In this document: positions 1-64,000 of the stretch, one piece after another
Layout: every line of letters starts with the position of its first letter
Position numbering within the stretch: position 1 is the first letter of the stretch
NCBI GenBank assembly: GCA_016788485.1
Contig: JAEUSV010000091.1
Span: forward strand, 138 to 64,137
Direction: 5' to 3'
Source: Flavobacteriales bacterium
GTDB taxonomy: Bacteria; Bacteroidota; Bacteroidia; Flavobacteriales_F; PHOS-HE28
DNA length: 64,000 nt
The notes under the pieces: generated by a model
Told to the model about the DNA's origin: nothing
Database searches by the model: none
What the model saw: only the letters and a program-made list of their open reading frames with translations
Translations under genes and position numbers: made by a program

Positions 1-988
1 CGCCATGAGCCTGAGGCCCGTGGCCGAGCACCTGGGCACGCTCCTCGGCAAGCCCGTGGTCTTCGCCACCGATTGCGTGGGCCCGGATGCCAAGGCCAAG
101 GCCGCGGCGCTGAAGCCCGGCGAGGTGCTGGTGCTGGAGAACCTGCGCTTCCACCCTGAGGAGGAGGGCGGCGACGAGGCCTTCAGCAAGAGCCTGAGCG
201 AGCTGGGTGATGTGTACGTGAACGACGCCTTCGGCACGGCCCACCGCGCCCACGCCAGCACCACCATCGTGGCCAGGTTCTTCCCCACCGCCAAGCTGTT
301 CGGCTACCTCATGCAGGCCGAGATCGACAGCGTGGGCAAGGTGCTGGGGGACCCGCAGCGCCCCATGACCGCCATCGTGGGCGGCAGCAAGGTGAGCAGC
401 AAGATCGAGGTGCTGCAGAACCTCATCGGCAAGTGTGATGAGCTCATCATCGGCGGCGGCATGGCCAACACCTTCGTGAAGGCCATGGGCGGCCAGACCG
501 GCGCCAGCCTCGTGGAGGACGACCTGCTCGACACCGCGCGCGGCATCATCAAGGAGGCCGAAGCGAAGGGCGTGAAGCTCCATATCCCGACCGACGCTGT
601 GGTGGCCGATGCCTTCGCCGAGACCGCCAACACCGACCAGTGCGCGGCCAACGCCGTGCCCGACGGCTGGATGGCCCTGGACATCGGTCCGAAGAGCATC
701 GAGGCCTGCCGCGCCGCCATCCTTCGCAGCAAGACGCTGCTGTGGAACGGCCCCATGGGCGTGTTCGAGATGAAGCCCTTCCAGCAGGGCACCATCGCGA
801 TCGCGCAGGCCGTGGCCGAGGCCACCGGCAAGGGCGCCTTCAGCCTGGTCGGCGGTGGCGACAGTGTGGCCGCGGTGAACCAGTTCGGCCTGGCCGACAA
901 GATCAGCTACGTGAGCACCGGGGGCGGGGCCATGCTGGAGTACCTGGAAGGCAGGGTGCTGCCGGGGATCGCCGCGGTGCAGGGTTGA
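1..988 (+). CDS. pgk: phosphoglycerate kinase, 5'-truncated by the window edge
   Basis: The translation of ORF 5..988 carries PGK hallmarks ([49 protein letters not shown]). The frame stays open to the window start. Confidence 0.95.
974..988 (+). repeat. 15-bp direct repeat copy 1 (GCGGTGCAGGGTTGA), includes the pgk stop codon
   Basis: An identical 15-mer recurs at 1568..1582, immediately after the PIN-toxin gene. Confidence 0.8.
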
Positions 989-1002
989 ACCCGTTCCCGG
1001 TG

Positions 1003-1010
1003 TAGCTTTG
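1003..1010 (+). promoter_or_regulatory. candidate Bacteroidota-type -7 box (TAGCTTTG)
   Basis: Matches the TAnnTTTG consensus. It lies 19 nt upstream of the ATG at 1030. Confidence 0.35.
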
Positions 1011-1029
1011 GGAAACGCCACGGTAAACC

Positions 1030-1203
1030 ATGACCACGATCCTCAAACGCAGCACTACGCGCAAGCAATTGGCCGCGCTGCTGAAAGCCAAGCGGCGCAA
1101 GCGTAAAGGCAAGGGGGTGGACGTGAAGAGCTTCGCAGGCAAGCTGAAACTGGCAGGAGACCCACTGGAGATCCAGAAGCGGATGCGCGATGGATGGAAG
1201 TAG
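1030..1203 (+). CDS. 57-aa putative antitoxin, absent from the ORF track because it is under 60 aa
   Basis: Hand translation gives MTTILKRSTTRKQLAALLKAKRRKRKGKGVDVKSFAGKLKLAGDPLEIQKRMRDGWK. The stop TAG is at 1201-1203. It overlaps the PIN gene start (1190) by 14 nt, the classic type II TA arrangement. Confidence 0.6.
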   Translation: MTTILKRSTTRKQLAALLKAKRRKRKGKGVDVKSFAGKLKLAGDPLEIQKRMRDGWK

Positions 1204-1564
1204 GCTGCTGGTCGATACCAACATCATCCTCTACGCACTGAAGGGGGATGAGGAGTTGACCGAGCTGATCCACGACCAGGACCTCTACATCTCGTTCATC
1301 ACGCGGATCGAACTGCTCAGCTTCCCGAAGATCGATGTGGATGGCATCAAGCTGATCGAGCGCTTCCTGGAACAAGTGCCCGTGGTAGAAAGCAATCCCG
1401 TGATCAACGCGGATGCGATCGCGCTGCGGCGCAAGAGCGGGTTGGAGGTGCCCGATGCGGTCATTGCCGCCAGCGCCCGCTTCATTGGCGGTCGCCTGCT
1501 CACCGCCGACAAGGACTTCCAGAAGGTTGAGGAGGAGATAGAGCTGTTGTTGTGGAAGCGCTGA
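1190..1564 (+). CDS. vapC: PIN-domain ribonuclease toxin (VapC-like)
   Basis: 124 aa. It has an N-terminal LLVDTNIILY with an acidic Asp, an internal ITRIELL, and a C-terminal LLTADKDF, the typical PIN acidic-residue pattern. Confidence 0.8.
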   Translation: MDGSRLLVDTNIILYALKGDEELTELIHDQDLYISFITRIELLSFPKIDVDGIKLIERFLEQVPVVESNPVINADAIALRRKSGLEVPDAVIAASARFIGGRLLTADKDFQKVEEEIELLLWKR

Positions 1565-1567
1565 GCG

Positions 1568-1582
1568 GCGGTGCAGGGTTGA
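1568..1582 (+). repeat. 15-bp direct repeat copy 2 (GCGGTGCAGGGTTGA)
   Basis: Identical to 974..988 and located 594 bp from it. Confidence 0.8.
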
Positions 1583-1729
1583 CCGCCGCGGCGCGGTGCC
1601 TGGGTTTCCGAGCGACCCCGAGGCAGCGCCGGCCCTGCTCTCGCCCGGCACTTTTCCCCTGCGGTCTGGCACCTGCCATGCCGGAAGCCTGGAGCTGATC
1701 CGCCTTGGGCCGGATGTCTTGTGCCCCGT

Positions 1730-2974
1730 TCACTCTACCACCACCGTCTGGCTCACGCGCTGGCCATCGTGGTCAACCTGCAGCGTGTAGCTGCCCTTGG
1801 CAAAGGCAGACAGGTCCAACGTGCGCTGGGTGCGGCTGCCGGAGGCGGTGAAGACCTCGTTGTGTACCAGAGCACCACGCGCATCGAACACCTGCATGCC
1901 CACAAGCCCGGTGAGCTCCAGCTCCACGGTGAACTGGCCGCGGTTGGGGTTGGGGAACACGCGGACGCCGCCGGTAGCCATGTGGCTGCCACCTACGCCC
2001 ACATTGGCAGTGACCTCAGTGCACAGACCGGCCGTGTTGATGCAGTTGTTGCCATCCAAGTAACTGTATGTGATCGAGTGCGCACCCAGACCCGCCCCGG
2101 CCGGATCGAAGGTGCTGCCTGTGACGCCCGGGCCGATGAAGACACCGCCAGCCGGATTGCCAACGAGCGTGACCGGCGCATCTGCCAGCGTGTAGCTGCT
2201 ACCAAGGCCGGTGAAGCTCACCGGATCGGGGCTGATGCAGGGGGTCTGCGGCTGAGCGCTGTAGAGGGCCTGGACCTCTGCTGGGGTGAGAGCACGGTTC
2301 CAAATGCCGATATCATCCAGAGTCCCATGGTAAAATGCACTATTTGATCCGGCAAATGGTCTTGCGCCAATCCACATCGGTAAATTATTACTGCTCAATC
2401 CACCAATAACACTTGATGCGGATACAGCAACTCCATTTATGTAAAGTTTGGCGGAATTGTTATCGTGTGTATATACTGCATGGACCCATGCATTGGTAAC
2501 GAGATCAGAATTAGAGTTATAGCTCACCCATCCATTGCTTCCAATAGTATACGTTGCCCATATTCCATTAACTGGAGTGGTTGATTCAAGAGCCAATTGA
2601 AAGCTTTGACCCCATCCGCTAGTTTCTCTTTTACTCACAATATGACCTTGATTTAACTGGCTGGACAATCCATAATCAAAACAATTATACCATGCCGATA
2701 TAGTTACGTTCTGTACATCCAGAGATGGTGAATCATCAATTGATATATAATTATCAATTCCATTAAATAAATATGCAGATCCTGAGTTTCCAAAGCGATC
2801 ATCTGTCAAGGTTGCGGCATTCACGGTGCCATTATTTCCATTCCCGCTCTCGTCATTGGCATTGCCGTTGAATGGCCACCAGCCTACAAGGCCATTGCTA
2901 GGGACGTAAGATGGAACCTGGGCCTGAAGCGTGAGCGCGGTGAAAAGGGTGAGGGTGGACAGAAGGTGACGCAT
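1730..2974 (-). CDS. secreted LamG/concanavalin-A-like lectin-domain protein with a T9SS C-terminal sorting domain
   Basis: It has an N-terminal signal peptide (MRHLLSTLTLFTALTLQAQ). The LamG-like core carries LDDIGIWNRALTPAEV. The C-terminus (VFPNPNRGQFTVELE...GSYTLQV) is typical of Por/T9SS CTDs. Confidence 0.8.
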   Translation of the reverse strand: MRHLLSTLTLFTALTLQAQVPSYVPSNGLVGWWPFNGNANDESGNGNNGTVNAATLTDDRFGNSGSAYLFNGIDNYISIDDSPSLDVQNVTISAWYNCFDYGLSSQLNQGHIVSKRETSGWGQSFQLALESTTPVNGIWATYTIGSNGWVSYNSNSDLVTNAWVHAVYTHDNNSAKLYINGVAVSASSVIGGLSSNNLPMWIGARPFAGSNSAFYHGTLDDIGIWNRALTPAEVQALYSAQPQTPCISPDPVSFTGLGSSYTLADAPVTLVGNPAGGVFIGPGVTGSTFDPAGAGLGAHSITYSYLDGNNCINTAGLCTEVTANVGVGGSHMATGGVRVFPNPNRGQFTVELELTGLVGMQVFDARGALVHNEVFTASGSRTQRTLDLSAFAKGSYTLQVDHDGQRVSQTVVVE

Positions 2975-3051
2975 GGTGCTGTCGGTTGAGGTGGTCGGTG
3001 AGACAGTAATGTGATGGTTGAGCGCGGTGGACGGTTCAGAGGCTATTCAAC

Positions 3052-3717
3052 CTATTTTCCGTATAACCAAGCTGGGCCGTAATCGATCGCCGCATGATCA
3101 GCGTAGCGTCCCGGGAATAGATCGAAGCTCTTTCCATAGGGGGTTCGATGAAATGCCTTGTCCATCCGCACCAGCCCGGCGTAATCCGGTCCGGGCACTT
3201 CGCCCAGCTCAAAGACCACGTCGAAGAGCTCGCGGGGATGAGCGTGCAGTTTGAATTCCTTCTGCTGCGCGGGTGTGAGGTCGTTCAGCATGGTCTGTAA
3301 CCAGCCTTTGGCATTGGCATGAGCCAGTACACGAGCGGCCTCGGCATCCGTAAGGCAGCGCACCTTGCGGATCACCGCCACCTGGTAGTAGCCGTCAGAA
3401 AGCTGGTTCGACGCTGGAGTCTTGCACGTGGGCAGCGTGTTGGCCTTGATGCAGATGCGCGTAATGAGCTGCAGCTCGGTAAAACTGCGGCCGGCATGCT
3501 TTTTCGCCTTCAGGGCTTGGATGTACCCGAACTGCCACAGGCCATCGCGGTGCGCGGGGTTGAAGAGCCACTCCTCGAAACCGAAACCATGCTTGCCTTC
3601 GAATAAGTCACCTTTCGGTGTCCTGCACTTCCCGCAAAACCCAGAAGGCTTCACCCAGCCATTGGCATTGGGAGTTATGCGGGTCCAAGGGCTTTGGGCA
3701 GGGACCGTCGTGCTCAT
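3052..3717 (-). CDS. hypothetical protein (221 aa), family not recognised
   Basis: Long ORF with no competing frame. The region has lower G+C than its surroundings. It contains GFGFEEWLFN and a single CxxC. Confidence 0.55.
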   Translation of the reverse strand: MSTTVPAQSPWTRITPNANGWVKPSGFCGKCRTPKGDLFEGKHGFGFEEWLFNPAHRDGLWQFGYIQALKAKKHAGRSFTELQLITRICIKANTLPTCKTPASNQLSDGYYQVAVIRKVRCLTDAEAARVLAHANAKGWLQTMLNDLTPAQQKEFKLHAHPRELFDVVFELGEVPGPDYAGLVRMDKAFHRTPYGKSFDLFPGRYADHAAIDYGPAWLYGK

Positions 3718-3808
3718 TTCCTCCGCGCTATGCCTACAATATTATCAATTATGCTTTAGTATCGAACCTGCGACACGCAGCGCACCCTGCTGGCTAGCAC
3801 ACCTTCAA

Positions 3809-4337
3809 ATGGAGCGACAGCGCGCACCAATAATCGCCCTCCACCCCATCACCCCCGCGGACATCACGCACATCCACCGCGGCCTCTCGCACCCGGAGGT
3901 GATCCGCTACTACGCCGTGCGCTTCATGACGCTGGAGGCCATCGGAGCAGATGGACTGGTACGCCACCATCGAGCGCGAAGGCACGGGGAAGTGGTGGGC
4001 GATCCGGTCGACGGAGGACAATGAGTTCCTCGGCGCCATCGGCATCAACTTCATCCATCCGGTTCATAAGCGCTGCGAGCTGGGCTACTGGCTGCTGCCG
4101 GAGCACTGGGGCAAGGGCATCATCCACGATGCGCTCGGCCACGTGCTCGACCACGCCTTCAACACCCTGGGGCTGCACCGGGTGATGGCCGAGGTGGAGC
4201 CGGAGAACATCGCAAGTGCACGGGTATTGCTGAAGCACGGATTCCATCGCGAAGGCACCCTGCACGAGTGCGAGCGCAAAGACGGTCGCTGTATCAGCCT
4301 GGACGTGTATGCTAAGTTGGCGCCCGAGCGGAACTGA
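3809..4337 (+). pseudogene. GNAT (RimJ/RimL-type) N-acetyltransferase interrupted by a frameshift near 3930-3950
   Basis: The N-terminal part (MERQRAPIIALHPITPADITHIHRGLSHPEVIRYYAVRFMTLEA) is in the frame of ORF 3422..4024. The remainder (..QMDWYATIEREGTGKWWAI...ELGYWLLPEHWGKGI...) is in the frame of ORF 3951..4337. Deleting one nt around 3941 joins them as ...MTLEASEQMDWY... Confidence 0.55.
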
Positions 4338-4461
4338 GCGCCAATGGCGTACCTTCGTGCGACCAAGGCCCAGGTACCGAACCCGCGCTTCCCCATCCCT
4401 CCGGATCCGGCAGCTCCTGTTCAGCACAGCACCGGCCGCGGCAGGAACCTAACCAAGCAGC

Positions 4462-4899
4462 ATGGCCGAGTCGTTCAACAAGCGCGAGAAAGAGAAGCGT
4501 CGTCAGCAGAAGCAGGAGGAGAAGGAACGCCGCAAGGCGGAACGCAAGGCGAACGCTCCGGGCGGTGGCTTGGACAACATGATCGCGTACGTGGACGAGT
4601 TCGGTCGCATCACCGACACGCCGCCCGACCCCACCAAGCGCCAGGAGATCAAGGCCGAGGACATCGAGATCGGCGTGCCCAAGCGCACGGCGGAGGAGGA
4701 GGATCCCACGCGCCGTGGTCGCATCGACCGCTTCGACGAGGACCGCGGCTTCGGCTTCATCCAGGAGGACGGCACGCGCGAGCGCTTCTTCGTGCACGTG
4801 AGCGAGATGATGGACGAGGTGAAGGTGGGCCAGGCCGTGATCTTCGAGGTGATGCGCGGCACCCGCGGCCTCAACGCCGTGAAAGTGCGCAAGGCGTAG
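4462..4899 (+). CDS. cold-shock-domain protein with a Lys/Glu/Arg-rich N-terminal extension
   Basis: The C-terminal third contains the CSD RNP motifs (RGFGFIQEDG...RFFVHVS). The N-terminal 90 aa are highly charged. Confidence 0.75.
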   Translation: MAESFNKREKEKRRQQKQEEKERRKAERKANAPGGGLDNMIAYVDEFGRITDTPPDPTKRQEIKAEDIEIGVPKRTAEEEDPTRRGRIDRFDEDRGFGFIQEDGTRERFFVHVSEMMDEVKVGQAVIFEVMRGTRGLNAVKVRKA

Positions 4900-4903
4900 G
4901 CCT

Positions 4904-5431
4904 TCAGTCGGCGGCGGCTTCCTGCACCTCCTTCTCCACGCGCTCCAGCGCCTGCTTCACCCATTTCGTTTCGCCCAGCGCGGGCACCAGCAGCGGTGCG
5001 AACGCGCGCACCGGCGCATAGAGCACCGAGCCTTCACGCGTATTGCGGTCCGGCGTCCACGAGGCCTCTTCCCTGGCGAAAAGGATGTTGAGCAGCACGC
5101 TCAGCACGAAGGCCTTGCGCACCACCGCGAAGGCCACGCCGGCCACCTTGTTCGGCAGGCTCAGCTGCGCCACGTCAATGGCCGTGGTGAGGGCGCGGCC
5201 CAAGAGGTTCACTGCGGCCAGCACCAGCAGGAAGGTCACCAGGAAGCTCACGGCCTCCTGGCCGGGGTCCAGGCCGAACCAGCCCGCCACCCTGTCGTTG
5301 AGGTGGATGCCCGCCCAGATGCCCGCCACCCAGGCCACCAGCGAGGCCAGCTCGCGCACGAAGCCGTGCAGGAAGCCCTGCACCACCGCGAAGGCGAGCA
5401 GCGCCAGCAACACCCAGTCCAGCCAGTTCAT
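4904..5431 (-). CDS. cvpA: CvpA-family membrane protein
   Basis: Starting at the internal ATG (5431) gives MNWLDWVLLALLAFAVVQGFLHGF..., a typical CvpA N-terminus with multiple TM segments. The 64 codons upstream in the ORF track look non-coding. Confidence 0.75.
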   Translation of the reverse strand: MNWLDWVLLALLAFAVVQGFLHGFVRELASLVAWVAGIWAGIHLNDRVAGWFGLDPGQEAVSFLVTFLLVLAAVNLLGRALTTAIDVAQLSLPNKVAGVAFAVVRKAFVLSVLLNILFAREEASWTPDRNTREGSVLYAPVRAFAPLLVPALGETKWVKQALERVEKEVQEAAAD

Positions 5432-5579
5432 GGATGTGAATGTGGGGAATGTGCGGCATGTGGCAATGCGGGCCGTCCGATGGCATCTTTGCGCCCCGCA
5501 GGAAGCCGAATTCTCCCCTTTCTCATTTCCACATACCCACCCCTTGGACCTCGCATTCGAAAAACGCTGGCGCGACCTC

Positions 5580-5873
5580 ATGAAGGACATGGAGCGGCGC
5601 TTCGACGCTCCGGTGGACCTCAACGGACTGATCTTCCTGGTGGGCGTTCAGGAGCTGGGGCAGCACGCCCGCGAGTTCAAGAAGGACGAGAAGGTGGCCC
5701 TGATGCACATCGCCATCTGCGTGCTGCTCACCCCCTACGGCTACTACAAGGAACTGGGGCGCGATGCCGACGGCTGGCCGCACTTCGAGCGGGTGAAGGA
5801 CCTGCCTCCCCTCAACGAGAAGGAGCAGGAACGGCTGATGAAGGAGGCGCTATTGGACTACTTCGAACGCTGA
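5580..5873 (+). CDS. hypothetical protein (about 97 aa); start uncertain
   Basis: This is the 3' part of ORF 5043..5873, which upstream is antisense to cvpA. A coding-looking segment begins at about MKDMERRFDAPVDLNGLIFLVGVQELG. A TTG at about 5544 is an alternative start. Confidence 0.5.
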   Translation: MKDMERRFDAPVDLNGLIFLVGVQELGQHAREFKKDEKVALMHIAICVLLTPYGYYKELGRDADGWPHFERVKDLPPLNEKEQERLMKEALLDYFER

Positions 5874-5940
5874 AGGTCCTATCGCACGTGCTGTGCCGAC
5901 CGGCACGGTCACGCACGAACAATGCTGTGGGAACAGCGGT

Positions 5941-6318
5941 CTACGGGGTCACCGGCACCAGCACCACGGTCTCCTCGTTGGTCTCTTCCTCGAGGATCTT
6001 GATGATGCCCTGGCCCACGGCGCTGTCCTTGAAGCTCACGATGTCGAGCACCGCGAAGCCGGCCTGGCCCTGCTTGTAGAAGTCGGTGTAATCGAAGGAA
6101 GCCCGGCCCTGTGCGTCCGTCATCTTCTCCTGGGTGAGCCGCGTGGGGTCGCCCAGGGGATAGGTGGGGTTGGCGTAGAGCTTCACATAGGCATTGGGCA
6201 CGATGAACCCATCCTCGTCCTGGATCGTGATGATCGCGGTGGTGGGCTTCTCCTTGTTGCAGGCCGCGAAGAGCGCAGCGGTGGCCACCAGGGTAAGCAG
6301 GCGGGCGGGAAGGCGCAT
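5941..6318 (-). CDS. small lipoprotein, function unknown
   Basis: The internal ATG gives MRLPARLLTLVATAALFAAC, a lipobox with Cys. A beta-rich body follows. Confidence 0.6.
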   Translation of the reverse strand: MRLPARLLTLVATAALFAACNKEKPTTAIITIQDEDGFIVPNAYVKLYANPTYPLGDPTRLTQEKMTDAQGRASFDYTDFYKQGQAGFAVLDIVSFKDSAVGQGIIKILEEETNEETVVLVPVTP

Positions 6319-6332
6319 CGGTCGGGTCGGAT

Positions 6333-6340
6333 TACTTTTG
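6333..6340 (+). promoter_or_regulatory. candidate -7 box (TACTTTTG)
   Basis: Matches TAnnTTTG, 13 nt upstream of the ATG at 6354. Confidence 0.4.
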
Positions 6341-6353
6341 GCAGCCTTGTTGC

Positions 6354-7094
6354 TTGGCCACCAGAGCTTCAAAGGTAACAAAGCCCATGACCCCCACGCA
6401 ACGCACCCTCTCACTTCTCGCCACCACCGTGGCATTCCTGACACTTCCCCTGCTCTCCTCCGCACAGGGCAAGGGTTCCGACAAGCGCCCCCGGGTGGAG
6501 ATCCGCACCGAGCTCGGCACCATGGTGGTGGAGCTCTACAACGAAACGCCCCAGCACCGCGACAACTTCCTGAAGCTGGTGAAGGAGCACACCTACGACA
6601 GCCTGCTCTGGCACCGGGTGATCCCGCAGTTCATGATCCAGGGCGGCGACCCCACCAGCAAGCACGCCAAGCCCGGCGAGCCCCTGGGCATGGGCGGCCC
6701 CGGTTACACCGTGCCGGCCGAGTTCAACAAGTCCTTCATCCACAAGAAAGGCGCCCTTTCGGCCGCGCGCCAGGGCGACCAGGTGAACCCCACCAAGTCC
6801 AGCAGCGGCAGCCAGTTCTACATCGTGCAGGGCAAGAGCTGGCAGGCGGCCGAGATCGACATGCTGGTGAAGCGCAAGCAGATGATGAACCCCGCCGGCG
6901 ACTACAGCTACACCCCCGAGCAGGTGGCCACCTACACCAGCGTGGGCGGCACCCCGCATCTGGACGGCGACTACACCGTGTTCGGTGAGGTGGTCCAGGG
7001 CCTGGAGGTGGTGGACAAGATCGCCGCCGTGCAGTGCGGCCAGGGCGACCGGCCCGTGCAGGACGTGCACATGTGGATGCGCATCGTGAAATGA
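6354..7094 (+). CDS. cyclophilin-type peptidyl-prolyl cis-trans isomerase, secreted
   Basis: Motifs: HRVIPQFMIQGGDP, SQFYIV, YTVFGEVVQGLEVVDKI. An N-terminal signal peptide is present. The alternative start is 6387. Confidence 0.9.
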   Translation: MATRASKVTKPMTPTQRTLSLLATTVAFLTLPLLSSAQGKGSDKRPRVEIRTELGTMVVELYNETPQHRDNFLKLVKEHTYDSLLWHRVIPQFMIQGGDPTSKHAKPGEPLGMGGPGYTVPAEFNKSFIHKKGALSAARQGDQVNPTKSSSGSQFYIVQGKSWQAAEIDMLVKRKQMMNPAGDYSYTPEQVATYTSVGGTPHLDGDYTVFGEVVQGLEVVDKIAAVQCGQGDRPVQDVHMWMRIVK

Positions 7095-8128
7095 GCCTCT
7101 CCGAACGCATCGCGGCCCTCGAGGAGGAAGTGCGCAACGCCGCGGCCCGCACGGCCGATGAGGTGGAGCGCTTCCGCGTGGCCATGCTCGGCCGCAACGG
7201 GGCCGTCACCGCCCTGTTCGACGACTTCAAGCAGGTGGCGGCCGAGGAGAAGCGCGCCCTGGGCCAGCGGCTCAACCAGCTGAAACAGAGCGCGCAGGCG
7301 CGCTGGGAGGAGCTGAAGCAGGCCTCCGAGACAGGTGCTGGCGGTGCCGTCCAGGAGGGCGATCCCACCCGCCCCGCGGCCATCGACGCGGCCGGCTCGC
7401 TGCACCCCATCACCCTTGTACGCCAGCGCATCGTGGACACCTTCGCCCGCATCGGCTTCACCGTGAGCCAGGGCCCCGAGGTGGAGGACGATCACCACAA
7501 CTTCAGCGCGCTCAACTTCCCACCGGACCACCCGGCCCGGGACATGCAGGACACCTTCTTCGTGGAGGGCGCCGGGCAGTATGCGCTGCGCACCCACACC
7601 AGCAGCGTACAGGTGCGCGTGATGGAGGGGTCCAAGCCGCCCATCCGCACCATCAGCCCCGGCCGGGTGTACCGCAACGAGGCCATCAGCGCCCGCGCCC
7701 ACTGCATGTTCCACCAGGTCGAGGGCCTGTACGTGGACAAGGGCGTGAGCTTCGCCGAGCTCAAGGGTACGCTCGATCACTTCGTGAAGAGCATGTTCGG
7801 CCCCGACGTGCGCATCCGCATGCGGCCGAGCTATTTCCCCTTCACCGAACCCAGCGCCGAGGTGGACATGAGCTGCACCATCTGTGGCGGCCCCGGCTGC
7901 ACGGTGTGCAAGCACAGCGGCTGGGTGGAGATCATGGGCTGTGGCATGGTGGACCCCGCGGTGCTCGCCAACTGCGGCATCGACCCCGAGGTGTACAGCG
8001 GCTACGCCTTCGGCATGGGCGTGGAGCGCATCGCCCAGCTCACCTACCGCGTGCCCGACCTGCGCCTCTACTGGGAGAACGACGTGCGCTTCCTGGAGCA
8101 GTTCCGGGCCGACGCGTTCCGCAGCTGA
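7091..8128 (+). CDS. pheS: phenylalanine--tRNA ligase alpha subunit
   Basis: Motifs: HPITLVRQRIVDTFARIGF, DTFF, FRPSYFPFTEPSAEVD, GCGMVDP, AFGMGVERIA. The ATG overlaps the upstream stop codon (ATGA). Confidence 0.95.
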   Translation: MSLSERIAALEEEVRNAAARTADEVERFRVAMLGRNGAVTALFDDFKQVAAEEKRALGQRLNQLKQSAQARWEELKQASETGAGGAVQEGDPTRPAAIDAAGSLHPITLVRQRIVDTFARIGFTVSQGPEVEDDHHNFSALNFPPDHPARDMQDTFFVEGAGQYALRTHTSSVQVRVMEGSKPPIRTISPGRVYRNEAISARAHCMFHQVEGLYVDKGVSFAELKGTLDHFVKSMFGPDVRIRMRPSYFPFTEPSAEVDMSCTICGGPGCTVCKHSGWVEIMGCGMVDPAVLANCGIDPEVYSGYAFGMGVERIAQLTYRVPDLRLYWENDVRFLEQFRADAFRS

Positions 8129-8163
8129 AGATCCGGCCGCCAAGGCACAACGATGCGAAGGGG

Positions 8164-9447
8164 ATGAGCGAAGAACTGCGTTCCTCGGCGCCCCGGCACG
8201 AAACCCTTTCCGCGGACGTCTGCATCATCGGCGGCGGCCCCGGTGGTTGTGCAGCGGCCCTGCAGCTCGCCCGGCACGGCGTGCGCACCCTGCTCGTTGA
8301 GAAGGCCACCTTCCCCCGCGACAAGGTGTGCGGCGATGCCCTCAGCGGCAAGGTGATGCGCACCCTCGAGCGCATCGATCCCGCGCTCGCCCAACGCGTG
8401 AACGCCGATGCGCGCCGCATGCCCAGCTGGGGCGTCACCTTCGTGGCCCCCGGTGGCCAGGCCCTGCGCGTGCCCTTCACGCGCGACACCGGCGTGGGCG
8501 AGGCCCCCGGCGCGATCCTGCCCCGCCTGGCCTTCGATGCCCTGCTCTTCGACGCCGTGAAGCGCAACGGCGCCGTGCAGGTGCTTGAGGCGACCGCGGC
8601 GAAACAGTACACCCGAACGCCCGATGGCTGGACGGTGGCGCTCGAAGATGGACGTACCGTGCGATGCAGGCTCGTGCTGGCAGCCGACGGGGCCAACTCG
8701 CACTTCGCGCGCCACGTGGCCGGGCTGCCCATGGAACCGCGCCACCACGCCGCCGGAGTGCGCGCCTACTACCGCGGCATCACCGGCCTCGACCCGCAGG
8801 GCTTCATCGAGCTGCACTTCCTCAAGGAGCTGCTGCCCGGCTACCTGTGGATCTTCCCCCTGCCCGACGGGCGCGCCAACGTGGGCCTGGGTCTGCGCGG
8901 CGACCGCGTGCGCGAACGCAAGCTCGACCTCAAGGCCGAGCTGCACCGCCTGGTGGCCACGCACCCCACGCTCAAGGACCGCTTCGCGAACGCCCAGCTC
9001 GAAGGACCGGTGCTGGGCATGGGATTGCCGCTGGGCAGCAAGCGCCATCCGCTCAGCGGTGATGGCTATCTCCTCATCGGTGATGCCGGCCACCTCATCG
9101 ACCCCTTCACCGGCGAAGGCATCAGCCACGCCATGATCAGCGGGGTGCACGCGGCCGACGTGGTGCACGAGGCGCTGCGCGAGGGGCGCACCGACGCGGC
9201 CTTCCTGAAGGCCTACGACGGGCGCGTGTGGAAACGGCTGGGCCAGGAGCTCGCGATCAGCACGCGGCTGCAGGACCTCGCCCACCAGGCCTGGCTCTTC
9301 GACTTCGTGGTGAAGCGCGCCAACCGCAACCCCGCGCTGGCCGACACCATCAGCAGCATGTTCACCGACCTCGACCTGCGCGCGCGCCTGAAACAGCCCG
9401 GCTTCTACATGGACCTGGTGCTGGGCCGCGGGTTGAAGCGGAACTAG
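8164..9447 (+). CDS. geranylgeranyl-reductase-family FAD-dependent oxidoreductase
   Basis: It has the DVCIIGGGPGGCAAA dinucleotide-binding motif, KVCGDALS, and LLIGDAGHLIDPFTGEGI. The start was taken at the internal ATG. Confidence 0.85.
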   Translation: MSEELRSSAPRHETLSADVCIIGGGPGGCAAALQLARHGVRTLLVEKATFPRDKVCGDALSGKVMRTLERIDPALAQRVNADARRMPSWGVTFVAPGGQALRVPFTRDTGVGEAPGAILPRLAFDALLFDAVKRNGAVQVLEATAAKQYTRTPDGWTVALEDGRTVRCRLVLAADGANSHFARHVAGLPMEPRHHAAGVRAYYRGITGLDPQGFIELHFLKELLPGYLWIFPLPDGRANVGLGLRGDRVRERKLDLKAELHRLVATHPTLKDRFANAQLEGPVLGMGLPLGSKRHPLSGDGYLLIGDAGHLIDPFTGEGISHAMISGVHAADVVHEALREGRTDAAFLKAYDGRVWKRLGQELAISTRLQDLAHQAWLFDFVVKRANRNPALADTISSMFTDLDLRARLKQPGFYMDLVLGRGLKRN

Positions 9448-9965
9448 GCCGCCTGCTTTCTCCGCCACACCATCACGGTCACGGCCAGGCACAGCCCAAG
9501 CGCTCCGCCAGCATAACTGAAGTTGTGCATGCTGCCCACGGCCAGGAAAGCGTGCGGGTCCTCCAAGCCCGGGGGTAGATACCAGCCGTTGGGCACCGTG
9601 TCGAGGAGGTACCAGCCGTAGGCAAGGCCGAGCAAGGCACATACCGCGGCCGTGCCCAAGGTGATCATGGTGGCACGCACGATCTCCTTGCGCATGCGCT
9701 CAGTGTCCTTGAACACAAGGCCCAGCGGCACCAGGAACAGCGCGATCAGCGCCCCCACCCACCACGTGGCCAGGAAGCCGATCACTGCAACGGTGGGCCG
9801 GTGTCCGCCGAACCACTGCGGCTCAAATCCGAACTGGTCGTACTTGAAGCGTGTGAAATACTCAGGTGCGATGGTGAAGCTCAGTTGGTCGTGCAGCGCA
9901 CCGTAGAGGCCCGCAAGGAGAGGAAGAGCCACCAGTCCGACCAACACGGTAATGATGCGTGCCAT
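9444..9965 (-). CDS. hypothetical integral membrane protein
   Basis: 173 aa with four or more hydrophobic segments. No family recognised. Confidence 0.55.
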   Translation of the reverse strand: MARIITVLVGLVALPLLAGLYGALHDQLSFTIAPEYFTRFKYDQFGFEPQWFGGHRPTVAVIGFLATWWVGALIALFLVPLGLVFKDTERMRKEIVRATMITLGTAAVCALLGLAYGWYLLDTVPNGWYLPPGLEDPHAFLAVGSMHNFSYAGGALGLCLAVTVMVWRRKQAA

Positions 9966-9974
9966 CGCTCTAAT

Positions 9975-10352
9975 TCACTTCACACGCACCACCAGCCCGT
10001 TGCCCAGGAGGTAGCGCCGCTTCACCTTCAGTGTTCCGATGGAGTGGTCGCATTGCACCGTCGTCACGTCGCGATCGCTCTCGAATGCCGCTCCGACCAT
10101 TCGGCCGGTACTGTCACGCATATCGCTGGGTCGGTCCCAAGCGCCAAAGCCATAGAGGATGTTCCGCTCCTGACCCGGACCGACCTGTAGCACCAGGGTG
10201 TCACCGGATGCGTCGGCCACCGGTTCCACCACCACGGTGAACGGTTCGTTGGAACGGTTCTCGACCAACAGCTGCTTCATCGGGTCGCAAGAGGACTGCA
10301 TCGCCCAAAGAAGAGCTGCACCTGTCAGCAAGGTGGGGCCACCAGCGCCCAT
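9975..10352 (-). CDS. hypothetical lipoprotein
   Basis: The internal ATG gives MGAGGPTLLTGAALLWAMQSSC. The longer ORF-track version would overlap the 3' end of pyk. Confidence 0.45.
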   Translation of the reverse strand: MGAGGPTLLTGAALLWAMQSSCDPMKQLLVENRSNEPFTVVVEPVADASGDTLVLQVGPGQERNILYGFGAWDRPSDMRDSTGRMVGAAFESDRDVTTVQCDHSIGTLKVKRRYLLGNGLVVRVK

Positions 10353-10366
10353 CAGGAGGCCAGGGC

Positions 10367-11788
10367 CTAGGCCGGGCTCAGCTTCAGCATGTTGGCCATG
10401 CCCTTCTCGGCGATGGGCATGCTGGCGATGTTGATCACCAGATCTCCCTTCTGCACGTGGTTGCGCTTGCGCAGCAGGTGCTTGATGTCGGCGATGGTGT
10501 GGTCGGTGCTCACCGTCTTGTCGTAGTAGTGCGCGCGGACGCCCCACACCAGGTTGAGCATGCACAGGATGTCGGGGTTGCTCGTGAAGGCGTAGATGTT
10601 CGCCTTCGGGCGCATGCTGCTGATCTTGAAAGCCGTGTAGCCACTGTGCGTCATCGTCACGATCGCCTTCACGGGCATGGCCTCGGTCATGCGCACTGCG
10701 GCGATGCTGATCGCGTCGCTCACGGTGCGCTCGTTGCTCTCCAGCGGCGGGTTGGGCACGTTGTACATGCCTTCGGCCGTCTCCATCTCCATCAGGATCC
10801 GGTTCATGGCCTTCACCACCTCCACCGGATGCTTGCCCACGCTGGTCTCGGCGCTCAGCATCACCGCATCGGCGTGGTCGAGCACGGCGTTGGCCACGTC
10901 GTTCACCTCGGCGCGGGTGGGCGTGATGTTGGTGATCATGCTCTCCATCATCTGGGTGGCCACGATCACCGGCCGGTGCATCGAGAGGCAGCGGCGCACG
11001 ATGTCCTTCTGCACCAGCGGCACCTTCTCCATGGGTATCTCCACGCCCAGGTCGCCGCGGGCCACCATCAGGGCGTCGGCCTCGCGGATGATGTCATCGA
11101 TCTCCAGCAGCGCCTCGGGCTTCTCGATCTTGGCGATCACGCGGGCGTGCTTGTCCTGTGCGCGGATGATGTGCTTGAGCTCGATGATGTCGCGGGCGCT
11201 GCGCACGAAGCTCAGGCCCACCCAGTCCACGTTCTGCTCCAGCGCGAAATCGAGGTCCTTCAGGTCCTTGTCCGTGAGGCACGGAAGGCTCACCTTGGTG
11301 TTGGGCAGGTTGAGGCCCTTGTTGGCGCTGAGCGGCCCCCCGTTGATCACGCGGGTGGTGACGCGCGAGCGGCCATCGGTGGCCACCACCTCCAGGCGGA
11401 TCTTGCCATCGTCCAGCAGCGCGATCTCGCCGGGCTTCACGTCCTGCGGGAACTGCGTGTAGGTGGTGCTCACCAGGCCGGGGCGGCCCTTCACGGGCTC
11501 GGTGGTGATCACCAGCTCGCTGCCGTCGGCCAGGTCGATGGGGCCGTTCTCCATCGCGCCCACGCGCAGCTTGGGGCCCTGCAGGTCGGCGAGGATGGCG
11601 GTGTTGAGCCCGAGCTCCTCGTTGAGCCGGCGGATGTTGGCGATGAGCTCGATGTAGAACTCGTAGGAGCCGTGGCTGAAGTTCAAGCGGGCCACGTCCA
11701 TGCCCGCGCGCATGAGCTCGCGCAGCACGTCGATGGGGGCGCTGGCCGGCCCGATGGTGGCCACGATCTTGGTCTTGGTATCGTTCAT
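10367..11788 (-). CDS. pyk: pyruvate kinase
   Basis: Motifs: KTKIVATIGPAS, ARLNFSHG, GPKLR, MVARGDLGVEIP, ATQMLESM. Confidence 0.95.
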   Translation of the reverse strand: MNDTKTKIVATIGPASAPIDVLRELMRAGMDVARLNFSHGSYEFYIELIANIRRLNEELGLNTAILADLQGPKLRVGAMENGPIDLADGSELVITTEPVKGRPGLVSTTYTQFPQDVKPGEIALLDDGKIRLEVVATDGRSRVTTRVINGGPLSANKGLNLPNTKVSLPCLTDKDLKDLDFALEQNVDWVGLSFVRSARDIIELKHIIRAQDKHARVIAKIEKPEALLEIDDIIREADALMVARGDLGVEIPMEKVPLVQKDIVRRCLSMHRPVIVATQMMESMITNITPTRAEVNDVANAVLDHADAVMLSAETSVGKHPVEVVKAMNRILMEMETAEGMYNVPNPPLESNERTVSDAISIAAVRMTEAMPVKAIVTMTHSGYTAFKISSMRPKANIYAFTSNPDILCMLNLVWGVRAHYYDKTVSTDHTIADIKHLLRKRNHVQKGDLVINIASMPIAEKGMANMLKLSPA

Positions 11789-11823
11789 GGGAGGTTGCCG
11801 GATGACCGGCGGAAGCACGTTGT

Positions 11824-12267
11824 CTATTGAAGCAGTTTATGGCCCGTGCGCAGGTCCTGGTAGGCCAGCGGAAAGGCGGTGAGCACGAACTCGCTCCCCC
11901 GCACCTGCTGCAGGAGGTCGGCGGCGCTGATGGGGGCTTGTTCGTCCACCACGAGGAAGAAGTCGGCCTGGCGCTGCTCCTTCACCAGGACACCGTCGTC
12001 GCCGTGGTTGTTCACCAGGGTCCAGCGTACGTTGTGGATGTCGTCCACATGCTCGAACACGGCGAAGTGGAGCTCCTTGCGCGGCCCGGGCTCGATGATG
12101 TCGTTCCTGCGGCGCGCCAGGTTGATGCCCAGCGACCGGTTCAACGACCAGCAGAGCCGGTAGTCGTTGACATGGCTGCTGATGCCCACGAGCATCACCT
12201 CGGGGTCCACGGGTTCCTCCAATCGGTACTTGGCCACGGGTTCCTTCCTGCGGTCGGTCGTGGCCAA
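11824..12267 (-). CDS. IPExxxVDY family protein
   Basis: It has the N-terminal KYRLEEPVDPEV...GISSHVNDYRLCWSLN signature of this Bacteroidota-specific family. Confidence 0.8.
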   Translation of the reverse strand: MATTDRRKEPVAKYRLEEPVDPEVMLVGISSHVNDYRLCWSLNRSLGINLARRRNDIIEPGPRKELHFAVFEHVDDIHNVRWTLVNNHGDDGVLVKEQRQADFFLVVDEQAPISAADLLQQVRGSEFVLTAFPLAYQDLRTGHKLLQ

Positions 12268-12294
12268 AGGTAGCGCCGCACGGTGGCGGACGGT

Positions 12295-13230
12295 TCAGGC
12301 CTCCTGGCCTGCGGGCGCATCATCGCCGGGAGCGGGTCCCTGGCCGCCCTCGTTGCGCGGCTGGCGGTCGCGGCCGTCGCGGCGTGGGCGGCGCTCCGGG
12401 TCGGAACCTGCGCGGCCCTCCCTGCGCTCGGCATTGCGGTCGTTCGGGCGCCGTGCCTCGCGCGGCTTCTCGCGCTTGGGCTGGTCGGGACGCCCCCCTT
12501 CACGGGCATGATGCCCCTCGCGGTGACGCATGGCCCGGAAGGCGCTCTGTGCGGCCTCCTGCTCGGCTTTCTTCTTGCTCTGGCCACGCCCCGTACCGCG
12601 CACATCCCCGTCCACCTTCACTTCGCACAGGTACGTCTTTCCGCGGCCGCCGCGGGCGTTCTCCTCGCTGATGTGGAACTCCACCTTGCGCCGCTTCTTC
12701 TGCCCCCACTCCAACAGGCGGCTCTTGCTGTCGCGGTCCTCCTGCTCGATGGTCTTGAGGTCGAAGTGCTGGTCCAGCAGGTTCACCACGGCCTTGCGCG
12801 TCTTCTCGAAGCCCTTGTCCAGGAACAGCGCGCCGATCACGGCCTCTAGGGCGTTGCCGGGCACACTTGTCTCCTGGTGGCTGCCCAGCTTGCTCTCCAT
12901 CACCCGCTCGATCTCCACCTTGCGGGCCAGGATGTTGAGCTGGTGCCGGCTCACGAGCATGCTGCGCATGCGGGTGAGGAAGCCCTCGCCCTGATCGGGG
13001 TAGCGGGTGAAGAGCAGCTCACCGATGATGGCATCGAGCACCGCATCGCCCAGGAACTCCAGGCGCTCGTTGTTCGGCAGCTCGGGGCCGTCGTCGGCGT
13101 TGGCGCTGCTGTGGCGCAGGGCCTGGCGCCAGAGGGGCAGGTTGCGCGGGGTGAGGCCGAAGGTCTTGCGGCACCACGCACGGATGCGCCGCTCCTCGGC
13201 GGTCGCGCGGCTGAACAATCGGGCTAGCAC
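12295..13230 (-). CDS. rnc: ribonuclease III with a 77-aa Arg/Glu/Pro/Asp/Gly-rich C-terminal tail
   Basis: It has the RNase III signature NERLEFLGDAVLD and a dsRBD (KSRLLEW...EQEAAQSAF). A low-complexity tail follows, encoded at 12295..12528. Confidence 0.9.
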   Translation of the reverse strand: MLARLFSRATAEERRIRAWCRKTFGLTPRNLPLWRQALRHSSANADDGPELPNNERLEFLGDAVLDAIIGELLFTRYPDQGEGFLTRMRSMLVSRHQLNILARKVEIERVMESKLGSHQETSVPGNALEAVIGALFLDKGFEKTRKAVVNLLDQHFDLKTIEQEDRDSKSRLLEWGQKKRRKVEFHISEENARGGRGKTYLCEVKVDGDVRGTGRGQSKKKAEQEAAQSAFRAMRHREGHHAREGGRPDQPKREKPREARRPNDRNAERREGRAGSDPERRPRRDGRDRQPRNEGGQGPAPGDDAPAGQEA

Positions 13231-13236
13231 GCGGGC

Positions 13237-14487
13237 TTAGCGGTACTTGCGGAAGATCACCGCGGTGTTGTGGCCGCCGAAGCCGAACGTGTTGCTCATG
13301 GCGGCGTTCACCGTGCGCTGTTGCGCCTTGTTGAACGTGAAGTTCAGGCGGGGGTCGATCTCGGGATCGTCCGTGAAATGGTTGATGGTCGGCGGAACCG
13401 TGTCCGTATGCACGGCCATGATCGCGGCCACGCCCTCCACCGCGCCCGCACCCCCGAGCAGGTGCCCGGTCATGCTCTTGGTGGCGCTGATGTTGAGCTT
13501 GTAGGCGTGCTCACCGAACAGGCGCTGGATGGCCTTCACCTCCTGCGGGTCACCGATGGGGGTGCTGGTGCCGTGCGTGTTGATGTAGTCGATGTCCGCG
13601 GGCGAAAGGCCGGCATCGTGCAGCGCGTACTTCATGCACAGCTCGGCCCCCAGTCCTTCGGGGTGCGGAGCGGTGATGTGGTAGGCGTCGCTGCTCATGC
13701 CCCCACCGATCACTTCGGCGTAGATCTTGGCGCCGCGGGCCAGGGCATGCTCCAGGTCCTCGAGGACGATGGCAGCGCCCCCTTCACCCAGCACGAAACC
13801 GTCGCGGTCCTTGTCGTACGGACGGGAGGCGGTGGCCGGGTCGTCGTTGCGCGTGCTCATGGCGTGGAGCGCGTTGAACCCGCCCACACCGGCCTCGTAG
13901 ATCGCGGCCTCGCTGCCCCCGGTCACCACGGCCGGGCAGATGCCGAGCCGGATGTAGTTGAAGGCGTCGATGAGCGCGTTGTTGCTGCTGGCGCAGGCGC
14001 TGGCGGTGACGTAGCTGGGGCCCCGCAGGGTGTGCTTCATGCTGATCAACCCCGCCGCGCTGTCCGCGATCATCTTCGGGATGAAGAAGGGGTTGAACCG
14101 CGGGGTGCCATCACCCCGGCCGAAGTTCATGCACTCGTCCTGGAAGGTCTTCAGCCCGCCGATCCCGCTGCCCCAGATCACCCCCACACGGTCGCGCTCC
14201 AGCTTGTCGGACAACAGCCCGCTGTCGGCGATGGCCTCGTCGGCGCACACCAGGGCGAACTGCGCATAGGGGTCCGTCTTGCGGGCCTCCTTGCGGTCCA
14301 TGAAGTCCTCGGGGTTGAACCCCTTGACCTCACAGGCGAACTGGGTCTTGAACTTGGAAGCGTCGAAGCGCGTAATGGGCGCAGCACCGCTACGGCCGCT
14401 CACCAGCCCCTCCCAGTACTCCTTGAGGGTGTTCCCGAGGGGAGTGAGCGCGCCCAGACCGGTGACGACCACTCGTCTGAGCTGCAT
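13237..14487 (-). CDS. fabF: beta-ketoacyl-ACP synthase II
   Basis: RVVVTGLG, active-site ACASS, HGTSTP.GD, GHLLGGAG, and a GFGGHN C-terminus. Confidence 0.95.
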   Translation of the reverse strand: MQLRRVVVTGLGALTPLGNTLKEYWEGLVSGRSGAAPITRFDASKFKTQFACEVKGFNPEDFMDRKEARKTDPYAQFALVCADEAIADSGLLSDKLERDRVGVIWGSGIGGLKTFQDECMNFGRGDGTPRFNPFFIPKMIADSAAGLISMKHTLRGPSYVTASACASSNNALIDAFNYIRLGICPAVVTGGSEAAIYEAGVGGFNALHAMSTRNDDPATASRPYDKDRDGFVLGEGGAAIVLEDLEHALARGAKIYAEVIGGGMSSDAYHITAPHPEGLGAELCMKYALHDAGLSPADIDYINTHGTSTPIGDPQEVKAIQRLFGEHAYKLNISATKSMTGHLLGGAGAVEGVAAIMAVHTDTVPPTINHFTDDPEIDPRLNFTFNKAQQRTVNAAMSNTFGFGGHNTAVIFRKYR

Positions 14488-14498
14488 GCGGCGCTAGA

Positions 14499-14735
14499 TC
14501 ACTTCGCGTTCTTCTCCACGTAGTCGATGGCCTGACCCACGGTCTGGATCTTCTCGGCCTGATCGTCAGGGATCGCGATGTTGAACTCCTTCTCGAACTC
14601 CATGATGAGCTCGACGGTATCGAGGCTGTCAGCGCCAAGGTCGTTGGTAAAGCTCGCTTCCGGCGTGACCTCGCCCTGATCGACCCCGAGCTTGTCCACG
14701 ATGATCGCGATGACCCTTGACTTGATGTCCGACAT
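14499..14735 (-). CDS. acpP: acyl carrier protein
   Basis: The internal ATG gives a 78-aa protein with the [14 protein letters not shown] phosphopantetheine site. Confidence 0.95.
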
Positions 14736-14853
14736 GTCCGTGCGTTTTAGTTGAGGCTGCAAAGGAAGCACATTTTCCATTCGCCGAGCCGGACGCCCCG
14801 ACACCTTGTGTAACCGGTGCAGGCACAAGGACTTAGACAGCACGAAAAACAGC

Positions 14854-15999
14854 TCAGGCGCAGGCCCTGCGGTACACGGCCATGGTCTCAACGGCCATGC
14901 GGTCCCACCCGAAACGGGTGCGATTGGCCCTTCCGGCGGCGATGAGGGCCGCGCGGCGGTCGGGTCGCGTGATCAACGCATGGAGCTCCCGGGCCACCTC
15001 CGCGGGGGCCTCGCGGTCCACATAGGCCGCGCCATCGCCGCCCACCTCGCGCAGCACGGGGATGTCCGTGCACACCACAGGGATGTCCATGGCCTGGGCC
15101 TCCACCACCGGCAGGCCGAAGCCCTCGTACCGCGTGAGGAAGAGGAAGAGGTCCGCGCCGCGGTAGATGTCGGCCACGGTCTTGGCCTGGCCGTAAGGCC
15201 GGATCTCCACCGCGCCCTGCAGCACGCCCAGTTGGATCCGCTCCTGCAGCGCGTGGAAATACGTGTGGTCGTTGTTGAAGCCGTGCATCACCAGGCGGGC
15301 CTTGCCGCGAAGTTCCGGATGCTCGTTCAGCAACAGCTCGAAGGCGTCCACCGCGCGCTTCTGGCCCTTGTAGGGCATGAACTTGGCCACGTACAGGATG
15401 GTGAAGGGGCGGTCGCCGGCCGGTGCAGGCTCCAGGGCCTTGGGAAGGTCCACGCCGTTGTGGATGGCGATCACCTCGGCCTTGCTGGCGGGGAACCGCT
15501 GCTTCGCCTCATCGCGGATGGCGGCGCTCACGGTGATCACCGCGCGGCTCTTCGCGAAGCACACCCGGCTGATCCAGCTGAAATAGCGGCCGGCCAGGCC
15601 CAGGGGCAGACCCTCGCGCTCGTGCATGAACTCATTGTAGAAGTCATGCACAGTGGTGACGCGGCGCACCGGCAGCAGGAAAGGGGTCTCGGTGGCCAGC
15701 TTGTGCAGCGCGCGGGCGCGGTGCACCAGGCACAGCACCGGGAGCGCCACGTGGATCCACAGCAACCGCAGCAGGGTGCTGCCCCCCAGGTCGGGGAAGC
15801 GGTGCAGCGTGACGCGCTGCAAGCCCTGGAAGAAGGGGAGCTGGTCGGGGTTCACCAGGCAATGCACCGCCACATCGGGGTCATCCAGCTTGTCCAGCTC
15901 GCGCACCAAGTGCTGGGCATGGGTCCAGATGCCGCTGCCGGAGCCGCCCTTCCCGGGCCGGATCGGCACCAGGTCGATCAACACGCGGTGGCGGCTCAT
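14854..15999 (-). CDS. glycosyltransferase, GT4/group-1 family
   Basis: C-terminal [18 protein letters not shown] motif. The ATG overlaps the upstream stop (ATGA at 15996-15999). The 655-aa ORF-track version is an artefactual 5' extension. Confidence 0.85.
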
Positions 16000-16874
16000 T
16001 TCTCGTCCGGCCATTTGGTGGACACCTTCTCCACGTGGAAGCGGCGGCGCGCACCGGAGCCATCGCCTTCGTAAAGGGCGTAGTCGACCGGACCATGCGT
16101 GTAGGCGCCGTTCAGGAGCTTCTCGGTGACGCGCAGCGCGTTGAGCGGCAGGCGCAGCGCACGGGCCCAGGCCGGCGCCTCGTTGCGCAGTTGCACGGCC
16201 TCGCGCTGCGCGCCTTCGCTCCAGCTGAGGTTGCCCCCGGTGAACGCGAAGGCGCTCAGGGGCATCGCGAGCGTGCGTGTGCGCAGCCCTTTCTTCAGCA
16301 TGCGCAGCACCAGGTCGTGGTCGCCCAGGTTGCGGAAGCGGGTATCGAAGCGCAGGTCGCCCTGCCAGATGCGGCGGCGGAAGAACATGCCACAGCTGAG
16401 GTTGTACAGGTGCGAGGTGGCGATGTAGGCGTAACGGGCCGGGTAGGGCTTGCGCGCGGCGAGCAGGCTGCCGTCGGGCCGCACCAGCAGGGCGCCACCG
16501 AAGAGCACGTCGAGCTTGGGATCGGCCGCGAACACCTCGCGTACGCGCGCCAGGGTGCCCTCCAGGTATTGCTCGTCGCAGTTGAGCCAGGCCACCACCT
16601 CGCCGCTGGCGGTGTCGAAGCCCTTGTTGAGCGCGTCGTACATGCCAGCGTCCCTGCCGCTGAAGTAGCGGAACGAGGACCCGGGCACAGGCTGCGGGCG
16701 CTGGGGCTCGATGGGCGTGGCCGCCGATGCCAGCCAGGCGGGCGTGCCATCGTTGCTGCCGCCATCGGCCACGATGTGCTCCACCTCCACCCCCTGCTGG
16801 TCGGCCACGGAGGCGCGGCACCGCTTGATGTAGGCGAGCATGTTGTAGCTGGGGGTGATGACGGAGATCTGCAT
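15996..16874 (-). CDS. glycosyltransferase family 2
   Basis: ISVITPSYN...HIVADGGSNDGT N-terminus and a DxD-type CDEQY. Confidence 0.85.
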   Translation of the reverse strand: MQISVITPSYNMLAYIKRCRASVADQQGVEVEHIVADGGSNDGTPAWLASAATPIEPQRPQPVPGSSFRYFSGRDAGMYDALNKGFDTASGEVVAWLNCDEQYLEGTLARVREVFAADPKLDVLFGGALLVRPDGSLLAARKPYPARYAYIATSHLYNLSCGMFFRRRIWQGDLRFDTRFRNLGDHDLVLRMLKKGLRTRTLAMPLSAFAFTGGNLSWSEGAQREAVQLRNEAPAWARALRLPLNALRVTEKLLNGAYTHGPVDYALYEGDGSGARRRFHVEKVSTKWPDEK

Positions 16875-17007
16875 GCGCGGGTCGCGTGGAACGGCCTTGT
16901 ACGGTGGCACGAAGAAAACGGATGCATCACCCGCGCGGACCGGCCACCCACAGCCCTCTTCCAACGGGCCATGGTGGGAACTTGCCGCGTGTACCGACCT
17001 TCGCGCC

Positions 17008-17580
17008 ATGATCCGCATCGCCGTGCTCGCCTCGGGCTCGGGCTCCAACACCCAACGGCTCATCGAGCACTTCGCGCAGCACGCGCAGGCCCGCGTGGTG
17101 CTGGTGGGCTGCGACCAGCCGCAGGCCGGTGTACTGCAGCGCGCCTGGGACCTGGGTGTACCCAGCTACCTGTTCAACGGCGTGCAGCTGCGGGACGGCA
17201 CCGTGCAGCGTGAACTGCTGGGCCAGCGCATCGACCTGGTCGTGCTGGCGGGCTTCCTGCGGCTGATCCCCGCCGACCTGGTGAAGGCCTTTCCGCAGCG
17301 CATCATCAACATCCACCCGGCGCTGCTTCCGAAGTTCGGAGGAAAAGGGATGTTCGGAAGCCACGTGCATGAAGCGGTGATCGCGGCTAAGGAGAAGGAG
17401 AGCGGCATCACCATCCACTACGTGAACGAGCATTACGACGAGGGCGAACACCTGTTCCAGGCCACCTGCCCGGTGCACGCCGGCGACACCCCCGAGGCCC
17501 TGGCCGCACGCATCCACGCGCTGGAGCATGCGCACTACCCGCAAGTGGTGGAACAACTGGTGCTGGCCAATGGCCTTTAG
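17008..17580 (+). CDS. purN: phosphoribosylglycinamide formyltransferase
   Basis: IAVLASGSGSN, INIHPALLPKFGG.G, TIHYV...DEG. Confidence 0.9.
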   Translation: MIRIAVLASGSGSNTQRLIEHFAQHAQARVVLVGCDQPQAGVLQRAWDLGVPSYLFNGVQLRDGTVQRELLGQRIDLVVLAGFLRLIPADLVKAFPQRIINIHPALLPKFGGKGMFGSHVHEAVIAAKEKESGITIHYVNEHYDEGEHLFQATCPVHAGDTPEALAARIHALEHAHYPQVVEQLVLANGL

Positions 17581-17639
17581 CTACTGGCTGCTGGCCGTGC
17601 AATGCTGTGCACGGCCAGCAGCCAAAGGCCATTGGCCGG
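17565..17639 (+). terminator. 75-nt two-helix hairpin spanning the purN stop codon
   Basis: A perfect 17-bp stem (17586-17602 pairs with 17609-17625) has a 6-nt loop. A second helix of about 13 bp (17565-17579 with 17626-17639) lies across a 6-nt bulge. There is no U-tract. Confidence 0.5.
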
Positions 17640-17658
17640 TAGCGCATTCCTTTGCGCC

Positions 17659-18267
17659 ATGCAGCTCGATATCGCCCAGATCGGCAAGGCCTTCCTGATC
17701 CTTTTCGCCGTGATCGATGTGATCGGCGGGATCCCCTTGATCCTGGAGGTGCGCAAGAAGGCGGGCCGGATCTACCCCCTGCGCGCCACGCTGGTGAGCC
17801 TGGGCATCATGGTCACCTTCCTCTTCGTGGGCGAGAAGATCCTTGGCGTGGTGGGGGTCGACGTGCGCTCGTTCGCCGTGGCCGGTTCGCTGGTGCTGTT
17901 CGCGCTTGCGCTGGAGATGACGCTGGGCGTGCGCCTGTTCAAGGAGGACACCTCGGCGCCTGGCCTCCCCAGCGACGACCCCAAGGTGTACAGCATCGTG
18001 CCGCTGGCCTTCCCGGTGATCGCCGGCGCGGGCACCATCACCACCATCCTCTCGCTGCGCGCGGAGTTCGAGACCGTGAACATCCTGGCCGCCATCGTGC
18101 TCAACATGGTGCCCGTGCTGCTGGTGCTCTTCCTCACCAACCGCATCGAACGCGCGCTGGGACGCGTGGGCCTCATCGTCATCCGCAAGGCCTTCGGCAT
18201 CATCCTGCTCGCCATCAGCATCAAGCTCTTCGCGGGCAACATCACCTACCTCTTCCCGAAGGCGTGA
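17659..18267 (+). CDS. MarC-family (UPF0056) integral membrane protein
   Basis: About 200 aa with six hydrophobic segments. FAVIDVIGGIPL and PLAFPVIAGAGTITT are typical of MarC. Confidence 0.8.
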   Translation: MQLDIAQIGKAFLILFAVIDVIGGIPLILEVRKKAGRIYPLRATLVSLGIMVTFLFVGEKILGVVGVDVRSFAVAGSLVLFALALEMTLGVRLFKEDTSAPGLPSDDPKVYSIVPLAFPVIAGAGTITTILSLRAEFETVNILAAIVLNMVPVLLVLFLTNRIERALGRVGLIVIRKAFGIILLAISIKLFAGNITYLFPKA

Positions 18268-18277
18268 GCCGCTTTCT

Positions 18278-18760
18278 TTGGCGCCCATGAAGATCACCGC
18301 CTACACCGACGGCGCCGCGAGCGGCAACCCGGGGCCCGGGGGCTACGGCGTGGTGCTGGAGGCGGGCCCGCACCGCAAGGAGCTATGGGGAGGCTACCGC
18401 CGCACCACCAACAACCGCATGGAGCTGCTGGCCGCCATCGTGGCGCTCGAATCGCTCAAGGGCACAGGGCACGAGGTCACCATCGTGAGCGACAGCAAGT
18501 ACGTGGTGGACAGCGTGGAGAAGGGCTGGGTGTTCAACTGGGAGCGCACCGGCTTCAAGAAGAAGAAGAACCCCGACCTGTGGCAGCGCTTCCTGCGCAT
18601 CTACCGCCAGCACCGCGTGCGCTTCCACTGGATCCGCGGGCACAACGGGCATCCGCAGAACGAACTGTGCGACCGCCTGGCCGTGGCCGCCCGCGAGCAG
18701 AAGGACCTTGCCGTGGACGAGGTGTACGAGCAGGAGGGCGAGGGGGAGCTGTTCGAGTAG
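18278..18760 (+). CDS. rnhA: ribonuclease HI
   Basis: YTDGAASGNPGPGGYG, TNNRMEL, DSKYV, W..V.GH.GHP.NE.CD.LA. Confidence 0.95.
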   Translation: MAPMKITAYTDGAASGNPGPGGYGVVLEAGPHRKELWGGYRRTTNNRMELLAAIVALESLKGTGHEVTIVSDSKYVVDSVEKGWVFNWERTGFKKKKNPDLWQRFLRIYRQHRVRFHWIRGHNGHPQNELCDRLAVAAREQKDLAVDEVYEQEGEGELFE

Positions 18761-18782
18761 AACCGCAAAGGCGCAAGGACGC
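18761..18782 (+). repeat. left inverted repeat of the GxxExxY cassette (AACCGCAAAGGCGCAAGGACGC)
   Basis: 20 of 22 positions match the reverse complement of 19196..19217. It begins directly after the rnhA stop codon. Confidence 0.75.
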
Positions 18783-18789
18783 AAAGCGA

Positions 18790-19179
18790 ATGGCCGCGGA
18801 ACGAACGGAGAACGATCTGGCGCGCGAGGTCGTGGATGCAGCGCTCAGTGTGCATCGTGAGGTTGGTCCGGGGCTGTTGGAGAAGGGTTACGAACATTGC
18901 CTGGCCTATGAGCTCCGTGAGCGTGGACTTCACGTCATTCAACAACAACCCCTTCCCGCGACCTATAAGGAAGTGGATTTGGACCTTGGTTATCGGCTGG
19001 ACCTATGGGTGGAGAAGAAGATCATCGTGGAGGTGAAGGCCGTGGAGTCCTTGCAGGATGTGCACATGGCTCAATTGCCCACTTACCTGAAGCTGACGAA
19101 GAACAAGCCCGGGTTGCTGATCACCTTCAATGTTCCGCTCATCAAACAGGGCATTCAACGCGTGGTGAACGGGCTTTGA
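18790..19179 (+). CDS. GxxExxY family protein (PD-(D/E)XK-like)
   Basis: GLLEKGYEHCLAYEL, YRLDLWVEKKIIVEVKAVE, AQLPTYLKLT, LLITFN. The start is the ATG at 18790, inside the longer ORF-track frame. Confidence 0.85.
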   Translation: MAAERTENDLAREVVDAALSVHREVGPGLLEKGYEHCLAYELRERGLHVIQQQPLPATYKEVDLDLGYRLDLWVEKKIIVEVKAVESLQDVHMAQLPTYLKLTKNKPGLLITFNVPLIKQGIQRVVNGL

Positions 19180-19195
19180 GACACGCTCACGCGTC

Positions 19196-19217
19196 GCGTC
19201 TTGGCGCCTTTGCGGTT
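19196..19217 (+). repeat. right inverted repeat of the GxxExxY cassette (GCGTCTTGGCGCCTTTGCGGTT)
   Basis: See 18761..18782. Confidence 0.75.
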
Positions 19218-19250
19218 CCCACCCACGCGACTTGGTAATTTCACACCCCC

Positions 19251-19760
19251 ATGGCCAAGCTGTACACCACCGTCAATGCCGGTGCCGAGCCGCTGGTGCT
19301 CGAGCGCACCTCCCCTTCCGCCCCGTGGACGCTGCCGGGCGGCGCACGGCCCGATCTGGTGCGCACCGGGCCCGGCCAGTACAGCCTGGTGCACAACGGC
19401 CGCAGCTTCCGCGTGCTGGTGCTCAAGGAGGACCGCGAGGCCAACACGGTGCGCCTGCGCATCGGCGCGCACACCTACACCGTGCAGCTGCAGGATGAGC
19501 AGAGCCGCCTGATGAACACCCTGGGCCTCGACAAGGCGCGCGGCGCGGCGGTGAAGGAGATCAAGGCGCCCATGCCCGGCCTGGTGCTCAAGCTGCTGGT
19601 GAAGGAGGGTGACACGGTGAAGAAGAACGACCCCGTGCTCATCCTCGAGGCCATGAAGATGGAGAACGTGATCAAGAGCCCCGGCGACGCCACCGTGAGC
19701 CGGATCCACGCGCTGGAGAAGACCGCGGTGGAGAAGGGGCAGTTGCTGGTGAGCTTCTGA
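19251..19760 (+). CDS. biotin/lipoyl-attachment-domain protein (biotin carboxyl carrier-like)
   Basis: The C-terminal domain carries IKAPMPG...EAMKMEN, the AMKM biotinylation motif. Confidence 0.8.
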   Translation: MAKLYTTVNAGAEPLVLERTSPSAPWTLPGGARPDLVRTGPGQYSLVHNGRSFRVLVLKEDREANTVRLRIGAHTYTVQLQDEQSRLMNTLGLDKARGAAVKEIKAPMPGLVLKLLVKEGDTVKKNDPVLILEAMKMENVIKSPGDATVSRIHALEKTAVEKGQLLVSF

Positions 19761-19764
19761 GGGC

Positions 19765-20691
19765 TCAGTCCTCCACCAGCTCGATATCGAAATCGACCAG
19801 GTCGATGAACTGCTGCACGCGCTCATCGATGTCCTCTCGGCTGATCTCCAGCAGGCGCTGCACGCCGAACTTCTCGCAGCAGAAGCTGGCCAGGGCGCTG
19901 CCCACGATGATGGCGCGCTTCAGGTTGTCGAAGCTGTGGTCCTGCGTGCGGGCCAGGTAGCCGATGAAGCCGCCCGCGAAGGTGTCGCCGGCGCCCGTGG
20001 GGTCGATGATGTCCTCCAGCGGCAGCGCCGGTGCGAAGAACACGCGGTCCTCGCTGAAGAGCAGCGCGCCGTGCTCGCCCTTCTTCACCACCAGGTACTT
20101 GGGGCCCATCGCCAGGATCGTGTTCGCCGCCTTCACCAGGCTGTGCTGGCCGCTGAGCTGGCGCGCCTCCGCATCGTTCACGCAGAGGATGTCCACGCGG
20201 GCGATCACCTTCTTCAGGTCATCCAGCGCGCTGTCCATCCAGAAGTTCATGGTGTCCATCACCACGAGGGCGGGGTCGGCGACCTGGTCGAGCACCTTGG
20301 CCTGCACCTTGGGGTCGAGGTTGCCGAGCATCACGTAGGGCGCGGCCTTGAAGTGTTCGGGCAGCTTGGGGTCCAGGTCGAGCAGCACGTTCAGGCGCGT
20401 CTCCAGCGTGTCGCGCGTGTTCATGTCGTAATGGTAACGGCCGGCCCAGAAGAAGCTCTCCTTGCCCTGCAGCACCTCCAGGCCCGCCAGGTCCACACCG
20501 CGCTGGCGCAGCAGGTCCATCATGTCCTTGGGGAAATCGTCGCCCACCACGCTCACCAGGCCGAGCTTGTCGAGGAAGAAGGAGCTGGCCAGGGAGATGT
20601 AGGTGGCGGCACCTCCGACGACCTTGTCGGCCTTGCCGAACGGGGTCTCGATGTTGTCGAACGCGACGGTGCCAACGGTGACAAGCTGCAT
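19765..20691 (-). CDS. PfkB-family carbohydrate kinase
   Basis: N-terminal VTVGTVAFD and the C-terminal DPTGAGDTFAGGF ATP-site motif. The alternative upstream start is at 20715. Confidence 0.85.
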   Translation of the reverse strand: MQLVTVGTVAFDNIETPFGKADKVVGGAATYISLASSFFLDKLGLVSVVGDDFPKDMMDLLRQRGVDLAGLEVLQGKESFFWAGRYHYDMNTRDTLETRLNVLLDLDPKLPEHFKAAPYVMLGNLDPKVQAKVLDQVADPALVVMDTMNFWMDSALDDLKKVIARVDILCVNDAEARQLSGQHSLVKAANTILAMGPKYLVVKKGEHGALLFSEDRVFFAPALPLEDIIDPTGAGDTFAGGFIGYLARTQDHSFDNLKRAIIVGSALASFCCEKFGVQRLLEISREDIDERVQQFIDLVDFDIELVED

Positions 20692-20776
20692 GGGCTGGGG
20701 GATGGATGGCCGCAAAGATGCGCGATCGGCGGGGCCCGGAACGAAAAAGGCCCCAGCATGTGCTGAGGCCTCTTCG

Positions 20777-20850
20777 CTCCCCGGACTGGACTTGAACCAG
20801 TGACCCCCTGATTAACAGTCAGGTGCTCTAACCAGCTGAGCTACCAGGGA
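20777..20850 (-). tRNA. tRNA-Asn (GTT), CCA not encoded
   Basis: The reverse complement folds as a cloverleaf: acceptor TCCCTGG/CCGGGGA, D arm GCTCAGCTGGTTAGAGC, anticodon loop CTGTTAA, T arm ACTGGTTCAAGTCCAGT. Confidence 0.9.
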
Positions 20851-20871
20851 AGGTTCCCCGTTAAGGGACGG

Positions 20872-20879
20872 CAAAAGTA
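20872..20879 (-). promoter_or_regulatory. candidate -7 box (TACTTTTG on the minus strand)
   Basis: Matches TAnnTTTG, 21 nt upstream of the tRNA-Asn 5' end. Confidence 0.4.
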
Positions 20880-20928
20880 GGTGGATCGGGAAAAACCGCC
20901 AAACATCACACCCACCTTTGTGCCTCCC

Positions 20929-21141
20929 ATGAACGCCCCTCCCCGCTGGAAGACGGCCCTGCTCATCTGGCTGGCCATCTATCCGTCGATCACCCTGCTG
21001 ATGCTCTTGTTCGGGCCCTATCTGGCGCTGCTTCCGATCCCGATACGCACGCTGGTGATGACCGCGGTGCTCGTGCCATTGATGGTGTTCGTGCTGCTCC
21101 CGCGCCTGCAGCGGTGGTTCGGCCCCTGGCTGCGTCGCTAG
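20929..21141 (+). CDS. small two-TM membrane protein
   Basis: MNAPPRWKTALLIWLAIYPSITLL... with two hydrophobic helices. The ORF-track start at 20881 is a GTG. Confidence 0.45.
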   Translation: MNAPPRWKTALLIWLAIYPSITLLMLLFGPYLALLPIPIRTLVMTAVLVPLMVFVLLPRLQRWFGPWLRR

Positions 21142-21162
21142 GCCCCGAACGCACGAGGGGCC
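21141..21162 (+). terminator. GC hairpin (GGCCCC-N10-GGGGCC) at the stop codon
   Basis: A 6-bp all-GC stem seen directly in the sequence. There is no U-tract. Confidence 0.3.
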
Positions 21163-21207
21163 GATGGTCTCCCACCGGCCCCCCGACCCGCTACGACCGG
21201 GCTGCGA

Positions 21208-21561
21208 TCAGGCTGCGGCCTGCTGCACCTTCGGCGTGAGCAACTGGAAGTCGCTCAGCACGATCTCCGTCACGTACCGCTTCTGCCCGTCGCGGCCCTC
21301 GTAGCTGCGGTGCACCAGCTTGCCCTCCAGGGCCACCTGGGTGCCTTTGCGCAGCAGACGCTCCACCATCTCGGCGGTGCGGCCCCAGGCCACCACGGTG
21401 TGCCACTGGGTATCGGTAACGCGCTCCCCATCGGCGTTCTTGTACCGGTCGTTCGTGGCCACGCTGATCCGCGCCACCTTCCGCCCCTTGGCGATCTCCC
21501 GCACTTCCGGGTCGAAACCCAGGTTCCCGATCAACTGCACCTTGTTCTTCAGCGTGTTCAT
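21208..21561 (-). CDS. ssb: single-stranded DNA-binding protein, paralog 1; short, with no acidic C-terminal tip
   Basis: OB-fold SSB pattern: NKVQLIGNLG.DPE, TQWH.VVAWG..AE, G..V.LEG.L..R.Y....G.KRY.TEIV. Confidence 0.85.
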   Translation of the reverse strand: MNTLKNKVQLIGNLGFDPEVREIAKGRKVARISVATNDRYKNADGERVTDTQWHTVVAWGRTAEMVERLLRKGTQVALEGKLVHRSYEGRDGQKRYVTEIVLSDFQLLTPKVQQAAA

Positions 21562-21805
21562 GACTACTTGGTTTTTGGTTTGACTCATGCCGAGGTTGCT
21601 GAGGCCATCGACGGTGCAAAGGAGGAACGGTGCATTCCGGACATTCGGCCAGTAGTCATTTGTAGTCGTTCACAGGCGTTTGCAACCGTTTGCTTTACGG
21701 CCTTCGAACACGCCAGGAACCGCCGAAAAGCCCGTTGCTGCTGGTGATCCCCTACCTTTCAAGAAGGAGCGGCCACAGGCAGCGCTTGGGAGGTTACCCC
21801 GCGTC

Positions 21806-22396
21806 TTGCTCTTGAAAAGGCCCTTTTTCGATTTGCGCGAGCTCACGGAACGCGAACTGGTGGAAGGCTGCCAGCGCGACGACCGGCGGTGCCAGGAGGC
21901 ATTGTACGGGCGTTATGCGCGGCGCATGTATGCCGTATGCCTTCGCTATGCGCGGCACCAGCTCGAGGCCCAGGACCTGATGCAGGAGGGCTTCATCCGC
22001 GTGTTCGACAAGCTCGGCGGATTCCGCATGGATGGCAGCCTGGAGGGATGGGTCCGCCGCATCATGGTCACCACCTGCATCAACCACTACCGCCGCAAGG
22101 CCTTCCAGAACGAGAAGTTCGGACTGGAGAACGTGCCCGACGGACCGGTGGAGCCCCTGGCCATCGACAACCTGGGCCAGGCCGAACTGATGAAACTGAT
22201 CGAAGGCCTGCCGGACGGCTACCGCATGGTCTTCAACCTGTTCGCGATCGAAGGCTTCGACCATGCCGAGATCGCCGACATGCTGGGCTTCGGGGAAAGC
22301 ACCTCGCGCAGCCAGCTGGCCAAAGCCCGACGCATGCTCCAACAGCGGCTGGGCGCACACATCGTGAACGAACATGAGCGAAAAGCATCCCATTGA
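21806..22396 (+). CDS. ECF-type RNA polymerase sigma-70 factor; non-ATG start, position uncertain
   Basis: Region 2 (DLMQEGFIRVF..L..FR) and region 4 (LPDGYRMVFNLFAIEGFDHAEIADMLG.SESTSRSQLAKAR). There is no in-frame ATG before region 2. Candidate TTG starts are 21806, 21812 and 21833. Confidence 0.8.
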   Translation: MLLKRPFFDLRELTERELVEGCQRDDRRCQEALYGRYARRMYAVCLRYARHQLEAQDLMQEGFIRVFDKLGGFRMDGSLEGWVRRIMVTTCINHYRRKAFQNEKFGLENVPDGPVEPLAIDNLGQAELMKLIEGLPDGYRMVFNLFAIEGFDHAEIADMLGFGESTSRSQLAKARRMLQQRLGAHIVNEHERKASH

Positions 22397-23729
22397 CGAG
22401 CTCTTCCACCGCTCCTTGCACGACGCGGAGGTGACCCCGCCGCCTGCGGTGTGGGAGGGCATCGCACGCGCGCGCCGCAAGCGGAGGGCTGGCTGGCTGC
22501 GGTGGGGCGCCCTGGCCCTGCTGTTGGCCGGCGCCGCCGGCCTGGGGCTCTGGAGGCCCTGGCACCAGGAGCCCGTGGCCCAGAACCCTGGACAAGCGAA
22601 CACCACACCCGCCGTGCCGCACACATCCATCGCGAGCACGCGCCCGAGCGACCCGGCTGCCACATCCCCGGACATCGCAGCGGATCAGCGCGCACCGGGA
22701 ACCACGGACATCGCACAGCCTGCATCAACGAAAACCGTCCGGTCGAACGACCCCGGCCCCAACACTCCACCGCCCGCAAGGAGGAACAGCGGACACCGCC
22801 CGGTCGCCAACTCCGGGATCAAGCCAGAACCGGCCGGACCCGCCGTAGCAGCCCCGGACCTGGCCTTGGAGACACCCGCCGATGCTCCCTCGACACCGCG
22901 CGATGGGCAGGAGCACCTGGCATGGCTCACGGTACTTGGACCCCGGACCACAGCTGCTCCCGCGGTAAGTCCGCTCGGTCGCGAACGATCACCCTACGTG
23001 CTGCCGGGTGCGGAATGGTGGGTGGCCTTGGAAGTGGGCCGTCACGACGTGGACCGCTCGTGGTCCGGCAAGGATGAGGCGCTCGTGGAGGCGCTCAACG
23101 GCACGGAGGTCCCCCATCCGACCTGGAGCGCCGGGGCCCTGTTCGGCCGCACCTGGCGCAGCGGCCTCGGTGTTTCGGTCGGTGCGGCGTACGAAGGCTC
23201 GCGGTACGAGTTCGACCACGTGGAACAGCAACTTCCTGTTGATTCCGTGATCGAGTACACCTACCTCGTCACCCTCGACACCCAGGTCTTCGTGAGCACC
23301 CCGGCCACCACCGTGGTCTATGGGGAGCCTACGGAAACACGGGTCACCGGCAGTAACAGTCTGGGTATCCTGCAACTGCCCGTGGAACTTTACTGGCACG
23401 CACCGGTGAAGCGCTGGTCGTTCGGCGGGCGCATCGGCCTGATAACGGAGCTTACGCTGGTGCGACGGGGCTACACCCTGGTGAATGACGAGGAGCTCGG
23501 TCTGCTCAGCGCCCCCTGTGGCGAGGAGCGCTTCGATAGCCGTTACGGACCGGTGCTCACCGGCATCATCGGGGCCGACCTGGGCTACACCCTTACCGAG
23601 CGCTGGGGGCTCTGGCTCTCCCCATCGTACATGCGCGGCCTTGCCGCCTTCGGCACAAGCGATCAACCCTGGTCACTGCCCGAGCGGTTCAGCCTGCGCA
23701 TGCGACTTTCGTACTCGTTCATCCGCTGA
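22374..23729 (+). CDS. membrane-anchored protein downstream of the ECF sigma gene (possible anti-sigma or outer-membrane beta-rich protein)
   Basis: The start overlaps the sigma gene 3' end by 23 nt. It has a short cytoplasmic N-terminus, one TM (WGALALLLAGAAGLGLW), a Pro/Ala/Thr-rich linker and a beta-strand-rich C-terminal half. Confidence 0.6.
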   Translation: MSEKHPIDELFHRSLHDAEVTPPPAVWEGIARARRKRRAGWLRWGALALLLAGAAGLGLWRPWHQEPVAQNPGQANTTPAVPHTSIASTRPSDPAATSPDIAADQRAPGTTDIAQPASTKTVRSNDPGPNTPPPARRNSGHRPVANSGIKPEPAGPAVAAPDLALETPADAPSTPRDGQEHLAWLTVLGPRTTAAPAVSPLGRERSPYVLPGAEWWVALEVGRHDVDRSWSGKDEALVEALNGTEVPHPTWSAGALFGRTWRSGLGVSVGAAYEGSRYEFDHVEQQLPVDSVIEYTYLVTLDTQVFVSTPATTVVYGEPTETRVTGSNSLGILQLPVELYWHAPVKRWSFGGRIGLITELTLVRRGYTLVNDEELGLLSAPCGEERFDSRYGPVLTGIIGADLGYTLTERWGLWLSPSYMRGLAAFGTSDQPWSLPERFSLRMRLSYSFIR

Positions 23730-23732
23730 TCC

Positions 23733-24884
23733 GTGATGCGCACGCTCCTCCTGTTCACCCTGCTACTGCCCGGCCTGCTCCGCGGCCAGCTCTTCGACCT
23801 GGGCCTGCGCGCCTCGGGTCCGCCCTGTGACAGCACCCTCGTGGTCGACTTCGCCGTCACCGACAACGGTGGCATGCTTTACACCTACACGGCCGATATC
23901 GACACGGGGAACGTCACCGTGGTCGGCCTGCAATGGAACCTGTACAACATCGGCCTATCCTCCGGCGCCGGACCCTCGATCACCGAACAGTACTTCGTGC
24001 CGGGCCAGTACGCAGTGTGCCTAACAGTGGATGCCCTCGATGCACAGTCGATGCCGTGCAGCAGCACCGCATGCAAGCTGGTCACCGTGTACGCCGACAG
24101 CACATGCTCCGACCTTCTGGCGGATTTCACCATCACGAACATCGCGGGCAATACCGTCACTTTCGATGAGCTCGCCTCCTTCACCGGTCCGATCGCCAGC
24201 TACGACTGGAACCTCGGCGATGGGGCTTCCGTGAACGGTCCTTCGCCCACGCACACCTTTCCCGGGCCGGGACCCTTCGAGGTGTGCCTGACGGTGACCG
24301 CCGCACCGCCCGACGATGAATGCGCCGCCACCAAATGCAAGTGGCTTTACCTGGGCCCGGGCAATGTGCCCTGCTCCACCCTGCTGCAGCCGGGCTTCCT
24401 GTTGGTGGTGGTGGACAACACCGTGGGGGTGCTGGACACCTCGCTGACCTCGGGCATGAACTACACCGTCGACTGGGATTTCGGCGATGGCTATACCACC
24501 AGCGGAGCAGTGGCCTACCATGGCTACGATGTGAGCGGATTCTATAACGTGTGCCAGACCGTCACCCTTTGGGGGCCGCTGAACACCGACACCTGTTCCT
24601 CGGTGACCTGCCAGCCGGTATATGTGGACGTGCTGGGCGTCACGGAGCGCGAGGACGCTGGGGGGATCGTGGCATGGCCGGTGCCGGCCGGGGATGCACT
24701 TACGGTCCATGGCCTCCGTCCCGGCACACGGTCGCTGCGCCTGCTGGACGGCCAGGGTCGCGTGGTGCGCGTCTTCGAGCGCGTGGTCGAAGGAGGCCTG
24801 CTTGACCTGGGCGGCATCGCACCGGGGATGTACCTGCTGCAAGAAAGGGACAGCACACGCTCGGTGCGAGTGATCAAGTCCTGA
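23733..24884 (+). CDS. PKD-repeat protein with a T9SS C-terminal sorting domain
   Basis: Repeated W.LGDG......P.H.F..PG.Y.VCLTV PKD motifs. The C-terminus is VAWPVPAGDALTV...GMYLLQ...RVIK. Confidence 0.8.
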   Translation: MMRTLLLFTLLLPGLLRGQLFDLGLRASGPPCDSTLVVDFAVTDNGGMLYTYTADIDTGNVTVVGLQWNLYNIGLSSGAGPSITEQYFVPGQYAVCLTVDALDAQSMPCSSTACKLVTVYADSTCSDLLADFTITNIAGNTVTFDELASFTGPIASYDWNLGDGASVNGPSPTHTFPGPGPFEVCLTVTAAPPDDECAATKCKWLYLGPGNVPCSTLLQPGFLLVVVDNTVGVLDTSLTSGMNYTVDWDFGDGYTTSGAVAYHGYDVSGFYNVCQTVTLWGPLNTDTCSSVTCQPVYVDVLGVTEREDAGGIVAWPVPAGDALTVHGLRPGTRSLRLLDGQGRVVRVFERVVEGGLLDLGGIAPGMYLLQERDSTRSVRVIKS

Positions 24885-24939
24885 GAACGAAGAAGGGGCA
24901 CCGCTTGCGCGACACCCCTTCACACGCAGGGCTCCGACC

Positions 24940-25296
24940 CTAGTTGGCGACCTCCTCGCCTGCGTTGCTCACCAGCTCGAAGTCGTTGAGCACGACCTCC
25001 GTCACGTACCGCTTCTGGCCATCCTTGCCCTCGTAGCTGCGGTGGACCAGGCGGCCTTGCACGCTCACCTTGGTGCCCTTGCGGAGCTGTTGCTCCACCC
25101 GCTCGGCCTGCTTGCCCCAGGCCACGATGGGGTGCCATTGCACATCGTCCTGCCACGTGCCTGTCGCATCCTTCCACCGGTCGTTGGTGGCCATGCTGAA
25201 CTTGGCCACGCGGCGTCCGCCCTTCACCTCCTTCACCTCCGGGTCCCTGCCCAGGTTGCCCAGCAGCTGCACACTGTTCCGCTTCATCGTTTCCAT
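24940..25296 (-). CDS. ssb: single-stranded DNA-binding protein, paralog 2
   Basis: Collinear with paralog 1 at roughly 60% identity by eye: SVQLLGNLGRDPE, VQWHPIVAWGKQAE, LVHRSYEGKDGQKRYVTEVV. Confidence 0.85.
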   Translation of the reverse strand: METMKRNSVQLLGNLGRDPEVKEVKGGRRVAKFSMATNDRWKDATGTWQDDVQWHPIVAWGKQAERVEQQLRKGTKVSVQGRLVHRSYEGKDGQKRYVTEVVLNDFELVSNAGEEVAN

Positions 25297-25376
25297 GTTC
25301 CTGTCGTTGTTGTTCGTGGTTCGTTTCCGTTGACGACGCAAAGGACAAGCGGCCCTGGAGCGACAGTCGGGCAGTT

Positions 25377-25384
25377 GTCATTTA
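25377..25384 (+). repeat. target-site duplication, left copy (GTCATTTA)
   Basis: An identical 8-mer directly abuts the other transposon end at 29346..29353. Confidence 0.9.
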
Positions 25385-25412
25385 GGGAACTATATACCAG
25401 TTGGGACAGGCC
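25385..25412 (+). repeat. left terminal inverted repeat (GGGAACTATATACCAGTTGGGACAGGCC)
   Basis: Perfect reverse complement of 29318..29345. Confidence 0.95.
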
Positions 25413-25468
25413 GGAAAGCGCGTCCCTATTGAGATGTGTGCCTCGTTCCAACAATGATCGTGGATAAG

Positions 25469-25519
25469 TGCTGACCGGTTGCTGACGGCCTGCTGATCAC
25501 CGCCGGTAGATTTGCTGAC
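25469..25519 (+). promoter_or_regulatory. four TGCTGAY direct repeats phased at 11, 11 and 22 bp
   Basis: TGCTGAC at 25469, 25480 and 25513, and TGCTGAT at 25491. The last copy abuts the ATG at 25520. Confidence 0.5.
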
Positions 25520-26062
25520 ATGGACGCCACCGAACAGTTCGCGCACTTGCGAAAACTGCTGGACGAGGCTCTCTTGCTTGTCAGTGAGCTTGAGGCTGAA
25601 CAGTTGGTTGGTTCGCATACTGTCCTGGCTAAGCCTGATGCTCACGTCCGATCGCAACTCTTGACCCCGACCGGGAAGATCCGGGGGCTGTCCGACCGTA
25701 TCATCGGTGCCTTGCGAGAGAAGCAAGAACCAATGACGGCATCCGAGTTGACGACCGCTGTGTATGATCGCCAATATGGTCTGTCATACGACGCCATGAA
25801 GCGCAGGGTGGCCGTCTGTACATCTGCTCTCCATAAACGCCAAGGCAAGCTGGTATGGCAGAAGATGGAATCCGGAGAGGTGTACTGGTACTTGCCTGAA
25901 TGGGTAGAACAGGGGAAACAGGCATGGAAGGGCTCCTTGATAACTGATCGCCTCCTGGTGGTGCATGATATGCTGAAAAGCACCCATCCCCGCCTCCAAA
26001 CACCTACGGAAAACACTGAGACTAACCCATCACCTAACGACGACGAGAGTTCCTTGTCATGA
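25520..26062 (+). CDS. transposon cargo: 180-aa hypothetical protein, possibly winged-helix
   Basis: Unique long ORF in this stretch. The central segment (LSDRIIGALREKQEPMTASELTTAVY...GKLVWQKMESGEVYWYLPEW) resembles wHTH/HARE-HTH-type layouts. That reading is inference only. Confidence 0.55.
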   Translation: MDATEQFAHLRKLLDEALLLVSELEAEQLVGSHTVLAKPDAHVRSQLLTPTGKIRGLSDRIIGALREKQEPMTASELTTAVYDRQYGLSYDAMKRRVAVCTSALHKRQGKLVWQKMESGEVYWYLPEWVEQGKQAWKGSLITDRLLVVHDMLKSTHPRLQTPTENTETNPSPNDDESSLS

Positions 26063-26150
26063 TGATCGTGTGCCGTTCGCCGCGTCGTAAGCGGTCGAAC
26101 CCGTCCCGACCGGGACAGGGCTGAGATACCAGCCGGATGAACTGCACGCA

Positions 26151-26248
26151 ACCACCGTAGCTCAAAGGATAGAGCGTCCCGCGCCACCTACTGCTGCAAC
26201 CAGGGGAGGCACTGAGGGAAGATGCAGGTTCGAGTCCTGCCGGTGGTA
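26151..26248 (+). ncRNA. 98-nt tRNA-like gene with a grossly extended anticodon arm (apex loop CTGCAAC, GCA)
   Basis: Perfect 7-bp acceptor (ACCACCG/CGGTGGT). Canonical D arm (GCTC-AAAGGATA-GAGC) and T arm (GCAGG-TTCGAGT-CCTGC). There are 47 nt between D and T arms where 21-22 are expected. Confidence 0.5.
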
Positions 26249-26493
26249 CTAGTCGCGGCCGAAGCCGGTCCCATTAGCCGTCCAACCGGGGTGGCAGCCC
26301 CGGGCTTAGGCAGAGGAGGTAGAGCTCCCAAACGCGACCCCTTATTTCAAGCGAGGCTCGGTTCCGAAGGGGGCCGGGCCTCGTCTGCAAATGTATGGTG
26401 CGAATTACTTCGATCCAAACGCCCTCCCAGTGAGGGCGCGCCACATCCAGCGCACGAGGTCGTGGATCTAGCGGAACCTGGGGTGAACGAAGC

Positions 26494-26619
26494 TCACTTG
26501 CGCTTGCTCTTCTTGGTGGCCTTCTTGACGGCCTTCTTGGGCTTCTTGACGGCCTTGGTCATGGCGACCTTTAGCACGTCCTGAAACTCGCCCTGGATCT
26601 TCAGCGTCCGGTCTTCCAT
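26494..26619 (-). CDS. transposon cargo: 41-aa Lys-rich micro-protein, absent from the ORF track
   Basis: Hand translation gives MEDRTLKIQGEFQDVLKVAMTKAVKKPKKAVKKATKKSKRK. Nearly every codon ends in G or C. It starts 28 nt downstream of the transposase stop on the same strand. Confidence 0.45.
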   Translation of the reverse strand: MEDRTLKIQGEFQDVLKVAMTKAVKKPKKAVKKATKKSKRK

Positions 26620-26647
26620 GTCGTGAAGGTATGCGACCGACCCGGCC

Positions 26648-27571
26648 TCACTGGGCCTTGCCGATCAGTTGACGGTAGGTGATGCGGCGACCTTCGGCCT
26701 GCTGAACGGCCAGCGTATGGCGGTCCTGCTGGCTGAACTCCCGCGTGTTGTACCGGAACGTGAACTCGTCGCAGTAGCGATCCAGGTGCTTGGGGCTCAC
26801 GTAGTGGTACACACCTACCATACCGCGCTTGAAGAGCGCCCAAAAGCTCTCGATCGTGTTGGTGTGGGCGGTTCCACGCACGTACTCACCACCGCTGTGG
26901 TTCACCGTTTCGTGGATGTAGGTCCGGGCCAGTCCGGTATAGCCGTTGTGCTCGTCCGTGTACACGGTGGCATCAATGGCTACGTGCTTCCGCATAATGG
27001 GCTGGATGGTGGCCTTCTTGCTGTTCAGCACCGACTTGGCGACCACCTTACCACCACGCTGAACGATGCCGAACACGGCGGTTTTGCCAGCGCCACCCTG
27101 GGCACCTTCGATGCGCTTGTTGAGGTGCTTGTTCGCCTCCTTGCCACCGACATAGGTTTCGTCGCACTCAACTTGCCCGGCCAGCATTGCGGGCGCGTTC
27201 TCCTTCAGCATTTCACGAAGGCGCGATAGCACGAACCATGCACTCTTCTGGGTGATGCCAAGATCCTTGGCGAGCTGCACGCTGCTGATGCCTTTGGGGT
27301 GGTTGCAGGCGAGGTAGATGCCAATGAACCACACGCGGAGGGGAAGCTTCGTGTTCTCGAAGATGGTGCCGGTGGTAACACTGAACTTCTTGCCGCACTC
27401 CTTGGAGCAGCACTTGTAGCGCTTGCCGCCTTCGATGCTGTAGGCACCTACGGTACCACAGAAGTGGCACGCGGCCGGGCCTTGGCCCCAGCGCAGGGTG
27501 GCAAGGTGCTTACGGCAAACCCCTTCGTCGCTGAATTGGGTGGTGAGCTGGATGATATTCTCGAAGCGCAT
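26648..27571 (-). CDS. IS1595-family (ISXO2-like) DDE transposase
   Basis: N-terminal zinc ribbon (CPHCG-like: ACHFCG...YKCCSKEC), an HTH (ISSVQLAKDLGITQKSAWF), and a DDE core (ECDETYVGG...VYTDEHNGY...HTNTIESFW). Confidence 0.9.
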   Translation of the reverse strand: MRFENIIQLTTQFSDEGVCRKHLATLRWGQGPAACHFCGTVGAYSIEGGKRYKCCSKECGKKFSVTTGTIFENTKLPLRVWFIGIYLACNHPKGISSVQLAKDLGITQKSAWFVLSRLREMLKENAPAMLAGQVECDETYVGGKEANKHLNKRIEGAQGGAGKTAVFGIVQRGGKVVAKSVLNSKKATIQPIMRKHVAIDATVYTDEHNGYTGLARTYIHETVNHSGGEYVRGTAHTNTIESFWALFKRGMVGVYHYVSPKHLDRYCDEFTFRYNTREFSQQDRHTLAVQQAEGRRITYRQLIGKAQ

Positions 27572-27592
27572 GGGGCTGTGTTATTGAACAGC

Positions 27593-27616
27593 CCAAAGGT
27601 ATATACAATGCATATA
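27593..27616 (-). promoter_or_regulatory. TIR-like promoter/operator module upstream of the transposase gene
   Basis: The minus strand reads TTGACA-N17-TACCTTTG (-33/-7 like). It overlaps the palindrome GTATATAC (27598-27605) and CATATAC (27610-27616). Confidence 0.5.
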
Positions 27617-27620
27617 CGTG

Positions 27621-27779
27621 TCAAGTGGTGGCCGAAAGCTTTTCCTCCAGGGTCCGGCGGATGAAGTCGGACAAGGTCCGTCCCTCCTTGGCCGCAGCCT
27701 TGACGAGGCGAGCCTTCAACTTGGCGTCTATGCGGATCAGGACGTTCGTGTCCTTGGGCGGGAGCGTGGTCTTTGCCAT
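27621..27779 (-). CDS. transposon cargo: 52-aa ribbon-helix-helix (CopG/Arc-like) protein
   Basis: MAKTTLPPKDTNVLIRIDAKLKARLVKAAAKEGRTLSDFIRRTLEEKL shows a beta-strand then helix-helix pattern typical of RHH regulators and antitoxins. Confidence 0.65.
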   Translation of the reverse strand: MAKTTLPPKDTNVLIRIDAKLKARLVKAAAKEGRTLSDFIRRTLEEKLSATT

Positions 27780-27787
27780 GGGGCCAA

Positions 27788-27805
27788 GATATACAACGTA
27801 TATAC
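27788..27805 (-). promoter_or_regulatory. second copy of the promoter/operator module, upstream of the RHH gene
   Basis: ATATACAACGTATATACG matches ATATACAATGCATATACG (27601-27618) at 16 of 18 positions. It contains GTATATAC at 27798-27805. Confidence 0.5.
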
Positions 27806-27860
27806 GCAGAAGCGCCCTGGTCGGGAAACCAGGGCGCTTCTGCGAGGGGGCAGGAAGCAA

Positions 27861-28043
27861 CTATGATGCTTCGCCAGAAACGCGGTAGACAAAGGACCCC
27901 ACCGCCTTGAGGCCGTCATATTCTACGCTGTCGTAGACGAATGAGCTTGCCATGTCAAGGGGCGAATCCTCAAGTGCCTCAACCGCGCTAATCATCTCAT
28001 CATCAAGGCCTAATGCTCTGAGTTGGTCAATAATCTCGGACAT
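27861..28043 (-). CDS. transposon cargo: 60-aa acidic protein, translationally coupled to the protease gene
   Basis: Its ATG shares one nt with the protease stop (TAATG at 28041-28045). The sequence is Asp/Glu-rich (MSEIIDQLRALGLDDEMISAVEALEDSPLD...). Confidence 0.55.
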   Translation of the reverse strand: MSEIIDQLRALGLDDEMISAVEALEDSPLDMASSFVYDSVEYDGLKAVGSFVYRVSGEAS

Positions 28044-29086
28044 TACTTCGTGGCCGTTTTAGGGTCGTGCAATTTAATGACGCTGTATGACTCCGAAATG
28101 AACAGTTTAGCGAAGCTGGTCCTCTCGAACAGGAAATGCATAACCGCCCACAGCCTCCGCATCGCTACGTCAAGGCCCTTAATCGACTCAGCATGAGTGA
28201 TTTTCAACTCGCACTCACTCCACAGAACATCCCTCGGAATACCCCGGCTATGGGACTTCCACTTTGAGGCTCTGGCGAGCCGCTCGGCAATCTCGCCCGC
28301 CCGCTTCCGCTTCTCATCTGGCGTTACGGGGATACCGACTTTCGTCGTTTGATGCTCTGTCCAGTTCTTGAACTTGTAGTCATGGAGGTAGTTTTCAACC
28401 ATCTCCTTTGAATAAGCGGTGGCCTGGATCGCGTTCCCGATTTCCTTGGCGTCAAGCCTATTCAAGATCTGTACGTCTGTCCAGTCTGGCTTTTCGTTCT
28501 TGAGCATCCTTGCCTTGCCCCTATCCTGAATATCCTGGATAACGGTCAAGACTCCTTGTAATGGAACGAACACGCCATCTCGATTCGGGCCCTGAGGGTC
28601 GGTTGGCCCTAAGTACGACGATGGCCCCATGATAATGTCATTACCGCTCGTGGCAAATATGGTTCCTGCGCTCATTGCGGATTGCAGGATAATGAAGGCC
28701 ACGTCATCGAACTTCGCCCGAATCTTATCAACGAACTTGGCCACTTGCTGAGCACTTCCGCCAGGGGTAACAAGGACAATATCAAGTGCCTTTCCAGTGG
28801 CGTCGACCGAGTTTAGTAGTTCGTCAAACGGAAGGTCATCGGTGTTGTCGATTGCCGTAAATGCGCCAACCTTTGCGTTGATGACGTTCGCTGCATAGCA
28901 AATGATTGGTCGCTTACGAATCGCTTGAATCTCCTTCAGGCCCAACACAATGTCATCGGGGGCTGCTATTTGTGTCAGTCCAGCCGCAACCAAGCTGGCG
29001 TATTCTTCCCCAACCTTCATTATATCATAAGGTGTTTTCCTGGTCGGTGGCGTTGGGGGGGGCGGTGGAGGAGGTGTGGTTGCCAT
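28043..29086 (-). CDS. transposon cargo: SDH-family Clp/crotonase-fold serine protease (serine dehydrogenase proteinase-like)
   Basis: LDIVLVTPGGSAQQVAKFVDKIRAKFDDVAFIILQSAMSAGTIFATSGNDIIMGPSSYLGPTDPQ matches the characteristic core of this family. The N-terminus has a PPPPPPPTPP run. The alternative start is 29113. Confidence 0.75.
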   Translation of the reverse strand: MATTPPPPPPPTPPTRKTPYDIMKVGEEYASLVAAGLTQIAAPDDIVLGLKEIQAIRKRPIICYAANVINAKVGAFTAIDNTDDLPFDELLNSVDATGKALDIVLVTPGGSAQQVAKFVDKIRAKFDDVAFIILQSAMSAGTIFATSGNDIIMGPSSYLGPTDPQGPNRDGVFVPLQGVLTVIQDIQDRGKARMLKNEKPDWTDVQILNRLDAKEIGNAIQATAYSKEMVENYLHDYKFKNWTEHQTTKVGIPVTPDEKRKRAGEIAERLARASKWKSHSRGIPRDVLWSECELKITHAESIKGLDVAMRRLWAVMHFLFERTSFAKLFISESYSVIKLHDPKTATK

Positions 29087-29149
29087 GTTTCTAATACATA
29101 GACCCCTAAGCAAGGAAATGTTTTTGAAACCCTACCGCATCACCCAAGT

Positions 29150-29157
29150 GTATATAC
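29150..29157 (-). promoter_or_regulatory. third GTATATAC module, upstream of the protease gene
   Basis: CCCAAGTGTATATAC parallels CCCAAAGGTATATAC (27591) and the TIR sequence CCCAACTGGTATATAG (29325). Confidence 0.45.
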
Positions 29158-29317
29158 ATTACCTTCGACACGTTCTTTCACATCGCGGGCACCGGGTCAG
29201 TAGGCCGGTGACGAAGCAGGGGGCGGGCGCATGAACCATCCCCAGGGAGCCTAGCTAAGGCACCAACACCCGCAGACCCGCAAATCGAGGCCGACCGGCC
29301 AGCGGGCGCACTCATAG

Positions 29318-29345
29318 GGCCTGTCCCAACTGGTATATAGTTCCC
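29318..29345 (+). repeat. right terminal inverted repeat
   Basis: GGCCTGTCCCAACTGGTATATAGTTCCC is the perfect reverse complement of 25385..25412. Confidence 0.95.
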
Positions 29346-29353
29346 GTCATTTA
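29346..29353 (+). repeat. target-site duplication, right copy (GTCATTTA)
   Basis: Identical to 25377..25384. Confidence 0.9.
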
Positions 29354-29479
29354 CAGTCGCTTACAGTTGTTTGCTGTCGTTTGTTTGGCGCCTTGGTCCT
29401 TGGCAGGGGGATCGGCTCGCGGACCCGCTGGGTGCTCGTTCCCGCTATATTTAGCGGCCCAAGTGAAGACTCCCCATAC

Positions 29480-30325
29480 ATGAGCGAAGCGAAGAAGAAG
29501 ATCATCCTGGTGCCGACCGACTTCACCAAGGTGGCCGATTGCGCCATGAACCATGCGATGAAGCTGGCCGAGCGCAGTGAAGCGGACGTGGTGCTGCTCC
29601 ATATCGTGGACAAGGCCAATGATGTGGACGAGGCCATGACGAAACTGGAGCTGGAGGTCGGCCGCGCACGGAAGTGGAACACGACCGTGAAGGTGAGCCC
29701 GCTGGTGCGCGTGGGAAGCGTTTACGAGGACATCGGTGATGCGGCGGCCGAGATCGGCGCAGGCCTCATCATCATGGGTACCCATGGCATGCGCGGCATG
29801 CAGTTCATCACCGGAAGCCGCGCGCTCCGCGTGATCACCAACAGCTCGGTGCCCTTCATCGTGGTGCAGGAGCGCCTGATCAAGGACGAAGGCTACCGCG
29901 ACATCGTGGTGCCGATGGACCTGCACAAGGAATCCCGCCACAAGCTGACGCTGGTGGCGGACATGGCGCAGTACTTCAAGAGCCGTGTACACCTGGTGGT
30001 GCCGAAGGAGACGGATGAGTTCCTGCACCACCAGCTGGAGAACCACCTGAAGTTCGCCAACACCTACCTGAACGAGCGTGGCGTGGAGCACACCTCGGTG
30101 ATCCTGGACACCGACAGCGATGAGTTCGTCAAGGGCCTGATCCGCTACGCGGTGAAGGTGGACGCCGACCTCATCGCCATCGTGAACATGCTCCAGAACA
30201 GCATCTTCGGCGTGCTGGGCGTGCCCAACGAGCAGGAGGTGATCACCAACGAACCCATGGTGCCCGTGCTGACCATGAACCCCCTCAACAACACCGTGAG
30301 CAACATGCCGGTGTGGGGGCCCTAG
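29480..30325 (+). CDS. tandem-domain universal stress protein (UspA family)
   Basis: KKIILVPTDFT...LLHIV and GTHGMRGMQFITGS, plus a second Usp-like half. The start is the internal ATG. Confidence 0.8.
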   Translation: MSEAKKKIILVPTDFTKVADCAMNHAMKLAERSEADVVLLHIVDKANDVDEAMTKLELEVGRARKWNTTVKVSPLVRVGSVYEDIGDAAAEIGAGLIIMGTHGMRGMQFITGSRALRVITNSSVPFIVVQERLIKDEGYRDIVVPMDLHKESRHKLTLVADMAQYFKSRVHLVVPKETDEFLHHQLENHLKFANTYLNERGVEHTSVILDTDSDEFVKGLIRYAVKVDADLIAIVNMLQNSIFGVLGVPNEQEVITNEPMVPVLTMNPLNNTVSNMPVWGP

Positions 30326-30347
30326 GCGCATTCCGACGGAGAACAGG

Positions 30348-30374
30348 AAAGGCCCGCTTGAAGCGGGCCTTTTT
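30348..30374. terminator. bidirectional rho-independent terminator
   Basis: AAA-GGCCCGC-TTGAA-GCGGGCC-TTTTT lies between the convergent usp and phosphatase genes. Confidence 0.8.
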
Positions 30375-30391
30375 CATCGCATCGCAGCGGT

Positions 30392-32176
30392 CTACGCACG
30401 CATCCCGATCACCAGGATGTCGTCGACCTGTTCATGGGCGCCCTTCCATTGGTTGAGGGCTTCGAGCAGCATGATCTTCTGGCGTTCCATGGGCAGGCCA
30501 TGGATCTCCAGGAGCAGCTCGCGGAACCGCCGGTACAGGAACTTCTTGCCCTTGGGACCACCGAACTGGTCGGCGTAACCATCGGAGAAGATGTAGATCA
30601 CATCCCCTTTGCGCAGCTGTATGCGGTGGTCGGTGAAGGCGCGGCCCTGCAGTTCGAAGCCACCGATCGGCATCTTGTCGGGGGTGAACTGGACCACCTC
30701 CCCCTCGCGCACCAGGTAGAGCGGGCAGTTGGCACCTGCGTAGTCGAGCTCGAGGCTCTCGGGGTCGAGCGCGCACAGGGCCATGTCCATGCCATCGCGC
30801 ACGAACTGGTCACGGTCCTTGTGCAGCGCGTCGAACGCGATGCGGTTAAGGTCCTCGAGCACCTTCGATGGACGCACATGGTCCACCGTGCGCACGGCCT
30901 GGTTGAGCCCATTGTGGCCCACCAGGCTCATGAAGGCGCCCGGCACACCATGGCCGGTGCAATCGACCGCGGCGAACACCACCTTGCCGGCGACCCTGTC
31001 GAACCAGTAGAAATCACCGCTCACGATGTCCTTCGGACGGTAGAACACGAAGCTCTCGGGCAACAGCTCCTTGATGCGCCTCTCGGGCGGCAGGATGGAC
31101 TCCTGCAGGCGCTTCGCGTAACGGATGCTGTCCGTCACGTTCTTGTACAGCTCCACCACCTTGCGGCTCTGGCGCTCCACCTCCTCCTTCTGCCGCACCA
31201 CCTCCTCGGTGCGTTCGTTCACCTTCTGCTCCAGGATGCGCTCGCGCTCGGCCAGCTCCTGCCTCATCTTCAGCAGGGCATGCCCAAGCACGTCCTCCTC
31301 GCTGAGCGGGTCGTAAGCCGTGTTGAAGTCACCGGCCGCCACCGCGTGGCTGAAGTCGGTGGTGCGCTTGAGGCCATCGATGAGCCCCGCCAGGGCCTTG
31401 CCCATCTCTCCGATCTCGTCGTTGCGGTCGGGGATGCGGCTGCGGGGGAAGACCCCCCGGCCAAGGCTGAGCAGCACACTGCGCAGACGTCGCACGGGGC
31501 CAACGATGCCCCGGACGATCAGGAACGCCACCACCGTGCCGATCACCAGCAACGCCGTGCCCAGGTAGAGCACGAAGAACTGCAGTGAGTCGAAGCTGCG
31601 GATCATGCTCTCGCTCAACTGCTGGCGTTTGGCCTCCTGCAGCTTCAACAGCACATCCAGGTCGTTGAGCACCTTCTCCATGCGCTCATCGAGCGGACCG
31701 CCCTCTTCGGCCATGTCGCTCCGCTCGAGGTACACGAGGGGGTCGCGATAGCTCTCCAGGGAGGGCAGCATGAGCTTGATCTGGTCGTGCATGTCGAAGA
31801 GCTCCTGCATCTCGCTCGTGGTGCGGTTCAGCAGCCCCACCTCCTCCTTGCCCCAGTAGGCCGAAAGGGTGTCGATGCGGTCCATCACCGCCGGGAGCTC
31901 CTTGGTGGTCAGGTCCACCAGGGCGGTCTTCTCAGGTGCGTCGGGGATGCTCTCCACCTGGGCCCAGTGCTTGATGAGCATATGGGCGTTCACCAACACG
32001 TTGCGCAGCTCCACCAACGCATCCACGCCGGGGGAGTACACATTGTTGATCTGGTCGTTGATGCTCCTGCTGCGTTCCAGCGAACGGCTGGTGAGGAAGA
32101 CCACGAGCATGGCGAAGAAGATGAACAGGCCGAAGCCCATCCCGATCTTCCTTCCGATGGTCATCCTGAACCGCAT
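30392..32176 (-). CDS. membrane sensor with HAMP domain and PP2C/SpoIIE-type serine phosphatase domain
   Basis: It has an N-terminal TM, a periplasmic region, a second TM, and HAMP (IVGPVRRLRSVLLSLGRG...NDEIGEMGKAL). The C-terminus carries DIVSGDFYWF...AAVDCTGHGVPGAF...SDGYADQ. Confidence 0.85.
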   Translation of the reverse strand: MRFRMTIGRKIGMGFGLFIFFAMLVVFLTSRSLERSRSINDQINNVYSPGVDALVELRNVLVNAHMLIKHWAQVESIPDAPEKTALVDLTTKELPAVMDRIDTLSAYWGKEEVGLLNRTTSEMQELFDMHDQIKLMLPSLESYRDPLVYLERSDMAEEGGPLDERMEKVLNDLDVLLKLQEAKRQQLSESMIRSFDSLQFFVLYLGTALLVIGTVVAFLIVRGIVGPVRRLRSVLLSLGRGVFPRSRIPDRNDEIGEMGKALAGLIDGLKRTTDFSHAVAAGDFNTAYDPLSEEDVLGHALLKMRQELAERERILEQKVNERTEEVVRQKEEVERQSRKVVELYKNVTDSIRYAKRLQESILPPERRIKELLPESFVFYRPKDIVSGDFYWFDRVAGKVVFAAVDCTGHGVPGAFMSLVGHNGLNQAVRTVDHVRPSKVLEDLNRIAFDALHKDRDQFVRDGMDMALCALDPESLELDYAGANCPLYLVREGEVVQFTPDKMPIGGFELQGRAFTDHRIQLRKGDVIYIFSDGYADQFGGPKGKKFLYRRFRELLLEIHGLPMERQKIMLLEALNQWKGAHEQVDDILVIGMRA

Positions 32177-32182
32177 GGCCGT

Positions 32183-33082
32183 TCACTTCTCCGGCTGCGG
32201 CTCCTGCTCGAGCTGCTCGTAGAGCTGCCGGTAATGCTCGCTTTTCTTCTCGTCCTGGAGGCTGTAGTAGATGCCTTCAAGCCCCAGGAGCGTCTCCTTG
32301 CGCCCAGGGTTCATCTCGAAGGCCTTCAACATGTACGGCAGGGCGTCCATGAAGAACTCCCGGCTGGCCTCCTGGATGTGCTGCAGGCTGGGGATGTCGT
32401 TCTCCGAACTGATGCGCTGGATGTTGTAGACGCCACGGTTGTAATAGAGGGTGGCCAGGTTGTAGTTGGCCCCGTAATTGGCCGAATCGAGCTCCAGCAC
32501 CCGCTTGTAGGTCTCCACCGCCTTGTCGAAGCGGTCCAGCTTGTTCCTGTCCTGGTTGAACTGCTTGGTGTACACCGTGCCCAATGCGTTGTTGAACTCG
32601 ATGTCGCGCTCGCGCAGGTCGCGCTTGGGGTCGAGCCGCAGGATCGCCGTGCGGTACTTGCCATACAGCGTCAACGCCTTGTCATGGTCCAGTTCATTGA
32701 GGGCGCGTGCGGCATCGTTATAGAGGGTCTTGGCCAGGAAGTCGTAGGCCTGGATGCTGCTCTGGCTGAACTCCTTCGCCGTGTCCAGCTCGGTGCTCAT
32801 GTACAGGCTCGCCATCGCCTCGTCGCGCAGGGTTCCGGCATCGGGGGCGGCGGGCGCCTTCTTGTACAGGTCCTTGTACACGAACCCGCGCAGGACCCAG
32901 GCCTCCGGTGTGCTTGCATGCTCCGGGCTCTTCACCGCCTGGTCCAGCAGTGCGCGCGCGCCATCCAGGTCACCCTCCTGGTACTTCCGGTTGGCGTTCA
33001 CCAGGGCGTCCGGCTGGGCCATCGCGCCCGACCAGGCCCCGGCGAGGGCCAGCAGAAGGAAAAGGAGGCGCAGGGTTCTCAT
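32183..33082 (-). CDS. secreted TPR-like repeat protein
   Basis: Signal peptide MRTLRLLFLLLALAGAWSGAMAQ. It is helical-repeat rich (Y/A/L periodicity). The ATG overlaps the upstream stop (ATGA at 33079-33082). Confidence 0.7.
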   Translation of the reverse strand: MRTLRLLFLLLALAGAWSGAMAQPDALVNANRKYQEGDLDGARALLDQAVKSPEHASTPEAWVLRGFVYKDLYKKAPAAPDAGTLRDEAMASLYMSTELDTAKEFSQSSIQAYDFLAKTLYNDAARALNELDHDKALTLYGKYRTAILRLDPKRDLRERDIEFNNALGTVYTKQFNQDRNKLDRFDKAVETYKRVLELDSANYGANYNLATLYYNRGVYNIQRISSENDIPSLQHIQEASREFFMDALPYMLKAFEMNPGRKETLLGLEGIYYSLQDEKKSEHYRQLYEQLEQEPQPEK

Positions 33083-33657
33083 TTCGCGACGGAATGGGCC
33101 AGGTTCACGAGGGTGGTCCCCACCTCGAGCTTGTGCTGCGCGGCGTTCTTCAGGCTCAGTTCGTACTTCAGGGTGTTGGCGATGCGCACGAAATTGACCA
33201 CGCTGCCATCCTCCAGTGCGCCCTCGTACTCCGTGACCAACAGGGTGGGCCGGCCCTTGAGGTTCTTGTACAGAGCGGGCATCAGCGCGAGGTCCGATTG
33301 GCCCACGAACAGGATGTGGCAGGGCTCCACCTCGGCAGAGCGCGGCAGCTTGAGCACCTCGATGGGCTGCTTGCCGATGCTGCGCGAAGCGTACTTCTTG
33401 ATCAGCTCCTGGTACAGGTTGGTGCTGCCGATGACACCGATCTTGAAATTGCCGGACTTCATGCCCGGGTCCTTCCACTCCACCAGCTTCGCAACATTGT
33501 AGATGTAGCTGGCCTGTACGATCGCGGAGGTGTCCTTGTCGGCCTCGCGCGGGTCCGTGGCCGACAGCAGGGCCGGCAACAACAAGAGCAGTACGAGCCA
33601 GCGATGGGCCTGGGCCCAACGGGGTGCGGAGCGCGTACTTTTGACGAGGCCTGCCAT
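33079..33657 (-). CDS. YfiR-family (DUF4154) periplasmic protein
   Basis: ASYIYNVAKLVEWK...FKIGVIG...CHILFVG...TLLVTEY...VNF is the characteristic YfiR/DUF4154 pattern. The start was chosen at MAGLVK. Confidence 0.75.
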   Translation of the reverse strand: MAGLVKSTRSAPRWAQAHRWLVLLLLLPALLSATDPREADKDTSAIVQASYIYNVAKLVEWKDPGMKSGNFKIGVIGSTNLYQELIKKYASRSIGKQPIEVLKLPRSAEVEPCHILFVGQSDLALMPALYKNLKGRPTLLVTEYEGALEDGSVVNFVRIANTLKYELSLKNAAQHKLEVGTTLVNLAHSVAK

Positions 33658-33685
33658 TGGCGGGTTCACCGAGCTTACCGATCCC

Positions 33686-35161
33686 ATGCCGGAGATCCTA
33701 GCCCAACGGCGGCAAAGTAGGCGCACCCTGCTGCGGGCGGGGTTGTGCCTGGCCCTCTTGTATCCACAGTACGGTGTTGACGCACAGGTATTTGCGGCGA
33801 TCGACTCCGCAGCCAAGGCCGCTCCAATGGGCCATGGCTGGCTTCAGTGGAGCACCACGCACATCGGCCACCGGCTCACCGGATCGCCACAAGGAGCGCG
33901 TGCCGAGGAGACCGCGGACAGTCTTTTCCGCAGCGGCGGGCTGGAAAGGGTGACCTTCCATCCCTTCGAGGCCCGGGCCTGGCAGCGCCAGGGCGTGACC
34001 CTGCATCTTGCGGCCGGCGACAGCACGTACAGCCCCGCCTGCGTGGCCTTGGCCCATTCACCCGTGTCCGCCGATGTCTCCGGGACGATCGTTGACCTCG
34101 GCAATGGATTGGGGGCCGACCTTGCCCGTATCGGCGATGGGCTCAGGGGCCGCATCGCCTTGGTGAACATCGGGCTCATCGATGCACCCAAGGAGGCCGG
34201 CAACCTGCACCGCTCCGAAAAGACCGCCCTGGCCATCAAAGCGGGCGCGGCCGCCGTGATCTTCGTCAACAACGTGGACGGCCATGTGCTGCTCACAGGC
34301 ACGGCCTCGGTCGATGGCAACCTCATCCCGGTGCCGGCAGCCTGCATCAGCAGCGAGGACGGGGCCACCATCCGGCGATGGTTGCATGCGGGTCGCCCCG
34401 TGGAGGCCACGCTGCGCATGACCAACCGCAGCGACATGGTGACCGCGCGCAACGTGATGGCCGAGATCCCGGGCACCGACCTCGCCGGGGAGGTGATCCT
34501 CGTGGGTGGGCACCTCGATTGCTGGGACCTGGCCACAGGCGCCACGGACAACGGCCTGGGCTCCTACAGCATCCTGGATATGGCGCGGTGCCTGAACAAG
34601 CTGGGGCTCAAGCCGCGACGGACGATCCGTTTCGTGCTGTTCATGGGCGAGGAGCAGGGCTTGTTGGGATCACGCGCACTGGTGGAACACTATCGCGGCA
34701 CCGGCGAACTCGCGCGCATCCGCTGCATGGTGAACATGGACATGACCGGCCACCCACAAGGCTTCGGCATCACGGGGCCCGAGGGATGGAAGGAACTGGT
34801 GGAGCGGATCAACGGGGAGATCCGTGCGGTGGACAGCACCGCCTTCGCCGGTCGCACCAGCACGGGGGCCTGGTTGCATAGCGACCATCAGCCGTTCATG
34901 CTGGCCGGCGTCCCGGTGATCAACCCGCACAGCGACCTCGGCGGCCATGTGTACGGCTGCTATCACAGCAGTTGCGACGACATCCACCTTGTGGACCCGG
35001 AGGCCATGGTGGACAATGTGCGCTTCGTGGGCATGCTGTTGCTCGCACTGGCCAACGAGCGCGAACTGCCCCCGCATTTCACGGACGACGCGTTGCGCGC
35101 CCGCATGATGAGCGAGGGGCTCGAGGAGAAGCTGCGGATCGGCGGGGACTGGCGCTGGTAG
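33686..35161 (+). CDS. M28-family aminopeptidase with PA domain
   Basis: NVMAEIPG...VILVGGHLDCWD...ATDNG.G, FMGEEQGLLGS, and SDHQPF metal-ligand motifs. Confidence 0.85.
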   Translation: MPEILAQRRQSRRTLLRAGLCLALLYPQYGVDAQVFAAIDSAAKAAPMGHGWLQWSTTHIGHRLTGSPQGARAEETADSLFRSGGLERVTFHPFEARAWQRQGVTLHLAAGDSTYSPACVALAHSPVSADVSGTIVDLGNGLGADLARIGDGLRGRIALVNIGLIDAPKEAGNLHRSEKTALAIKAGAAAVIFVNNVDGHVLLTGTASVDGNLIPVPAACISSEDGATIRRWLHAGRPVEATLRMTNRSDMVTARNVMAEIPGTDLAGEVILVGGHLDCWDLATGATDNGLGSYSILDMARCLNKLGLKPRRTIRFVLFMGEEQGLLGSRALVEHYRGTGELARIRCMVNMDMTGHPQGFGITGPEGWKELVERINGEIRAVDSTAFAGRTSTGAWLHSDHQPFMLAGVPVINPHSDLGGHVYGCYHSSCDDIHLVDPEAMVDNVRFVGMLLLALANERELPPHFTDDALRARMMSEGLEEKLRIGGDWRW

Positions 35162-35164
35162 CGT

Positions 35165-35686
35165 TCAGGCCTTGCCTTCGGCCCCGTCCGCCTCGGCGGT
35201 GGTGAGGCCCTGCAGGTCGCGATCGAACAGGTAGAGCCCGCCCTTGTCACCACCGATCAGCTTGAGCTTGTCGATCAAGGTGCGCGCCAACGCTTCCTCC
35301 TCGATCTGCTCGCTCACATACCACTGCATGAAGTTGTGGGTGGTGTAGTCCTTCTCCTTCAGGCATGTGTCGACCACCTGGTTGATGGTGGAGGTGACAT
35401 GGGTCTCGTGCTCGAGCAGGCTGCGGAAGATGTCGGTGGTGTCCTTGTAGTTCTTCTGGGGCTGCTTCAGCGCAGGGACCATGGCGTGCCCGCCGCGCTC
35501 GTTCACGAACTTGATCAGCTTGAGGGCGTGCATGCGCTCCTCGTCGCTGTGGCGGTACAGGAAGGCCGCCGTTCCGCTGAGGCCTTGTGTTTCAGCCCAG
35601 CTGGCCATGGCCAGGTAGGTCTGACTGCTCATCGACTCGATCTCGATCTGTGCATTGAGTGCCGCCTCGATCTTCTTGCTCAGCAT
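35165..35686 (-). CDS. ftn: non-haem ferritin
   Basis: LN.QI..E..SS..YL.MA.W, EE..HA.K, and QWYV.EQ.EEE di-iron ligand pattern. Confidence 0.9.
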   Translation of the reverse strand: MLSKKIEAALNAQIEIESMSSQTYLAMASWAETQGLSGTAAFLYRHSDEERMHALKLIKFVNERGGHAMVPALKQPQKNYKDTTDIFRSLLEHETHVTSTINQVVDTCLKEKDYTTHNFMQWYVSEQIEEEALARTLIDKLKLIGGDKGGLYLFDRDLQGLTTAEADGAEGKA

Positions 35687-35705
35687 GGCTTCGTTGGTTG
35701 TTCGT

Positions 35706-35713
35706 CAAAAGTA
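35706..35713 (-). promoter_or_regulatory. candidate -7 box (TACTTTTG on the minus strand)
   Basis: 19 nt upstream of the ferritin ATG. Confidence 0.4.
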
Positions 35714-35735
35714 ACGTGCGTGTCCGGGCCGGGGT

Positions 35736-36299
35736 TCACTTCGTGTTGAACGTGTTCATGGCATGGCCGATGCCCATGAGCGCCACATCCAGCACCGCAT
35801 CACGCGCCAGGGCCACCCGCTCGGGCAAGGCCGCCACCTCCTCCCTGGACCAGGGACTGAGCACGTAGTCCGCTTGGCGGCCCTTGGGGAAGTCACTGCC
35901 GATGCCGAACCGCAACCGTGGAAAGGCTTCGGTGGCCAGCAATTGGATGATGCTCGTAAGGCCGTTGTGCCCGCCGGCCCCGCCGCTTGCCCGCAGGCGT
36001 ATCCTGCCGAAGGGCAGGGCCAGGTCATCGGTGATCACCAGCACACGCCCGGCGGGTATCCGCTCCGCGTCCATCCAGTAACGCACGGCCTTGCCGCTGA
36101 GGTTCATGAAGGTGGTGGGCTTGATCAGCACCAGTGTCCGGCCCTTGTGGCGCACCTCGGCGCGATCGCCCAAACGGTCAGGCGCGAAGCGCATGCCCGC
36201 ACCGGAGGCGATGGCGTCCAGCACGGCAAAACCGATGTTGTGGCGTGTGCCGTCGTATTCGGGGCCGGGGTTGCCCAGGCCGACGATCAGGTGCTTCAT
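35736..36299 (-). CDS. pth: peptidyl-tRNA hydrolase
   Basis: LIVGLGNPG.EY..TRHN.GF and GG.GGHNGL. Confidence 0.95.
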   Translation of the reverse strand: MKHLIVGLGNPGPEYDGTRHNIGFAVLDAIASGAGMRFAPDRLGDRAEVRHKGRTLVLIKPTTFMNLSGKAVRYWMDAERIPAGRVLVITDDLALPFGRIRLRASGGAGGHNGLTSIIQLLATEAFPRLRFGIGSDFPKGRQADYVLSPWSREEVAALPERVALARDAVLDVALMGIGHAMNTFNTK

Positions 36300-36314
36300 G
36301 GCGGTGGCAAAGGA

Positions 36315-36342
36315 AACGGGCCCGGGGATCCCCGGGCCCGTT
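36315..36342 (-). terminator. 28-bp perfect palindrome between rplY and pth
   Basis: AACGGGCCCGGGGATCCCCGGGCCCGTT. A second palindrome, GGGGCCCGGGCCCC, lies at 36354-36367. Confidence 0.5.
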
Positions 36343-36374
36343 CAGGCGGATGCGGGGCCCGGGCCCCGGATGGA

Positions 36375-37010
36375 TCACTTCTTGGCGGCGGGCTTGGCCT
36401 CGGCGGCCTTCGCCGGAGCGGCGGCGGCGGCGCCGGCAGCGGGTGCTGCGGCAGCGGCCTCCTCCACCTTCTTCGGCATCTTCACCGCGACCACCACATC
36501 GCTGGGACGCTCCAGCACGGCGAGGCCCTCGAACTTGAGGTCGCGCACGCGGATGCTGTCGCCCACCTCCAGGGCGTTGATGTCGAACTCCAGGTGCTCG
36601 GGCAACGCGGCGGGCAGGCCCTTCACGCGCAGTTTGCGCAGCGGCTGGCTCAGCTTGCCACCCTTGCGCACGCCGGGGCTCTGGCCCACCAGGCGAAGGG
36701 TGAGCATGACGCTCGCCTCCTTGCTGTCGCTCATCTCGATGAAGTCCACGTGGAGCAGGCTGTCGCTCACGGGGTGGAACTGCTTTTCGGCGAGGCGCGC
36801 CAGACGCTTCTGGCCATCGATGTCGATCTCGATGCGGTACACCTCGGGGGAGTGCACGATCTTCTTCAGGGGAGCCTCGTCCACGCTGAAGTGGATGGTG
36901 CTCTCGCCACCGTACAGGACGCAGGGTACGCGCTTGTTGCGGCGCAGCTGGGCGGCGCCCTTGGTGCCCTGCACCGTGCGCAGGCTGCCGTTCAGTTCTA
37001 CTTTCTTCAT
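36375..37010 (-). CDS. rplY: 50S ribosomal protein L25 / general stress protein Ctc, with Ala/Lys-rich tail
   Basis: R.G.VP.V.YG motif region, then a beta-barrel domain and a C-terminal AAAAPAAGAAAAAPAKAAEAKPAAKK. Confidence 0.9.
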   Translation of the reverse strand: MKKVELNGSLRTVQGTKGAAQLRRNKRVPCVLYGGESTIHFSVDEAPLKKIVHSPEVYRIEIDIDGQKRLARLAEKQFHPVSDSLLHVDFIEMSDSKEASVMLTLRLVGQSPGVRKGGKLSQPLRKLRVKGLPAALPEHLEFDINALEVGDSIRVRDLKFEGLAVLERPSDVVVAVKMPKKVEEAAAAAPAAGAAAAAPAKAAEAKPAAKK

Positions 37011-37083
37011 TGCTTGGTTCGCCTGGCCGGCGCGGCTTTGGAGGTTTTGACGGTCTGATCGTCTGGGTGACGCCTGGTCTTGG

Positions 37084-38031
37084 TCAGGCGATGATGAAAT
37101 GGCTGCTGATGCTCTCGTGGTTGCGCACGCGCTTGATGACGTCGGCGAACAACTGCGCCACGGTGAGCTGCTTGATCTTGGTGGTGCGCGCCCGCTTGGC
37201 CTCGCTGATGGGAATGGTATCGGTGACGATGAGCTCCGTGAGGCTGCTGCGCTCGATGCGGTCGCAGGCCTCGCCGCTCAGCACGGCATGGGTGCACACC
37301 GCTCGTACGCTGTTCGCGCCCAGGTCGGTCATCATGTCGGCCGCCTTGGTGAGCGTGCCCGCCGTGTCGACCATGTCATCCACCAGCACCACGTCCTTCC
37401 CCTTCACATCGCCGATCACCGTCATGCTCTCCACCTGGTTCGCCACCTTGCGCTGCTTGTAGCAGATGGCCATGTCGCAGCCCAGGTGCTTGGCGTAGGC
37501 GCTGGCGCGCTTGGTGCCGCCGGTGTCCGGCGCCGCCATCAACAGGTTCGGGAGGGCCAGCTCCTGGATGTGGGGCAGGAAGATGCTGCTGGCGAAAAGG
37601 TGGTCCACCGGCACCTCGAAGAAGCCCTGGATCTGGTCGGCGTGCAGGTCCATGGTCATCACCCGGTCCACGCCGGCTGCCGTGAGCATGTTGGCCACCA
37701 GCTTGGCGCCGATGCTCACCCGCGGCTTGTCCTTGCGGTCCTGGCGGGCGAAGCCGAAATAGGGCATCACCGCCACGATGCGCTTGGCGCTGGCACGCTT
37801 GGCGGCATCCACCATCATCAGGAGCTCGAAGAGGTTGTCGCTGGGGGGGAAGGTGCTCTGCACGATGAACACCAGTTCACCGCGCACCGTCTCCTCGAAG
37901 CTCGGCTGGAACTCACCGTCGCTGAAGCGGCTCACCGTCACTTCGCCCAGCCGCTCGCCGCTGTAGGCGGCGATCTTCTCGGCCAGGTACCGCGTGGCGG
38001 AACCACTGAAGATCTTGGCGCTCTCGTACAT
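37084..38031 (-). CDS. prs: ribose-phosphate pyrophosphokinase
   Basis: IFSGSA...RFSDGE, MPYFGYARQDRK-like (MPYFGFARQDRK), and VLVDDMVDTAGT. Confidence 0.95.
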   Translation of the reverse strand: MYESAKIFSGSATRYLAEKIAAYSGERLGEVTVSRFSDGEFQPSFEETVRGELVFIVQSTFPPSDNLFELLMMVDAAKRASAKRIVAVMPYFGFARQDRKDKPRVSIGAKLVANMLTAAGVDRVMTMDLHADQIQGFFEVPVDHLFASSIFLPHIQELALPNLLMAAPDTGGTKRASAYAKHLGCDMAICYKQRKVANQVESMTVIGDVKGKDVVLVDDMVDTAGTLTKAADMMTDLGANSVRAVCTHAVLSGEACDRIERSSLTELIVTDTIPISEAKRARTTKIKQLTVAQLFADVIKRVRNHESISSHFIIA

Positions 38032-38079
38032 GGCGATGGGTCCTGGCTGCCCCCGCGCCCGCACGGGCGAAAGGGGGTG

Positions 38080-38087
38080 CAAATGTA
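38080..38087 (-). promoter_or_regulatory. candidate -7 box (TACATTTG on the minus strand)
   Basis: 48 nt upstream of the prs ATG. Confidence 0.3.
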
Positions 38088-38106
38088 GGGATCTTCCGCG
38101 GGTTAT

Positions 38107-38118
38107 CAACGATCGTTG
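38107..38118. promoter_or_regulatory. 12-bp perfect palindrome CAACGATCGTTG in the prs/rnr divergent region
   Basis: Seen directly in the sequence. The 10-mer CAACGATCGG recurs at 45473 and 45736. Confidence 0.35.
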
Positions 38119-38165
38119 GTGAAGCCCGTCCGGGCCATGGGCGCATTGTGCGACCTTCGTGCGGA

Positions 38166-40415
38166 ATGACCCCGAAACACGGCCAAGGGCCGAAGCCTTC
38201 AGACCTGGAACAGGAAGTCCTGGCGGCCGTGCGCCGCGCCGGCCACGCCGGCATCACCAGCCAGCAGCTCGCCCTTCAGGTGGGCATCCGTGACAAGGAC
38301 CAGCGCTACCGCATCTTCGACGCCATCGATGCCCTGCTCGACAGCGGCCGCATCCGCAGCGGGAAGAAGGGGCGTTACGTGAGCGCCCAGCAACGGGACG
38401 AGGCCGAGGGCACCATCGATATCATCGGCAGCGGCGGCGGCTATGTGCGCCTCACCGGCGACGACAGCGGGGAGGATGTCTACATCCACCCCCGTAGTGT
38501 GGGCATGGCCCTTCACGGCGACACCGTCCGGGTGCGCATCTCCCAAGGCCGCGGCACACGTCCCGAAGGGGTGGTGACCGGCATCGTGAAGCGCCGGCGC
38601 ACGGAATTCGTGGGGGTGGTGCACAAGCACCAGGGCCGGCTCGTGCTGGTGGCGGACGACCAGCGGGTGCAGCGCCCTTTCCTGATCCCCCCGGTGGACG
38701 CCAATGGGGCCACAGAGGGCGACAAGGCCATCATCGAACTGGGTGAATGGCGCGACGCCCGCGACCTGCCCCGCGGACGGGTGTCGCGTGTGCTGGGCCG
38801 GGCCGGAGAGCACCAGGTGGAGATGCACGCCATCCTGGCCGAGTTCGGGCTGCCGCTGGAGTTCCCCGAAAGCGTGCTGAAGGCCTCCGAGACCATCCCC
38901 AACGGCTGCACCCCGGAGGAGATCGCCGCCCGGCGTGACGTGCGCGCAATTCCCACTCTCACCATCGACCCCGACGATGCCAAGGACCTGGACGATGCGC
39001 TCAGCGTGCGCCGGCTGGAGAACGGCAACTGGGAGATCGGCATCCACATCGCCGATGTGAGCCATTACGTGCGCCCGAACACCGTGGTGGACATGGAGGC
39101 CGCGGCACGGGCGACCAGTGTATACCTCGTGGACCGCGTGGTGCCCATGCTACCCGAGCGCCTGAGCAACGGGCTCTGCTCCCTGCACCCCGGCGAGGAC
39201 AAGCTCACCTTCAGTGCCATCTTCGAGCTCGACGACCAGGCACGCATCCGGGGGGAGTGGTTCGGCCGCACCGTGATGCACAGCGACCGCCGCTTCGCTT
39301 ACCAGGAGGCCCAGGCGATCATCGACGGAGGCGATGGGACCATGAAGGACGAGGTGCTCACGTTGCACCGCCTGGCCCAGGTCCTGCGCAAGGAGCGCAT
39401 CGGCGCCGGCGCCCTTGAGATCGGGGGCAACGAGGTGAAGTTCAAGCTCGATGAGAAGGGCCGGCCCATCGGCCTGTACGAGAAGGTGATGGGCCCCGCC
39501 AACTGGCTCATCGAGGAGTTCATGCTGCTCGCCAACAAGCGCGTGGCCGCCTGGGTCGGCCGGCAGAAGAAGGGAGGCGTTCCGCCATTCGTGTACCGCG
39601 TGCACGACCTGCCCGACCCGGAGAAGGTGGCGCAGCTGCGCTCCCTGGCGAAGAGCTTCGGGCACGAGCTGGTGGTGCACCGCGAGGACGACCTGCCACA
39701 TGCCATCAACCGGCTGCTGAAGGCCATCCAGGGCACCGAGGAGGAGAAGCTGATCAAGCAGTTCACCATCCGCAGCATGGCCAAGGCCATCTACAGCACC
39801 GAGAACATCGGGCATTACGGGCTGGCCTTCGAGCACTACACGCACTTCACCTCCCCCATCCGCCGCTACCCCGACCTGCTGGTGCACCGCGCCATGGCGC
39901 ACTACCTGGCCGGCGGCCGCCACCTCGACCGGGAAAAGCTCGAGCTGAGCTGCAAGCACAGCAGCGACCAGGAGAAGCGGGCCTCCGACGCCGAGCGAGC
40001 GAGCATCCGGTACAAGCAGGCCGAGTACCTGCTGGCGCGCATCGGCGAGACCTTCGAGGGCAGCGTGAGCGGGCTCACCAGCTGGGGGGTGTACGTGGAG
40101 CTGGTTGGCAACCACTGCGAGGGCATGATCGCCCTGCGCGACCTGCCGGGCGATCACTACAAGTTCGATCAGGAGCGGTACGTGGTGGCCGGCCAGCGCA
40201 CCGGCCGCAAGATCCGGCTGGGCGAGGAGCTCACCGTGAAGGTGCGGGCCGTGGACATGGACAAGCGCACGGTGGACCTGGCGCTGGTGGCCATCGGTGG
40301 ACAAGCCGCCACGGGGGCGCCGATCGGCCAATGGAAGGAACTGGAGCGCAAGCGCGAGGCCGCCAAGGCCCAGGAAAGGGCCCGTCGCTCGAAGGGAAAG
40401 GGGAAACGGCGCTGA
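38166..40415 (+). CDS. rnr: ribonuclease R
   Basis: RNB-domain motifs (IDPDDAKDLDDALS, YLVDRVVPMLPE) and a C-terminal S1 domain with a basic tail. The ORF-track start at 38148 is a GTG. Confidence 0.95.
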   Translation: MTPKHGQGPKPSDLEQEVLAAVRRAGHAGITSQQLALQVGIRDKDQRYRIFDAIDALLDSGRIRSGKKGRYVSAQQRDEAEGTIDIIGSGGGYVRLTGDDSGEDVYIHPRSVGMALHGDTVRVRISQGRGTRPEGVVTGIVKRRRTEFVGVVHKHQGRLVLVADDQRVQRPFLIPPVDANGATEGDKAIIELGEWRDARDLPRGRVSRVLGRAGEHQVEMHAILAEFGLPLEFPESVLKASETIPNGCTPEEIAARRDVRAIPTLTIDPDDAKDLDDALSVRRLENGNWEIGIHIADVSHYVRPNTVVDMEAAARATSVYLVDRVVPMLPERLSNGLCSLHPGEDKLTFSAIFELDDQARIRGEWFGRTVMHSDRRFAYQEAQAIIDGGDGTMKDEVLTLHRLAQVLRKERIGAGALEIGGNEVKFKLDEKGRPIGLYEKVMGPANWLIEEFMLLANKRVAAWVGRQKKGGVPPFVYRVHDLPDPEKVAQLRSLAKSFGHELVVHREDDLPHAINRLLKAIQGTEEEKLIKQFTIRSMAKAIYSTENIGHYGLAFEHYTHFTSPIRRYPDLLVHRAMAHYLAGGRHLDREKLELSCKHSSDQEKRASDAERASIRYKQAEYLLARIGETFEGSVSGLTSWGVYVELVGNHCEGMIALRDLPGDHYKFDQERYVVAGQRTGRKIRLGEELTVKVRAVDMDKRTVDLALVAIGGQAATGAPIGQWKELERKREAAKAQERARRSKGKGKRR

Positions 40416-40425
40416 GCGCCGGGGA

Positions 40426-41181
40426 TCAGACGAGGTTCAGGCGCTTGCCGAGCTCGTCCTTGTAGCTGCCGCCGATGGGAATGACCTTCTTGTCGTTCTC
40501 CAGGATCAGGTTCGGCTGCTCAATGGCCACGATCTTGTCGATGCGCACGATGAAGGAGCGGTGCACCCGGAGGAACTCGCTCTCGGGCAGCTTGGCCTCG
40601 ATGTCCTTCATGGTGCTGTGGATCGTGTAACGCGTGTTCAGCGTGTTGATCACCACGTAATCCTTCCGCGCCTCGATGTAGTAGATGTCGCTCATCTTGA
40701 GCTTCACCAGGCGGCTGTTGCTCTTCACGAAGAGCAGGTCCTTGGTGGCGCCCTGGCTCTCCACCAGGTTGAAGAGCAGGTCGCGCTCCTTGAGCACCTC
40801 GGCCTCCTTCTTGTGCTTGTACAGCGCCATCTCGATCGACGTGTGGATGTCGATCTCCTTGAACGGCTTGATGATGTAGCCGTAGGGCTGGGTGACCTTG
40901 GCCTTGTTCAGCGTGCTCTCGTCGGCGTAGGCCGTGAGGAAGATCACCGGGATGTTGGTCTCGGTGCGGATCTGCGTGGCGGCCTCGATGCCGTTCATCT
41001 CCCCCTTGAGCATGATGTCCATGAGGATGATGTCGGGCTGGGTCTCCACGGCCAGTTTCACGGCCTGTTCCCCGGTGGCGGCAGCGCCCACGACATTGTA
41101 GCCCAGCTTCTTCAGACTGTGCTGGATGTCCTTGCTCACAATGCTCTCGTCCTCAACGACAAGTACGTTCGTCTGCGCCAT
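40426..41181 (-). CDS. LytTR-family two-component response regulator
   Basis: A receiver domain (VLVVEDE...DIILMDIML) is followed by a LytTR DNA-binding domain (IYYIEA..DYV.I.T....Y.......IE..LP...F.RVHRSFIV). Confidence 0.9.
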   Translation of the reverse strand: MAQTNVLVVEDESIVSKDIQHSLKKLGYNVVGAAATGEQAVKLAVETQPDIILMDIMLKGEMNGIEAATQIRTETNIPVIFLTAYADESTLNKAKVTQPYGYIIKPFKEIDIHTSIEMALYKHKKEAEVLKERDLLFNLVESQGATKDLLFVKSNSRLVKLKMSDIYYIEARKDYVVINTLNTRYTIHSTMKDIEAKLPESEFLRVHRSFIVRIDKIVAIEQPNLILENDKKVIPIGGSYKDELGKRLNLV

Positions 41182-41188
41182 GACCACG

Positions 41189-43801
41189 TCACTTGGGTAG
41201 TTCAAAAGTAATCAAATACGCTACCCCGGTCCCGTTCATACGCTGGATGCGGCCATCAAGTTGCCCGATGAGCGTATCCACGAGCTGAAGGCCGAGGTTC
41301 GCATCACGCTCTTCATCGAAGCCCTGCGGGAGGCCTTTTCCATTGTCGGACACCGTGATGTGCACCGTGCGCTGGTCGAGCCGGAGCCCGAGCTCGATCC
41401 GCCCTTCTCCGCCGCCGGGGAAGGCGTGCTTGAGGGCGTTGCTGATGAGCTCGTTGAGCACCAGGCCGCAGGGAATGGCCTGGTCGAGGCCCAGTTGCAC
41501 ATGCTCCAGGCGCTTCACCAGCTCCACCCGCCCGTGCAGGCTGTAGCTGTGCATGAGGTTGCGGCTCAACCCGTCGATGTAATCGGCCAGGTCGATGCTG
41601 CTGAAGTTGGTGTTCTGGTACAGGCTCTCATGGATGAACGACATGCTGCGGATGCGCCCCTGGCTTTCGCGGAGCAGCTCGAGCATGCGCGGGTCGTCGT
41701 CGACATAGCCGCCCTGGAGGTTGAGGATGCTGCTGATGATCTGCAGGTTGTTCTTCACCCGGTGATGGACCTCCTTGAGCAGCACCTCCTTCTCGTGCAG
41801 GCTCTCCAGCAGTTTTCGCTGGGCCTCCTTCTTGTCGGTGATGCCGTGGGCCAGGCAGCTCACCTCCACCACCTCCCCGTTCACGCGGATCGGGTTGAGG
41901 AAGTTCTCCACCCACAGCGGCCTGCCCGAGCGGTTGCGGAGCTCGACCTCGAACTGCTGCGGTTCGCCCCGCAAGGCGGCCCTGTAACGCTCCACGAAGG
42001 GCTCGTAGCGCGCATCGGCCACCCGCCCCATCATGGCCGCGATGAAATCGTCCCCCATGCGCACCTCTAGCTCCATGCCGCGCAGCAAGGACTGTTGGAA
42101 GTGCTCGTTCATGGAGGTGATCCGGAATCCGCGGTCGAGCGTCCAGATCATCATGTTCGCACTGCTCTCGAAGATGGCCTGCAGGCGGGCGGTCTGCTCG
42201 CGCACCATTTCCTCGGCCTCCTTCTGCTCGGTGACCTCGTGGCCGACACCGAAGACCTCGGTGACCCGGCCCTGCGCATCGAACACGGGGCTCAGGAAGA
42301 TCTCATTGCACACACGCTCGCCCCGTTGGTCGCGCAGGTCGGTCTCGAAGCGCAGGGCACGGCCGCTGAAGGCCTCGGCGTACTTGGCCTCCCAGAAACC
42401 GTGGTACGAATCGCTCGCGAAGCGCTTACGCGGCTGGTCCAGGTCGGTGTTCACCTCGGGCCGCACGCCATGCAAGCGCTCGATCATGTCCGCATAGCCC
42501 TTGTTGAAGCTGGTGAGCGCCACACGGTGATCGACGGTCCAGAACATGTGGTCGCCGCTTTCGAAGAGCGCACGCAGCTTGGCCTCCTGCTTGCGTGCAC
42601 TGGCCTGTGCCTCCACCATGCCTGTGATGTCGCGGAAGATGCTGCGTGTGGCCACGGCACGACCGTCGACGACACGCACCGAGCTGCTGCCTTCCACGTG
42701 CACCACACGACCATCGCGCGCCACGAAACGCGCCCGGATGGGACCGGGTTCCTGCCCCCCAAGCAGCTGTCCCCGCCACACCATGTATCGCTCCAGGTCC
42801 TCGGGATGCACCACATCGCGCAGGTGCAGCGATAGCACCTCCTTCTTCTCGCGACCGAGCGTGCTGCACCACATGGCGTTCGCGTACTGGAACATGCCAC
42901 CTTCATCAACGCTCTGGATGAGGTCGGTGGCGTTCTCGAACAGGTCGCGATAACGCTCTTCGCTCGCCCTGAGCGCTTCCTCGTCGCGGCGGGCCCTTGT
43001 GATGTCGCGGCTCACGCCCATGCTCCCGAGCAGCACACCATCCTCGTCGTACTGGCGCGATGCCGTGAGGAAGGAGGTGAAGACTTCGCCGTTGCGGTCG
43101 ATGTTGCGGACATCACCGGCGAAGGCCCCGTGTGCGTCGAGCTCGCGCTTGATGCGCAGGTGCTCATCGGTGCCGGCGTAGAGCGTGCTGGCCGGCCGGC
43201 CGAGCACATCCTCCGGCTCGTAACCGAAGCGGACGCTGGCCGCCGGATTGAACTCGGTGATGAGCCCATCGCGGTCCACGGCGATGATCATGTCCAGCGA
43301 ACTGTCGATGAGGCTTCGTGCGAACCGGCGGCTTCTCCGCAGCTCATCCTGCGTGCGCCGGTGCTCCTGGATCTCCGAACGCAATACCCGGTTGATCTCC
43401 TCGGCCATCCTGGACCGGGTACGCTCCTCCCGCAGGGAGGCATCGTCAGCCTCCTCCCTCACCAGCCACTGGACCACATCCTTCCCCGCCAGCGCCAAGG
43501 GAACACTGGTGATCCGCACCGGCCGGCCTTGTACGAACGAAGCTGTTTCCACCTGCGCATCGACCGCACCAGCGACCCGCTGGGCCAGTTCGCCGAAGGA
43601 AGGGTCCGTGAACAGGTCCGCCAAGCGAGCACCGGTAAGGTCCGTTCCACCGGATAGCGCGGTGAAAGCATTGTTCTGCAGGAGCACGCGGCCTTGTGCC
43701 ACCACCAGCACCGCATCATGCACCGGTGCAAGGGCGTACCGAAGCAGCTCCAGCCAGGCCTGTCCGGTCGTTCCGGTGATCTCCATGCCTTGGTCAACCA
43801 C
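41189..43801 (-). CDS. multi-PAS sensor histidine kinase (HisKA_2/HWE-type)
   Basis: It has repeated PAS modules. The phospho-acceptor box is EVHHRVKNNLQIISSILNLQ, and the C-terminus has a HATPase (NELISNALKHAF...DNGKGLP). Confidence 0.9.
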   Translation of the reverse strand: MVDQGMEITGTTGQAWLELLRYALAPVHDAVLVVAQGRVLLQNNAFTALSGGTDLTGARLADLFTDPSFGELAQRVAGAVDAQVETASFVQGRPVRITSVPLALAGKDVVQWLVREEADDASLREERTRSRMAEEINRVLRSEIQEHRRTQDELRRSRRFARSLIDSSLDMIIAVDRDGLITEFNPAASVRFGYEPEDVLGRPASTLYAGTDEHLRIKRELDAHGAFAGDVRNIDRNGEVFTSFLTASRQYDEDGVLLGSMGVSRDITRARRDEEALRASEERYRDLFENATDLIQSVDEGGMFQYANAMWCSTLGREKKEVLSLHLRDVVHPEDLERYMVWRGQLLGGQEPGPIRARFVARDGRVVHVEGSSSVRVVDGRAVATRSIFRDITGMVEAQASARKQEAKLRALFESGDHMFWTVDHRVALTSFNKGYADMIERLHGVRPEVNTDLDQPRKRFASDSYHGFWEAKYAEAFSGRALRFETDLRDQRGERVCNEIFLSPVFDAQGRVTEVFGVGHEVTEQKEAEEMVREQTARLQAIFESSANMMIWTLDRGFRITSMNEHFQQSLLRGMELEVRMGDDFIAAMMGRVADARYEPFVERYRAALRGEPQQFEVELRNRSGRPLWVENFLNPIRVNGEVVEVSCLAHGITDKKEAQRKLLESLHEKEVLLKEVHHRVKNNLQIISSILNLQGGYVDDDPRMLELLRESQGRIRSMSFIHESLYQNTNFSSIDLADYIDGLSRNLMHSYSLHGRVELVKRLEHVQLGLDQAIPCGLVLNELISNALKHAFPGGGEGRIELGLRLDQRTVHITVSDNGKGLPQGFDEERDANLGLQLVDTLIGQLDGRIQRMNGTGVAYLITFELPK

Positions 43802-43833
43802 GGGCCGAACTTAACCCGCGGATCGCACCATTG

Positions 43834-45441
43834 TCAGGGCTGCTCGTCCTCCCCCCCGCCGGGCTCGTAGGGGGGCGGCACCTTTTCCCCATCGATGCGC
43901 ACCTCGTGGTCGTCCTTGTAGCGGATGGTGATCGTGGGGTTGCCGTTCACATCGAACCAGGTGAAATCGCCCTGGCGCAGGCCCATGCTGTAGGTGCCCT
44001 GGGCCATCAACCCCCCTTCGGACCAGTACCAGCGGTGCCGGCCATCAGGCTCACCGTTCACATAGGTGCCCGTGAAGCTCTTGCGGCCATTGTCGTAGGT
44101 ATGCACCCACGGACCATCCTTCAATCCGTCCTTGTAGGATCCCTCTTCGCGGTGATCGCCGACGTGGTACACCCACTTCCCATCGCGCAACCCATCGATG
44201 TACTCGCCCTGGGTGATCACATTGCCGGTGTCATCGTACTCCACGGAGGCACCATCCTCCTTCCCCTTGCGGTAGTTCTCCTCGCGGTGACGGGCACCGT
44301 TCTCGTAGTACCAGACCCATAGGCCCTGCGCCTGACCGTTCTGGTAGCGTCCCTTCTGCTCAACGGCCCCACTGCGGTGGAAATAGGTCCAATCACCCTC
44401 GCGTCGGCCCGCCTTGTACTCGCCCTCTGCCCGTTTCTCGCCGGTGTTGTAATACTCCGTCCATCGACCTTCCAAGGCGCCCTGTTCGTTCACGGAACCC
44501 TCGCTCATGCGCTTGTCGCCCTGGTAGATCGCCGCGCCACTGACGCGTCCCTGCTCATCGTAGTAGCGGAACAGGCCCTCCTTGCGACCGTCGGCGGAAT
44601 AACTGCCAAGGCTGCTCACCTTGCCGTTGGCGTGGTAGGTGTTGCGGATCTTCAACAGCACCGTCTCCTGCGCACCGACCTGAACCTGGTCCTGATCATA
44701 CTTCACCATGTTCTTCAGGTTGCCGGTGGCGTCGTACTCCTTGAAGATGCCCTGGCGCTTGTCATCCACGAAGCTCCCCTCCCACTTGATCTTCCCGTTG
44801 GGATGGAACTCCTTCCACAGCCCCTGCCGGAGGCCGGCCTTATCGCGCCGGTTGATCTCCTCGCGCCGCTGCAGCACGCCTGCGCGATAGGTGATGATGG
44901 AGATCAACCTCCCGTCGGTCGCGTACTCGAAAGCCTTGCCGTCCTCCCGCCCATCCTTGAACGGAACCACTTTCTCGACGGTGCCATCAGGGTGGAAGAA
45001 CCGGGTATCGCCCTGTTTCAGGTCGTTCACAAAGAGCTCCTCGGAGACGAGCACCCCGCTGGTGTCGTACTTGCGTAGCGCGCCGTTCTTGCGATCATCA
45101 CGGTACTCGATCGTGGAACGCAGCATCCCCTCGGGGCCATAGAACCGCCACACGCTGTCCAGCTTGTGGTCCAGGCGGTTGCCTTCGCTCTTGAGCACGC
45201 CGTTCTCATGGTAGGCTTTCCAATAACCCTCGGGTCTGCCGTTCGCCAGGTAGCCTTCGCTGGCCACCTTTCCGTTGGGGTGAAAGTACTGCTTGAACCC
45301 GTCCTCGCCCTGCGCCAACACACCCACTGGGAGCATGCTCAACACACAGAACATGCATTGAATGATGTTCTTTAAAAGAAGGTGTTGATATGATAAGGGC
45401 TGTTGATCGTGTTGATGATCGGCCCGTGCGGTGCTTGACAT
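43834..45441 (-). CDS. MORN-repeat-variant / YwqK-like repeat protein
   Basis: It has about 20 tandem G.W..Y..NG....EG.Y..G...G repeats. The alternative start at 45354 would begin directly with a signal peptide (MFCVLSMLPVGVLAQ). Confidence 0.8.
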   Translation of the reverse strand: MSSTARADHQHDQQPLSYQHLLLKNIIQCMFCVLSMLPVGVLAQGEDGFKQYFHPNGKVASEGYLANGRPEGYWKAYHENGVLKSEGNRLDHKLDSVWRFYGPEGMLRSTIEYRDDRKNGALRKYDTSGVLVSEELFVNDLKQGDTRFFHPDGTVEKVVPFKDGREDGKAFEYATDGRLISIITYRAGVLQRREEINRRDKAGLRQGLWKEFHPNGKIKWEGSFVDDKRQGIFKEYDATGNLKNMVKYDQDQVQVGAQETVLLKIRNTYHANGKVSSLGSYSADGRKEGLFRYYDEQGRVSGAAIYQGDKRMSEGSVNEQGALEGRWTEYYNTGEKRAEGEYKAGRREGDWTYFHRSGAVEQKGRYQNGQAQGLWVWYYENGARHREENYRKGKEDGASVEYDDTGNVITQGEYIDGLRDGKWVYHVGDHREEGSYKDGLKDGPWVHTYDNGRKSFTGTYVNGEPDGRHRWYWSEGGLMAQGTYSMGLRQGDFTWFDVNGNPTITIRYKDDHEVRIDGEKVPPPYEPGGGEDEQP

Positions 45442-45451
45442 TGTGGGATAT

Positions 45452-45459
45452 CAAAAGTA
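45452..45459 (-). promoter_or_regulatory. candidate -7 box (TACTTTTG on the minus strand)
   Basis: 10 nt upstream of the ATG at 45441. Confidence 0.35.
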
Positions 45460-45768
45460 CTCAACGTGTTGTCAACGATCGGTGATATCCGTGGAGTACA
45501 ACAAGGACCGGATGAAGCTGGATTACGACCGGTCGATCCCACGATCGTGGATGCACAGGCTGGTGGGTCGTGGTGCATAGTTCGAGGTACCCATGCACCG
45601 CTCCCGATCGTTCGATCCCCGTGGGAATTTGCTGATGATGGATCCTTGTCCGGATCGGCCGATCGATCAAGGGAAGAGGACATGGATCGGAGCCCGATGC
45701 ATCATCAATAGTTATCCACGGGAAAACACAGTGATCAACGATCGGCCGGTTGGATCCGTTGACGGGGG

Positions 45769-45776
45769 TATCTTTG
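45769..45776 (+). promoter_or_regulatory. candidate -7 box (TATCTTTG)
   Basis: 37 nt upstream of the rpiB ATG at 45814. Confidence 0.4.
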
Positions 45777-45813
45777 AAGCGCGAAAGCCGCTGAAGGCTT
45801 GGCACTTGTGCGA

Positions 45814-46260
45814 ATGCGGATCTCGATCGGAAGCGACCACGCTGGCGTGGACCTGAAGCATGTGGTGAAGGACCACCTGAAGGCGGCCGGCCACGACGTG
45901 AAGGATGAAGGCACCCACGTGCGCGACAGTGTGGACTACCCTGACTTCGCGCATGCAGTGGCCCGTACCGTGGCCGGGCATGGCAGTGACCTCGGCATCG
46001 TGATCTGCGGCAGCGGGAACGGTGTCAACATCACCGCGAACAAGCATGCGGGTGTACGCGGTGCGCTCGCATGGAACGCGGAGGTGGCCGCACTCGCCCG
46101 GCAGCACAACGATGCCAACGTGCTGGCCCTTCCTGCACGGTTCATCGGCGTGGAGGAGGCCCTGGCCATCGTGGACGCCTTCCTGGCCGCCACCTTTGAA
46201 GGGGGGCGTCACGCCCGCCGTGTCGAGAAGATCGAGCCGGCCGGGGCGTCGAACCATTGA
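45814..46260 (+). CDS. rpiB: ribose-5-phosphate isomerase B
   Basis: MRISIGSDHAG..LK, GIVICGSGNG, NKH.GVR.A, ND.NVL.L..R. Confidence 0.95.
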   Translation: MRISIGSDHAGVDLKHVVKDHLKAAGHDVKDEGTHVRDSVDYPDFAHAVARTVAGHGSDLGIVICGSGNGVNITANKHAGVRGALAWNAEVAALARQHNDANVLALPARFIGVEEALAIVDAFLAATFEGGRHARRVEKIEPAGASNH

Positions 46261-46265
46261 CGTGC

Positions 46266-47840
46266 ATGCGAACCATCGTTCATCTCCGCAGCTTCGTGCT
46301 GCTCACCATCGTCCTGTGCAGCTGGCAGTTGCAGGCCCAGCGCGATACGCTGGTCGACCATTACCTGCGTACCATCACCCAGGCCGACCTGCGGCAGCAC
46401 CTGGAGGTGCTCGCCAGCGATGCCTATGAAGGACGCGAGACCGGCTTCAAGGGGCAGAAGATGGCAGCCGAGTACCTGCGAGGCTCCTTCAGCTCCTTCG
46501 GCATTGGACCGGTGCCACAATGGGAGCAGCGGGGGCTGCTGAGCCCCGGGTACGAGCAACCCTTCCACGTGGTGCTCACACGTCCCGGCGGCATCCAGCT
46601 CACCGTGGACGGAACGCCGGCCGTCTTCATGGAGGACCAGTTCTATTTCAGCGAGAAGGTCCGGGGAGAGCTGACGGCCAGCGAAGTGATGTACATGGGC
46701 GATGGGCTGGTGGCCCGGAAAGGGGATCCGTACAAGCTGGTGGATGCGAAGGGCAGGGTGGTGCTGGCCATGGCACCGGCCGTGACCGGGGATGATGGGG
46801 CGAGCGCGTTCTTCACGGCCATGTCCTTGCGGGCCATGGCGGCCAAGCGGGCTGGTGTGAAGGTGTTGCTGCTGGCCACACCCGATGCGGACCGACTGAT
46901 GAAGGAGATGGGCCATTACATCGGTTCATCGCGCATGCGGTTGAAGGAGGCGGCCAAGGAGGAGGCTCCTGCCGCGGACCTGCAGGTGGTGGTGATCGAC
47001 GAAGGCGTGGCCACGCGGATCCTGGCCAAAGGCGGCATCACCTGGAAGAAAGCGATCAAGGGGAAGGTGAAGGAGGGCACCCTGCTCCCCTGCCCCATCA
47101 CGCTTCAGTACAAGCCCAACGAGCAGGAGCTCCAGGCCGAGAACGTGCTCGGCTATGTCGAGGGCACGGACCTGAAGGATGAGCTGGTGGTGGTGACCGC
47201 CCACTACGACCATATCGGGATGGAAGGTGGCGAGGTCTACAACGGTGCCGATGATGATGGCTCGGGCACCGTGGCCTTGCTGGAGATGGCGCAGGCCTTC
47301 GCCAAGGCGCGAGCGAGCGGCCATGGTCCTCGCCGCAGCGTGCTCTTCATGCCGGTATCGGGCGAAGAGAAGGGTCTGCTGGGATCGGAGCACTACAGCG
47401 AGCATCCGGTGTTCCCGCTCGAGAACACCGTGGCCGACCTCAACATCGACATGATCGGACGCTTCGACACCGCGCACAAGGATGCGAAGCCCTATGTGTA
47501 CATCATCGGAAGTGACCGCATCAGCACGGAGCTCCATCGGATCAACGAGGAGGTGAACAGCACTCACGTGGGGCTTGAACTGGATTACACCTTCAACGCC
47601 GCCAACGATCCCAACCGGTTCTACTACCGCAGCGATCACTACAATTTCGCCCGCAAGGGAGTGCCGGTGATCTTCTACTTCAGCGGCGTGCACGATGATT
47701 ATCACCAACCCGGGGACGAGGTGGACAAGATCCGCTTCGACCTGCTCGAACAGCGTACGAAACTGGTGTTCGCCACGGCATGGGAGCTGGCCAACCGCCC
47801 CACGCGCATCGTGGTGGACAAGCCGGTGAAGAAGGAGTGA
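46266..47840 (+). CDS. M28-family peptidase with PA domain, secreted
   Basis: NVLGYVEG...VVVTAHYDH, GADDDGSGT, SGEEKGLLGS, SDHYNF. Confidence 0.85.
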   Translation: MRTIVHLRSFVLLTIVLCSWQLQAQRDTLVDHYLRTITQADLRQHLEVLASDAYEGRETGFKGQKMAAEYLRGSFSSFGIGPVPQWEQRGLLSPGYEQPFHVVLTRPGGIQLTVDGTPAVFMEDQFYFSEKVRGELTASEVMYMGDGLVARKGDPYKLVDAKGRVVLAMAPAVTGDDGASAFFTAMSLRAMAAKRAGVKVLLLATPDADRLMKEMGHYIGSSRMRLKEAAKEEAPAADLQVVVIDEGVATRILAKGGITWKKAIKGKVKEGTLLPCPITLQYKPNEQELQAENVLGYVEGTDLKDELVVVTAHYDHIGMEGGEVYNGADDDGSGTVALLEMAQAFAKARASGHGPRRSVLFMPVSGEEKGLLGSEHYSEHPVFPLENTVADLNIDMIGRFDTAHKDAKPYVYIIGSDRISTELHRINEEVNSTHVGLELDYTFNAANDPNRFYYRSDHYNFARKGVPVIFYFSGVHDDYHQPGDEVDKIRFDLLEQRTKLVFATAWELANRPTRIVVDKPVKKE

Positions 47841-49094
47841 TCAGCCCGCCTCTCCCACGGGCTCCTCGAGCAATTGGAGGATGAAGTCCTCCAGGCTCCG
47901 CTTGAAGTGCTGGTAGTGCTCCCCGGTGCCAGGGCCATAGAACCCTGTGCGGATCCGGCGGACCTTGCCCGACCTGTCGATCAGGATGCAGGTGGGGTAG
48001 CTCATCAGGTGGTCCAGGAAGGGCAGTTGCTGGGCGGTGTTCTCCTTGCTCGCCTGGCCGGCATAAGCGATCGGGTAGCGCACACCGAGCTCATCGCGGA
48101 AGCGACGTAGTGCCTGCAGGGCCTTCTCGTCCTCCTCGTACTTCTCGAAGGCGATGGCCATCACTTCCAGGCCGCGGTCGTTGTACTTGGTATACAGCTC
48201 GTTAAGGAGCACGGTCTCATCCACACAGTTGGGGCACCAGCTGCCCATCACCTGCACCAGCAAGGGGCGCCCGTTGTTGCGTGGTCCCGCCGGTGACGCC
48301 TTGCCCCCGTCGATCGTGGGCATCTCGAAGTCGATCATCTCATGGCCCTCCTTCAGGAAGGTCAGGGAATCGGGGTTTCTGAGCTGGAAGCCGGGGTTGC
48401 GCACCGCGATCCAGGGCTCTGTCCAGTGGATCCCGCTCCAATAGCGACCGATCAGGCTGTCGTTGCGCAGCGCCGCGGTGAACAGGAAGGCGTGGGAGCC
48501 GTCGAAGGCGGAGAGCTTCAGCGAATCACCGTCCACCACCCCTTCCAGGAAGCGGTAATCGCCCGTTTCAGTGCCGAAGGTCCCGGTGACCGTGCCGCCG
48601 TGCTGTTCAAAGATGCCGATGGCGGAATAGGCATCCTCGGTGCCTGCACTGAAATGGGCCTCCCAATGGCCGCTTAGATCGCTCCGTTCGGCTGCGCCGG
48701 ACGTGGCGAATCGTGGCGACGGGTCCGTCCGTGCCGTGAACGGGATGCGGTAGTCAGGGCCTTTGAGGTAGTTGACCCAATGACCGGTAAGGACGCTGTC
48801 GCCCTGACGCAAGGCCATGAACTCCGAGTCGAACAGGGGCATGCGGATGCGCACCGAATCACCGTTGACATGCACGTCACGCACCTCGATGCGCTCCTCG
48901 CCGTTGTGGATCACCAGGCGGAAGGCGGAGCTGTCCTTCACGACCTCGAACTGGACCGGAAGTGCGTGGCCCTTGAGGTCCAGGACTAGGCGCCAGGCGC
49001 CGGTGCGAAGGGTGCTTTCCCGCACCGGGCGCGGAGCCTGGCCGCAGGCACCCAGGAACAAGGCGATGACAAGTCCGATGGTCGCGGGCCTCAT
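47841..49094 (-). CDS. TlpA-family thiol:disulfide oxidoreductase lipoprotein with a large N-terminal domain
   Basis: Lipobox LFLGAC. The C-terminal thioredoxin fold carries WCPNC. Confidence 0.8.
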   Translation of the reverse strand: MRPATIGLVIALFLGACGQAPRPVRESTLRTGAWRLVLDLKGHALPVQFEVVKDSSAFRLVIHNGEERIEVRDVHVNGDSVRIRMPLFDSEFMALRQGDSVLTGHWVNYLKGPDYRIPFTARTDPSPRFATSGAAERSDLSGHWEAHFSAGTEDAYSAIGIFEQHGGTVTGTFGTETGDYRFLEGVVDGDSLKLSAFDGSHAFLFTAALRNDSLIGRYWSGIHWTEPWIAVRNPGFQLRNPDSLTFLKEGHEMIDFEMPTIDGGKASPAGPRNNGRPLLVQVMGSWCPNCVDETVLLNELYTKYNDRGLEVMAIAFEKYEEDEKALQALRRFRDELGVRYPIAYAGQASKENTAQQLPFLDHLMSYPTCILIDRSGKVRRIRTGFYGPGTGEHYQHFKRSLEDFILQLLEEPVGEAG

Positions 49095-49153
49095 GGGAAC
49101 GTGCAAGATATCCGTTGGCACCGAACGCACGAAGCGCGGGTGCCAAGCCAGCG

Positions 49154-50716
49154 TCACAGATCGAACTTGATGCCTTGGGCGAGCGGCAGCTTCGTGCCGT
49201 AATTGATCGTGTTGGTCTGGCGGCGCATGTAGGCCTTCCACGCGTCGCTTCCGCTCTCGCGGCCGCCGCCGGTCTCCTTCTCGCCGCCGAAGGCGCCCCC
49301 GATCTCGGCGCCGCTGGTGCCGATGTTCACGTTCGCGATGCCGCAATCGCTGCCCGCGGCACACAGGAAACGTTCCGCTTCACGCAGGTCGAGCGTCATG
49401 ATCGCGCTGCTCAGCCCTTGCTTCACGTTGTTCTGGATGGCGATGGCCTCGTGCACATCACCGCTGTAACGAAGCAGGTACAGGATCGGCGCGAAGGTCT
49501 CTTCCTGCACGATGGCCATGTCGGGCGTGGCCTCGACCACGGCGGGTTTCACGTAGCAACCGCTCTCGAATCCTGCGCCATTGAGAACGCCGCCTTCGAC
49601 GAGGATGCGTCCGCCCTGTTGCTTCGCGGCCTGCAGGGCGTGCTCGTACATGCGAACGGCCGCAGTGTCGATCAGCGGGCCCACGTGGTTCTGCTCGTTC
49701 AACGGGTCGCCGATGCGCAGCTGCTTGTAGGCGTTCACGAGCTTCTGTTTGAACGCATCGTACACCTTGTCGTGGATGATCAGGCGGCGCGTACTGGTGC
49801 AGCGCTGGCCGGCGGTGCCGACCGCACCGAACACACAACCGATCAGGGCCATGTCCAGGTCGGCCTTGTCGCTGATGATGATGGCGTTGTTGCCGCCGAG
49901 CTCCAGCAAGGAGCGACCGAGACGCTCGCCGACCGCCGCGCCCACGGCCTTGCCCATGCGGGTGCTGCCCGTGGCGCTCACCAGGGGGATGCGGCCATCT
50001 TGGCTCATCCACTCCCCTACCTCGCGGCCGCCGTTGACGATGCAGCTGACGCCTTCGGGCACGCCGTTGCGCTTGAACACCTCGGCCGTGATGTGCTGGC
50101 AGGCGATGCTGCATAGCGGGGTCTTTTCACTGGGCTTCCACAGCGTTACATCGCCACAGACCCAGGCCAGCGCGGTGTTCCAGCTCCATACGGCCACCGG
50201 GAAGTTGAAGGCGGTGATCACGCCCACCAGGCCGAACGGATGCCACTGCTCGTACATGCGGTGATCGGGACGCTCGCTGTGCATCGTGAGACCATGCAGT
50301 TGCCGGCTAAGACCCACGGCGAAGTCGCAGATGTCGATCATCTCCTGCACCTCACCGAGGCCCTCCTGGTAGCTCTTGCCCATTTCGTAGCTCACGAGCT
50401 TGCCCAGGTCGGCCTTGTGCTTCCGCAGCTCTTCGCCCAGCTGGCGGACCACCTCCCCGCGCTTGGGGGCGGGCCATGCGCGCCATTCAGCGAAACCCCG
50501 CTGTGCGGTCGCGATGACCTGTTCGTACTCGCTCTTATCGGCGGATCGGACCGCACCGATCAATGCCCCGTCCACGGGGCTGTGGCTTTCCAGCACCGCA
50601 CCCGAACCCTCCAACCAGACCTGCCCAGTGGAAACACCGCTGTTGGTCTCGTTCACCCCGAGGTTCCGTAGGATCTCGGTCAGGCGGCCCGGTGCCGCGG
50701 TCAAGGTCGTGCTCAT
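49154..50716 (-). CDS. aldehyde dehydrogenase, ALDH7 / piperideine-6-carboxylate dehydrogenase-like
   Basis: FNFPVAVWSWN, WKPSEKTPL, LELGGNNA, and the catalytic GQRCT motif. The N-terminal region resembles antiquitin-type enzymes. Confidence 0.85.
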   Translation of the reverse strand: MSTTLTAAPGRLTEILRNLGVNETNSGVSTGQVWLEGSGAVLESHSPVDGALIGAVRSADKSEYEQVIATAQRGFAEWRAWPAPKRGEVVRQLGEELRKHKADLGKLVSYEMGKSYQEGLGEVQEMIDICDFAVGLSRQLHGLTMHSERPDHRMYEQWHPFGLVGVITAFNFPVAVWSWNTALAWVCGDVTLWKPSEKTPLCSIACQHITAEVFKRNGVPEGVSCIVNGGREVGEWMSQDGRIPLVSATGSTRMGKAVGAAVGERLGRSLLELGGNNAIIISDKADLDMALIGCVFGAVGTAGQRCTSTRRLIIHDKVYDAFKQKLVNAYKQLRIGDPLNEQNHVGPLIDTAAVRMYEHALQAAKQQGGRILVEGGVLNGAGFESGCYVKPAVVEATPDMAIVQEETFAPILYLLRYSGDVHEAIAIQNNVKQGLSSAIMTLDLREAERFLCAAGSDCGIANVNIGTSGAEIGGAFGGEKETGGGRESGSDAWKAYMRRQTNTINYGTKLPLAQGIKFDL

Positions 50717-50733
50717 GCGTTTGGAATGGACCG

Positions 50734-50741
50734 CAAAAGTA
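50734..50741 (-). promoter_or_regulatory. candidate -7 box (TACTTTTG on the minus strand)
   Basis: 17 nt upstream of the ALDH ATG. Confidence 0.4.
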
Positions 50742-50958
50742 AGACCGACCGAACGGGGGCCGATATGGCGCACAACGTCTTCAGGAGGGGTTGCACGGCG
50801 TGTATGGACGCCCCGACCCCTTTGGAATCATAATCAACTGATAATCAGCACAATATGAATGGCCTCTAATTTCTTTGGAGCTGCGTTTGCTGCGCGCCGG
50901 AGGGGTGGAGTACTGCCCGGAGTGGGTTAGGCGCTCTGGGGGCTGAATAACGGCCTTC

Positions 50959-51867
50959 CTAGGGCTCCTGCTTCTGCGCGATGTAGAGCGAGCTGGATGT
51001 CGGGCGGTCCGAGGCAAGGGCAAGGAGGTTGGACCAGGCTCCTACTAGGGTGCCTTTGAGCAGTGCGGTGATCGGTCCTGCGCCGCGATGTTGTTCGGTG
51101 AGCATGCTGATGTAGGGTGCGTCGAACCACATGGGGCGCACCGCTTTCAAAGCGAAGCCATGTTCTTGGAAGAGCCGATTCATGTCGCTCCTGCGCAGGT
51201 GGTTCAAATGCCTGGGTACGTCGAGTGCGGCCCAGTCGGATCCGTAGTGTGTGGCATCCCAGCTCTCGCGGTCCGGTACCGCGATGAACAGGAAGCCCCT
51301 GTCCGCCATCACGCTGTAGAGCTTTTTGAGGGTGCGACGCAGGTCTGGAACGTGTTCGAGCACGTGCCACATGGTCACCACGTGGAATTGCTCAGCGGAG
51401 GGTATCTGGTCGAGGTTGGGCAGCACTTCGGCGGCTTGGTCGGCTATGGCTTGACCGCGTGCGCCGGTGTCTGGCTCCACTCCTGTTACGAGGTAGCCAT
51501 GTGCTTTCATGTGGCCAATGAACTGGCCTGTGCCACATCCCACATCGAGCAGACGGCCGTTGGGGCGGTACCTGGAAATGAGTTTGCGCTTCGCCTCCAG
51601 CGCTCGACGACGCACCACTTGGTAGAGCTTGTCCTGGAATGTGGCCGATGCGTTGGTGTGGGAGATGTAGCTGTTTGACCGATAGTAGCTTCCGATGCTG
51701 TTCTGGTCCGGTCGCGGGTTGGTGAACCACGCCTTGCAGTCAGGACATTCGGCAATGGTGAAAGTCTCCTGGCTCACGGTGTGGTCTCTCGCCCGGAGTA
51801 CAGGTTGGAGCGGACTGGCGCCACAGATGGCGCAGCTGGTGATGCTTTCGAGTACGGTGTGTTCCAC
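50959..51867 (-). CDS. class I SAM-dependent methyltransferase with an N-terminal zinc ribbon
   Basis: CAICG...CPDC is followed by LLDVGCGTGQF (motif I). The apparent GTG start lies inside the palindrome at 51861-51874. Confidence 0.8.
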   Translation of the reverse strand: MEHTVLESITSCAICGASPLQPVLRARDHTVSQETFTIAECPDCKAWFTNPRPDQNSIGSYYRSNSYISHTNASATFQDKLYQVVRRRALEAKRKLISRYRPNGRLLDVGCGTGQFIGHMKAHGYLVTGVEPDTGARGQAIADQAAEVLPNLDQIPSAEQFHVVTMWHVLEHVPDLRRTLKKLYSVMADRGFLFIAVPDRESWDATHYGSDWAALDVPRHLNHLRRSDMNRLFQEHGFALKAVRPMWFDAPYISMLTEQHRGAGPITALLKGTLVGAWSNLLALASDRPTSSSLYIAQKQEP

Positions 51868-51874
51868 GTGGAAC
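51861..51874. repeat. palindrome GTTCCACGTGGAAC, copy 1
   Basis: A perfect 14-bp palindrome in the 18-nt mnmG/methyltransferase spacer. The 19-mer TGTTCCACGTGGAACGATC is shared with copy 2. Confidence 0.9.
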
Positions 51875-51885
51875 GATCGGTTTTT

Positions 51886-53766
51886 TCAGCGGCCGAGGTA
51901 GACCATCAGAACGCTCAGGTCGGCGGGTGATACCCCGCTGATCCGGGATGCCTGGCCAAGGGTGGCGGGACGGATCTTATTGAGCTTTTGGCGGGCCTCG
52001 ATGCTGAGTGAGGTGAGTTTCTCGTAGTCGGTTTCAAGATCAAGCGGTACCTCGTCAAGGCGAGTGAGTCGCTCTGCGAGCTCTCGTTCCTTGGAAAGGT
52101 ACCCTTCGTATTTGACGTTGATCTCGATCTGTTCGCAGACCTCGTTCTTAAGGTCTCCGATGGCGGCAAGTGCGGTTTCTGTTTGGGGTGCCAGGGCCAG
52201 TATCGCATGCATGTCGAGCTGCGGCCGTGTGAGCAGTTCGTAGGCGCGCACCTTCTGGCGTACGGGGGTTGTTCCACGTGGAACGATCAGTTCATTGGCG
52301 CTTTCTGGGCTTACGCTTTCGTGCTGCAGGGCGTTGACGATGGCGTGGATGTGCTGGTTCTTCGACTCGACCCGGGCCATGCGTTCGTCGCTGGCCAGGC
52401 CGATGGTGTGGGCTCTGGGTGTAAGTCGGAGGTCGGCGTTATCCTGGCGAAGCAGGATCCGGAATTCCGCCCTGCTGGTGAACATCCGGTAAGGCTCCTC
52501 CGTGCCCTTGGTGATGAGGTCGTCGATGAGCACGCCGATGTACGCCTCGTCGCGGCCAAGAATGAGGGGTTCCTTCTCCTTGAGCTTCAGGCTGGCGTTG
52601 ATGCCGGCCATGAGCCCTTGGCATGCCGCTTCCTCATAGCCGGTGGTGCCGTTGATCTGCCCTGCGAAATAGAGGTTCTCTACAAGCTTTGTCTCCAGGG
52701 TGTGCTTGAGCTGGGTGGGGGGGAAGTAGTCGTACTCCACTGCATAGCCCGGCCTGAACATGCGCGCATTGGCGAAGCCCGGAATCCTGCGCAGGGCTGC
52801 GAGTTGCACCTCTTCGGGCAGGCTTGTGCTGAATCCGTTGATGTAGGTTTCGACGGTGTTCCAGCCCTCCGGCTCTACGAAGACCTGGTGGCGGTCCTTG
52901 TCGGCGAAGCGGTCGATCTTGTCCTCTATGCTCGGGCAATAGCGCGGTCCAAGGCCCCTGATGCGTCCATTGAACATCGGGCTCCTGTCGAAGCCGGTCC
53001 GGAGAATATCGTGGACCTCGGGCGAGGTGTAGGTCATCCAGCAGCTGAGCTGGCGCTCAAGCGGTCGGGTGGTGGGGGAGAAGCTGAACTTGCCTGGGTT
53101 GGTGTCTCCGGGCTGCTCTTCCATCTGGCTGTAGTCCAAGCTACGCCCGTCCACTCTGGGGGGTGTCCCGGTCTTCATGCGGCCGGCCTGAAAGCCGAGC
53201 TCGGTGAGCTGCTCGGTGATGCCATGGCTGGCTTTCTCGCCAGCCCTGCCTCCCCCGATCTGCCGCTCGCCGATGTGCATCACCCCGTTCATGAAGGTGC
53301 CGCTTGTGAGCACAACCGCGCGACCGGGGATGGTGTTGCCCAGGCTGGTGCGGACCCCTACGACCTGGTTGTTCCTGACCACGATGCCGGTAACGTTGTC
53401 CTGCCAGAAATGGACGTTGGGCGTTCGCTCCAACATCAGGCGCCATTCATGGGCGAAGAGGTTGCGGTCGTTCTGGGTGCGGGGGCTCCACATGGCGGGG
53501 CCCTTGCTCCGGTTCAGCATCCGGAACTGGATGGCGCTCCGGTCGCTCACGATGCCTGAGTAGCCCCCTAGGGCGTCGATCTCCCGTACGATCTGCCCCT
53601 TGGCCACGCCCCCCATGGCGGGGTTGCAGCTCATCTGCCCGATGACTCCCATGTTCATGGTGATCATCAGTACGCGGCTACCCAGGTTGGCTGCTGCCGC
53701 TGCTGCCTCGTTGCCTGCGTGGCCCCCGCCGACGATGATCACATCATAGGCCTCGTGCATGCTCAT
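51886..53766 (-). CDS. mnmG: tRNA uridine 5-carboxymethylaminomethyl modification enzyme MnmG (GidA)
   Basis: [41 protein letters not shown], and a C-terminal GVSPADL. Confidence 0.95.
52271..52284. repeat. palindrome GTTCCACGTGGAAC, copy 2 (inside the mnmG coding sequence)
   Basis: It encodes IVPRGTT in the variable C-terminal region of MnmG. Confidence 0.9.
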
Positions 53767-53788
53767 GGTTGACTCCTTGTTTCGTTGT

Positions 53789-53802
53789 GTTCCACGTGGA
53801 AC
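53789..53802. repeat. palindrome GTTCCACGTGGAAC, copy 3
   Basis: 23 nt upstream of the mnmG ATG. It shares the TGTGTTCCACGTGGAAC context with copy 1. Confidence 0.9.
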
Positions 53803-54040
53803 CTTGGCGCGGATCCTTGATCTTCAGGAGATTAACTCGTTCCTGTAGGTGTAGGTTCCATGGACGCAGCAAAGTTAGTGGTCATGTTGCAGGTACTTCG
53901 ATGCTTCGGCCCAATGGCGAGCTCTTCGAACACCTTATCAAGGATCCATTCACAGCCTGCTCCCAGTGTTCCACACATGCGACGCCAAGGTTGGCATGGC
54001 TTGCAAGGCCATTTTCCCGCCGGTTGGATAGTTTTCCACC

Positions 54041-55543
54041 ATGCAGCGCAGATCCCGGTCGTTGATAGCCATTTGGGCCCTGATGGGAGCCTTGTTCTCC
54101 GTTCTCACCGCCTGTGGTCCGGGCGGTGCCCACAAGGGAGCCGGCTCGGCGCCCCCAGAGCCCTCGGGGCCCGATAACCTGGCCTACCGCTGGGCATCGG
54201 TTGTGCTGGAAGGAACGGCCAACGACACGGAGCGCAACCGGCCGCGGCCTCCGGTGAACAGCCGCATGGTGGCCCTGCCCATGATCGCCATGTTCGATGC
54301 GTGGAGCCGCTTCGACAGCGTGGCCGTGCCCGTGTACTTGCGGAATGTGGAACGGCGGCCCTTGCCGGAGCGGTTACTTCGCGGCAAGGAAGCGGCCATC
54401 AGCTATGCGGCCTGCCGGGTGCTGCAGGAGGTATACCCTGCCGACTCGGCCCTGTTCGCCCAGCGGCTGAAGGAGTTCGGCTTCGACCCCACCGACCGCT
54501 CCACCGACCCCTCCACCGCCGTGGGCATCGGCAACCTGGCGGCGAGGGCCGTGCTCGATGCGCGGCACCACGATGGCAGCAACATGTACGGTGACGAGCC
54601 CGGTGCTGATACCCTGTACGGGGACTACACCCACTACAAGCCGGTGAATCCACCTGAGCGCATCAACGACATCGACCGCTGGCAGCCGAAGTACTTCGTG
54701 AGGGAGAAGGATGGCCATCGGTTCGCACCGGGTTGCCTGGCCCCGCACTGGGGCCACGTGCGGCCCTTCGCCCTGGACAGTGCCGCTCAGTTCCGGCCCC
54801 CGCCGCCGCCCCGCATGGGCGATACCCTGCTGGAACGGGAGGTGCGTCAGGTGGTGGCCCTGCAGGCCGCGCTCACCAACGAGCAGAAGGCGCTGGTGGA
54901 GTTCATGCGCGATGGTCCGCGCAGCGTCCAGCAGGCGGGCCACTGGCTCATTTTCAGCCGCGATGTGAGCGTGCGCGACAAGCACACCTTGGACCAGGAC
55001 GTGCAGATGTACTTCGTGGTCACCACCACGGCCATGGACTGCTTCATCGCCTGCTGGGACGCCAAGATGTTCTACGACAACAGCCGCCCGTACCAGCAGG
55101 TGCATGCCTTGATGGGGGAGGAGGACATCGTGGGGTGGGGTGGTCCGCACAAGGGCATGGTGAAGATGAAGGGCAGGCAATGGCGCCCCTACTCCCCTGA
55201 CAGTTTCCTGTGCCCACCGTTCCCGGCTTATCCCAGCGGGCACAGCACGGTGAGCGGAGGATGCAGCAGGGCGCTGGAGCTGTTCACGGGGAGCGATGCG
55301 TACGGCGTGAACGTACGCTTACTGCCCGGCTGGCTCACCGAGCCCGGCATCACCCAGGACAGCGTCACGCTCAGCTTCCCCACCTTCAGCTCAACGGCCG
55401 AACAGGCCGGATGGAGCCGGGTGCTCGGCGGCTATCACATCCAGACGGACAATGTGGCCGGGCTGGAACTGGGCCGGCGCGTGGCCGATGTGGTGTACGC
55501 CAAGTGCCGGGCGCACATCGATGGCACGGTGGAGCCGCACTGA
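54041..55543 (+). CDS. PAP2-superfamily / vanadium-dependent haloperoxidase-like protein, secreted
   Basis: Lipoprotein-type signal (LFSVLTAC). The C-terminal motifs PPFPAYPSGHST and GGYHIQTDN are characteristic of the acid phosphatase/haloperoxidase fold. Confidence 0.8.
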   Translation: MQRRSRSLIAIWALMGALFSVLTACGPGGAHKGAGSAPPEPSGPDNLAYRWASVVLEGTANDTERNRPRPPVNSRMVALPMIAMFDAWSRFDSVAVPVYLRNVERRPLPERLLRGKEAAISYAACRVLQEVYPADSALFAQRLKEFGFDPTDRSTDPSTAVGIGNLAARAVLDARHHDGSNMYGDEPGADTLYGDYTHYKPVNPPERINDIDRWQPKYFVREKDGHRFAPGCLAPHWGHVRPFALDSAAQFRPPPPPRMGDTLLEREVRQVVALQAALTNEQKALVEFMRDGPRSVQQAGHWLIFSRDVSVRDKHTLDQDVQMYFVVTTTAMDCFIACWDAKMFYDNSRPYQQVHALMGEEDIVGWGGPHKGMVKMKGRQWRPYSPDSFLCPPFPAYPSGHSTVSGGCSRALELFTGSDAYGVNVRLLPGWLTEPGITQDSVTLSFPTFSSTAEQAGWSRVLGGYHIQTDNVAGLELGRRVADVVYAKCRAHIDGTVEPH

Positions 55544-55621
55544 CCGCGCTCGCTCCTGTTCCGCAGCGGGCGCTGTATCTTTCAGCGTTCGATCGCGTAC
55601 CACGCCCATATTCACCGGACC

Positions 55622-56497
55622 ATGGAGGTAAAGAAGGTCGATGCGTCGGAGATCACTCCGGAGCAGTTCTACGAGGAGCATTGGAAGCCCGGCATCCCGC
55701 TGGTGTTCAAGAACGCCACCAAAGTGTGGGGTGCCTACAATACGTGGACGCCGGATTTCTTCCGGTCGCGTTTCGGCGATCGCCGCACGGTGGTCGATGG
55801 CAAGGAGTACACCATGCGCGAGATCTTCGACCTGGTGGAGGGCAAGGACACGAGCCGCCCCGTTCCATACCCGTGCAAGTACCACATCCCCACCCAACTG
55901 CCCGAACTGGTGGACATGGTGAAGCCCGTGAACCTGGGGTTCGCCCAGCCCAACTGGCTGGAGAGCTCGTGGTTCAAGCGGGGCTACTGGGGCAGCGCAC
56001 TGGAGCTGTTCATCGGCGGTCCCGGCGGCAAGTTCCCCTATGTGCACATCGACTACTACCACCTTAGCGCCTGGGTGAACCAGCTCTACGGCCACAAGCA
56101 GTTCACGGTGTGGCCGCGCGGCCAGGACGAGTGCATGTACCCCGAGCCGGGCGACCGCTGGAAGAGCTCGATCCCCGACATCGAGAACGTCGACCTGAAC
56201 AAGTACCCGAAGTACCGCAACGCCACACCGATCACCTTCGTGGTGGGGCCGGGCGAGACCCTCTACATCCCCGTGGGCATCTGGCATACAGCCAAGAACC
56301 TGGAGCCCACCATCTCGGTGGCCTTCGACCTGCTGAACGCGGAGAACTTCCCGGCCTTCCTGAAGGACGTCTGGGGCTTCAAGCGGCGGGAAAGCCTGGG
56401 AAAGGCCATCGCGGCCACGGGATACGCGGCCGTGGGTGGGGCGCTATGCCGGATGGGCGATGCCTTCGGCGTGAAGCGCGACCCGATGCACAACTGA
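55622..56497 (+). CDS. JmjC/cupin-like domain protein (cupin_8-like)
   Basis: ITPEQFYEEHWKPGIPLVFKN, H.D......W..Q..G.K....W, and GETLYIP.GWWH-like (GETLYIPVGIWH). Confidence 0.75.
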   Translation: MEVKKVDASEITPEQFYEEHWKPGIPLVFKNATKVWGAYNTWTPDFFRSRFGDRRTVVDGKEYTMREIFDLVEGKDTSRPVPYPCKYHIPTQLPELVDMVKPVNLGFAQPNWLESSWFKRGYWGSALELFIGGPGGKFPYVHIDYYHLSAWVNQLYGHKQFTVWPRGQDECMYPEPGDRWKSSIPDIENVDLNKYPKYRNATPITFVVGPGETLYIPVGIWHTAKNLEPTISVAFDLLNAENFPAFLKDVWGFKRRESLGKAIAATGYAAVGGALCRMGDAFGVKRDPMHN

Positions 56498-56501
56498 CCC
56501 C

Positions 56502-56927
56502 TCAGTAGCGGGCGAGGTACTTGTCCTCCAGGGCCTGCATGGCCGCGCGCTTGGCCTTGCTCTTGTCGCTATGCCCCAGCAGGTGCAGCAGGCCATGCAC
56601 CATCACGCGCCGCAGCTCGTGCTGGGCGCTGACACCGTAGGTGGCCGCGTTCTCGCGGATGCGGTCGAGGCTCATGAGCACATCGCCGCTCACCCCGTTG
56701 TTGCTCTCCACCGGGAAGGTGATCACGTCCGTGTAGTCGTCATGCTGCAGGAAATCGCGGTTGTAGCGCAGCAGCGCCTTGTCGCTCATGAGCACGAAGG
56801 ACACGGTGTCGATGCGCGTGCCATGGTCCTGGGCCACGCGGAAGAGCCAGGTGCGCAACCGCTCGCGATCGCGGAACACGTTGGGGACCTCCTGCACGAT
56901 GAAACCGATGGTGCCGGAGGTGGGCAT
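56502..56927 (-). CDS. ybeY: rRNA maturation endoribonuclease YbeY
   Basis: It carries the zinc-binding motif HGLLHLLGHSD. Confidence 0.95.
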   Translation of the reverse strand: MPTSGTIGFIVQEVPNVFRDRERLRTWLFRVAQDHGTRIDTVSFVLMSDKALLRYNRDFLQHDDYTDVITFPVESNNGVSGDVLMSLDRIRENAATYGVSAQHELRRVMVHGLLHLLGHSDKSKAKRAAMQALEDKYLARY

Positions 56928-56931
56928 GGGA

Positions 56932-57369
56932 CTACTCCTTGACGGGTTGAAGGCTGAACGCCATGGCCACCGTGGCCCCGTTGTCGCTGAACTCCACGCT
57001 GTCCGCCAGCGCGCGCATGAGGAACACGCCGCGGCCGTGGGGCTTCTCGATGTTCTCCGGATCGGTGGGGTCGGGCAGGCTGTTGAAATCGAAGCCCGGA
57101 CCCTGATCGCTCACCACGAACACGATCTTCTCGCCCTTCACCTCGTAGCCGAGGGTCACCTGCTTGGAGGGGTCGAGGCGGTTGCCGTGGTGGATGGCAT
57201 TGTTCACCGCCTCGGTGAGGGCGATGAGGATGTTGCCGTAATGCGACTCGTGCACGTTGTGCTTCTGGCAGGCCTCATCGATGAGCTTTTCCGCGAGGGC
57301 GATGTTCTCGGCCTTGGCGGGGAACTCGATGCGCTGCGTGAACTGTACGTCCTCGATCAGGGCTCCCAT
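56932..57369 (-). CDS. RsbW/SpoIIAB-like anti-sigma serine kinase (HATPase_c_2)
   Basis: ALTEAVNNAIHHGN (N-box), SDQGPGF (G1), and HGRGVFLM. Confidence 0.75.
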   Translation of the reverse strand: MGALIEDVQFTQRIEFPAKAENIALAEKLIDEACQKHNVHESHYGNILIALTEAVNNAIHHGNRLDPSKQVTLGYEVKGEKIVFVVSDQGPGFDFNSLPDPTDPENIEKPHGRGVFLMRALADSVEFSDNGATVAMAFSLQPVKE

Positions 57370-57377
57370 CAGCGTTC

Positions 57378-60300
57378 TCAGGGTCGGTCAAATGTATCGA
57401 AATACTCGTTGACCCGCTCCTTGTAGTACGGCTTCAATCCGGCGGGGACGGTTCGCAGCAGTTCCGTTTCGCGCTGCTTGGTGCGGTGGTGCTCGAAGAA
57501 GCGTGCGGGATCCTCGTGCGGCACATCGCGCCCTTCGGTGCTCTGGCGCTTCTGGTCGAGCTCCCGTTCGCGCTCGGCCTTTTCGGCCTCCAGCAGGCGC
57601 ACCATGATGTCCTGCTGCCGCCGCAGGGTCTCTGGCGTGATGTTCTTGTTCACGATGTCCTTCTCGTTCTTCTCCATCTCCTCGGCGAGCTTGTTGAGCC
57701 CATTGCCCGAGCCGCTCCCGTCCTTGTTGAGCTCCTGGGCCATGCGCTGCATCTCCTTGCGGATGGCGGCCTGTTGCGCGGCGAGCTGGGCCAGCTGCTG
57801 GCTCATGCCAGGTCCCATGCCGCCCGGGTTCTTCTCACCCGGCTTGGGCCCCTGTTGCTTGCCGCCCTTCTCCATGGCCTTCCTCATCTCCTCCAGCTGC
57901 TTCTGAAGGGCCTGTTGCTGGGCCTTCATCTTGGCCATGCTCGGCTTCTTGCCGCTGCCCATGCCGCTTCCGCCGGGCTTGTTACAGGAGCCGCTGCCGG
58001 GCTTGCCGCTCTGCTGTTGCTGCTGCTGCATCTGGCGCAGGGCCTCCTCCAACAGCAGGGCCAGGTTGTTCAGGCTGGTCATGGCGCGCTGCTGCTTGTC
58101 GGCGGCCACGGGCTTCTCCCGCTCGTTGGCGCGGCTGCCGTTGATGCGCTCCATGGCCTCGTCCATGTTGGCGTTCACGGCGTTCATCTCGCGGTTCACC
58201 GTGGCCTGCAGCTGCGGAACGCGCTTGCTGAGGGCGAAGAGCGAGTCCTCGACCACGCGGGCATCGTCGCGCAGTTTCTTCTGGGTGCGGCCCAGGTCCA
58301 CCAGGTGGGGGTCGCGCGCGCCGGTGCGCTGCAGGTCGGCCATGGTGGCCTCCTGCTCCAGGCTCAGGTGCACGATGTTCTCCAGCAGCTGACGCAGGGC
58401 GTCCATGTCCTCCTCGGCCTGCTCCTGCTGGTCCTGTTGCATGGCGCTCTTCATCTGGAAGGCCATCTGCTCCATCTGCTCGCCGGCCTTCTTCTGGCTG
58501 TCGCCGGCCTTCTGCTTCTGGTCCTTCTGCAGCTGCTCACTGCTCTGCTGCTGCTGTTGTTGGATGTCCTGCTCCTGCTGCTCGGTCTTGGGCAGCTCCA
58601 TGGGGTCCTGCAGCTCCTCGTTCTTCTTCTCCAGCTCGTCCAGCTCCTTCCGCACGTCCTCGAAGGCCTTGTTCAGTTCCTCCTGTTTCTTCTGCAGCTC
58701 TTCCTTGGGGGTATCGCCGGCCTTGGTCTCCTCGGATAGTTTCTTCTGCTCCTCGGCGAGCTTCTCCAGCTGGTCGGCGATGTCTTGGGCCTTCTGCTCC
58801 ACCTCCATCTGCTTGAACTGCTCCAGCGCACGGTCCAGCTCCTTCTCGATGTCCTCCTGGCCGAGCTTCATGTCCTTCATCTGCTCCTGGAGCTTCTCCT
58901 TGTCGAGCTTCTCGAGCATCTCCTGCACCTGCTTGTAGAGCTCCTTCATCTCCTCGTTGAGCACGTTCTCGAAGAGCTCCTGCACCTGTTGCTGCTTCTC
59001 GAGCAGGCGCTCGTCCATCTGGCGGTACTCCTGCTGTTCGGTGCGCTGCTGCTCGAGCTTCTGCGTGGTGTTCTCGATGCGCTGCTGCAGCTGCTTCTGC
59101 CGGTCGAGCACGTTCTGCAGCTTCTGCTGGTCCTGCCAGTTGAGCTCCTTTTTGTCGAGCATCTCGCGGCGCAGCTTGTCGAGCTCGCGTTGCAGGTCCT
59201 GCGCCTCGCGGATGCCCTGTTCGAGCTCCTTCTTGATCTGCTCGCCCTGCTGGTCCTGCTTCTCGGACAGCTCCTTGAGGGTGGGGGCCTCGAACACCTG
59301 CAGGCCGCTGCGCGCGCTCTTGCTGCCGTTCACGCCGTCGTTGTCCCACACCTCGAACCAGTACTCCAACCGGTCGCCCGGCGCGAGGGTGAGCGTGGAG
59401 ATGTCCCAGCCGTGGAAGAACTGCTGCCGGGTGTTGCGCGGGTCGATGCCCAGCTCGACCGTGCGTTCGCGCGCATCAGCCGCCACGCTGTCACCGCCCT
59501 GCGCGAAGCGGTAGTGGAAGAGCAGGCGCTTGAAGCCGTGGTCGTCGCCGATGTCGCCCTTGAAGTACAGGCGCTTGGGCGCGGTGCTGTCGGCCTTCTG
59601 CTCCACCAGGATGGTGGGGTGCAGGTCGGGCACCACGTCGATGTGGTACTGCAGCGGAGCGCTGGCCTGGCGGTCGCCCTTGGCGGGGACCATGCGGTAG
59701 GTGCGGCTCTGCAACAGGCGCCGGCTGGCGGTGAAGCGGTCCTCGCCCTGGGGCCGCAGGCTGTAGGTGGTGTCGTCGAACGCGAGCTCGAGCACATCGG
59801 CGCTGCGCGTGGTGGCCGTCCAGGTGATGCGCGTGCCGGCGGGCACCTGGGCATCGCCGGTGTTGCCGCGCTGCTCGGTGGGCATGCCCAAGTAGGCCGG
59901 GTACTCGAGCTTCATGGCCAGGTCGAGCACCAGGGGGTCGGGCACGGTGATCAGGGTGCGCTCCACCGATCGGAACCCTTCAGCCTCCAGGTGGAAGGTG
60001 ATGGGGTCGTGCACGTTGCGGAAGCGGTGGGTGAAGCGCGTGGCGTCCTGCTTCACCAGGGGTACACGCACGCCGTCCACCACCACCTCGGCCTGTTGCG
60101 GCACCACGGCGCCCCTGAGCTCCACCTGCAGCTCGAAGTCCTGGTCCTCGGGCACGGCGAGCGTGTCGTTGAGCACCACGAAGTCGAAGGGGGCCTCGGG
60201 GGCGAACTCGCGGGTGTGGGCGAGCAGGCGCTCCGTGGGCCCGGTGATGAGGCTGGGCGCCGCGAAGAGCAGCACCACGAGCACGGCCAGCGGAGGCAGG

Positions 60301-60782
60301 GCGTAGCGCAGGTAGCGGGTGTTGCGCCGCAGGTCGATGGCGTTGCCGAAGGGCACCGGCTTGAGCTCGCGGCTGCGCTGGGCGATGGAGGCCTCGATGA
60401 GCTCGCGCCGCGCGGGGTCCTGTTCCGCCTGCTCACGGAGCTGGAGCGTGTTGAGGAGCTTGTCCTTCACCTCGGTGAAGTGCGTGCCGATGATGCGCGC
60501 GGCCTCGGCGTGGCCGATCACCGGGCCCAGGCGGAACAGCTTCACCAAGGGCACCACGATGAAACGCCCGAGCACGAAGGCCGCCGCGGCGATGTACGAC
60601 CAGAAGAGCACGGTGCGCGCGGTGGTGCCGAAGCGCCCGATGGCCTCGCCGATGGACACCAGCAGGAAGAAGGCCACGAGCAGGCCCACGCTGTAAAGCA
60701 CCCCGCGGATCAGCCGGTCCTTGTAGTACCGGCGGATGAACGCGTCGAGCTTGGCGATCAGCAGGGCGTAATCGGAGGACAT
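57378..60782 (-). CDS. 1,134-aa membrane-anchored protein with a roughly 450-aa Gln/Glu/Lys coiled-coil region (DUF4175-like)
   Basis: Hydrophobic helices near the N-terminus, a beta-rich middle region, then a long heptad-like Q/E/K/L tract with QQQQQ runs and a Gly/Ser/Pro/Met patch. The start was taken at MSSDYALLIAKLDAF. The family name is from memory and is tentative. Confidence 0.7.
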   Translation of the reverse strand: MSSDYALLIAKLDAFIRRYYKDRLIRGVLYSVGLLVAFFLLVSIGEAIGRFGTTARTVLFWSYIAAAAFVLGRFIVVPLVKLFRLGPVIGHAEAARIIGTHFTEVKDKLLNTLQLREQAEQDPARRELIEASIAQRSRELKPVPFGNAIDLRRNTRYLRYALPPLAVLVVLLFAAPSLITGPTERLLAHTREFAPEAPFDFVVLNDTLAVPEDQDFELQVELRGAVVPQQAEVVVDGVRVPLVKQDATRFTHRFRNVHDPITFHLEAEGFRSVERTLITVPDPLVLDLAMKLEYPAYLGMPTEQRGNTGDAQVPAGTRITWTATTRSADVLELAFDDTTYSLRPQGEDRFTASRRLLQSRTYRMVPAKGDRQASAPLQYHIDVVPDLHPTILVEQKADSTAPKRLYFKGDIGDDHGFKRLLFHYRFAQGGDSVAADARERTVELGIDPRNTRQQFFHGWDISTLTLAPGDRLEYWFEVWDNDGVNGSKSARSGLQVFEAPTLKELSEKQDQQGEQIKKELEQGIREAQDLQRELDKLRREMLDKKELNWQDQQKLQNVLDRQKQLQQRIENTTQKLEQQRTEQQEYRQMDERLLEKQQQVQELFENVLNEEMKELYKQVQEMLEKLDKEKLQEQMKDMKLGQEDIEKELDRALEQFKQMEVEQKAQDIADQLEKLAEEQKKLSEETKAGDTPKEELQKKQEELNKAFEDVRKELDELEKKNEELQDPMELPKTEQQEQDIQQQQQQSSEQLQKDQKQKAGDSQKKAGEQMEQMAFQMKSAMQQDQQEQAEEDMDALRQLLENIVHLSLEQEATMADLQRTGARDPHLVDLGRTQKKLRDDARVVEDSLFALSKRVPQLQATVNREMNAVNANMDEAMERINGSRANEREKPVAADKQQRAMTSLNNLALLLEEALRQMQQQQQQSGKPGSGSCNKPGGSGMGSGKKPSMAKMKAQQQALQKQLEEMRKAMEKGGKQQGPKPGEKNPGGMGPGMSQQLAQLAAQQAAIRKEMQRMAQELNKDGSGSGNGLNKLAEEMEKNEKDIVNKNITPETLRRQQDIMVRLLEAEKAERERELDQKRQSTEGRDVPHEDPARFFEHHRTKQRETELLRTVPAGLKPYYKERVNEYFDTFDRP

Positions 60783-60904
60783 CGCATCAACAACGCCGCG
60801 GTGTCGCGCGCATTGCGGGTTAAAGGTAGGGCGGTGAGGCGGCGGGGGGCCACGCCTTCGGTACACGCCGGGGTGTTAAAAGGATCGAAGGGAGTGAGTG
60901 CTTT

Positions 60905-62119
60905 TCAGGGCTTTTCGCGCCTCAACGCGCGCAGCGCACCGAAGGCCGCCAGCCCGCCCACCACGAGCATGGCCACCCACACCCACCACTGTGACAGGTC
61001 GAAGGGCTTGTGGGCTGCGGCGCGGGGCACCGGGATAAGGGCGCCCAGGACCAATGTGTCCAGCGGTGTGGGCAGGCTGTCCTGGAAGTGCGTGAGGTCG
61101 AAGCGTGGTGCTGAGGCCGCGGGGTCGCCGGTGGTGAGCGTGTAGGTGACCCCGGCCTGGAGGTTGGCGAGCAGCGCGCGTTCAAGCTGGAGCACCTCGA
61201 GGCGGGTGATCCGCAAAGGCCTGTCATCGCCGTTCTCGAGGGCCAGGAACAGGGTGTCCACCGCGACCCCTGGTCCGGTGATCACAGGTCGTGCGTACGA
61301 GGCGATGGTGCCGGCGCCGAGCTCCTCGGTCCAGCGGTGCATCACCTTGCGCCGGCGCTCCTGACGTTCTTCCTGGCGGTACGTGTACAGCCGGTAGTGA
61401 CGCAGGTAAGGCACGGTATCCGCCACGGCGAACCGGAGGCGATCGATCACCAGCGGGTGGTCGGCGGTGATGCGTACCAGCGTGCGACCCTTTACCTCGA
61501 TGCGGTCCCACCGTGCGGTGGTGATGGTCTGGTAACGGCCTTCGCTGCGGGCCTGTACGGTGTGTCCCACCGAAAGCACCTGCACGGGCGCGGTGAGCGA
61601 GTCGTTCAGCTCGATGCGGTAGTAGCGGTGGTCGCTCAGGGGCAGGTCCACCCAACGCAGGCTGCGTGCCTCCTCATCGCCGGAGAGGCTCAGGTGATCG
61701 TCCTTCACCATGAACCAGTGGCGGCGGTCGTCGCTGCCGGTGATGCGGGCGCTCTTGCCCACCTCGGCGTTTCGGATGCCCAGCGTGAAGCCGTCCATGA
61801 GCGTTCCCTGGGGGACCTCGAACTCCACCACGGTGCGCCGGCCTTCGCGGTCGTTGCGCAGCATGGTGAAGGCTACCGCATGGGCCTCGCTCACCTGGGC
61901 CGGTGCCGTGCGCACCACGAAGGGCACCAGGGTGGAATCGGGTGCAAGGAGGCGCACGTCGTTCAGGGTGCCCTGCGAGCGGCCCACCACTTCGGGGGAA
62001 AGGCGCACGGCGTGCGGTCCGGTGCGCGCCGCGGGACCCACGGTGGTACGCCAGCCGGGTCGTTGGGCGATCGCGGCCAGGCCCAGCAGCAGGGCGATCA
62101 GGCTAGTTCGCAGGCGCAT
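60905..62119 (-). CDS. secreted hypothetical protein (tentatively DUF3999-like) with a C-terminal TM
   Basis: Signal peptide MRLRTSLIALLLGLAAIAQ and a C-terminal WWVWVAMLVVGGLAAFGAL anchor. The start overlaps the upstream gene's stop by 17 nt. Confidence 0.6.
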   Translation of the reverse strand: MRLRTSLIALLLGLAAIAQRPGWRTTVGPAARTGPHAVRLSPEVVGRSQGTLNDVRLLAPDSTLVPFVVRTAPAQVSEAHAVAFTMLRNDREGRRTVVEFEVPQGTLMDGFTLGIRNAEVGKSARITGSDDRRHWFMVKDDHLSLSGDEEARSLRWVDLPLSDHRYYRIELNDSLTAPVQVLSVGHTVQARSEGRYQTITTARWDRIEVKGRTLVRITADHPLVIDRLRFAVADTVPYLRHYRLYTYRQEERQERRRKVMHRWTEELGAGTIASYARPVITGPGVAVDTLFLALENGDDRPLRITRLEVLQLERALLANLQAGVTYTLTTGDPAASAPRFDLTHFQDSLPTPLDTLVLGALIPVPRAAAHKPFDLSQWWVWVAMLVVGGLAAFGALRALRREKP

Positions 62120-64000
62120 CGGTGTCGTCCTTGAGCAGGGCCTTGAGCTTCTGGTACAGGAAGCTCACCACCAGCAGCAGCACGCCCAGGCTGATGAACG
62201 CGGCCACGCGTCCGCCCTGCGAGGCGCTGCGGATATCGAACAGGAAGAGCTTCACCAGGGTGAGGCCGAAGAGGGTGAGCGCGATGATGCGCACGGTGCG
62301 GATGCGTGCGCGCATGCCGTAGGCCATGAACAGGAAGCTGCCGATGCCCCACAGGATCGGGTAACCGGCGGTGCGGGCCTTGTGCAGCGCGCGCATCGCC
62401 TCATACGGCTCCGGGGTGGGCGGCTGGTTGGCCAGCAGCAGGTGGTCGAGCTCCTGGCTGGCGATCACCACCAGCAGGGTGCAGAGGACCCAGGCGTAGG
62501 TGTTCCACTGCGGGGAGCGGAGCACGAGCAGTTCGCGCGACCAGCGCATCACGCGCGTCACCAGGGTCACCACCAGCCCGAAGGCGAAGGCATGGAGCAG
62601 CACATGCCCATCCCATTCGCCACCGGCGAGGTGCTCGCGCAGCTGGCGCATGCCCATCTCGTAGTGCCAGGTGATGTAGAGCAGGAAGGCGAAGGCGAAG
62701 AGCGGACCGAAGGCCCAGCGTGTAAGGCGCCCAGCATGGCTGGTGAGCATGTCGGCCACGATGAGGTACAGCAGCGTCCACGCCATGCCGGCCATGGCCA
62801 CGGAGCCTTCGGGCAGCATGCGGCCGAGCTGGTAGTTGAGCTCCAGCAGGCCCACGAGGTAGCCCAGCCCCGCGGCCGCCGTGGCGAGCACGCCCCGCCA
62901 CACCGAGCGGTGCAGGCCCGGAAGCACCTCATGGTCGACCGGCCACTTCGCCCACAGGCGGAACTGCAACGCGAGCGACAGCACCACGGCCGCGCCGGCG
63001 ATGAACACGCGGTTCAGCAGGGGCATCATCAGCTTGTGCTGCGGCGCGGAATACAGCCCCAGGTCCATGATGAGGCTGATGACCATGAGCGCGCTCACCG
63101 CCAGGCTGGCGCGTTCCACCAGGCGGATGCCGGAGCGGTGCGCGAACCACACGAGCAGCACGCCCTCGGCCGCCCAGAAGAGCGTGATGTGGTCCCCCTC
63201 CAGTTGCACGGGCGCGGCCAGGCTGATGAAGGTGAGCACGATGCCGATGAGCAGGTGCACGAGGTTGCGCGGCACGCGCTCGTCGCGGTAAAAGCGCAGC
63301 GCGAACACCACGTTCACCGCGGCGAGCAGCACGCACAGCAGGCCGCCCACGCGCACGTCGAGGTCGGTTAGGAAGTGCATGCCCGTGCCGAAGTACACCG
63401 CCGTGTTGAGCAGGAAGAGCGAATAGTCCAGCGGGGTGAAGGCGGTGCGGTGGCGCAGGTCGTACCAGAGCACCATGGCGAAGAACACGGCGTAGAACGC
63501 GGTGGCGAAGGCGAAGGCGGTCCACACCGGTCGCGGGTCGAGGTCGGTGTACCCGCTCATCGACCAGGCCACGAAGAGCAGCCAGGAGAGCGCGAAGGAG
63601 AGGATGTTGAGGATGCTCCACTTCTTGTAGTTCGCGAGCACCAGCATGCCCGCGTCGAGGATCAGCAGGTAGGAGAAGAGCACCTTGTAGTTGCCTTCGC
63701 CGGTGCTCACCATGAAGGGGGTGGCGAAGCCGCCGAGCAGCGCGATCACGGCCAGCTCGCGGCGGTCGTACAGCAGCGTGAAGAGCACCCCGAGCGCGGT
63801 GATGCCCACCATGATCGCGAAGGCTGCGGTCTGCCCCAGGATGTGGTAGTCCTGGAAGGCGATGGCGATGCTGAAGTAGAGCACGCTGAGGCCGCCGCCC
63901 ACGAGCACGGAGCTGAAGGCGCGGAAGCTCTCGCGAAGGCGGTGCGCGAACAGCAGCAGCACCGCACCGCTGCCGATGCCGATGAGCGTGCGCGCGGTTT
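62103..64000 (-). CDS. large polytopic membrane protein (DUF2339-like), 5' end beyond the window
   Basis: More than 15 hydrophobic segments. LLGGFATPFMVSTGEGN is the type of motif seen in DUF2339 proteins. The frame remains open to nt 64000. Confidence 0.7.
   Translation of the reverse strand, partial: TARTLIGIGSGAVLLLFAHRLRESFRAFSSVLVGGGLSVLYFSIAIAFQDYHILGQTAAFAIMVGITALGVLFTLLYDRRELAVIALLGGFATPFMVSTGEGNYKVLFSYLLILDAGMLVLANYKKWSILNILSFALSWLLFVAWSMSGYTDLDPRPVWTAFAFATAFYAVFFAMVLWYDLRHRTAFTPLDYSLFLLNTAVYFGTGMHFLTDLDVRVGGLLCVLLAAVNVVFALRFYRDERVPRNLVHLLIGIVLTFISLAAPVQLEGDHITLFWAAEGVLLVWFAHRSGIRLVERASLAVSALMVISLIMDLGLYSAPQHKLMMPLLNRVFIAGAAVVLSLALQFRLWAKWPVDHEVLPGLHRSVWRGVLATAAAGLGYLVGLLELNYQLGRMLPEGSVAMAGMAWTLLYLIVADMLTSHAGRLTRWAFGPLFAFAFLLYITWHYEMGMRQLREHLAGGEWDGHVLLHAFAFGLVVTLVTRVMRWSRELLVLRSPQWNTYAWVLCTLLVVIASQELDHLLLANQPPTPEPYEAMRALHKARTAGYPILWGIGSFLFMAYGMRARIRTVRIIALTLFGLTLVKLFLFDIRSASQGGRVAAFISLGVLLLVVSFLYQKLKALLKDDTDAPAN

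Follow-up and report, generated by a model that had tools for sequence, protein, structure and literature searches.

Why should a 14-bp palindrome, GTTCCACGTGGAAC, recur three times around and inside a single gene, mnmG (gidA)? The locus lies in a stretch of 64 kb, here called the window, from a metagenome-assembled genome. A preliminary description had placed perfect copies at 51861-51874, 52271-52284, and 53789-53802, and all three were confirmed, although their possible identity as parS was left unnamed at that stage. When up to two mismatches were permitted, these copies were the only matches in the window, and shuffled versions of the window contained a mean of 0.23 matches, with none of 100 shuffles reaching three.

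The same picture emerged for the 3,582,947-bp draft genome, which carries three exact copies, all of them inside 1.94 kb, and two more matches at one mismatch (five in total at ≤1 mismatch). Copies 1 and 2 have the 19-mer TGTTCCACGTGGAACGATC in common, and copies 1 and 3 the 17-mer TGTGTTCCACGTGGAAC; the genome contains each of these sequences exactly twice. The original view that this recurrence is not a matter of chance is therefore upheld by the shuffles and the genome count. The count also found no other exact copy away from mnmG, which makes the motif specific to this locus rather than abundant genome-wide. Because the draft is 84% complete, more sites of this type could be absent from the assembly. 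Spaced half-sites (GTTCC-N(0-12)-GGAAC and its inverse) were also counted, and no alternative spacing was favored.

An 18-nt spacer separates the mnmG stop codon from the GTG of the methyltransferase gene that follows. Copy 1 falls in this spacer and overlaps the probable start codon; the GTG that opens the longest open reading frame of the methyltransferase lies inside the palindrome. Copy 3 precedes the mnmG ATG, and the gap between them (53767-53788) is 1 nt shorter than the 23 nt first given. As originally reported, copy 2 is translated as IVPRGTT (MnmG residues 494-500) in a variable segment of the protein. The methyltransferase gene is located directly 3′ of mnmG in 56 related loci examined by tblastn and is a conserved downstream neighbor of mnmG in Bacteroidota. 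MnmG and this neighbor may form a tRNA wobble-modification pair. The features relevant to this analysis are compiled in Table 1.

Table 1. Features of the mnmG locus and the ParA-ParB genes. Positions refer to the window unless the contig C106 is named.
Feature	Position	Strand	Remarks
Probable parS-1 (TGTTCCACGTGGAACG)	51860..51875	.	Exact match; 16-mer is the Myxococcus xanthus parS consensus (PMC7022226 Table 1)
Probable parS-2 (TGTTCCACGTGGAACG)	52270..52285	.	Within mnmG; in-frame V495-P-R-G-T499
Probable parS-3 (TGTTCCACGTGGAACC)	53788..53803	.	22 nt 5′ of mnmG ATG
mnmG (gidA)	51886..53766	-	Pfam GIDA 539 bits; NCBIfam TIGR00136 835 bits
Zinc-ribbon and class I SAM methyltransferase gene	50959..51867	-	Methyltransf_23 E = 1e-30
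GATC-dense non-coding spacer, candidate oriC	45355..45815	.	6-8 kb from the parS cluster
ParA and ParB genes	C106:51582-53287		Another contig than the parS sites
ParB	C106:52394-53287		177 bits on TIGR00180 (cut-off 58); ParA immediately upstream

Including their flanks, the sites read TGTTCCACGTGGAAC(G/C), and the outermost base on one side of the 16-mer is thus G or C in this genome where the consensus has A. Chromosomal parS sites were reportedly treated by Livny et al. in 2007, and the consensus used here was taken from papers that cite their work. The sequence TGTTCCACGTGGAACG (copies 1 and 2) is identical to the parS consensus of M. xanthus, differs by one flanking base from TGTTCCACGTGGAACA of Pseudomonas putida and TGTTCCACGtGGAACa of Pseudomonas aeruginosa, and represents a variant of the general parS consensus TGTTNCACGTGAAACA (PMC7022226 Table 1). 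All three sites are 16-bp palindromes that fit this consensus or a validated variant of it. On the strength of this match, and of the genomic evidence described below, we consider it very probable that all three palindromes represent chromosomal parS, the centromere-like sites at which ParB of a ParABS chromosome-segregation system is loaded.

The likeness to known systems extends beyond the letters of the motif. The parS sites of M. xanthus, P. aeruginosa, and P. putida (the GTTCCACGTGGAAC type of TGTTNCACGTGAAACA) share the identical 14-bp core, and Myxococcus shares the full 16-mer as well. In both genera, as in this genome, the sites are palindromic, few, clustered, origin-proximal, and in some cases intragenic, and they are accompanied by ParA and by a ParB that has a helix-turn-helix (HTH) domain and a CTPase box. 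The number of sites is about 22 in Myxococcus, and Pseudomonas has four near the origin plus others, whereas here three sites occupy the footprint of one gene, which amounts to three copies in a 3.58-Mb draft. The Spo0J-parS site of Bacillus subtilis (TGTTCCACGTGAAACA), on which ParB nucleates and from which it spreads, has the same half-site, TGTTCCAC. B. subtilis also tolerates intragenic parS, for example the site inside spo0J.

A ParA-ParB pair is encoded in the same draft genome. The ParA protein carries a deviant Walker A motif (KGGVGKT), and ParB has an N-terminal GLGRGL motif and a GERRFRA box. The best relatives of this ParB in the PDB are chromosomal ParB/Spo0J proteins (7BNK, 1VZ0, 6T1F, 6SDK, and 4UMK). 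Alignments against the residues defined in PMC7383237, from which our own residue numbering was derived, identify R173 and G201, and Q162, G170, K171, N178, and R204 are also conserved. By our own alignment, R173 and G201 assign the protein to the RXXG class, which would be expected to bind parS rather than the Noc site. Thus, the genome appears to supply a cognate ParB with parS-specific HTH residues together with its ParA.

Noc, a ParB paralogue of Firmicutes, recognizes a related 16-bp palindrome called NBS (ATTTCCCGGGAAAT). The Noc model is the top NCBIfam match for the ParB described here, but its score of 227 bits does not reach the cut-off of 315 set for Noc. We considered a Noc binding site of the ATTTCCCGGGAAAT type as a candidate and rejected it, given that positions 1 and 6 of the site are G and A, respectively, as in parS and unlike NBS, and that ParB has R173/G201 and not Q173/R201.

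The parAB genes are not beside the parS sites. They reside on another contig in this genome and roughly half a chromosome away in relatives. This arrangement differs from the textbook gidAB-parAB-parS neighborhood: in Pseudomonas, parAB is located beside gidAB near the origin, whereas here parAB (and dnaA in relatives) are far from the sites.

Relatives of this organism provide a broader view of the motif. Of 41 related genomes, 39 contain the pattern GTTYCACGTGRAAC one to five times, typically at one locus, whereas a reversed control pattern occurs zero to one times. ParB is encoded by 40 of these 41 genomes, and the lone exception, a reduced genome of 0.5 Mb, is one of the two that lack the motif. 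Across Bacteroidota, the exact site is present at 59 of 73 mnmG loci, which span GC contents of 30 to 67%. In 46 of the 73 loci, a site follows the mnmG stop codon at a distance of no more than 150 nt, mostly 1-12 nt, and in 44 a site precedes the gene by at most 150 nt. Sites only a few nucleotides from the start and stop codons recur in several orders. Almost all sites are inside mnmG or no more than 150 nt from its ends, and only six were found farther away in the 3-kb flanks. In Chryseobacterium, for example, TGTTTCACGTGAAACA is found on each side of mnmG. Furthermore, extra in-frame copies exist at no fewer than five different codon positions of the gene, which may point to separate gains. 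If these sites are parS as proposed, the chromosomal centromere across Bacteroidota would be tied to mnmG rather than to parAB.

The element was initially suggested to be the operator of a dimeric regulator. A dimeric DNA-binding protein is indeed the likeliest reader of such a palindrome, but the sequence is that of canonical parS and not that of a local regulator's operator. A dedicated dimeric transcription factor other than ParB that controls the mnmG-methyltransferase operon, possibly through looping, would agree with the site closely upstream of the mnmG ATG, with the overlap between another site and the start of the next gene, and with the tendency of the sites to hug the mnmG start and stop codons throughout the phylum. 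We nevertheless regard this explanation as very unlikely. The sequence is identical to validated parS and the same motif is bound by ParB in other phyla, a ParB of the parS type is encoded in the genome, and the motif co-varies with the presence of ParB. Moreover, no regulator gene was noted among the open reading frames directly flanking the sites, and operators are not usually located inside a coding region as far as 1.5 kb downstream of the promoter.

The copy inside mnmG allowed selection on the DNA to be separated from selection on the protein. We aligned 29 mnmG orthologues with 66-76% nucleotide identity to the gene in the window and retained 84 four-fold-degenerate codon columns in which the amino acid is invariant. 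Only 3 of the 84 columns have an invariant third base, and all three lie in the palindrome. Their third bases, T, T, and A, occur in a gene whose GC3 is 80%. Because this invariance is confined to the palindrome, purifying selection must act on the DNA. The orthologues bear out neither an insertion of IVPRGTT nor a peptide preserved with different codons, a pattern that the preliminary description had named as refuting: the alignment reveals a substitution in a variable segment, and the codons are retained along with the peptide. The result is a clean case of a coding sequence that is constrained by a DNA-binding site, with VPRGT frozen together with its codons.

The same alignment bears on the suggestion that a short mobile palindrome (REP/MITE-like) or a DNA-uptake sequence landed three times at this locus. 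The identical 19-mer flanks of copies 1 and 2 are what such an event might leave behind. However, three copies in the genome compare with hundreds for uptake sequences and REPs, the coding copy replaces residues and adds none, and the positions of the sites are orthologous across genera and families. A mobile or uptake origin is therefore vanishingly improbable.

Another explanation invokes RNA, with the palindromes forming hairpins that serve as a terminator, an attenuator, or a processing site flanking mnmG. Sites that immediately precede the start codon or follow the stop codon are well placed for such roles, and a terminator-like call was made at copy 1, but this only call of its kind is on the antisense strand. 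The promoter/terminator scan was otherwise uninformative. When the three sites were folded on the mnmG sense strand, the hairpin had 5 base pairs and -6.2 kcal/mol, with a z-score of about 0 relative to shuffled sequences, and at copy 3 it was absent from the minimum-free-energy fold. The sense strand lacks a U tract, and compensatory variation was not seen. Since the motif sequence is invariant, recognition should be specific to sequence and not to structure, and we judge a hairpin function to be extremely unlikely.

A chromosomal parS cluster would be expected close to the replication origin. GC skew within the window is too noisy to place an origin, and therefore we sampled the chromosomes of relatives whose loci are syntenic with the window. 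In one complete chromosome of 2.97 Mb (G041), cumulative GC skew reaches its minimum at about 1.812 Mb, and mnmG is flanked by two parS sites at 1.8049 and 1.8068 Mb, 5-7 kb from that minimum. In a genome from the same genus (G012), the skew averages -0.012 (n = 22) to the left of position 1,056 kb versus +0.016 (n = 8) to the right of it (p = 2e-4), and the parS sites at 1,062.3-1,064.3 kb are at this sign switch. In both relatives, GC skew thus places the sites no more than about 10 kb from the origin, and an origin-proximal position is predicted on this basis for the present, fragmented genome. The GATC-dense spacer in the window (Table 1) has 15 GATC sequences per 400 bp, the genome maximum, compared to a mean of 2.3, and the syntenic spacer in G012 is located at the GC-skew sign switch. 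From these sequence features, we infer that the spacer is a candidate oriC, and the sites accordingly adjoin a predicted replication origin.

A similar arrangement is known from another member of the phylum. A Hi-C study of Bacteroides caecimuris reports parS sites of the same consensus clustered at an origin that was set by GC skew and read coverage, and it also notes that dnaA and the origin can lie apart (PMC10197239). The positions of sites relative to genes are not described in the parts of the study consulted; the present analysis adds the tight framing of mnmG and the in-frame copies. In the relatives that we sampled, dnaA is far from the origin, as is parAB. With this unannotated feature named, contig C54 is identified as origin-proximal in the metagenome-assembled genome, which could assist assembly orientation and growth-rate estimates based on origin-to-terminus read coverage. 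A marker of this kind is useful because the position of dnaA is a misleading guide to the origin in this clade.

Proximity to an origin also invites the proposal, made at the outset, that the palindromes are head-to-head variants of DnaA boxes, which could then belong to oriC or to a DnaA-regulated mnmG promoter. It is true that mnmG (gidA) adjoins oriC in many bacteria, that the origin is at most about 10 kb away in relatives, and that TTCCAC resembles the core of the DnaA box TTATCCACA. However, only 6 of the 9 box positions are matched by the half-site TGTTCCACG. The unit conserved in relatives is not a 9-mer but the whole 14-16-bp palindrome with its central CG, the signature of parS. A genome-wide search for TTATCCACA with one mismatch gave 249 matches and no cluster of three or more within 600 bp. 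Likewise, no DnaA box was found in the spacer upstream of mnmG (53767-54040) with one mismatch allowed. The chance that these are DnaA-box variants is exceedingly small.

With chromosomal parS as the preferred identity, a mechanism can be borrowed from established ParABS biology, and by this analogy we infer ParB binding, spreading, and segregation here. Each 16-bp site would be recognized by a ParB dimer through its HTH domains. On binding CTP, ParB would form a closed clamp that slides onto the adjoining DNA. Since the three sites are within 2 kb, we propose that they nucleate a single partition complex, which would cover several kilobases around mnmG and probably extend to the nearby origin. 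Nucleoid-bound ParA-ATP would then pull the duplicated complexes, and hence the origin regions, apart.

One part of the classical model may not transfer. In B. subtilis, 10 origin-proximal sites load SMC-ScpAB, whereas here no SMC hinge was detected. The search for the hinge (PF06470) found none in this genome, but the control search with the same model also missed Bacteroides and Caulobacter, so that an SMC may have escaped detection. According to the B. caecimuris study, there are no reports of SMC in Bacteroidetes (PMC10197239). The classical model may accordingly hold for this organism without its SMC-loading half.

The sites described here belong to a known kind of element of low novelty, and the understanding of ParABS is unchanged by them. 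A role as centromere does not by itself explain why the sites are placed so tightly against the mnmG start and stop codons throughout the phylum. One idea is that mnmG itself is the conserved centromere gene of Bacteroidota, with parAB and dnaA having moved to the far side of the chromosome, and that its framing has a function beyond marking the centromere. Sliding ParB clamps might couple expression of mnmG and the methyltransferase gene to the state of the origin or of segregation, or transcription through these two genes might shape the partition complex. We consider such an added function unlikely. The framing of mnmG across the phylum and the location of parAB and dnaA far from the origin are modest curiosities of these chromosomes.

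The 14-nucleotide palindrome GTTCCACGTGGAAC occurs three times in the window, exactly where it had first been noticed, and no other match is found there even with up to two mismatches. Dinucleotide-preserving shuffles of the window yielded a mean of 0.23 matches, and none of 100 shuffles reached three. The preliminary description had also raised the question of genome-wide abundance. A search of the whole assembly (168 contigs, 3.58 Mb, 65.6% GC), in which the window is C54:138-64137, revealed that the 14-mer is not abundant: these are the only exact copies, and allowing one mismatch adds two more. With merely three copies in the genome, a dispersed, mobile, or uptake-type element, as had been suggested, is not borne out. 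The 19-mer and the 17-mer shared between pairs of copies are each present exactly twice in the genome. The original gene calls were likewise correct, and the sole correction concerns the gap between the upstream copy and the mnmG ATG, which measures 22 rather than 23 nt.

Coordinates of the palindromes and of the genes and spacer discussed in the text
Feature	Location	Strand	Remarks
Palindrome copy 1 (downstream)	51861-51874		
Palindrome copy 2 (internal)	52271-52284		within mnmG
Palindrome copy 3 (upstream)	53789-53802		
mnmG	51886..53766	minus	TIGR00136, 835 bits
Zinc-ribbon + Methyltransf_23 gene	50959..51867	minus	after mnmG
DUF6851/PAP2 gene	upstream of mnmG	opposite to mnmG	
GATC-dense non-coding spacer	45355-45815		460 bp; candidate oriC; 6-8 kb from the palindrome cluster
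ParB gene	C106:52394-53287		same genome, contig C106

When one base is added on each side, two copies read TGTTCCACGTGGAACG and one reads TGTTCCACGTGGAACC. The former is the parS sequence of Myxococcus xanthus, and the general parS consensus is TGTTNCACGTGAAACA, with TGTTCCACGtGGAACa in Pseudomonas aeruginosa and TGTTCCACGTGGAACA in P. putida (PMC7022226, Table 1). This comparison identifies the 14-mer as the core of a parS known from other phyla. With high confidence, we assign the palindromes as a predicted canonical chromosomal parS centromere. The earlier interpretation is supported in part: a protein-binding palindrome remains the best description, but each identity put forward for it gives way to parS. 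Among these was a DnaA-box-like site, yet the half-site matches at only 6 of 9 positions and a box cluster is absent. An RNA hairpin was also rejected (-6.2 kcal/mol, z about 0).

A profile search found one strong ParB_N match in the genome, at a locus on contig C106 that codes for ParA (MAKIISIVNQKGGVGKTT...) and ParB. The 297-residue ParB, whose gene overlaps the ParA stop, includes MTKKKGLGRGLSALL... and carries a GERRFRA box and the helix-turn-helix LTQEQLSEKVGKDRTTVTNYLRLLRL. It scores 177 bits on the parB_part model (cut-off 58) and 227 on the Noc model, which is below the cut-off of 315. The solved structures nearest to it are those of chromosomal ParB/Spo0J proteins from Myxococcus, Thermus, Caulobacter, Bacillus, and Helicobacter. 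In parS-specific ParB variants, R173 is invariable and position 201 is occupied by a small residue, with G preferred, and no particular residue is required at 179 or 184; Noc carries Q173 and R201 (Jalal et al. 2020, PMC7383237). As numbered from alignments to Myxococcus ParB and Noc, the protein has R173, Y179, R184, and G201, which places it in the predicted RXXG parS class, and the conserved DNA contacts Q162, G170, K171, N178, and R204 are all present. Positions 179 and 184 are permissive, with K or R found at 184 in ~28% of ParBs (PMC7383237). In the same numbering, position 172 is D where S is conserved. Position 4 of parS in this clade favors C over T (GTTC versus GTTT). Reading the palindromes as the operator of a dedicated regulator is improbable and unnecessary, given that the sites are identical to parS and the genome encodes ParB.

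The copy inside mnmG is translated as IVPRGTT. In an alignment of MnmG proteins, other lineages have an equally long but variable segment at this place (e.g., LVAKGTS, LEERGTT, and LDSLGSA), which excludes an insertion. We then considered 29 orthologues with VPRGT whose nucleotide identity to the window mnmG is 66-76%. Of their 84 four-fold degenerate codon columns with an invariant amino acid, just three are also invariant at the third base. All three belong to the palindrome, where the V, R, and G codons end in T, T, and A despite a GC3 of 80% for the gene. A single orthologue (L020, site TGTTCCGCGTGGAACA) departs from CCA at the P codon. Because third-base invariance is confined to the palindrome, the constraint acts on the DNA, which dictates the peptide. 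The same peptide written in different codons, together with a lack of flanking copies, had been named as evidence against a DNA element; the codons are instead held, which supports a real one.

Across 41 relatives (24 same-genus genomes and 16 that belong to other families in the class), GTTYCACGTGRAAC occurs one to five times in 39, compared to zero to one time for a reversed control pattern. In same-genus genomes the copies are spaced as they are here, at about 410 and about 1,510 bp. ParB is encoded in 40 of the 41; the sole exception is a 0.5-Mb reduced genome, which is also one of the two that lack the motif. We also collected 80 mnmG loci from Bacteroidota assemblies (locus GC 30 to 67%), spanning Flavobacteriales, Chryseobacterium, Larkinella, Fibrisoma, Sediminibacterium, Hanamia, Parapedobacter, and Bacteroidales, among others, and the gene was cleanly extracted in 73. 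At least one exact parS site is present at 59 of these 73 loci. Sites lie within 150 nt upstream of mnmG at 44 loci (typically <10 nt before the ATG), within 150 nt downstream at 46 (mostly 1-12 nt past the stop), and inside the gene at 36, and just 6 sites are farther away within the 3-kb flanks. Intragenic sites fall at five or more distinct places along the gene (codons ~226, 390, 469, 495-500, and 583), which suggests separate gains. At 56 of the 80 loci the gene directly after mnmG is the zinc-ribbon/Methyltransf_23 gene, and parS lies in the very short gap that separates the two. Its product has no named equivalog in NCBIfam (top match UbiG, 44 bits, under cut-off); as an idea only, it may take part in xm5U34 tRNA modification as a pathway partner.

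By analogy with characterized ParABS systems (PMC7022226, PMC13438810), ParB dimers would nucleate at the three sites, take CTP, clamp shut, and slide outward. A single partition complex would thereby cover mnmG and its surroundings, probably as far as the origin, and would be segregated by ParA. The classical second role of parS, SMC-ScpAB loading, is doubtful in this organism, because the SMC hinge (PF06470) was not detected in this 84% complete genome, in a search whose control also missed Bacteroides and Caulobacter, and because a Hi-C study reports no known condensin homologues in two Bacteroidetes species (PMC10197239), with which our hinge search agrees.

Since GC skew in the 64-kb window alone is uninformative for the origin, and dnaA lies on another contig, the chromosomes of relatives were used. 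The complete 2.97-Mb chromosome of G041 (OX044365.1) has only two parS sites, which flank mnmG at 1,804,870 and 1,806,756. Twenty 20-kb windows around the circle gave negative skew from 450 to 1,650 kb and positive skew from 1,800 kb round to 300 kb, and a contiguous 120-kb scan placed the cumulative minimum at ~1,812 kb, 5-7 kb from parS. Its dnaA, at 335 kb, is near the opposite, terminus-side switch (320-450 kb). Thirty windows sampled along a 1.2-Mb contig of the same-genus genome G012 gave mean skews of -0.012 (n=22) and +0.016 (n=8) to the left and right of 1,056 kb, respectively (Mann-Whitney p = 2e-4), with parS at 1,062.3-1,064.3 kb in a region collinear with the window. GATC density in the GATC-dense spacer reaches 15 per 400 bp, the genome maximum (mean 2.3), and its syntenic counterpart in a same-genus genome falls at the skew sign switch, so that synteny makes it a reasonable candidate for oriC. 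A DnaA box matching at 8 of 9 positions (TTATCCACG) is located within this spacer, at 45712.

In the related genome G009 (4.1 Mb), ParB and parS share a contig but are 2.03 Mb apart, and in G012 ParB is 5 kb from dnaA, with parS on a different contig. In this clade, neither dnaA nor parAB is close to parS or to the origin defined by skew (G041, G009, G012, and G016, and contigs C106 and C153 of the present genome), so that dnaA marks the origin poorly. Whereas the textbook arrangement has parAB beside gidA/parS, here parAB is adjacent to neither. Also unlike the textbook picture, the sites closely border both ends of a single gene, mnmG, at its start and stop, phylum-wide. These features and a GATC flank are modest curiosities and not a new kind of system. 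The GATC abuts copies 1 and 2 (51875-51879 and 52285-52289), where the mnmG sense strand reads GATCGTTCCACGTGGAACA. Many relatives keep this one-sided flank at the downstream and intragenic copies, and the upstream copy does not share it. One copy may have descended from the other, or the flank may belong to a longer site for recognition or methylation.
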